Of a DNA stretch of 64,000 nt, positions 1 to 64,000 are shown piece after piece. The DNA is taken from the NCBI GenBank assembly GCA_964270895.1, contig OZ185447.1; one strand, given 5' to 3'. Numbering within the stretch: the stretch's first letter is position 1; the number at the start of each line of letters is the position of its first letter. The position numbers and the translations under genes were made by a program. This stretch comes from Podarcis filfolensis. Lineage: Eukaryota. The notes below the pieces were generated by a model that worked only from the letters and a program-made list of their open reading frames with translations, was not told where the DNA came from and searched no databases.

Positions 1-194
1 AGGGCTACCTGGGGGGGGGGGGAACCACCCTTGAAATCCTGCACACTGGGTCCCTCAAAAAGCTCACTATCATTACTGGCATAGTTCTAGGGGAGCCTCC
101 AACTACCATAGAAGGGAAAGAGTGTCCACAGAGTTTGCCTGAGACCCAGAAATCTGGCAGGCTGGGTTATAGAGTGCCCTCAGCCTTTTAAGAA

Positions 195-469
195 TCAAGC
201 GCCGAGGGCCTTCTGGCGGTTCCCTTGCTACGAGAAGTCAAGTTGCAGGGAACCAGGCAGAGGGCCTTCTTGGTAGTGGCACCCACCCTGTGGAACGCCC
301 TCCCATCAGATGCCAAAGAGATAAACAACTACCTGACATTCAGAAGACATCTGAAGGCAGCCCTGTTCAGGGAAGCTTTTAATGTTTAACAGACCACTGT
401 ATTTTAATATTTTGTTGGAAGCCGCCCAGAGTGGCTGGGGGAACCCAGCCAGATGGGCGGGGTATAAAT
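195..469 (+). mobile_element. L2 LINE 3' fragment
   Basis: Typical squamate L2 3' end: agggccttc..gtggcacccaccctgtggaacgccctccc..ccgcccagag..gatgggcggggtataaat. Confidence 0.75.
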
Positions 470-636
470 NNNNNNNNNNNNNNNNNNNNNNNNNNNNNNN
501 NNNNNNNNNNNNNNNNNNNNNNNNNNNNNNNNNNNNNNNNNNNNNNNNNNNNNNNNNNNNNNNNNNNNNNNNNNNNNNNNNNNNNNNNNNNNNNNNNNNN
601 NNNNNNNNNNNNNNNNNNNNNNNNNNNNNNNNNNNN
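470..636. other. Assembly gap (167 N)
   Basis: Run of N directly after an L2-type tail ending ggtataaat; lies inside an FBRS intron. Confidence 0.99.
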
Positions 637-651
637 GAGTAAGGCACTGAC

Positions 652-13027
<12,376 letters not shown>

Positions 13028-13679
13028 GGTTCCCCCCTTGAGGTACAGAGAATGTGTCGTGTTGTGTCCTGTGGATACTGCAGACACGCAAGGAGGTGGG
13101 GGGGGGGACACTCTTCACCCTTCCCCAGCCAGTTGCATTGCAGCTGCTGTCAACTGAGCCCTTGTTCTTCCACAGATGCCACTTGGAAAAGCAAGAATGA
13201 AACTCCTCTCTTCTTTTCCGTAAAAAAAGGGGTTTTGTATTTCGTGGCCAAAACAAAAAATCCTTGGCCTTTACACCTTACAGTTGTCAGCAACCTTTCC
13301 TTGATTTACATTTAGAGAGCCCACTCAACACAAGTGGATCCTTTTTGCTCTGGGAAAGTCAAAACAACTCTCCTTTCATTCAAGTTTAATTCCCTCTCAA
13401 GTGACAGGGATGGCAGCTTCTGGTTTTTTTCTGCTTGTTTTTAGTCTTTGTCTTAAAGGCAAGACCATTAAATTAAAAAGAATTAAATACTTTCAACATA
13501 GAACTCTAAGAAGCGGAAGGTGATCCAATAACTTTTTCTTCCTTTACATAAAATCAGGCCCTGCCAGCGCACAGAGATCTCTCTCTAACATGGAGCCTCC
13601 TGTCTGGGTGAGGAAGGAAATCTGTCAAAACACCCTCGCCTTGGACAAGGGTTTTAGATCCCTCCAACTGCGACACAGT

Positions 13680-15400
13680 GTGCCTTTAAATATATATGTA
13701 TGTATATATATATATTTGTTTGTTTGTAAAACCCAATTTTAAAACAAACCCCAGCGCATGGCAACTTTCTTGCAGGTTGAAGGAAGCCTTTGCTTTAAGT
13801 GCCTATCTGTGTGGTTTTTTCCCCCCGACGATGAACCGCGAAGCTGTCACTTTCGACTTTCCCTCAGGGGAATTGGGGGTTCGCCCCCGACGGAGCTGCC
13901 AGCCTGGGCAGCCTCCCCTTTAAGACTGCGGAGGTGGCTCCTGCCAACAATGGCAAGCGGCTTCCGCCCAGAGGGCAATTCACTTCCTCCGCTCGGCCGA
14001 GGGCTCCCCGCGAGGGAAGCGGCTCCGCGGGGCCATCTCTTCTTCCTCTTCTGCTTTCCCGGGAAGCGACACCTTCCTCCTCCTCCTCCTCCTCGCGAAC
14101 CTCCGTCCGTGCAGAAGAGGCCTCCCGGATTCCTCCCACAGGGTGTGACCTTGCCTTTAAGGGTCCGGATCTCTGTGTCTCAATTTCCCCTTTAAGAGTG
14201 TTCGATTTTGAGTCCGCCACACATTTCCTGCCAAAGCATGGCCTCCCCTTTAAGAATGTGGATTTAAAGTTCTCCCTTGTCAGACACCGACTCTCCCAAC
14301 GACCGGAATTAAAAGCCCTCCAAGCATTTCTCTTTCCTCCTTGTCAGCTTGCGCTGCCCTTTAAGGATCCAGCGTTCAAGGTCCTCCGGAGAAACCCGAA
14401 TTTCACCTTTAAGGGCCACCCCTCCCTCTCGGCCACAATGAGGGCCCGAGAAGAACTCCCCTTTAAGAGGGCCGAGCTCCCTTTAAATCCATTGACAGGC
14501 GCTGGCGGTTGGAGGGGGGGTTGTTGTCCTCCGGCGTTAAGTGCCCCCTCTTCTCGCGGCCCCCCAAGCTGTCCCTTTAAGAGCGCCGGCCGTTGAGGGG
14601 GCTTTTCAACTCACCCCACCTTTTCGCCTCCGTCCAGGCTCGCGGCAAGCGGCCCCGCGAGCCCCTGGCGCTGATTGGCTGCGAGGCTGGTACCCTCCGC
14701 TATCGTCGCGGCCCCCCCACAGCTGATTGGCCGAAGCGGTGAGGTGAGTAAGGATGGGGGAGGGGTGGCTGGCTGGCTGGCAGGGTCCGGCTGCAGGGAG
14801 GGAGGCCGGCAGACGGGCTGGCGTGGCGCTCCCGTGCCCCTCGCGCCTGGGTGGGGGGCCCTTTCGGCTCGCCGTCCTTTGCCCCCTCCCCGCTCCGTCT
14901 CCGCTGCTGCCCCCCGACTCTCCCTCTCCCTCTAGCAGCCTCTGCCGGATCCCCTTCGTCTCTGCGCACGGCACGCAACTCCTCCCACAGCGTCATATCC
15001 CTCCGCCCTCTGCGTTGATGGAACCATTTAAAAAATCCCTCCGCTGGAAAAAGAAAAGGAAATAGTCCCTCCGGTTAGCCTCTGTTTCCGCCCACCCGCC
15101 CCTTGGAGACTGTTCGAGGTGGAGGGTGTTCCCTTAAACCAACACCCCCGCCTTCAGAGTCACTTCCGTCCTCCGCAGGGTGACGTCATGGTTTCACGGA
15201 GACAAACGTGATGCGATGATGTCATACTTTATTCGCAGCAACCTCGCACGGTGATGCTATAACGCCAGCGCGTGATGTCATAGGGCTCGGCGCCACACGC
15301 CTCTGCTGTAGCAGCCCGTTGAGGACGAAGGAGAACTTGATGACGTCACAACACTGCCATGCGATGCCATCCTCCCGCAATGGAACTGTTACTTTCCAAG
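13680..15400. promoter_or_regulatory. FBRS CpG-rich promoter / 5' region
   Basis: GC- and CpG-rich. Two reverse CCAAT boxes (ATTGG at 14674 and 14726), an ETS-like CACTTCCG at 15161, CRE sites at 15181 and 15341, and a minus-strand donor GGG|gtgagt near 14613. Confidence 0.8.
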
Positions 15401-16579
15401 CTCCCGCATAAAGTAGTACTTTTGAACCCTTCATTCAGTAGAGGACTGTCTGCGTTGCCTGGCAGAACTGCTCTGGGATTTTTTACAGGGGTATCTCTCA
15501 GCCTTGATACTATTCCATTAGCAATAGCCCTGCACTGAATTTCAAAAGCATTTGTTTGAAAAAATTGTTATAGACTTTGGTCAGATGAAAGTAGCTGAAA
15601 CTATGATGAATCAGATATGATCAATCCTTCTGCATTGTTGTTAACTTTGACAGAAGTTTATATTGCACTGTGACTGTAGAGAATTAGAAATGGGGGGGTG
15701 GCATTATCAATAACCTGACTTAGAGTTTAATTAAAAACTGGAGCTTGCTCAGAGGAAGACCTCCAGTACAGTGAGGGGGAAGGAAATCAAGTCCAATTAG
15801 AAAATTTAAGAAGAAATAGAGCAGCAACTTTTGAATTTTTGAATTGCTATTACATAGCGCAAATTCATTTCGTGTCATTCAGGGTAGATCCAAACTAACA
15901 GCTTCAAATTACAAGGGGATTTCAATTAAACATTATAAAGAACTTACTGATGATATGAGCTGTTTTAACCACAGTGGATGGAGCAGTCGCAGATTTTGTA
16001 TATCAGCTGACTAAACGTATTTTGAGGTCCCTTCTATTATTCTAGATGCATACTTGTGTTTAGATAACCTAATTCTTTGTGGTCCTTTTGCTTTATACCT
16101 TGAAGACAAAGTCGCTGAACTCTGGAAGGACATCGTTGTTGCAGTCTGTTGAGATGCCCAATGCCATGCATGTCTAAACTGGTGTTGTAGGATCAATTGC
16201 AGCTGATGTGGCCTGACGATGTGGGCAGGGTGCTTGCAGCAATGAGTCTAACTACCGTATGTGCTCTCTTGCTCCTTGCCCTCATTTGCTAATAAAAACT
16301 AGCAGAAAATATGTGAGTGGGCGGGTTCAGAATGTAGTTAATGCATGTCTGTTTAAGAGGGTGGTCTCCAGTGTTCTCAACAAGGCAAGGGCACCCTGGA
16401 CCCTCTGATGCAGAGTAACTACCAACCAGTTGTGTATTATTAGTAAGGTGCCTAGAGAAGGTTGTAGCATAACAACTGCAGGCATTCCTGTCCCCAACAC
16501 TAGAACTTGTGGATATCCAAAGAAGCTGAATATTAAAACTTTATTCTCAGACCCTGCAGTCACTGAAGCCCTTATTTGT

Positions 16580-17860
16580 ATGTCTTCTGCACAAGAGGTC
16601 CAGAGGGTGGCAACACAAGAATGGGCCTTTTTTACAGTGGTTCCCCATTTGTGGGATGCTCTCCTCAGGGAGGCTTGCTTGTCACCTTCATTACATATCT
16701 TCAGGCAACAGGAAAAAACTTTCCTCTATAACCAGGCCTTTGGCCTTTTAACTATTTGTGGCCTTTTAGAAGTGGATGGGGTGTTTTTAATGTATTCTCT
16801 TTTCCTCTTGGTTTTAATGTATGTATGTAGGGTCTTCTGTCTGTTTGGTTGTTAAGTTGCTTTGAGTTGCCCTGGGCAAGATAAAGCAATTAACAAAGTC
16901 ACCAAACAATGATGATGATAGACAAATGGAAATACTTCTTCACACAGCACATAAACTATGGAATTCGCTCCCATAAGAGGAATTCAGTTTCCCATTATGA
17001 GACTGAATCAGCCTTGGTGGCCCCGATGGAGGACTTCTACTGAGAGCAAGGCACAGGGAGTATAACCGTTCTCCTTCTGAAGCTCTTGGTGGCTTTTTAT
17101 ATCATTAACCATGGCATTCTCCTGGACCAACTCTTGTGAGCTGGGTATTGGAGGCACTGCACTGGAGTGGTTCTGATCCTATCTGCAGGTTTAGGTCCAG
17201 AGAGTAGCAGTTGAAAAGATACTCATTGGTGCCACAGTGGTTTTACATTATGGTGCACCACAAGGCACCACTTTATCACCAATGTCTTTTTACCATACAT
17301 ATAAAGTTGCTAGGAATTTTGGGACAGGATGTCATCAGTATGCCAACATTCCGCTCTACTTCTTTTATACATCTGATTCAGGTTAGGCTGTACACACCCT
17401 GGACCAGTGGGCTGAATAATCACAGTAAGACCAAGGACTATGGTTGAGTGGTTCCCAAGTCCAGGAGGCAAATTGTCTGTTCCAGACTCTCCCTTGGGTG
17501 GTTTGCATCTTGAAGGTGCTCCTGGATCCGTGTAGTCTCAATGGCCAGGAACTCCATCTGTAAACCTTTGTCTGGGAGGACAATTCCTGGATTGGGATAG
17601 CTTGGCCACTGTGTGTCAGATGTTTGTAAGCTCAACATTATACAATACAGTGATGCATCCTAGGCAAGGCTTTGATTGGGTTTGGTCCAGCAGCTGGGAC
17701 TACTAAGGGTGCCACGTTCTCCTTGCCTTGTTTCTTCTACAAGAGGGCATTTAATGTGTCTGCACCTAGGTTCTGTAACTCCCTATTACCATGAAGCAAA
17801 CACCACAAGTACTTTGTTTCAGATGCCCGCATAAGCCTCTTCTGCTTGCTTTTCCAATGC
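16580..17860 (+). mobile_element. L2 fragments (a 3' tail at 16580-16900, then a degenerate RT-coding piece at about 16995-17860) with a short CR1-like piece at about 16920-16980
   Basis: Sequence at about 17000-17200 follows the L2 RT pattern ETAL..LLDLSAAFD..H.ILL..L...G..G..L.W..SYL, broken by stops and frameshifts. Confidence 0.65.
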
Positions 17861-19966
17861 GTTGTTCAGCCAATAATTTATTGCGTATCACCATCCAGAT
17901 ATTGGCATAAGTTTTGTGTGCTCTTTTATGGGTATGTTCACAGCCCAGGTCCTTTGTATACTGTGCAATATTAAAACCTGTAAATTAATAAAAGCAGGCC
18001 GGACTAAGAGGAAGAGAAGTCTGAGATACACAGCGGAGCAAGGTTAGCGAAAAATGCAACCATCCCCACCCAGCAAAGCACCTGACGGCAAGGCCTGCCA
18101 GATGACCCTGTAGCAAAGGTAATAATAAAATACTGAACAGAAGCAAAAGTACAGAATGAATGTAGCCAACCTAAGCCTTGAAGAAAGAGTTTGTTTCACC
18201 CACAACAGTATGGAGGGAAGGTGTACCATGTTTATTTAACAAGTTTTATATAGCATCAAAACCTCTAAGCAGTTTACATAACTATAGACAGGGGGACCTT
18301 TCTCCTGATGCACATGTGGAGCAGCAGAACTTTTGTCAGGGCTTCAGAGTCTTGCAAACTTTGACCAGAGCCTACTGTACTGGGATAAAAGCTGCTCAAT
18401 AAATCCTAAGTAGTTAGCTAACAAGAAAAGGCATTTTCCAGTAGACAAACGGACCAAAGAAAGGCCCGCGAGAGTGAATAGGATGGAAATGTCTCCACTC
18501 CCACGCAAAACCTGTTAATTTGATAAAATGAGATGTTACTGTTGCAATACTAAGCATGAGGAATCAATCAGACACACAGTCTTTTCCTGTAACGAATGAC
18601 GGAGTGAATTTCACCAATGTCAACTCTAGACTATGGTAGTTTTGAAGGTGAACGTACCACCTCAAAACAGATTTTAAACTGGGCATAGCTACTGAATTTG
18701 CACAAAATGCACGGCAGACTACACAAATCCACATATTTTGTTATTTGTTGTAGCCTCTTATACATGTACAATTTTAGTACAACCGGGTGCAGTTCGCTTG
18801 ACTTCTTTCTTGCCATTTGATCCCGCATCACAGCAATTTTGCTTTTTGCCATAGCCAATGCACCTACCACCATTCCTGGTAGAAGGCAACATTGGCTGGG
18901 GAAATTAATTTAGTGTGGCAATGATATATGATCCACTGCTTGCTATGGATTTTAATTTTGTGGTCGCTATGCCCTTGTTCCAAGGCAAAATTATCTATTG
19001 CGGTCTCCCTTAAAGCTGCATTCAGGGTCCCACCAAGGCCAGTTAAGGAGCAACTGGCAATATGTGGTTTTTTCCTCCCCCCAAGATACAAAGTTTATTA
19101 GAAACATAGATTAATAAAAAATGAAAACCAAAAACACATCATTCCTAACAAAACGGTTGATCCAAGCTAGGAACACCCAGAGGCCTTGATCCAGAGATGC
19201 AAAGGCATTCTCTCAGGATTCCCAGCCGCCCATCCACTGTCTGTGCTTAAACAGGTGGACACGTCCCCATTGCCCAGCCTATTGCTACATCGTCTCTTCT
19301 GCCACATCATCCCCTGTGCCATAACATAAACCTGCTCCTGCTGATTCTTTCACACAGTCCCTTTTTTCTTTCTCCTTCCCATCCAACAGGCACGTCGGTT
19401 CTGCATTCCTATTTGGTTTGATGGCAGTGGCCGCTCCAGAAAAGGCAACTAGGCCCTCACTTGGCTAGGCCCATCCCTTGCTGGCCTAAGTCTCTCACAG
19501 AAGGCACAACAGCGCTGGGCACTAGGTGCTCCTCCCATGCGCAGCACTGGTGGTCTGACTGGGCACAGGAGGAAGAGTGCAGAGGGCGGGCAACTCTGGG
19601 GCACCACAAACATTCTTCCCCTTCCACTTGCGAGCCAAAGAGCCAAGCAAATGGGGACTCGTGCAGGCAGCATGTTGGCTGGGCCAGGTGGCACAGATAG
19701 GCACCCAGGCACTATTTTCAAAGCAGCAGAGCTTGTGGCTCGGAGACTGATCAAGGGAGGAGGAGGAGGCAACAGGCACAGAAGGCTGGTTTGATGGGGA
19801 ACTGGAGAATAAACAGCACCACAGGAGAAACTTGGAGTGGTATTGGTGACTTTGGTAGTTTTTTAAAAAAAACAACAACACCAGCAACCTCTTTTGCTAG
19901 TTAAACAGAGGAAGTGGTCTTGGGCTCCTTGGGGTGCTGCCCTTCCCTCTAGCCTCTGCTCAGATC

Positions 19967-27346
<7,380 letters not shown>

Positions 27347-28289
27347 GGCCTGTCTCAGAAAGGAGACACCCCACCCCTTCCTGGCATCAGGAAGGTGGCC
27401 GCCCCAGAACAGCCCACAGGGTCTTCATTCCTCACTTCTCTGCTTCAGAAAAGGAAAAAACCAGAATTAAAATGACTGCATTCCCATGGTCCCCAGATAT
27501 AGTTCTGCTTTTTAAAGCCAAATGCTACTTTAATCTGGATTAACCTGGAATGTGTAACACCACACCCAGATTGTCAAAATTTACTGCACGGATGACAAAT
27601 CACAATTCTCTTTACTAGCTGGAGAAAACTTCACATTTACTACTGAACTAAGCAAAGGATGGTTAAGAGGACACTCCTGTTCTTGTCTACTCAAAAGTAG
27701 ACTTCTCTCCCCTGGGTTCAATAGGACTTCCTCCCAGCTAAGCGTGTGTAAGCATTGAACCCCATGTGGGTCAGGGGGATACACAGCCTGACTAAAAAAC
27801 CCTAGCAATGCCACCCCCTCCTTTCTGAAGGACCAGCAGGCTCAAACATGCATCCTCCAATGACACAGAGGCCAGCATGAGAGCTTATTAGGTTTCCCCT
27901 TAGAGAAGGTAATTATAAATCATTAGGAGGCATGCAAATAGCATCTTAGCAACAACCAAAAACACGCCCTTCCTTCACAGAGATTCTCCAGGGCTACAAG
28001 ACTAGAAGCTCAGGTAGGAAGGGAAAACTTCTCAGTGGGAGACAATGTGTTGCTTCTGCAGATCCCTCCACCCAGGGAGATGGGTAAAACCAAGCAGGCA
28101 CTTGCCAAATGGGGGACAGCAAATTAAAGGTGGGGGCTAGAAACAGAAGCACCACAAAGGCATGTACTACAGCAAGCAAGGCAGAAGGAAATCCAAGCTG
28201 GAAAACACACTCCACAGCTTTTAAAAGGGCTCAACAGAACAGAAAGAGGGAACCTGTTGCCCTGCACTGGTGTTGGTCTACAGTACTGT

Positions 28290-28410
28290 ACACAGAATTG
28301 TAATTGGAAGGGACCACAGGCGTCATATAGTCTAACCCCCGTGATGGAGGAATCTTTTTGCCCAACATGGGGCTCAAACCCACAACCCTGAGATTAAGAG
28401 TCTCCTACTC
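28290..28410 (-). mobile_element. tRNA-Lys(CUU)-derived SINE with a CR1-type tail
   Basis: Minus strand reads gagactcttaatctcagggttgtgggtttgagccccatgttgggc (a tRNA-Lys-CUU 3' half), followed by a CR1-like tail ggtcccttccaattacaattctgtg. Confidence 0.75.
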
Positions 28411-29479
28411 TAACAACTGCCCTTGCTGGCAAGAGCTAATGGCAGTTGGGAGTCCAACATCATGTTCAGGGACATGGGTTGCCCAACTCTGCAACACAGA
28501 TACACACTAAAGGCAGACCAACGTTTTAGTGGATTTACATTTCCGCACATGACAGGAGCCTTGCTCAGACATTTGTCTTGTCTGTGACCTTCCTCACATT
28601 TGACATCTCATTAGAGATTATTCTCAAAAGTTACCCCTGGCAAGAAGAGATCCAGGAAGACTGTGGGAGCAAGGGTAGGAAATGCCGAGTAATGCCGGGT
28701 GATAAAACTCAAGCCAACAAAAGCGTCTCAAGTCATGGCAAGATGAAACAAATAAGAGGCAAGCAGCAGAGTGAGCAGAGGGTAGGTGATTTTGCTGGGG
28801 CTACTGCCAGTGGCAATATTAGGCTGTCTCATACCATATTTTCTCAGTAGAGTCCTGGACTTGGAACAGCTGCTCCCTTCAGCAAAGACACTGTGATCTC
28901 TGCCATCCAAATATTTTCCTCCCAGGAGTCGGTATTTTAATATTTTTAGGTATTAGCAGCATTTATGGGGGTTTTAAAAATCCACTTATCCAATTTCCTG
29001 TTTTGCAGCTTAATTATTCCCTGGGTTTCCTTAACTATGGAAGAAGATTGGTGGGGGTGATGCCACTGCCAAAGATGGCAGGCAAAGATGGGAGTTCTGT
29101 CCCTTGGAGCATCGAAAAAGTATAAAACAATGCAGCCACATAAGAATATGAATCATTGCCAAAATGTAATATTGTCCTTCACTCTTCCTGCCATACTTGC
29201 CATCCTCTCATGTCACACCCTTTGATAACCACACACACAAACACACACACACATGCATATTAAAAACCAATGGAAGTAGAGACATCATCCCATCTGCTCC
29301 TGCCTCTCACCATCCCTGGCGATGGACCCTTGGTGTGTACAAAAGGTGAGCATGTGGGGCATGTGGAAAAAGGGAAACCATAACCCAGGGCTACAACTGA
29401 CCCAATGATCCCTCCCAGAACTGGATTTCAGTGCCAATTCTAGGATGCTGGAGGAAAGGGGTCTGCCGTCTATTCAGGA

Positions 29480-30830
29480 TCCCTTTCTCCCCCCCCCCCA
29501 GTCCTGCTTCGCAGCCTAGGCTCACCCCACACACAGGTAAGCACGGGCACCGTCAGGCCCCTCTTTCTCTTGGGGGTCGCCTCCTAACTATCCCCACCGC
29601 CTCAAGATCCGTCCCCTTTAGCTCTCCCGCCGATTCCTCCCTCACTGACCTAAAAGGGCCAGCTCCAGAGGAGGAAGCGGTGTGGGGAGGAAGAGCTTGC
29701 CTCCGATTACCTGTCGGCTCCTCATCCAGCCCCACCCCCACCCCCCGCGCCCGGTGCCCGGTGCTCTGCCCCAGGCAGGATCAGCACCGCTCCCTGGCGG
29801 GAGGAAAGGCAAGGCGAGTAGAGGCGGAGGCTGCTCCTCTTTCCTCCGAGGGAGAGCGGCAGCACCAGGCAGAGGAGGCGCCGGGTGGACAGTCCCTCCG
29901 CGCACCCCCGACAGCCGGGTGAGGTGTGGGGCTGGACGGTGCCCACCTCCGACTCCTCAGCCGCTTCCTCCAGATCCTTCCGCCCTTCTCCTCCCCACCC
30001 CACAAAAAACATCCAACTTCATGGGGGTCCCCCCGCCCCAAATATCTGCCCCCCACATGGTGGCCTTTTGACCTCTCGATCCTCCCCACAAGTTGCCCCC
30101 TCCCCGCCCCGCAATCCGCCAGGCGCGCCCGACCCGACACCGGCCGGCCACCCCACCCGGGAGCGGCGCCCCCCTCGCCCGCCCCATCCAGGTCTCACCT
30201 CCGCCGCCTCCCTCCCTTCCTCGGGCTTCTCGCCTGCCTCAGGCAAACAAACTGATAAGCACCCGCATCTCAATTTGAAAAAAATAAAATAAATAAAACT
30301 ACTCCGCACGCTCGACCCCGCCTTTACCGCCTCCTCTCTCCAACTCACCAGCTCGCCCTCTTCCTCCTCCCCTCGCCCTTCTCCAAGCAGCCGCTGGACA
30401 GTGCCCGACCGTCTCCACATGCAGCCCACCCAATGGCCATGCGTCTTGTTAATGGTCCCAACCAATAGGCGCGCGGTTTCTTTACCGGCGTCTGGTAGCT
30501 ACAGCGCCGCCATCGCTGTTCAGGGCAACAACAAAAAAAGTTGGTCGTAGACTTTTTTGAGTTTGTGTTGCAAAAGGAAGCGGTGCGACCGCCTTCTTCG
30601 CTAAAAGGCGTCTGCGCCGTTGAAGTCAGCAGGCCCGCCATCTCAAGAAAGGGCAGGGAATGAGAAGAAAATAGGAAGGAAAACGTACAGGGCGGTAGCC
30701 ATTTTGGGTGAGGGCAGAGTCTGGTTGGCGCCGTCTAAGACGCCGCCATTTGAGGGGAAGACCAGAAATTCAGGCTTTAAAGAAGCCGTGTTTCCATTTT
30801 CCAGTTGGATGCGATGGAATAAAGAATAGT
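29480..30830. promoter_or_regulatory. PRR14 CpG island promoter and non-coding first exon region
   Basis: CpG-rich. CCAAT boxes at 30430 and 30462; YY1-type GCCATnT sites at 30505-30751; minus-strand donors gtgaga at 30198 and gtgagt at 30348. Confidence 0.75.
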
Positions 30831-30914
30831 AGTTTCCTTGGTTCCTTCCTTTAGGGAGGTCGTTTCGTCATACACGCGGTTTTTGAGGGAGATTAATCTG
30901 TATTAAGTTAGAAT

Positions 30915-30985
30915 TTATAGAATTATAGAGCTGGAAGGGACCCCCAAGGGTCATCCAGTCCAACCCCCTGCAATGCAGGAATAAG
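30915..30985 (-). mobile_element. CR1 3' terminal fragment
   Basis: agagctggaagggacccccaagggtcatccagtccaaccccctgcaatgcaggaat is nearly identical to the start of the CR1 at 63565. Confidence 0.8.
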
Positions 30986-31599
30986 TTCGTTGTAAGGCAG
31001 TGCAAAACAGCACACACACATAAAGACTAGTTTAATATGTCATGATTATTATTTATTATTTATTAAATTTCTATACCACCCTTCATCCGAGGATCACATG
31101 GTGGTTTACAACATAAAAACACAAAAATACATAACATAGTAACAAACAAAATAATACTGCCTCCAACACACACAGTTTAAAGGGCTATATATTGTTTAAT
31201 TAGCCAAAGGCCTAGGAGAAGAGGAATATCCGCCTGGAGGAAAAACATTTGTGTTCATATTTTTAAAAAAATATTGAGGTATGAAGTGCTCACCATCTTG
31301 CCGGTTCATTCCCTCCACACTCCTAGGCATGTCTGCTCAGAAGCAGGCTTCTGCGTCAAAGGAGGCCTCCAAGACAGAATGATCTTAGCCAAGGAATCAG
31401 ACCGACCATGATCTATGCATATTCCCCCTCATCTCTCTCTGAAAGTAGTAGTGATGAGTAAAGGTGCACTTCTTACCCCCATTTACCACATGGAATTCAC
31501 CTAGACCTATTTCTGAGTAGACATGGTAGGGATTGCCAGCTTAGCTTGGGTTAGTAAACTCAGGGGGAGGAAACTGATTTTCTAGATCCATTTCAACCT

Positions 31600-32095
31600 G
31601 GGTTTCAGCCAGGTTTCCAACAGAAGCAGTTTCCAGGCCCCATTCAAAGTACTGGTTTTGACCTATAAAGCCTTAAATGGCTCCTGACCACAATACCTCA
31701 AGGACTGGCTCTCCCCATATGAACCACCCAGCAGCACCCTGCAATCATCCTCCAAGGCCCTTCTGCGTGTGCCTCCTCCAGGAGGTGGTAATATGAGAAT
31801 GGGCCCTGTCTACAGTTGCTCTGTGTTTGTGGTGTGCTCTCCCCAAGGAGGTTCGATTGGCACCTTCATTATATACACCTTTAGGTGCCAGGCGAAGGCA
31901 ACCAGGCCTTGCACTGATTAATATCCTATACCCTTTTAAATGTGTTTGTGGGGGGGAGGAGGGGAGTTATTAGTTTGTGGTCTTCTTGTCGTTTTTGTAA
32001 AACATTTTGTGCTTCATCTTCCATTTTTATGTTTTGAACCACCCTGAGATTAAAGGATGAAGGGCGGTATACAAATTTCATAACTAAATAAGAAT
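31600..32095 (+). mobile_element. L2 3' fragment
   Basis: acctataaagccttaaatgg..ggagtggctctcccc..accaccctgagattaaaggatgaagggcggtatacaaat pattern. Confidence 0.65.
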
Positions 32096-32429
32096 AATGA
32101 TATCCCTTAGCAAATCTCTGCCCTACACTTGCCCATTTCTTGGTCGAAGCCTTGCCCGAATGAAGGTACCATTCATTTCCCCCATGTGACCCCTTCCCAG
32201 ACGTTGTTGGACTGCAATTCCCATCATCCCTTGCCATTGGCTATGATGGCTGAAGCTGATGGGAGTTGGAGTCTATCAGCATCTGGCGCGCACCGCGTTG
32301 GCTATACCGCTTTACCGGTTCTAAATGATAGCTGCCTGCGCCCTCCTTCATCTCTAGGATTCGCCCGTCCTCTGCTCTCAGGATCAATGGGTTTTATTTC
32401 TACCCAGACCTTTTCTTTTAAATGTCACT

Positions 32430-32770
32430 CGCTTGGGGAAACTACGCCTCCCAGGATGCCGCGCAGAGCCAGCCCTCTTCCTCACCGCGCCTCGCGCTGC
32501 GTCGGCTGAGTGGGAAAGTGCGCGACAAGCGTGGCGCTCGTCCAGGCTGGCCCTCGCGCGCCTTGCGCCGCCCTCGGCCCGCTTGCTGCCCCTGCTATGG
32601 CGGCAGGGGCTCCCTCGGCTGTTCCTGCCCGCAGCCCCCCTCGGTGGCTCGGAGGCCCTGCTGACGGCTCCGTGTACCTCCTCCTGCCCGTCCCTGCTGG
32701 AAGTGCCCTGGTGCTAACACCAGGTGAGCATGTGGGGGGGGTACGGACGGAGGGTTTGCTCGGAAACCGG
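32430..32770 (+). promoter_or_regulatory. CpG promoter/first exon of the 6-finger ZNF gene with a ZNF143 (SBS)-type element
   Basis: ACTACGCCTCCCAGGATGCCGCGC at 32441-32464 fits the ACTACnnnTCCCAGnATGCnnCGC extended ZNF143 consensus; CpG-rich context. Confidence 0.7.
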
Positions 32771-34589
32771 GGCTAAACCTGACCCAGGGATCTGCCCTAG
32801 AATAGCATTTTTAGCCAGGTCTAAAGTCTGGATCTTGAAATGTCTGCCTATGTGTTAGAAAAAACAAAACAAAATTTTTTCTTCCAGTAGCACCTTAAAG
32901 ACCAACTAAGTTAGTTCTTGGTATGAGCTTTCGTGTGCATGCACACTTCTTCAGATACACTGGAAAAAGAAAGTGTTAGAAAGTGGGAGATGGACTCATG
33001 TTTATTTGTGTGCGTGCAAGGGATAGATGAAACTGCAGCAGTAGGTTTCCTGAGTAACACTGCAAGCATAACCCCATTTACCCGAAAGTAAGCACCACTG
33101 CATTCCATAGGCCTGAATTCTTGGGTAGGCATGGTTAGGAGACTACGTACTGCAAACCCCACGAAAACCCTTAACACTGTTTTTCTCTTCATATGGATGC
33201 AGCCTACATATTTCTTAACCCAGGAGCTTCTTGGTTCTTGTGGTAGATATCACACTGTCTTCCTGTGCATTTTTTCTTCCCAAGATGTTTTTCAGAGGGA
33301 TTCCTCATCTTGCAGCGCTTAACCCAGGGATGGGGAAACCTGTGTCCCGCCAAATGTTATTGGACTCCGATCAGCCCAGCCAACATGGCCAATGGTCAAG
33401 AATAGTGGATGTTGTGGTCCAGTAGCATCTGGCGGGCCAAAAGCTTCTCCATTCCTGCCTTATTCTGCCTCACACTACCTAAGAGTCAGAGAAGAGTCTG
33501 TGCACAAGCAGAACCATGGTGGAGAGTGGGTGCAAAATTCTGCCCGGGTTGACACCTGCCCCCCCCATCCGGCCACTGAATGTGTGTGGATTAGGTTCTG
33601 TTTCAAAACCAAGTGCTTAATTTGGTGATCAAGCCTCTTTTCTGTCTGCAGCAGATGGAGCAAATTCTGCCTGGATTCTGTCTCTCCCTGCAGAGAGCAA
33701 GAACAAAGTGGAAAACCCACAGGAAGGTGGTGCACAGCCACGTCCCATTTCCTCAAGTAGCTCCAGCGGGAGTGGAAATAAGGCGCTACAGAAAGGAGGC
33801 TCTGCGAAAGACCAGCCGACTTTTTGTAAAGGGGACTTGAAGGACCCTATGTGGGCCTTGTGTGGCAAAACAAAATCCTACAAATGCCCCGACTGCGGGA
33901 AAAATTACCGCAGGAGCACAGACCTCTTGAGGCACCAGAGGACCCACACGGGAGAAAGGCCTTATCTGTGCCTGGACTGTGGGAAGAGCTTCAGTCGGAG
34001 TTCAATCCTCCTGGAGCACCAGAGAATCCATACAGGTGAGAAGCCATACAAATGCAGCCACTGTGGGCAAGGATTTAGCCAGAGCTCCAACTGTAAGCAG
34101 CATGAGAGGACTCATGGGAAGGAGAAAAGGAGCGACCCAATACACTGGGGATCAACTTGGCAAAGGACAGAGGTTCAGAGGCGTGGGCCTAAAAGCCTGA
34201 AAAGAATTGATGAAGGTGCAAGAGCTGAGCTTGGACTTGGATCTCAGTCTCCAGGGGGAAGTTCCTCATGGAGCTCAAAGATGGTGATGAAGTATCAGAA
34301 AAGCCATAGGATGGAGAAGCCCTACAGGTGCCCTGAGTGCGGGAAATGCTTTGCACGCAGCACGGATTTCATCCGGCACCACATTACCCACACAGGAGAA
34401 AAGCCCTACACGTGTGTGAAATGTGGCAAGAGTTTTACGCGCAGCTCGGTCCTCATTGAGCACCAGCGAATCCACACGGGAGAGAGGCCCTACAAGTGTC
34501 GGCTGTGCGGAAAGGGCTTCAGTCAGAACTCTAACCGCAACCAGCACGAGACAATCCATCAGGCTAAGAAATCTCCTGACACTTCCTGA
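32597..34589 (+). CDS. C2H2 zinc-finger protein, 6 fingers in two clusters of 3, no KRAB/SCAN seen. Exons 32597-32723 and 33652-34589, about 354 aa.
   Basis: ORF 33708-34589 has six CxxC-12-HxxxH fingers with TGE(K/R)P linkers. The upstream exon (ATG 32597, donor CAG|gtgagc) is phase 1 and joins in frame at the tctgcag|CAG acceptor. The first exon is less certain than the finger exon. Confidence 0.85.
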
Positions 34590-36610
34590 GTGGCAATGGA
34601 ACTTGTTACTGGGGTGTGGGACTCACTAGAATCCACTTGGCTGGGGAGAGGGCCTGAAGCGCAAGTCCAAGCGGGTGCAGATGTCCCAAGGCAAATTTGA
34701 AGCTACTGTTAGAATCCAAATGGAAAGTCCAAGGCTGCAAGTTTATGCCCGCTTACTTGGGGGTAAGCCCCACTGAATTAAATGGGACTTACTTATGAGT
34801 AGACATGGGTATGATTGCAGCACTCAAGTGGTATAGGGGCTTATTTTTATATGAGGTGATTTGCTGCAGAAATCATGAGGAAAACACATGTATCTATGAA
34901 AAACCTTATTATTGACACTGAGAGGAAATAAATTAATTTTGTTACAAATTATAATATTCTTGTTAATTGTTCTGTGCACCCCAAATGTAAATTCCACTAT
35001 GTTCAGTGGAATGAGTGCCAGATTTAGGGTGGTACAGGTGGGTCCCACACAGGGTGCCAAGCCAAGGGGGAGAAAAATTGAGAATATCCATAATTGAGAA
35101 GAATCATTTGGGGGTAGCCATATTACAAAGATTACCAAAATCCACCTCGGTGGAACTTACTTCTTCCATTCAGTAGTAAGTTACACCAGGTAAGTGGGCA
35201 CAGGAGAGCTGCTTGTTAGAAAACCATTATAATTTAAATAAAAGAAAGAATACGGAAAAGGAAATAGTACCAGCAGGTGATCTTTTTCTTTCCCATATAG
35301 TGATCATTACTAATGACTGCTGGTACTTAACTCTATTCTAAAAGATACTGAGAGTGTACAGCCTGATCATATTTCATACAATCTACAGAAAACTGCAAGA
35401 AAGTAGCTTGGGTTTCATCACTTCATGGTGGTTGTTTTTAGATTAGAGTAGTAGAAACATTTGCTTGATTAGTTTGGACAAAACTTGTCTTGCATTATAC
35501 CATTTCCTGGCCAAACACACAATCACTGCAGCATTTTCTTTTCTTTTCCCATCAGTGAATTTGTTCTGTTATATTTGTACCCTCTTTCACTATATATGTC
35601 TTGCTATTTTTTTTCTTATTTTTTTTAACGAAAGCTAAATCTGCTTATCCCATGGTCCTGAAAATAAAAGTGCCTTTGAGGATGTGCATGCCACCCCAAT
35701 CTCTGGGCAGTGTGAAATTACAGGGGTTCCAGGCGTTTCCTTCGGGAATGAGGCACAGTGAGGACTGTGGTGTCTTTATGACATATGGTTTATTTACACA
35801 TATATACGACCAGAGCCTATGATGGAGGGGTGCACAGCATTAAAGCCCCAAGGAGGTCCTGCTTCTCCCACAGCCCACAGCCTTGGATTCCAGCATAAAT
35901 CAGGCCTGGCTCTCGCTCTCTCTGCCCTTGCAGCCTGTAGTTTTTGCCTGCAGCTTCTAGCTCATATCCCTCAACTCTCAACTCTGGCCTTTTGTATTTC
36001 CAAGGAACAGACAGTTGAGGGAGGCAGGCCCACAATTTTTAGCGGGCCATCACCAGGCTGGCCTGGCTATTCCATGCTGGGTCCAGGCATTAGGAGGAGG
36101 TCCAAGCATTCAGACCACCCCCTCTCCTACCAAACTCCTAACACTACAAATATGAGGGTCACATCTGTTGCTCTCCCCACTTTTACCTCTTGCTGTGCCT
36201 ACTTTTTGCCTCTGGCCCTGCCCATCATTGATATGTCGCCCCTACAAGGTTGCCCATGAAGTAATGCCATCAGTCCTCAGACTCATGGAAGTTCCCCACC
36301 CTGGTCTAGGTGGGGATAGGTTCAGATCCCCACCCTCATATGAAGCTGGCTGGGTTACCCTGAGTCAATCACTCAGCCTATTTCAACAGCTCATAGGGCT
36401 GGTGAAGGATAAAATGGGCAGGGGGGTGGGGAGAATCTTCTATGCGTCCAGCCATTCCTGCATCCTCTCCTGCTAAGAGTTCCAGCTTCTATCACAAAGC
36501 GTAAGGTAGTTGCCGCCAACCCCTTTTCTGACGACAGGCTTTTGTGCCATTTTAACAGCAGCACAACAGGTAGAAATCCAGCAGGTGCTATTTTACCTCT
36601 TACTTCAGCC

Positions 36611-36644
<34 letters not shown>

Positions 36645-36749
36645 TGGGGGAAATACACACAATTTCTGTTGTTGAAGAGGGCTGTGTGTTATGCACCTTG
36701 CCCCCCAAGCCCCTTTGTGACTACCCTGCTGGATCTCCCTCCGGGCAGT

Positions 36750-37700
36750 GGAGTGTCCCGCTGTCCTTGCCCTCAGGCAGCGAAATGTCTTGGGCCGACC
36801 TTTGCTCCCAGGCACGTTCCCATGCACTACTCCCGTGTTAACGGTGCACCTTCCGGATTCGAACGGACGAGAGGCGATCGTTACTCTGCACATTCTCGGA
36901 AGCAGCATTCTCTCCCGGCCTCCCCCGTCCCTATTCCACGGCGCGGTTTCTGCAAGAGCTCACTTGCCACGAGGAAACACGTTCCTCCGGGGTGGCCTCT
37001 AGTAGAAGCTCCGGATCAGAGGCTATTTCAAAACCCGAATACTCGTCGCTTGCGGGGCTGGAGAAGGGTGGGAGGGAGGTAGGGAGGAGGACTCCTGGGT
37101 CCACCCCCTACTCGCGTCTGGCAGGAACAGGCGCCGCTGCTGCAGTTGCCACTCTCCCTGTCTTGCAGACCTCTCCACCAATGAGCGAGAACGAGGGAAG
37201 GCAACGTTGGCGAATCTGCGAGGCGCACCGCCCCTCCGCCACCCTCCTCTCGACGTCTAACATTCTCCCCGTCCCCCCCCCGGCCCTCGGAGCTCCCCCT
37301 CCCCACACAGCAGGGTCTCTTCTCGGGGAGGGAAGAGGCGCAAAAGCGCAGCCGGAGCCGACTCCGCCGCCCATCTCGAGGCGCTTGCCAAAGGGCGAGG
37401 AGCCTCCGGATCCCGTTGATCGGCTCTGCTAGCCACCTCTGCACCCTCCTCCGCATCATCATCATCTTCATCATCACCCTCGGCAGCCCCACCATTCCTC
37501 CCCTGCTCCAGAGAGGCCCGGGTGAGTGGGGAGGGGAGCCAGCCTGGGTCGCAGGAAGCAGTCACTCCTTGGCTCAACTTCCTTCCCGGACTTGGTACTG
37601 GCCCCGGGTGGGGAATCCGTCTCCCCTTCCTTACCCAGCCCCTTATCCTGCTGCCAGCTACCCTAACTCTCCATAGGGACGTGGCGGAGAAAAAAGGGTG
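36750..37700 (+). promoter_or_regulatory. CpG island promoter and probable non-coding first exon of ZNF771
   Basis: CpG-rich; ETS CTTCCGG at about 36851; donor CGG|gtgagt at 37522 and a second donor gtaagt at 37863; no ATG-initiated frame crossing the 37522 donor was found. Confidence 0.65.
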
Positions 37701-38386
37701 TCTACCACGTGGGTTGCCAGAAGCAGCTGTTGCTTGGAATAGAGAGAGGTGTGCATCACAACACAACACCCCCCCCTGGATTTCTAAGACGTAATTAGGC
37801 TAAACTTACGGAGCTAGTGATATTAGCGAGCAGACACACGCCAAGACTGAGAGACAAAAGAGGTAAGTTTTAAGAGCTCGAGACTCCTGGGGGTTGCGGG
37901 GAAGGGTGGGTCTTATTTGAGGCCATGGCCTGCACAGGGATCCCTCTGCAGTTGTGATACCTACACATTAGTGCTGTGTGCTTCTGAGCATGTGAAGGGT
38001 GCATAAATAAGCCAGTCGTTCTCTATGAAGACAGCACTTTGCATCAGGGATTAGTGACAGGATTTCCAGACAGACTTGAGTCATACCATGGCCTCATCCA
38101 TCTTCCCATACTATATTCAAACCAAGTGGACTCATCCATGTTCATTGGGGGCTGGGGGCAATAGGAAAATAGATCTAAATATCTCCTGAATCTAAGCTAG
38201 GTGGCTGGCCTCACAGGATAGTTGTGAGTCAAAAAAGCTGCACTGACTTGTAGGGGGTTTGATGGTCTACAAATAAGAGTTGTTTAAAGAGGACTTAATT
38301 TTCTAATAACTATGCTTAGGGTGGAGAGCCTTGGTCACTTACCTTTGTTTCTCCCTCAAAAGCCACTCACTTCCGCACTTAAATTA

Positions 38387-41300
38387 ATGATGGATGAGGA
38401 CAAGGAGGACATGAAAGAAGAGAAGTCAGAGGGGATCCCTATATCTGGCACACCAACCGAGGTCAAAGATGGGGGTGTGGTAAGTAACAGAGGCGCTTTG
38501 ACACTGAATGTTTCCCCAGATGCCTCTGGGTTTAAAAGAAAGACTCCTTTGTGGAAAACAGACCAAACCATCATGTCCGTTTCTGCTCAGACTGATATGG
38601 CTAAAGCAATCTCATGCTGGGTGAACAGCACCATGAGAAGATCTGGTGCCTTAAATATGTAAGGACCTAATTTGGTCACCTAATGGATTTGTTTGTTTGT
38701 GTATGTATTTGTTTTCCCATTCTGTACCTTCAGAAATTGGATGCAGACAGGCCATTGATGAAGAATGCGGGAACATCTCGGGGATCCTCAGAGATACGGC
38801 GGAAAGGGCTGCTGACTAGAGTAAAGAAGGAAAGGGAAAGCGCACAGGAGAGCAAGGTGTGGCTATACAAGATCTCCAGGGACAGACCTATGAGATTTTT
38901 TGGTTCGGAAGGAGGGTGGTGAGGTGGAAGGAAGGGAAAATCAGGACTAGAGGTATGTGTGTCTGTCCTGGGTGTAATTTGCTTCCTACTAAATAATTCT
39001 GGGACAGAAAAGGCCCCATAAAAGACTGAGCCACACACAGATTTGAGGGAATAGGTTGGAAAAACCAGGATTCTGAGATCCAATGGGATGGACCAGGACT
39101 TCTTGGTTTGCAGGGAGTGTTTATTGATTGCCTTTCTATCCCATCCTTCAAGGAGCTCAGGGTGATGAACATGTTCCCTTTGCCCCCTCCCCATTTTATC
39201 CTCACAACAACCTTGTAAGGTCTGTTAGGCCAAGGGGTAGTGACAGCCTAAGAGCATCCAGCAAGTTTCATGGCCATGTGAGAATTGGAGCCCAGGCTTC
39301 CCTGATCCTAGTGTAGCATTCTGACCGCTATGCTATGCTGGCTACTTGTGTTCTGCCCTGTCCAGATTACACAGGGTTGGTTGGTGTATTATTGTGCCTG
39401 ACTTAATAGAAAAACAATATAGTGTAGGGTTATATAGTGTTGGATTAAGGGGTGGGAAGAGCAGGATCAGATATTCAAGCTTGATGCTGATCCGTGACCT
39501 TGGACCAGTCATATTTCATTCTCTCACACACATTCTCTCTCAAGCTAGCCTGTCTCACAGGGTTATTGTGAGGATAATGTGGGTGAGGGCTAGAACAGCT
39601 TATACTGCCTTGAGTTCCTTGGAAAAAATATGGAATAGAAATCTAATGAATAAAAATAACGTAAAATCTGCTCCCAGCTACTTTACCTCTTCTTTCAGCC
39701 TCTGCCACCTTCTCCAAGGAAATGGACACGGCTTGCCACTTCATGCAAAACAGAAAAGGTGGCAACAGCGGAGGAGGAAGAGCCTCCAATTGTGGTGAAG
39801 ATGCTTGAGATCCCAGTGGGTGACAACATGGTGAGTAATGAAAGCAAACCAATGACTAGATCTCAGGGCTACATCTATGCAATGGTACCTCTAGTTACGA
39901 ACTTAATTCATTCCGGAAGTCCGTTCTTAACCTGAAACTGTTCTTAACCTGAAGCACCACTTTAGCTAATGGGGCCTCCTACTGCCGGTGTGCCGCCAGC
40001 ACACGATTTCTGTTCTCATCCTGAGATAAAGTTCTTAACCCAAGGTACTACTTCCAGGTTAGCGGAGTCTGTAACCCGAAGTGTTTATAACCCAAGGTAC
40101 CACTGTATAGCAGAAAAAGGATACACTGTATAAAGTGCTCCTGTTTACATCCGCACCCCTTTCTAACGTATAATATTCTTCATTAGCATTGCCAGCCTTC
40201 CAACCAGCCTTTTTAAAAAGCAGCTTGATTTGGATTTTTATAGAGAAAATATGTCATTCGTCTCCTTACTTAAAGTTTGCCACCGCCACCGTCCTTCAGT
40301 TGATATTAGAACTGAATACAGATTTACAGATTGATAAAGCACTCCAGGCATTGTAGGTCTGTAGGGAATAGTGTTTTTCTAACAACTGTTAGCACCATTA
40401 ACAAACTACAGCTCCCAGGATTCTTTGGGGGAAGGCATCGCTATTTAAAGTGGCATGGTACCACTTTAAATGTATGGTGTGAATGTGGCATAAATAACTT
40501 GCAGAAAACAGTCTTAAAAGGAGGTTGCATAACTTACTTACAAACTGCATAGTTGTCCCAAGGAGGATGATAAACATGACAGATAGGTGACAAATTTCAG
40601 TTCAGCGCCATCTTTGCTACTATACAAGATAATGGGGTTGGCAGAGAGAAGAGAATCCATTAATCAGGAGTTGCCATAGCATGCTGGATAAGATTTTCTT
40701 ATGTACTCTGGAACATAACACACCAGCATGTACACTGAAGTGATTGGCCTGGTTATATTTTGTCCACAACTTGGAAAAGGGAATTTTAGAGGCGTGAATG
40801 TGACTCATCTCTACTCCTGGTAGGTGGAAACCATTTGGGTATCCAAGACTTGGAACATGACAGAAATGGATGTTAAACAGTTTTGCCAGATACAAGCACT
40901 CTTTGTTCCAACTTTTCATCACAGTGATTTTTATCTATATCTATATCCCATGGAAAGTGTTGTCTGCTAATTTCTGAAGAATGAGCCACCGCTAAATGAA
41001 TAAGAGAATCCATTAGAGATAAAAACAAGATCTTGCCTGCAAGAGTATTGTTCTTCAACTTTTAAAGGCAAAATCTGAATTATTTTGCTCTTTTCTCTTA
41101 TTAAGAAACTAAGAATTGGAGAGCTGGAAAGGAACAAAGAGCAGTTGTGGCACACTATGGAATGGGCTACGTACTCACATTGTTGCTTTTTGCTAGTACA
41201 GTGGATAGTGTGAGAAAACTGCCACACAGGAAGCTCAGTGCCCTACCTATAAGCAAAAAACCCACACATTCTGCATGCTGAGTGCTACATATATGGTTAT

Positions 41301-44300
41301 CATTTTCAGTATTCTTCTATAAGTTGCTTTCCTTTGGCAAAAGTCAGCACTGGTGGTGATTTCGATACTTTAAAAATGGCTGTTTGAGTTGGCTGCAGAG
41401 AACCCATCCTGTGAGGAGAAATTGACAAAGTGGTGTCTTCCCTGGCAACCATTTCTTACCTCCTTAGCCTTAGGCATGCACAACATTTGACTTGTTAGCC
41501 GTCTGTGATGACCCTTGGTGACCTCCTGGGACAGTAAAACACAGTAGGGCTGTCCAGGATCATATAGGTCACACTATACTGTTGATGAGATGTACTTGGT
41601 TTAGTGCAGGGGTCACCAGTGCAGCAGCTGCCAGTGTACCCACAGTACCTCCTATGGTGCCCACAAAAGGTCTCAGTAAATATCCCCTCAAAATCCACAG
41701 TGTATGAGACTGTTTGATCTTCCTGCTCAGTACCTCTTTGCATTTGTTCATCCTCTTCTGCACAACCCCATAACAGCCATTTTGTGATGGGCACCAATGG
41801 TACTTCTGCAGGATTCCAAATGTGCTCACTGCCTCCAAAAGGCTGGTAACCTCTGGTTCACGTGGGCTTAAGGCCATCTAGGCCTGTCTCAGCATTTGAG
41901 AACTATTTGACTCTAGAGGGATAAGATACGTGTAAAAATGCTCACTTTTTGCTGTTTTTGCCTTTTCTAGCCAGAGTGTTCATTCTCCCAGAATAGGTTA
42001 ATAATGGAAGATGGCAGTGAGAAAGAACTGATAATTAGAAGAAGAGTGAAGAAGGAAAAAGATGAGGAAGAGAATCTGGAATTTGAAGTGGAGGTGAGGA
42101 GGGTTTCCGCAGGTGGGAAACCAGTGAGTGGAGATGAAGATGGGAAGGTGAGATGTTTTATTTGGGTGAGGGGAAAGAAGGACCAACTTTCAGGGAAAAA
42201 AAGGATTGCTTAACTCAGCCTTTGAAAAACTGGCTCCTCAAATGTTTTAGACTACAGCTCCCATCATCCCTAGCCAGCACAGCTGGTTTGGAATTGTAGT
42301 CCAAAACATGTGGAGGGCACTACGTTTGCAACGGCTAGTGAAATCATTGTCTTGGCCAAACTTGCTCCATCTTGGTTCTACTGCCTTGCAGGACTTGCCA
42401 TCTGAGGAAGAGATGAAGGCTGAGGTGGAGGAGCAGAAGGCTCAAGAATTCGAGCTGCAAAAAGTCACCATCCCGATAGATGGGATTTTGGTGAGTACTG
42501 GGGGTAGCATAGCCGAGGGAATGTCAGGAGAGCTTGGAGGAGAGACTTGTGGTAGATGGAGGTGGGGGGTGAGGTGGTTCTATTGTACTGTTTCCATGAT
42601 CTTTGGGAATGTTGGGTTTCTCCTGTCAGAGACCTGATCTGCACTATACATTTAAAGCAGTATTGTACCACTTTAAACGGTCATGTTTTCCCTCAAAGAA
42701 TCCTGGGAACTGGAATTTGCTATGTGTGCTGAGAGTTCCTAGGAGACCCCTGTTCCCTCACAAAGCTATAAATCTCAGAGCCATTCCCTCTTCCCAAGGA
42801 AATATAGGAATTGTAGCTGTATGATGGGAATATGGGTCTCCTAACAACTCTGGACACCCTTAACAATTTTCAGGATTCTTTGGCAGAAGCCATGCCTGTT
42901 TAAAGTGGTACGATACTGCTTTAAATATATGGCACTGATGGGGCCAGACTGCCAAGGCTGCATCCTGATGTTAGCCTTTTTTTGGTGAGTCTTGGCAGCT
43001 GTATGGCAGGGGGGACAATGATGAAAGAAGTGGTATTTGGCAATTCTTCTGGCATCGTACAGGACAACATCTTACTAATGTTAGGACCTTGTAAGTCACT
43101 GAAACTCAAGAGTGCAATGAAGGAATAGTAAAGAAAAAAATGTCTACATGCTGAATCCAAGATTCACAAAAAAGGCTTGGCGTCAAGATGAAGCCTTAAC
43201 AATATGGCCAGAGAACCAGCAAGGGAAAATTTGGCCACATGCCTCTTTTCTTATCACGCTGCTGTAGCATTGGGGCCACCACTAGTAGGGACCCTCTTTG
43301 TTGTTGTTGTTTAGTCGTGTCTGACTCTTCATGACCCCATGGACCAGAGCACGCCAGGCGCTCCTGTCTTCCACTGCCTCCCGCAGTTTGGTCACACTCA
43401 TGCTGGTAGCTTCGAGAACACTGTCCAACCATCTCATCCTCTGTCGTCCCCTTCTCCTTGTGCCCTCCATCTTTCCCAAGGGACCCTCTTTAGCCTTGTC
43501 TAATCTCCTGCCATCCCCACTTCACTTGCACACAATATACACTCCCTTTACAAGTAGGTCAGGTTATATCATCGGCAGCCTGTTAAGCCAAAAGAGAGGC
43601 TTGCCAAGCATATATTAACTTTGACCTCTGGTTTTGACCAACTCTTAATACACTTTAGTTCCTGCTCTTATCAAAAGATGATTTCTAAAACTATGATACA
43701 GTACAAAGATGGACTCCTTCTTTAAAAAAAGAATGACTTGTTTATGTGGCAGTTTCCAGGCTAGCACGCCTCATATCTGTTCCCAGAGTGCCTTTTTTTA
43801 CAGCAGGCTAAGCTGTCCTAATCATTTCCTCCATTCCTGTAGGTGCCCTCCTCCTCCTCACACCCCAATACCTGTAGCGTTTGTGGCAAGAGTTTTAGCC
43901 GTCGCTCAAACTTGGCCAAGCATCAGATCATCCACACGGGTGAGAAGCCTTACCGCTGCAATGACTGTGGCCGCAGCTTCAACCAGAGCTCAGCCCTCAC
44001 CAAGCACCAGCGGACACACACTGGGGAGCGCCCTTACGTCTGCGGAGACTGTGGCAAGGCCTTCACGGCCAGCTCAAACCTCCTCCAGCACCGCCGTTTT
44101 CACACAGGAGAGCGGCCCTATCGGTGTGAGCTGTGTGGCAAGGCCTTCTCCCAGAGCTCCAACTACAACCTGCACCGCCGCAGCCACACAGGAGTCACGC
44201 CTTATCAGTGCAATGTGTGTGGCAAACGCTTTACCGGGAGCTCCTGCCTTACTCGCCACCAGAGGACCCACACAGGGGAGAAGCCATACCAGTGCCAGGA

Positions 44301-44862
44301 ATGTGGCAAACGCTTTTCTGGCAGCTCCACTCTGGCCAACCACCGGCGCACCCACACAGGTGAGAAGCCTTACGGCTGTGCTGAGTGTGGCAAGAGGTTC
44401 ACCCACCACTCCAACCTAGTGGACCACTGGCGGGTGCACACAGGAGAGAAACCATATGTTTGCACCGAGTGCGGGAAGAGCTTTCGGCTTAGCTCCCACA
44501 TCATTCGCCACCGCCGCACTCATGCCAATGCCCGCGGTGCTAGCCTGGCATATGACATCCTTGGCAGCGTCGATACAGCTGGCAATGACGCCAGCATTAG
44601 TGCCCATCACGTCAGCCTCCTCTATGAAAACGCCAGCAGCACTGACGGTGGCAGCCCTCATGGGTCCGGTCACAATGCCCTGTGTGCCAATAGCAACATC
44701 TCCAATGGCAACAATGATACCGATGGGGAAGAGGGCAGCCGGCTTCTCATCTGCAGCCAGTGTGGTAAAGGTTTCCGCCTGGAGTCCGGCCTTCAAGAAG
44801 ACTCCGTGCTGGGTGAGGGACCCTATACTTGTACTGAGTGTGGCACCAGCTGTTGGACGTAG
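38387..44862 (+). CDS. ZNF771: ZNF771 orthologue, 8 C2H2 fingers plus a degenerate C-terminal finger. Coding exons: 38387-38479, 38734-38856 (weaker donor), 39699-39830, 41971-42093, 42392-42490, 43843-44862.
   Basis: The finger helices [56 protein letters not shown] follow my recalled human ZNF771 order (RRSTLAK, QKSALTK, AASNLRQ, QSSNYAQ, GSSCLAR, QSSALAK, HRSNLAE, LSSHFIR). The penultimate exon [14 protein letters not shown]|VP resembles human YEVVKLKIPMDNKE|VP. All upstream exons are phase 0 with GT-AG sites. Confidence 0.82.
39170..39660. mobile_element. Two divergently oriented CORE/MIR-like SINE fragments. Similar fragments at about 4240-4440, 9570-9890, 36290-36480, 38090-38260 and 55180-55260.
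   Basis: Core gtgaccttgg..cagtca..ctctc..ctcacagggttattgtgaggataa on plus (39430-39660) and the reverse core cattttatcctcacaacaacc at 39190. Confidence 0.6.
39880..40105. mobile_element. Tc1/mariner-type (Tigger/pogo-like) MITE, copy 1
   Basis: Ends caatggtacctc / aaggtaccactg followed by TA; internal ttcttaacctgaa repeats; same family as 59493-59750 in the opposite orientation. Confidence 0.8.
42641..42935. mobile_element. MITE with about 29-bp TIRs; a degenerate relative lies at about 40335-40485
   Basis: atttaaagcagtattgtaccactttaaac (42650-42678) and gtttaaagtggtacgatactgctttaaat (42898-42926) are inverted repeats with one mismatch. Confidence 0.8.
43300..43478 (-). mobile_element. Bov-B (RTE LINE) 3' fragment with a 13-bp target-site duplication
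   Basis: Minus strand encodes [29 protein letters not shown] and ends in (CAA)n; flanked by agggaccctcttt at 43287-43299 and 43479-43491. Confidence 0.92.
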
Positions 44863-45369
44863 CCGGACAGTGGTGTAGCTGAACAGCAAATCTTCCGTAG
44901 CCCTCCAGGATCTCTGGCTGGATCAGAAAGCAAAGCCCGAGTACAGGAGAGAGATTTATCTGTGACTAAATCAATAATGGACCAGAATGGAGAGGTGTAT
45001 TTTGATCTCCATTTTTTAAATGGGTTTGGGGAAATGCTTGTATTGAACTAAGATTGGATCTGCTTCCATAGAATACTATGTTCACCTCCAAAGATCTGTT
45101 CCTGCTCTTGCTGTGAAGGAAAGGAGTAAATAATATTGCAGAGTATGTGCATGTGCACGCGTGTTTGTTTGTGGTGGCAATCTTGATTTCTAGGACAGAA
45201 TGGGTTTCTAGTGCAGGGATGGGTAACCTTTGGCCCTCCAGATGTCACTGAACAGCTCCCATCATCCCTGACCACCGGCTGTGTTGATTGGAGCTGGTGG
45301 GAACTGGAGTCTTAACAACTGGAGGGTCAAAAGTTACCCATTCCTGCTATAGTGCCACAGGATGGCATT

Positions 45370-45480
45370 AGGAAGATACTAAGAACATACAAGGCTTGCT
45401 GGAACAGGCCTGTGACTTATCAAGTCCAGCATCCTGTTCGCACTTGCCTATGGGAAGCCCACAAGCAGGATGTGACCTCA
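45370..45480 (-). mobile_element. CR1-type 3' fragment
   Basis: taagaacatacaagg..gctggaacagg..agtccagcatcctgttc..cctatgggaagccc pattern. Confidence 0.55.
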
Positions 45481-46499
45481 TTAGACTTACCCTCCATATT
45501 CTGTATTCCCTCTAGCTTTCTCACCCAGTACTTTTGTTCTCTCCTCACCTCTGCCTTGGAAAAAGGAAAATAGAAAATCACTTGTTGTCTTCTCTTTTAA
45601 AATGCTACTATTCAAAAGAATCAATTCCAGGATGCACCAAGAGCTTGAATAGATTTTCTTATCCCTATGTAATAAAGTTAAGGAAAATAATATCAGGTCA
45701 GCAGTCAAGGCTCTGATTGAAGAAAGGAAATCATTAACACTGGTGCAAGTAGCAGTACAGTAGACACAAAAGCTTTGGATTTGTGTCACTAGCTCCCCCT
45801 TCTGGCAGGAAAAGAGACACTTGAAGGAATGTATCCATTGTGGGAATGGATGCATAGAAGACGGCCTTCTGTTTTTTGTTTTTCTAAGGCAGAGGGTATG
45901 TATGTGGAAAAACGTATATGTCATATATATATATATGTTTAAGATCATTAGACTTCATAGACTCTTACTAGTATTTGTAGAACATCTAAACCAAAATTTG
46001 GTCCCTAAATAGACCTGGTCACTCCTGATTACTAGGAAAGGTTATGAGGACACTTTTTACACACCTGTGTCTTGAAACATAGAAGCTTACAGAGCAAGGC
46101 AAGCCACATACTTCAAGCAGCCTCAGACTGACAAAGCAAGTGTTCACAGTGAACTTCATTTGGGCATATGAAATTTCTGCTTGGCCATTAATAGTGCATG
46201 GACAATCTTCAGGCTAATATTCAGCTTTGTAGGAGAGAGCAGTATCCCAGGAAAACACACACACTACTACCTTAATCAATCTCTTAACAGTGAGAAATAT
46301 ATTACCATCTTCCATGGTCTAGGGACTTAGGGTCTGGGCTGTATATGTTCTGTGCTAAAAGAAAAACTTTTCACCCAAAAAAACACACACTAACCTGAAA
46401 TAAATCATGTTAAATGGAAGTGTAATCTTTTATCAATCTTAGAAGCAAGCCCCATTCAGTTCAATGGTGTTTTCTCCCAAGTGAGTGTAGGGCTAGAGC

Positions 46500-46665
46500 C
46501 TAAGCAACGTAGGAAATTGTCTCATAGCTTGCTCAGTATTGATGATATTGGTAGCGGTTTCCCATAGTTTCAGATTGAGGTCTGCCAGCCCTACCTGAAG
46601 ATGTTGGATTGAATCTGGGATCTTCTGCATGCCAAGCATGTGCTCAACCACTGAACTATAGCCTT
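46500..46665 (-). mobile_element. tRNA-derived squamate SINE (tRNA-Ala-like head, Squam3-like)
   Basis: Minus strand: ggctatagttcagtggttgagcacatgcttggcatgcagaagatcccagattcaatcc..catcttcaggtagggctgg; degraded A/B boxes and a non-tRNA body. Confidence 0.7.
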
Positions 46666-47289
46666 TTCCAAATCGCATAGAGCTTTGTAAAATTATTTAT
46701 TCTGCTTCCCCCAAACCGACAAGCTACATGTAAGCATCTATTAGTACTGAAGTGCTAGCCTATGACCAGTGAAAGTTCTGATCAAGCCCAAATCTAGTTT
46801 CTGATCCCACCAGGCACTGATCCCATGTCTTCCAAATTTCTCTTTGCTGCCATGAGGGCTAGAAATGGATTGGTTTTCATGCTTTAAAGGAAATGTCAGC
46901 ACCCTAAGAGTCTTTCAGTTCTGCAATATGAAGAGTGGAAAAACATACTTCTTTTATTTCCCCCCTAAGATTATTGCTGACGCACATGGCAGACAAAGGC
47001 ATTGTGATGGAGTGACTTAGGAACACAACTTATTTATTTATTTGTTGTGTGGGGGGGTTGGTTACATTTCTAACCTGTACTCTTCAGTAAATAATGTTCT
47101 TGGGATGGCTTGGGAAAAAATATTTCAGCCAGATCTGAAAAACCAGTAATTGATGACGCATAAAAAATAATCAAGAGGGGAAGAATGGGTAAGAAATTTC
47201 ACCATGGCTTAAAATACTTGGATTGTTGTTTGTTTGGGGATTTTTTTTAAAAAAAATAAACCTGGGACAAGAAAAAGGTATTTATTTGC

Positions 47290-47545
47290 CTGGTGCTGAA
47301 CTGATAAACAACATAGGTGCTAGGTGAGCTTTCCAGATGAAGGGGTTTCAATGCCTGTGCCACCACCAAACAGGCACTCTCCCTGGGCATGATATATTTT
47401 ATGTTGGAACGGGGGGGGGGGCCAGTAGAGAAGCTCAGAGGACAGCCTCAGTCTATTTGTGGACTGATCCAGGTGAAGATAGTCTAACAGGTATCTGTCT
47501 ACTGAGCCATGTAGGGCTTTAAAGGTAAGTACCAATGCTTTTGAC
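47290..47545 (-). mobile_element. L2 3' fragment
   Basis: Minus strand ctttaaagccctacatggctc..ggcacaggcattgaaacccct pattern. Confidence 0.55.
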
Positions 47546-50500
47546 TAGACTCAGAAATAGACCATGAATCAGTGATACTTTTTTCAACACAAATTAAATA
47601 TAAACCCTGCAACACAAGGGGTACCCTGGCAACTGTGTTTTGAACAGCCTTTTCCAACTCTTCAAGTGCAATGCCACGTACAAATAAGCTCTCTCATCCT
47701 AATTGTGCCTTTACTCACTTCTAGCTTTATTACGACAATGCCAACAAAGGTGCCCAGCCTATTTCTGTGAATTTAACCCTTTAGAATGGAAAATCTAGGC
47801 AATTCTTGGGAGGAGGCCTTTCTGCTTTCGGTGGCTGCTGGGAAACATTGTGTGTTAAAGCATGCAGTGCAATGAATTAAAAACACCACCACAAAACTGC
47901 AGTTTAGTTTGAACAAAAACACAAAAGCGTCACAGAATCTATGTTCAGGGTCCAACCTCTACCAAGTTCAAATTGTTATTGATCATAAAATGTCACTGGG
48001 TGATTTTTGGTGTGTCACTGTCTCATGGCATAACCTACCTCACAAGGTTTTTGTGATGTTAAATGGAGGGAAAGAGCTGCTTAGAGGAAGGAAAGGATAA
48101 AAATCTAAATAAAAAAATTAAAATGTAAAGGCTTGGGGCTAAAATCCCATATTCAATTATCAGAGGCTTATTTCTGTGTCCACAAATATTGGATTGCACT
48201 GATAATTATTGCAGGGTTATAAACTGTATGTTAAGGATCCTAACATTTAAAAACTGACCCTTCATCCTTTGGCTTCAATAACAGCCTGATGGACCAAATT
48301 TAAGAAGTCAACATTTTTTTCCACCACCTTAGAAGGAGGCTGAAAAAGAGAAATGCCAGGAGAAACTTCCCCATTTTGGTATATTTTCCTACGCTTGGAA
48401 TGGAGAGTGAGATACAGAAAATTTAGAAGCAAATTTAGCAGAATCAGGATTAGGTATTTCATTGCTTAAATCAAAAATATGAAAGAAAAATCGCTGAATT
48501 CTCACATAAAAACAAAATACATAATGTATTTAGTATAATATATTTTATTAGCTGATCAATGTATTGTACATACATTGTAAAGATAGAAATTTGGGCAATC
48601 TTAGGGGTTAATACCAGCGAGATTTTTACATGCTAGAAGAGACATGGAAGTAGCAGTAAGGGGGAAGGTGGTGCTAAGTGTACCTTCCTGTGCAGCATCC
48701 CCCCTCCCTGTTTGCCCCAAGCCGACAACAAAGCTTAGCTATGGGATCACAAAGTGCAAGAGCTGTCAACATGCATAGCCTGGTGAGTGATGGGAAGTCC
48801 AGAGCTGGGGTTATTCTATTTATTATTTGTAACATTTTTACTTTTCAAGTCTGTGAGTTTTGGGGCATCAGCAAAGCTGGGATATTGGGATTATTGGATA
48901 TGAGATTTTGTCTGCTAGAAATAAAACGTTAGAAGTTTGCAAGCTGGAATAGCTGCAGGTTGGGTAGTTTCCTAGATGATGGTGGTGATTGCCGCTTCTC
49001 CTGGGAGAAATGTGGCCTCACAAAGGGATATTGCTTTGCTGTATGTAGTGAAGGAAGAAGGCTGCTGGTATAACTTGCCTTTGCCATAGCCTGACCCAGG
49101 TAAGCTGTCCATCTTAGTTGCTGGAAGTGTAGGATATGAAAAAGGATGAAAGCCCTTTCTGAGGCTGTAGGCTAGTAGCATGAGCTAAATGGGAAGTACT
49201 GGACTAGTAGTAGAGTTGTTTTCTCGTGTTGTGGCAGAAGACTGGGGAGGGTCATGAGAATCTTTCACGTTAGACATGTCTCCCAGCCACAAGGTCTTTA
49301 TTTGTTGTTTTAGAGTCTGCTAGCACCTGTCCCTTTCAGCCAAGGAAAAGCACACCATGTTACAGTTTAGGAATGTAGTTACAGAGACACCGAGAAGAGA
49401 ATTAATAGACTCCTTTTCTCCAGGTAAGGGTTCTTTTCTTCTGTTAAGTACATCCTCCAGGTATCTGATGCCTGTATTCTTTAGCCTAAGCAGGACTGCC
49501 TTCTGATTGGGCGGTATGGCCTATAGTAATTGAGGGGGGGGAATAGTAGCCAACATAACGCTTTTGCAGGGTTTTGTTGGGAAGATGATGTTTTCAGCTG
49601 GTCTTCATTTATTAATTTTTTTGCAAACGAAGGAGGATAAAGTAATTTCTAGCTTTCACAATTCTGGAAGCAAGCTTGAAAATGTTACAGTAATTACGAG
49701 CTAATGACGTGGAACCTAAAAATACCCTGAGAACTGCTTTTAGTTTATCCATGAGGAAATAGTTGTTAAGAATAAGTCATCTTGAGTCCCAATAAACTCT
49801 TACTCTTAATTTTTCTTTCCTTTGAACAGGGCATTTCTATCCGCAAACCTCTTGTAACTCCTGAGATGGATTGAGGGAAGGAACATAACAAAACAGGCTC
49901 TGAGGCAAGGAATAGCCTTCTAGCTTCAAGGAACTACAGAACAGCTCCAAGATCACTTGGTAAAATGGAGAAAGTGAGGTCTGGTGGGAGGGGTAGCACA
50001 CAGTGATTAAAACATCAGAAGTAGGTAACTGATATGGTAAGATCACTGTCAATACAGTAGGCTCAGGTCTTGACTGTCTCCCTTTAAAAAATATATTATT
50101 AATTTGTTGGTTCTCAGAGGATGTAGCACTCCACACTGGTGTGGTAGGAGAGGATGGAAGTGTAGCAAGAAGATTCAAGGACAATCAAAGAAATATTTAA
50201 ACATTTCAGTTTAGTATAGTATAGTATAGTATTAGTATCAAAATATTTTGAGGGGGATGTACAACCAGAAACATTATCCATGCCTCTCTTCAAGAGCATG
50301 ACTATTCTTCTGAACTTCTCCATGGCATACTACAGGGATTTTCAACTCTGGCAAATATGAAAGTTCAGAAAAGGGAAAGGCTTCTTTGTGTTGATGAGAT
50401 GAGAGTTCATTTATCTCAGACTAGACCTAAGAGAAATGAAATTACCTGGCAAAAGTGAGCTCACGCTTCTCACTGGGTTTGTATACAAATTTAAGGTACA

Positions 50501-51054
50501 TATGTAAGAGGCTCATTTATAATTGTATTTTGAGAATGATTCATGTTCTTATGTAGCTGCATTATAAAAAAACGTTTTGGATGCCCCATGATCATATTAT
50601 AAAGTCGTCGTGTTCTATGCTATAAATCAAGCACTGACAGGAGTTGTTTCCTTTTGTTTTCCAATGTATTTCTAAGCAATAAAAAAAAAATTGGCATGAG
50701 CAAATATTTGTTTTAAAAGTGTGGCCCTGAGAAAAAAAGTTAAAGAAGCACTGTATTAATTATTATTAATAATCACCATCTCAACAGTTAAGACACTGCA
50801 CAGTAACTATTATTAAAAGGAGCATCCCCAAGTTCAAGATGCTAGTTTTAACACTAGAGTCAGGAACAGGAAACTAGAAACCTGTGCTGCTTCCAGCACT
50901 CTTGAGGGTCTTCTGTACTTTTATCTCCCAAACCACATCCTAAGCACAGCTGCCAGCAGTGAATACAGTATCAAGGATGAGTGGCTAGGAAGATGGAATA
51001 ATCTGGGCAAGAGGTGGTGGCAGGATAAAAAGACGTGGGAATGATGAGTTAGTC

Positions 51055-51188
51055 CAGGCATAGGCAAACTCTGGCCCTCCAAATGTTTGGGACTACAGTT
51101 CCCATCATCCCTGACCTCTGGTCCTGTTAGCTAGGGATGATGGGAATTGTAGTCCCAAACATCTGGAGGGCCGGAGTTTGCCTGTGGC
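51055..51188. mobile_element. Palindromic about 130-bp MITE, best-preserved copy. Other copies at about 24692-24828, 32180-32308, 33325-33457, 42215-42335, 45214-45347, 54027-54151 and 60413-60548.
   Basis: A stem of about 50 bp (ggcaaactctggccctcc..gactacagttcccatcatccct / agggatgatgggaattgtagtc..ggagggccggagtttgcc). The same architecture recurs eight times in the window. Confidence 0.8.
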
Positions 51189-51660
51189 TTAGTCCATAAA
51201 TACAACTCAAGCATATTGTGCTGAGAATGAGACCCTGTGGAAGAGCCATATTTATTCAGAAGTGGGCCAGTTCAGGAGTCTTGTCTTACTGGCCTGCAGC
51301 AACTTTCATAATAGCTGTCATGGAGAGGCTTATCTAGCTCATCATACACTTTCTAGGTTGGAAACCACAATGAGGTGAGAAAATAAATTCACTGTGGTTG
51401 AGAAAGGCTCTTTACATATGCACTGGCCTAAGCTGCAGTAGTGCCCACATTCAGGACCCAAGGCCAATGCAGAAAGAACAGAGAGGAAGGAAGAAGATGA
51501 GGACTTGGTAAAAAATATATCTAAAGACTAACTGGCAGCAAATGATGCAGAATAGATGGAACTAAGGTGGTTAAAAGACTTGTGGAAGCAGAATGTGAGG
51601 ATTGATGGTCGTTGGGGATTGATGGTAGATGAATCAATGTGAATTTCTTCTTTCTACTAG

Positions 51661-53315
51661 GAAACAGAAAGATGGATACAGCTGAAAAACCTGCAAGCAA
51701 AAGGGAAGATGTAGTATCAGGAATAAAATCTCAGAGAAGTTTAGCAACCCCAGTAGCAAAGCATCGGCGAGTAGGCAGGGTAATCTGCGGTGTTTGTGGA
51801 AAGAGCTTTGTCAAGACCTGTGAACTGTTTGCCCACCAGCAGACCCACACAGGGGAGAAGCCATACGAGTGCTCAGATTGTGGCCGTTGCTTCTCTGTCC
51901 AGTCCGCATTGGCCAGTCACCAGAGTATCCACACAGGAGAGAAGCCTTACAGATGTCAGGAGTGTGGCAAGAACTTCCGGCTGAAGAGCAACTTGGCCCG
52001 CCACCAACGAGTTCATGATGGCATAAGACCATTCCGATGTGAATACTGCGGGACCACCTACAGCACCAAAGCTCACCTGGTCTGGCACCTGAACACCCAT
52101 ACAGGTGAGAAGCCATACAAATGTACTGAGTGCTGGAAGCGTTTTGGAGAGATCTCCTTGCTTGTAGAGCATCTTCTTTCACACCAGGTTGATGGTAGTG
52201 GTGGAAAAAATGGAACTGCCTCTGCAGGACGTTTAGGTAGTGGGAACCTTCACCGCTGCGACGATTGCGGCAAGAACTTCTGCCGGAACACCACGTTAGC
52301 TGAACACCGTCGCATTCACACTGGTGAGCGTCCTTTTGCCTGTGAGGAGTGTGGCGAGCGGTTCATGCGACGGGCTCTCTACAACGAACATGTCCGCACT
52401 CACTCTGAAGAGGGCCCACCCAACCTGTGTGCAGCCTGTGGTAAATCTTTCACCAAGCGCTATTCCCTTCTCCAGCATCAGAGGTCACACACAGGAGAAA
52501 AGCCCTACCAGTGCCCCGATTGTCCAAAAAGCTTCATTGCCAGCTCTGCCTTGACACAGCACCGGCGGATACACACTGGAGAGACACCCTACCCATGCCC
52601 AGATTGTGGGCGCAGTTTTAGCCAGAAATCAGTGCTCACAACTCATCGGAGACTTCACACAGGCGAGAGGCCATACAGATGCCAGGAGTGTGGGAAAGGC
52701 TTTAGTCAGAGTTCAGCGCTGACTCAGCATCTCCGGACTCACACTGGTGAGTCCCCGTACAGCTGCCAAGAGTGTGGGAAAAGTTTTAGTGGTATGTCAG
52801 CTCTCAAGCGACACCACCTCACCCATACAGGGGAACGCCCCTTTCGCTGTGATGAATGTGGCAAAGGGTTCAAGCAGAGCTCCACGCTGGTCCAGCACCA
52901 GAGGATTCACACTCACGAGAAGCCTTATGCCTGTCTACAGTGCAACAAAAACTACAGCCAACGGGCTGCTCTTGCCAAGCACCTGAGGACTCACACCAAG
53001 GAAGCCTTGCTTTCTGGCACATGCAGTGAGCCAATGGACATCAGGGTTTACAAAGAGCCTTTTGTCCAACCCCAAGAAGAGGAGAATACAGAGAATGACA
53101 TGGAGGAAGAAGCTGATGAGGTAGTGGTGCTCCCTCCAGGGACATGGGATGCTGAGGTAAAAGAAGAGTCAGAGCTTCAGTGGGAGAATGACATACCATT
53201 TGCAGAAACGGGGTCACTCTCATGGGTGAAAAAGGAAGAGTCAGATGAGGCCCAGGTAGAAAGGAGAGAACTATCAACAGTTTCTCTGCACATCAAAGAG
53301 GAACCAGATGACTGA
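51661..53315 (+). CDS. C2H2 zinc-finger protein, 14 fingers, acidic C-terminal tail, no KRAB/SCAN seen. First ATG in the exon is at 51672 (547 aa); upstream exons are unresolved.
   Basis: Long ORF with 14 CxxC-12-HxxxH units and TGE(K/R)P linkers. Acceptor ttcttctttctactag|G at 51660/51661. Stop TGA at 53313-53315. Confidence 0.92.
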
Positions 53316-54325
53316 AAGAATTGTGGGCACGATGTCAGGCTTTGTGGTTTTTTCAAACAAATGTGCCAGGGCTGTCCCAGAAACTCCCACATGTGACAAG
53401 GGGTTCTGTCTTGGAGGGAGAAAGATAAATCTAAACTTGGAGCACTGTAAGGATAGACCTCTGAAAAGAGTGCTATTGGAACTGAAACCTGCCTTGAACC
53501 ATGTTTATCAACCCTCAAATCCTGCAGTCTAATACCAGAATTGTATAGCTTGGTTATGAATACTCAGTGGTGAGGAAAATGAATTCAGTATATCCTGAAC
53601 AGCATTCTTCATTACCTGGGTTCATGCAGTGTCCTCTTGGCAGGGAGCAGATTCAGAAGAGGTTCCAGAGCAGAGCCTTAACTCAAAGAAATTATTGGCT
53701 GATCATATTCTGTGGGTCAGCTTGGGGAGTTTGTGGTCTTGAAAACGCACTTTAAAAAGAAAAAAAGTGTTTGGGTGCTCCAAAGTTGCACATGCAATTT
53801 GGAAGGTATAAAACTAGAATTGCAGGCAGCACTTGTAGTGGCCATGTAACCAATTAATATGAGGGGTAGATGGCATGGAGGGGAATGAGTATTCCCAGGA
53901 GGTGATTGTGCTAAAATGTCTCTCTGCATTCACAATGTATTAAAGGCATGATGACAACAGTGGTGCTGCAGTCAATATTTTCCAGTAGCAATGTTAATAC
54001 ACTATGCCTCAATCTTTGCCCTAGGGCAGGATTAGGAACCTGCGGTGTCTCTAATGTTGTTGGACTACTCTCCCAGATCATTGGCTGTGCTGCCTGGGGC
54101 TGATGAGAGTTGATCCAACAACATCTGGAAGGCCACAGGTTCTCTATCCCTACCGTTGGGCCAGGTTACGAACACCCCCTCCATGCATTGTGCTAGTTCA
54201 TAGAGGAATAGTGCCATGTCACCTTGGAAATGGCTTGGGCAGTGTTCACATTGCCTGTTTTCTGACAGGACCCTTATCGATTATAGGATTAAATAAAGTT
54301 TACCGAAAGTTAACAAATAAATGCT

Positions 54326-54427
54326 GAAGAACTCTGGGCAATCCTACGGCAGAAAAGCTCAACAACTCTGGGCTCAACAACTCTGGGCAATCCTCCACAG
54401 AAAAAGCTCAACAACTCTGGGCAATCT
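54326..54427. repeat. Irregular minisatellite (core aactctgggc x4, unit about 34-35 bp with one truncated unit)
   Basis: Cores at about 54330, 54364, 54379 and 54414; the intervening sequences are related to each other. Confidence 0.9.
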
Positions 54428-56579
54428 ACCCACCTCACGCACGCGCCTCCTCCCTCCAATGACAATGGGTAGATCACTGCCAGGTTTTTTTATACTGTGA
54501 GTAGATCGCAGTTGGACATGCCTGACATAAGCTATCAGTTGTAGTCCCACAGCAGAAAGTTGGCTTTTGCTTTGTTTTTTGTTGCCACAGGGAAAAGATA
54601 CAGGAAACATTTCTTCATAGTGGTGTTAAAACCCTTGAAACATTGTTTGCACTCTTTTTACGAAACAGGAATTCTTTACCACTCATTTTGCTCTTTCTTG
54701 GGCTCAAGTTATGGCTCCTCCTCCACACATTTCTAATGGATGATGAAAGTGAAGTGGGTATCTTAGAGTTTTCTGGAGGCTAGAAGGAGTTGCGGCTCTG
54801 AATTTAAGCAACATATATTATCTTCTGCTGAACTGGTCTGTCCTTATCATACAGGAGGCAGCTCTTTAAAAGAAAATATATGTAGCATTATTTTATTAAA
54901 ACCACCCTCAGGCCATGATTTCATTTACAACTTCACTGGCTTCTCTGACAGAAAGGTATCACTTATGCTTGAATTAATTTTTAAAAACCAAATAAAAAAC
55001 TCAAGAGAACTTAACTTAGTCCTTTTAAAAATGCATTTATGGAAGAGTGTTTCCAATAGCAAGAGCCAATTTCATGAGGGGGGGGGAATAGGGATAATGA
55101 ACAATGAACCTAGATAACCTTGGTTCAACTCTTCACTCAATTGTAGACTCACTAGAGGCACAGTTTTTACAATCTTTCCATTTCAATTCCTCAGTCTGCA
55201 AGATGGGACCACTGATTGCCTACCCTACAGGGTTGTTGTAAGGACAACACTAACATTTGCAAAGAAAATTATGAACAGCGAGTTACTTTTCCTTTTTTTT
55301 TTAACATCTGAAAGCTAGAACTGTATTTGCATAACAGTGCTCAAGACCACAATTTAGTGATGTTTACATAAGCAGTTACTTCACTTTAACAACAAATGAA
55401 CAACTTTCCAAAGTATCTAGTAGATACACTGCAAAGGAAAGTGGATGGGAAAAGAGGAACTGTGAATCAGGATTAACAGATTCAATTCTCAAGGCTAGGA
55501 ACTATTCTTTAAGCATTGTCTTCTTACACACACACACACCTCCTTATCTACAGTCCTCATCAGCACCTGCCTAGGAAATGTAGCAATACGATATGCTATT
55601 AAATGGTCCTGTTTTGAAGGAAAATAACATCTTCCAGTTTCCCAAGTTACCTTCACCTTCCTTGGGGGAAATCTCATGAAAAGGCATCCCCCTGCCTACT
55701 TACATCTGACCGATTATGTATTTAGTGTTTCTATCCAATTTGTCAGATAATTAATGAGTTGCAGTCAAAGCTAGTCCGTTAATAGACCCATTGCACTAAG
55801 GGACATGATGATTAGGTTCATTCATTTTGATGGGTCTACTCTGAATAGAACTTAGTTGGATAAAACCCATTGTCTCACATAGTGACCTGCATCAGTTAAG
55901 AGTAAGAGAGGTGTCCTGCCATCAGGCTTGCAATCTAAAAAGACAAAGGACACACAAAGAAGGGAGAAGGAGGGAAAGCAGTTTTTCAAAGACAAAACAA
56001 AGTGGTGAGCTAAAAGCAAGTCCTTTTGTCAAGCTTAGGTCAGGCTGGTCTTCTCTGCCGTACTACCTAGAATAGGAGTGGATGGCTGTTGTTCCTTTGG
56101 TCCTATTAAGAACACAATGGGACAAATGTGGGGACAATTTGCAGATCAGAAAGGAGGTGGTGTACTTATTTGGAAAATGGTCCTGAGGTTCCAAGTTACT
56201 GTTTTAAAGTATTTATTCGTCCTGAAAATGACAGCTCCACATATAGTTCAGGGGAAGTTTGTTTTCATACCTTCTGTCCTTCAACACAAAGAAGAACTGG
56301 TGTACTGACACTTCAAAATTTGTCGGTGGGGTCCAATTTTGTAAAAAAAACCAAACCCATAAAATTCCCGCCAGGAGTAAGAACACAAGCCTAACCACGT
56401 CAACTCTGAAGTAAATTGTATTGAATTCAATGGGGTTTACTCCCAGCTAATTTGAGATTAGGATTGCAGCCTACGTCAGTAAATTAAAAATACATATTGC
56501 CTTTGGAAATGCAGGTTTTGTTATCTCTAAGCTTCAGTTTTGAAAATACTGGCATTTCGGTCTGACAAGCCGCTACAAC

Positions 56580-57045
56580 AGAGTAGGATGACATTTACCG
56601 CCCTGCGGGAGCCTTTAACACTTCCCAATTTTTTGACTGGTGAATCTTGATACAACCTTCCTTTCCCCTGGCAAATCGAGAACGCTATCTTGCGTCAGAC
56701 TTCTTCCGGCAGAAGAGCTTGACCGAGCATAGAGCGCCCGATATACGCCTCTTGCTTCACGTTGACTGGCTATTCCTCTTAAAGAACGTGAGACGCACCA
56801 ATGAGAATCTCCCATTTGTTCTCCCTAGCGAACCTACTCTCATCTTCCGCCTCTTCCTTGAGGATTCTCCGCCCATTAGAGGCGCCGACCGGTCACCTGG
56901 TGGTCAGATGCAGGAAATGGGCAACTTGAATCCCTCTTGCGCGTTGTCTCTGGTGTCTTTTTTTGTCTCCTCCGAAGCTTCTCCTTCAGCGTCTGCATCT
57001 TGATTTATACTTGTCGCATCCTAGATCTTCTTGCTATATTGCATA
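56580..57045 (+). promoter_or_regulatory. BORCS6 CpG promoter
   Basis: CpG-rich stretch directly upstream of the ORF, with ETS CTTCCGG (about 56704), CCAAT (about 56798) and GC-box-like CCGCCC. Confidence 0.7.
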
Positions 57046-57756
57046 ATGGAGGGACAGCATATAATGGCTCAGGTGCATATACAGACCCCAACGTTCTCCT
57101 CCTCCTCGTCGTCGTCTGTGGCTGGGGAAGAATCCAGGAGGCTGAGGGTGGCAGCCCGCGAAAGGATGGCTGGAGGCCGTTTGTTGGACAGTCATAGCCT
57201 GGATGGGATAAGCCAAGTGTATGGAGCATCCAAGGCTCAGGAAGGTAGGAGGGCTACCATATCCAGCGCTTTGGAGCTAGAAGGGACAGTGAGCCATGAC
57301 GGGGACCTGACACACTTTGTGGCCAACAACCTGCAGATGAAGATCAAGATGAGCTCCCGGGGCAGTCTGGATGACACAGAACCCACCTCCTCATCATCAG
57401 TGTCGTCGCAGTTGTCTGTTAGGGGCAAAACTGCAGATATACCTCCCATTGACCCACAGGTGATTAGGGATCTGGAAAGGCTCACTAGGGATGTGGCACA
57501 GAAGGTGGACCAGATGCTAAGAGCCTTGAACAGCGCTATCCAGAACATGACAGCCCTCAGCGTTGGGTACATCCAGACTTACCGGGATGCTGTAGACAGC
57601 TTGGGTGAATCTGTGGACATGAGCATCAAAGGGATGTACACTCTGATGGCAAGGTGCGAGGAGTTGGACCGCTCCATGCAACCTGTCCATACCCTCGCTA
57701 AACAAATCCGGGAGATTAAGAGGACTCTGGAAATCTTTGAGGCACTTTGCAAGTAG
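57046..57756 (+). CDS. BORCS6: BLOC-1-related complex subunit 6 (lyspersin, C17orf59), single coding exon, 236 aa
   Basis: The C-terminal half (DLTHFVANNLQMKIK, PPIDP, MTALSVGYIQTYRDAVDSLGESVDMSIKGMYTLMARCEELDRSMQPV, TLEIFEALCK) closely matches recalled BORCS6. AATAAA at about 57876. The start codon choice (57046) is inferred. Confidence 0.92.
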   Translation: MEGQHIMAQVHIQTPTFSSSSSSSVAGEESRRLRVAARERMAGGRLLDSHSLDGISQVYGASKAQEGRRATISSALELEGTVSHDGDLTHFVANNLQMKIKMSSRGSLDDTEPTSSSSVSSQLSVRGKTADIPPIDPQVIRDLERLTRDVAQKVDQMLRALNSAIQNMTALSVGYIQTYRDAVDSLGESVDMSIKGMYTLMARCEELDRSMQPVHTLAKQIREIKRTLEIFEALCK

Positions 57757-59492
57757 TGCCTCTTTCAAAAAAACTAATTAACTTGTTCACTGGTGGGGCA
57801 TGGAGCAGGCTGATACCTGATCTACTGTGATTCATACTCAAAAAGGGAAAACTATGTGGATGTGTTCTTGCACTATAATAAATGAAGTATGGCAGTGTTT
57901 CTCAAACTGTATAAGATATTGTCCCTAGATAATGTTACTAGATCAAACTCTAGAAACCTCATTAGGGCCTGCCTATGCTTCTTTAAACAATCATTGAACC
58001 CCTCTTTCCTCACCCACCGAGATTCCAACATCCACCTGTGCTGATTCAAGCCCATATAAGACCCTAACACCTCCTCTCCTAGTGCTGCTTTCTTTTCAGC
58101 CTAAGGTATTTAATGGGACCTGCAACCCTGATTCTCTCATCGGTCCCAGAGGAGTGACGACCCACACACTGGAAAAACAGACTGAACTATGTGTGGGCCA
58201 GCTACTAGTGGGTACACAGCTTTTTTGCAGCTAAAAAACAGGAAATTATGTTCATGTGTCATTCAAGCTGACTTCATTGATGTTGGGTTTCAAAAACTTC
58301 TGTTTCAAAAAGCTCAAGTTGTTGGACCTGAATTTCCACAAAATGTGTTTTATAGAATTTGTGTCTCATCTATACAGGGCAATAGTAAAGGGTCTTGACT
58401 TGCTAATGCATCTTGGATTGAGGGCATGGTTGTGGTTTTAAGGAAGCTGTGAACCCCATACTTGTTACCATTGTTTCTTGTTATATTCTTAAATGTTCAT
58501 CTATGTAAGCTTCCCAGATAATGATCAACAAACCTGAAAGAATGTTCCATGTTGTCTCAAATGCAGGTTCTAGCATTTAATAAGCCAGGGGTGGGAAATC
58601 TTTTTTCTATCCAGGGCCAATGACCCACAGGGGAAAAAATTAAGGGGACATACACAATCATTAATTGTGCAATGAATACAATAAATGAATAAGTATATTG
58701 AAACACTCAAAAAGTTAGTGTTTGGGTGTTGCCATCTCCTGAAACTCCTGGCTACGTAGGTTGGGATCTACTTACTAACATGAATAATACTATAACTGAA
58801 AATACTATAAATGCTTTCTTCTTGCAGGGATTCTTCCAGTGGAACAAGAAAGGTAGGTGGGACAAGGCTTTTAAACTACCTTTGCAAGATACTAGCAGCA
58901 TAACTAGCCGTTCTTCATGCCACCTTTCTCTTTGTAAAGGAGAGAGGGTGTTGTGCACTGCTGTTAGATTATGCTTGGAGCACCGGCTGTTAACAGTGCC
59001 CAAGTGACTACTTTCCTTGCTGACCCATCGGGGAGATGGTGGTGGGTAGCAGTAAAGAGCCTACTGGTAAAGCCCAGGGACTGGATGAAATTAAAAGGTG
59101 GCATCTGCACTTGACAAACCATAGATAAGCAGTTATACTAGCAGAAGAAAGATGGAAACACAGTGCCACATAAGACTTCTGACTTGTTTCAAAATTTTGA
59201 ACAAGAGACTCCAAAGACAAAAAATAAATAAATAAGTGATCATTAGCATCAACGCCATCAGTCAAAACAGGACATCCTGCCCACCAACAGTGATACAGCG
59301 GTTTAGTTAATTCTGCCTTGTGGGCTATTTCAGTCTGGGCAGTGTCAAGGAAGACGTATCTCACCTCAAAATCTTTGGGAGGCCCCCTGTCACACATCCA
59401 TAACTTAGCAACTACATAGTTTTCCTTGCTGACAAGCTATATTTGCACATGGACAAAACTGTCCCCACTGAGACTGATTTTAAACATACATA

Positions 59493-59750
59493 CAGTGGTA
59501 CCTCAGGTTACAGACGCTTCAGGTTACAGACGCTTCAGATTACAGACACTTCAGGTTACAGACTCCACTAACCCAGAAATAGTACCTTGTGTTAAGAACT
59601 TTGCTTCAGGATGAGAACAGAAATCAGGCAGCGGTGGCACAGCAGCAGCGGGGGGCCCCATTAGCTAAAGTGGTACCTCAGGTTAAGAACAGTTTCAGGT
59701 TAAGAATGGACCTCCAGAACAAATTAAGTTCTTAACCCGAAATACCACTG
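59493..59750. mobile_element. Tc1/mariner-type MITE, copy 2
   Basis: TA|cagtggtacctc ... gaaataccactg|TA, i.e. TIRs with TA target duplication; internal tandem ttcaggttacagac units. Confidence 0.85.
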
Positions 59751-60139
59751 TACTTGGTAAAGATCTGGTTTAGACAGTGATTAGGCGATGCAAGTTTGCT
59801 CAGGAACAAATATTGTTGCCTAGCTACCAGTGAGCTGAATAATTTATTTGGTGATCTAGTTTTGTCTTTGTAAACACTTTTAATTAAACCCAATTTCTGA
59901 ACCCTCATAAAGTATACTATCAAAAAATCAGTATTCTAATGATACAGAGAAAGAAGAGATGTTTCACCAAGTGAGAGTCTAGCAGAATACAAGAAACTGG
60001 TGCTGTCCATTGCTGGATATGACAAGGGAGCACCAACTGCTCTCATCTCTATCATCTGGCTGCTTGAAGGCTAATATCTGCTTACCTTCTACAACCCTGC
60101 ACTATAATCAGGAAGGGCTTCTTCTCTGGGCAATGCAGT

Positions 60140-61270
60140 GTTTTATTTGTTTATTTGACTAATTTGTAAATTATCCTTCATCAGTTAAGATATCAGCAAT
60201 TCCCAAACTACATTCAATAAAACTATTTTTAAACATTAATTCCTACTTTAAAATAATATTCAAACCATCACACCACTATAGCAGAAAGCAGCATCCTTGC
60301 CTCTGACCTAAAACCCACCATTATTTCCCAAAGGCCTGAGTGAAAACAGATCTATGTGTCTCAAGATGGCATTGGAAACTTAGGAATGAAAGTGACGACA
60401 CAATCTCTAAGGCAGGGATAAGAATCTGTGACTCTCCAGATGTTGCTGGACTCCACTCATGCCATCCCCAACTATCTACCAAGCTAGCTGGGGCTGATGG
60501 GAGTTAGAGTCTAATGACATCTGGAGGGCCACAAGCTCATTGTCCCTACCCTCAGGGAGGGCATTTTGCAGGGTGCCACCACTGGGAAGGCCCTGTCACC
60601 AGATGACGGTTGGCTTACCTGTCAATGGGAGAGACCGCAAGCAGCATCTCCCCAGCAGATCTCAAAGCCCAGACCAGTGGATATAGGAAGAGGTGCTCTT
60701 ACACCTCTTTGGGACCTAAGTCACTCAGGGCTTTATATGTTTGCATTCAAACCTTGAATCTGACCTAGTAAGCATGTTGGTAGTGCATTCTGTGTAAAAT
60801 CAGTTTTATATGATTCCAGCCGGATACACTGATCACAAATCAGTTGGCTGTGTTCTGCACCAGCTGCAACTTCTAAACTGACTCAAAAGCACAGTCCCAT
60901 GTGGATTACAGTAATCTGTTCGCAAGTGTACTAGAATTTGGAGTGCTGCGGCAAGGCTATCACAGTACAGTAGCTGGAAACAAGCCTTGCTGACCACTGA
61001 AGTCACTTGGGCCTGCAGTGACACTGTTGGATTCAGGAGGACTCCCAAACAAGCTATGGATCTGCTCCTTCAGCTGGAGACTGAAGTGCAACACCATCTA
61101 GAACATACAGTCTCCCCAATACCCGAACATGAGAACCACTCACCAACACCTCTGTCCGCCTCATCAGGATTCAGCTTCAGTTGACTGGGCCTCATCCACC
61201 AGCCCATTACTGTCTCCAGACATTGGTCCAGCACTTGCACAGCCTCATTTGGTTCAGATGGTGTGGAAGA
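60140..61270 (-). mobile_element. Degenerate L2 (RT C-terminal part plus 3' tail), interrupted by a MITE
   Basis: Minus-strand peptide EAVQVLDQCLETVMGW.MRPSQLKLNPD resembles the L2 motif WMxxNxLKLNPxKTE; L2 3' sequence at 60550-60780. Confidence 0.7.
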
Positions 61271-61989
61271 TGGTGAAGATGATCTTCCTTGGGAGGGATC
61301 TGGTTGGGTTTTTGAATCACTGACTTGTTATTGGTATGGCTTGCATGGTATACATTGATGAGTAAATTAAATTATTTCTACTCCATTGTGGATATTTTGG
61401 TATGAAGAGTGCTGCGAGCATGTTCTCATCTTCAGTATTGAATCTTAATAAAGGAGATAGTTAAACATGCAAAGCGCATCAGATCTTGGTCGCACATCCT
61501 AAGACACTTTGGGAGATGGTATGCAGACTACACCCACAAAATCCTTTTAAGATGTGTAGGCTACATGGAATAAGCCACATAATTGTAAAAAGTGAGATTC
61601 ACTTCCAGCTAAACAGAGGTTAAGATAAAACTACATTCAGGGTGTTAACACAGTGAGTGGATTTCCACTAGCACCCCCCTTTTTTTTGCATTGAACCAGA
61701 CAGGGCTTTATTTGAGAAGGGGTTGAGCCCCAAAATCTGTTTTGAGAAGGGCTCTGGCAGCAGCAAAACATACAGTACCTTTAACGAGAGTGAATCTGAG
61801 CCCAGCGAATTTCTTCCACATTCCAGAGGAAAATATCTATGTTCCAGCAAATACGAGTTTTGTGGCCACCTTAAAAGACTTGACAGGTTTATTGCTGTGA
61901 CTTTTTTTCCATGGACGATGACGATGATTCACCAGAACAACCTATTCACGCAGAACTGGGATTTCTGAGCCATTTCTGTGTTTAAAAAT

Positions 61990-62480
61990 GAAGCACGGGA
62001 GGCGGGAGGGTGACAGTTGCTCCGGATTAGCTACTTCGGAGTACAACTGGGGACGTGAGCCCGTTAAACGTGGAACATAGACGTTCAACCGTCAGCCCAG
62101 ATCAAGTGTCAAGAAGCGAGACGCTCACAAGAAGCGAGAGAAACTACCCTCCGTTAAGAATGAGGTAATAATAACTGGTCGTTTAAAACAGTTCGGTCAA
62201 CCGCCTCGAGCAGGCAGCGCGCGACACCCGCCCCGACAGTTTGCTTTAAGGCGGGAAAATCAACCAAACTGCCTGAATTGGGGGCGGAGTTAATCCGGGC
62301 GGGCGGAGCGCCCGCTGCAGCCGTTGAGGGGGCGGGGTGGGTGTGAGGCCAGATACTGCTGCTCCCCGCCCCGCCCCCCCCCCCGTTTCTCGTTCTTCCC
62401 CGCTCCACTTTTTCTTCTCAAACATTAAAGTGGGCGAGGTGGAAAGGCGCATTGTGTGCGCGCGCGGGGGTGGGGTGAGG
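61990..62480. promoter_or_regulatory. Orphan CpG island promoter
   Basis: Dense CpG, several GGGGCGG/CCGCCC boxes and an E2F-like GGCGGGAAA at about 62250. No recognised gene on either side within the window. Confidence 0.7.
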
Positions 62481-62544
62481 ATTGTTCTCTAGCAACCAAA
62501 GTATTCTCCGGCTTTACCAAAACCGATAGAAGTTCATATATATA

Positions 62545-62608
62545 TGTGGGATTAAAATGCATTAGATATCAATATATATAGAGATATACAATGCATTTTA
62601 ATCCCACA
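62545..62608. repeat. Perfect 19-bp inverted repeat with a 26-nt AT-rich spacer
   Basis: tgtgggattaaaatgcatt (62545-62563) and aatgcattttaatcccaca (62590-62608). Confidence 0.95.
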
Positions 62609-63564
62609 CTTAATCCCCCAAAGGCTGGAGCTTCCAAATACCAGTTATGATTTTTGCAGAGCCGTGCTGGGGTCTCTCTCAACAGTCCCTGGCCCTCAGT
62701 TGACGGTCTCAAAGACAGGACACCAAAGGAAATGAGTTTTTGGAGGGAGGTGGTGGAAAAAATAGTTCAGTGGCCTGCAAAGTAAAAACATTCCTGGAAA
62801 TGGAAGGGAACTTTCAGTCGCCTTTAGTGGTGGCGACAATAATTTTATTATTGTTGTCATTATCTTATTATTCAAGTCACACGTTCAGTCCTTGGCACCT
62901 CCAGGTAGAATTGGAAGAGATGTCTGAAAACCTGGAGAGATGCTGCCAGCCAGTGTTGACGATGCTGAGCTGGATGGAGCAAGGGTGGAAGGCAACTTCC
63001 TACATACATCTCAACGCTCGTAACAGTTTAGCTTCATTATGCAAGGAAGAATATGGCTCAGTTTCCCGTGGGGTGCAGAGACAGTTTTCATGGGACACAT
63101 GACATTGACAGAGGACACAGCGCGTTCAGCATGTAGAACAAATTCCACGCTGACTCAGAATTGGATGTGGCATATGCCAGGATATGCAGAGCAGATTTTA
63201 CAGGAGCAGTTTAGGGCACTTGTCATATCTCACAGAACACAGTGCAAGGATTGTCATAAACCTTTTGTTGGTCCCAGAACACCACTCCACCCCCACCCCC
63301 ACCCGTTTTTGCGCTTGGAATTGCATTGCTATTGGCAGCTTTTAAAACCTTAGCTTCTGTCAATGAGATATTGTACCAGATTTGGGGGAGAATAGATGGA
63401 CAGAGAGTTGACATTTGTTGGATGTGTAGTGATGTATAACAGTAGTAGTAGCGGGACTCGGGAACGTAAGTATGGGGATTGGCATGCACTTCCATCTTCT
63501 ACCCTAAGTGTTCAGGTCAGTTTCCCCTCTTACAGTTTTAACACTTTTTACACGAATCGTCTTA

Positions 63565-64000
63565 GAATCATAAAATCATGGAATGTTAGAGTTGGAAGGG
63601 ACCCCGGGGGTCATCCAGTCCAACCCCCTGCAATGCAGGAATCTCAGCTAAAGCATCTATGACAGATCCATGACCATCCAACCTCTCCTTAACAACCTCC
63701 AAGGAAGGAGAGTCCACCACTTCTCGTGGGAGTCTGTTCCACTGCTGAACAGCTCTTACTGTCAGAAAGTTTTCCGAATGTTTAGTCGGAATCTCCTTTC
63801 TTGCAACTTGAAACCATTGGTTCGAGTCCTACCCTCCAGTGCAGGAGAAAACAAGCATGCTCCTCCTTCACGTGACAGTCCTTAAGATATCTGAAGATGA
63901 CTATCTCCTTCCAGTCGCCTCTTTTCCAGGCTAAACACACCTAACCCCTTCAAGCGCTCCTCATAAGGCTTAGTTTCCAGACCCTTGATCCTCTTGCTTT
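63565..64000 (-). mobile_element. CR1 LINE 3' portion, continuing off-window
   Basis: agaatcataaaatcatggaatgttagagttggaagggacc..tcttgcaacttgaaaccattggttcgagtcctaccctc..ctccttccagtcgcctcttttccaggctaaac is the typical reverse CR1 3' region. Confidence 0.88.

Follow-up and report, generated by a model that had tools for sequence, protein, structure and literature searches.

The closest described system to the array reported here is the clustering of ZNF410 sites at CHD4, in its promoter and its enhancer, which offers a precedent for a factor dependent on grouped sites and essentially restricted to a single target. According to papers that cite it, the ZFP64 motif cluster at MLL/KMT2A is a close precedent as well, the zinc-finger reader at FBRS being a proposal, and citing papers present ZFP568 and ZNF558 as other single-target zinc-finger proteins. 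The array at FBRS in a lacertid lizard resembles the CHD4 clusters in being dense, in repeating what may be one long motif (12–15 bp), in its position at the 5′ end of a gene for a chromatin regulator and in being conserved between species, and it appears to fit a known kind of device, namely a homotypic cluster of sites at such a gene. The two differ in that the factor, its occupancy, its effect and the genomic uniqueness of its sites have been demonstrated at CHD4, whereas the FBRS array is known from sequence alone, and also in the motif itself (CATCCCATAATA at CHD4) and in orientation bias, which is much stronger at FBRS.

Every FBRS site contains the 7-mer CTTTAAR, an orphan conserved promoter motif entered as '#29 Novel' in the list of Xie et al. 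and as CTTTAAR_UNKNOWN in MSigDB; both sources bear out the initial annotation, which had described it as a conserved promoter motif with no assigned factor. The FBRS sites are promoter-proximal and conserved, as members of that class are, but their word is longer and more specific (CTTAAAGGGGnGGCC). The 7-mer taken alone may largely reflect TATA-like sequences, and membership in the class supplies a label rather than a mechanism.

The AUTS2 family supplies three subunits to the non-canonical Polycomb complexes PRC1.3 and PRC1.5, and FBRS is one of them. The literature that we searched contained nothing on the control of its own expression, and no paper on an array at this gene, on a factor for the 8-mer or the extended word, or on a link of ZNF684 with FBRS. 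An AUTS2-family gene runs along the minus strand of the window (64 kb, the whole stretch of DNA analysed), which covers its 5′ two thirds; an Auts2-domain exon near 938–1168 was recognized by domain search. The identification of this gene as FBRS, already proposed from the letters of the window, agrees with that domain, with the match of the exon-1 peptide to 'probable fibrosin-1' (129/131 residues in Podarcis, 129/130 in Lacerta and 127/131 in Zootoca) and with the PRR14–FBRS–SRCAP order of the comparison loci. The peptide matches also mark the genome as that of a lacertid. FBRS exons were searched singly, without a joined gene model. A run of N occupies 470–636 of the window. The first coding exon and the two CCAAT boxes upstream of it lie as follows:

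12635..13027, minus strand: first coding exon of FBRS, ATG at 13027 (ACCATGG context), donor GTGAGG after 12635
14674..14678, minus strand: proximal CCAAT box in gene sense (GCCAATCAGC, NF-Y type), conserved in lacertid, anole and turtle
14726..14730, minus strand: distal CCAAT box in gene sense (GGCCAATCAGC), present in lacertid, cobra and anole, with GGCCAGTCA at this place in the turtle

Ten CCTTTAAR words were located by pattern search, all on the plus strand, at 13683, 13917, 14154, 14189, 14247, 14358, 14406, 14460, 14480 and 14574; together they span 13683–14581 and read YTTAAAGG in the sense of FBRS, which lies on the minus strand. The co-oriented ten-site array of the initial annotation was thus recovered with one start moved from 14481 to 14480, the eight sites that it had placed within 430 bp of one strand occupy 428 bp (14154–14581), and its placement just downstream of CCAAT boxes agrees with the two sense-oriented boxes listed above. 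The form CCTTTAAG makes up 8/10 array sites and has two copies elsewhere in the window, both on the minus strand. Nine sites at 13917–14581 probably constitute the genuine array, which sits in the downstream half of the FBRS CpG island; the outlier at 13683 is probably a chance match, given its (AT)n tract context and its lack of conservation. In gene order the elements are:

13917..14581, minus strand: core array of nine co-oriented YTTAAAGG words in gene sense, defined by enrichment and by conservation in five other amniotes
14574..14581, minus strand: site 1, CTTAAAGG, identical in lacertid, cobra, anole and turtle, with a conserved GGCGCT flank
14480..14487, minus strand: site 2, TTTAAAGG, preceded by invariant CCTGTCAATGG, in lacertid, cobra and turtle; anole has TTTAAAGA
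14460..14467, minus strand: site 3, CTTAAAGGGG, in lacertid, cobra and anole; turtle has GGTAAAGG
14406..14413, minus strand: site 4, CTTAAAGGTG, in the lacertid only; cobra has GTTAAAGG; the least conserved site of the core array
14358..14365, minus strand: site 5, CTTAAAGGGC, preceded by an CCGGAGGAC..TTGAAC block, in lacertid and turtle
14247..14254, minus strand: site 6, CTTAAAGGGGAGGCC (full extended consensus), in lacertid, cobra and anole; turtle has CTTAAAAG
14189..14196, minus strand: site 7, CTTAAAGGGG, in lacertid and cobra; anole has a shifted TTTAAAGGGG
14154..14161, minus strand: site 8, CTTAAAGG followed by CAAGGTCA; cobra has TTTAAAGG and turtle CTTAAAGG; GGCAAGGTCA is conserved in squamates
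13917..13924, minus strand: site 9, CTTAAAGGGGAGGCT, with invariant GCCATTGTTGGC upstream, in lacertid, anole and turtle; cobra has CTTAAAAG
13683..13690, minus strand: outlier TTTAAAGG beside an (AT)n tract, unaligned and unconserved in every other species compared

At uniform base composition the motif is expected once per 33 kb per strand, as had been calculated correctly in the initial annotation. The whole 64-kb window contained 18 CCTTTAAR words against 7.7 ± 2.9 expected, a number reached in 0/100 shuffles, and the interval 13600–14700 contained 10 against about 0.05–0.35 expected; Markov simulation of this interval gave 0.10 words at order 1 (dinucleotide) and 0.35 at order 2 (trinucleotide), with maxima of 2–3. 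No second cluster of the motif was found within about 230 kb of vertebrate DNA examined.

The loci compared were those of Naja naja, Anolis carolinensis, Dermochelys coriacea, Eptesicus fuscus, Puma concolor and the frog Spea bombifrons. The exon-1 ORF led to a Naja naja protein, and the exon-1 peptide led through full-length turtle FBRS to the named vertebrate FBRS orthologues. YTTAAAGG sites in gene sense, counted over at most 2 kb upstream of the FBRS ATG, were distributed as follows:

Lacertid: 10 sites, −1554 to −663 from the ATG
Naja: 6 sites, −1518 to −1096 from the ATG
Anolis: 6 sites, −1479 to −892 from the ATG
Dermochelys: 8 sites, −1264 to −177 from the ATG
Eptesicus: 7 sites, −747 to −272 from the ATG
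Puma: 10 sites, −743 to −126 from the ATG

Local composition predicts 0.07–0.27 sites per species, and the background in the remainder of each locus was about 0.02–0.06 sites per kb per strand, i.e. the motif copies lie far above chance within a few hundred bp in the lizard and in the five other species alike. Across this comparison, lizards, snakes, turtles and mammals have evidently retained the array over some 300 million years. The same comparison bears on a 220-codon ORF (13934–14596, plus strand) in which 6/8 of the spanned sites share one frame as (P/A/T)FK. That the words form a protein-coding repeat is hardly credible, as the other five species have stops in every frame and mixed site phases, the lacertid–cobra gaps are not multiples of three and the ORF has no Pfam match; the frame is accordingly not conserved in the orthologues.

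Spea bombifrons (one frog) has the PRR14–FBRS–SRCAP order, but the 1.7 kb that separate PRR14 from the FBRS ATG contained zero sites; zero were present also in two teleost-like AUTS2-family exon-1 loci, which may be FBRS or a paralogue. Presence in amniotes and absence from a frog with the same gene order suggest that the array originated on the amniote stem, or else before it and was then lost in frogs, one frog having been examined. PRR14, which carries a Tantalus domain, precedes FBRS and points in the same direction in the Anolis, Dermochelys, Eptesicus, Puma and Spea loci, and in every amniote locus fetched. The sites are co-oriented with transcription and the G-rich half of the motif resembles what we take to be MAZ-type pause sites, both of which would suit a directional pause, termination or insulator element acting against read-through from PRR14. 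Such an element is nonetheless quite improbable: the array lies downstream and not upstream of the CCAAT promoter, the frog has the same gene arrangement without the sites, and the 3′ half of the motif, GGGGnGGCC, misfits the MAZ consensus GGGAGGRR.

The initial annotation had made its reading depend on the motifs being better conserved than the spacers, and this they proved to be. Lacertid and cobra align at 76% identity over the whole 1.8-kb 5′ region, with 67/72 identical positions in the nine core motifs and 374/580 in the spacers (Fisher 9e-8). In an alignment of four sauropsids, identity to the lizard was 81.5% in motif columns and 51.8% in non-motif columns (permutation p = 2e-4, 0.02% of random sets of nine 8-mers matching the observed motif identity), a difference to be read with the motif identity possibly inflated somewhat because aligners anchor on shared words, and with conserved flanks backing orthology at most sites. 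It holds under controls for CpG and AT content, as 0/20000 draws of CpG-free or AT-rich 8-mers matched the observed motif identity (p < 5e-5). Site 1 is identical in all four sauropsids, and sites 2, 3, 6 and 9 are identical in three. One site is traceable as orthologous in all amniotes examined through its upstream CCGGAGGAC..TTGA block; the counterpart of site 5, a CCGGAGGACTTGA block with a site, was found in bat and puma too. The mammalian sites are mostly unalignable to those of reptiles, with number, orientation and place still kept, and such turnover is the pattern expected under selection on binding-site content. Bat and puma share 94% identity over 1.3 kb before the ATG, which indicates that the entire mammalian FBRS 5′ region is under strong constraint.

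Conservation of this kind also weighs on the relation of the array to tandem repeats, which the initial annotation had denied. For the present sequence the denial holds: Tandem Repeats Finder reported no tandem array at the motif region, and the lizard sites are spaced at 20–237 bp without a constant period, their flanks outside the core carrying about 0 bits of information. It may not hold for the origin of the array, as the loose 38–52-bp spacing of mammalian sites, with weak unit similarity outside the core, suggests an old tandem duplication; the array probably began as the duplication of a roughly 40-bp unit of which the core alone was preserved. Like a minisatellite, then, it has repeated co-oriented units, and a repeat search grouped several sites into 16–22-nt families. 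It is still very improbable that the array is a functionless, neutral remnant of a lineage-specific minisatellite, since squamates, a turtle and two mammals have it at one orthologous position, conserved over roughly 300 million years, with an invariant core among spacers diverged to about 50% identity.

The repeated word, CTTAAAGG(GG) in short, extends beyond the core. Pooled sites have G at +8/+9, G at +12 and CC at +13/+14, and information reaches about position 15, clearly in mammals and more weakly in sauropsids; the gene-sense consensus is CTTAAAGGGgaNg in sauropsids and, more sharply, CTTAAAGGGGnGGCC in mammals. The 8-bp unit first annotated therefore survives as the core of a longer one. 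Enriched, co-oriented, built on an extended motif and better conserved than its spacers since the amniote ancestor, the array is, with a probability that we put at roughly 0.5, a promoter-proximal homotypic cluster of predicted DNA sites for one sequence-specific factor. Each 10–15-bp word (CTTAAAGGGGnGGCC consensus, gene sense) would be recognised by the same factor, probably a polydactyl (multi-zinc-finger) protein, for which the word length would imply four or five C2H2 zinc fingers. With multivalent binding along this platform of roughly 0.7 kb, a short way downstream of the NF-Y/CCAAT promoter, the factor would determine how strongly FBRS, a gene for a PRC1.3/1.5 subunit, is transcribed. 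We infer that DNA rather than RNA is the form read, the unit being longer than typical RNA-binding-protein motifs, and the direction of the effect on FBRS is likewise presumptive.

Its place, number and orientation having been maintained from a time before mammals and reptiles diverged, the array would be a specific and testable cis-regulatory device with an orphan motif; the identity of its reader would give a factor to part of the 'CTTTAAR_UNKNOWN' class and could show that the dosage of a Polycomb subunit is under dedicated control, just as ZNF410 did in the case of CHD4/NuRD. The stronger proposal, that a dedicated factor dating from the amniote ancestor docks in the genome mainly or solely at this array and serves to set the dosage of FBRS and hence of PRC1.3/1.5, we regard as doubtful. 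If true, it would be a second circuit of the ZNF410–CHD4 type ('one factor, one chromatin-regulator gene'), found here from the letters of the DNA.

Several candidate readers were tried. The CHR element (LIN54) was rejected because CTTAAA/TTTAAG misfits TTYRAA, taken as its consensus, which only the TTTAAA variants (2/10 lizard sites) fit. The three C2H2 zinc-finger genes of the window have predicted targets of AAA-CTG-GCG type or A/T-rich ones, unlike CTTAAAGGGGAGGCC, by a naive recognition code that makes this a weak test. TCF/LEF, SRF CArG, nuclear-receptor half-sites, MAZ, GLI, PRDM4 and ZNF652, with their motifs as we take them to be, would each misfit invariant positions, a comparison that counts as a lead rather than a test. 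The JASPAR profile of ZNF684, by contrast, presumably contains CCACCCCTTTA, about 11 bases of which would coincide with the mammalian form of the motif, GGCCACCCCTTTAAG when read on the antisense strand; the reptile form of the motif (GGGGAGG) fits this assumed profile less well than the mammalian form does. The ZNF684 study describes 266 ChIP-seq peaks across repeat elements and a G-rich preference, with FBRS unmentioned. We treat ZNF684 as a lead and not as evidence.

Over the six amniotes 47 sites are in sense and 7 in antisense orientation (binomial p = 2e-8). This bias counts against a DNA platform, for a DNA-binding cluster needs no orientation and a transcript-level element does. So does probable transcription of the array, to which its position downstream of the CCAAT boxes and the positive GC skew of the sense strand in this region both point. 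Two further elements concern the transcript:

13115..13138, minus strand: upstream ORF of 7 codons (MQLAGEG-stop), about 110 nt before the main ATG, conserved
14606..14614, minus strand: candidate exon-1 splice donor GGG|GTGAGT, predicted (donor score 9.1), at an aligned place in lacertid and anole

The upstream ORF is in frame from ATG to TGA in lacertid, cobra, anole and turtle, with synonymous-type changes in the four-species alignment, and GTGAGG donors lie about 50 nt further down in cobra and turtle than the donor of lacertid and anole. In squamates an AT-rich, CpG-poor stretch separates the CpG island of the array from the ATG exon. The candidate donor at about 14614 and the conserved upstream ORF together suggest a layout in which a short non-coding exon 1 would be followed by an intron 1 opening with the array and by an exon 2 with the upstream ORF and the ATG; the array would thus probably lie in intron 1.

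The strongest rival to the DNA platform is accordingly a role in the transcript, which we consider unlikely on balance. Here CUUAAAGGGG(A/U)GG words would be read on nascent FBRS RNA, in the 5′ leader or early intron 1, either by hnRNP H/F-type binders of G-runs as intronic splicing enhancers or by an export, retention or premature-termination factor. Its case is made by the gene-sense bias in all six amniotes, by the location of the array downstream both of the CCAAT boxes and of the donor common to lacertid and anole, by a sense strand that is G-rich across the array, by the bat–puma identity, which is as in constrained leaders, and by the conserved upstream ORF, which shows that the mRNA includes no less than the final 110 nt or so ahead of the ATG. 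On the other side, the conserved unit of 10–15 nt, with its GC-rich 3′ part, exceeds the usual length of RNA-binding-protein motifs, and full antisense-oriented sites occur in mammals. Folding was no better than that of shuffles on either strand (z = 0.45 and −0.03) and no Rfam match was found in the window, so that a structured non-coding RNA is not indicated.

Fixed sense orientation would equally suit a series of repeated weak core-promoter elements, in which CTTAAAGGGG(T/A)GG would act as a TATA-like word with a G-rich downstream flank and initiation would be dispersed along the sense strand. The proximal CCAAT box precedes site 1 by about 93 nt, as in the classical CCAAT–TATA arrangement, and CTTAAAGGGG(T/A)GG resembles what we take to be the adenovirus major late TATAAAAGGGGGTGG. 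This reading is improbable, given that CTTAAAGG fits TATAWAWR, by eye, at just 5–6/8 positions, that information is zero 25–35 nt downstream of the sites, where an initiator would lie, and beyond +15, and that TATA boxes are normally absent from CpG-island promoters of this type. Farther upstream than the CCAAT boxes lies one more conserved element, which is possibly exon 1 or an upstream promoter:

14880..15010, minus strand: upstream block with invariant CCGTGCGCAGA and GATCCGGC, conserved in four sauropsids

Around the array of co-oriented YTTAAAGG sites in the 5' region of FBRS, an AUTS2-family gene on the minus strand, we detected several further elements (window coordinates), some of them shared by the four sauropsids compared, i.e. 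the lacertid itself, cobra (Naja naja), anole (Anolis carolinensis) and turtle (Dermochelys coriacea):

13115-13138, minus strand: seven-codon upstream ORF (MQLAGEG-stop), about 110 nt 5' of the FBRS ATG
13943-13954: GCCATTGTTGGC, inside the array region, invariant in the four sauropsids
14489-14499: CCTGTCAATGG, likewise inside the array region and invariant in all four
14736-14750, plus strand: strong donor-like GGTGAGGTGAGTAAGG, directed away from FBRS
14880-15010: conserved block, some 130 bp long, shared by the four sauropsids and lying upstream of the CCAAT boxes
15160-15350: ETS-type CGGAAGTG (gene-sense strand) with a cluster of CRE sites

In sauropsids the upstream ORF probably serves to control FBRS translation. 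Its frame is preserved across cobra (MLLAGEG), anole (MQLAGEG) and turtle (MQQAGEG), with changes of the synonymous type. Within the array region, GCCATTGTTGGC contains the SOX-type word CATTGTT, and GGCAAGGTCA, of the nuclear-receptor half-site type and conserved in squamates, adjoins array site 8 (14154-14161).

The conserved block, which includes the invariant words CCGTGCGCAGA and GATCCGGC, could be exon 1 of a transcript that starts further upstream, or else could have a regulatory role. Of the CRE sites in the ETS/CRE cluster (TGACGTCA / TGATGTCA), two are perfect and two are near matches; the cluster is partially conserved in cobra and may represent a second FBRS promoter, further upstream. 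The donor-like GGTGAGGTGAGTAAGG, whose cobra counterpart is GGTAAGG, may point to an upstream antisense transcript that diverges from FBRS.

The FBRS 5' non-coding DNA of bat (Eptesicus fuscus, L005:4700-6030) and puma (Puma concolor, L008:4700-6030) shared 94% identity over 1.3 kb, which we judge to far exceed the neutral expectation for the two orders. At its 5' edge the mammalian array displays a motif pair in facing orientation, GGCCCCTTTAAA-TCTC-CTTAAAGGGG. In contigs L002 and L006, whose sources were one sequencing run and one metagenome assembly, an exon 1 of the vertebrate AUTS2 family adjoins a SpoU-type methyltransferase gene; this DNA is evidently of animal, teleost-like origin, not microbial.

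Other genes in the window, all on the plus strand, include:

33708-34589: C2H2 zinc-finger gene
43843-44862: C2H2 zinc-finger gene
51639-53315: C2H2 zinc-finger gene
57031-57756: ORF without introns that encodes a BORCS6 C-terminal domain (E = 2.5e-37)
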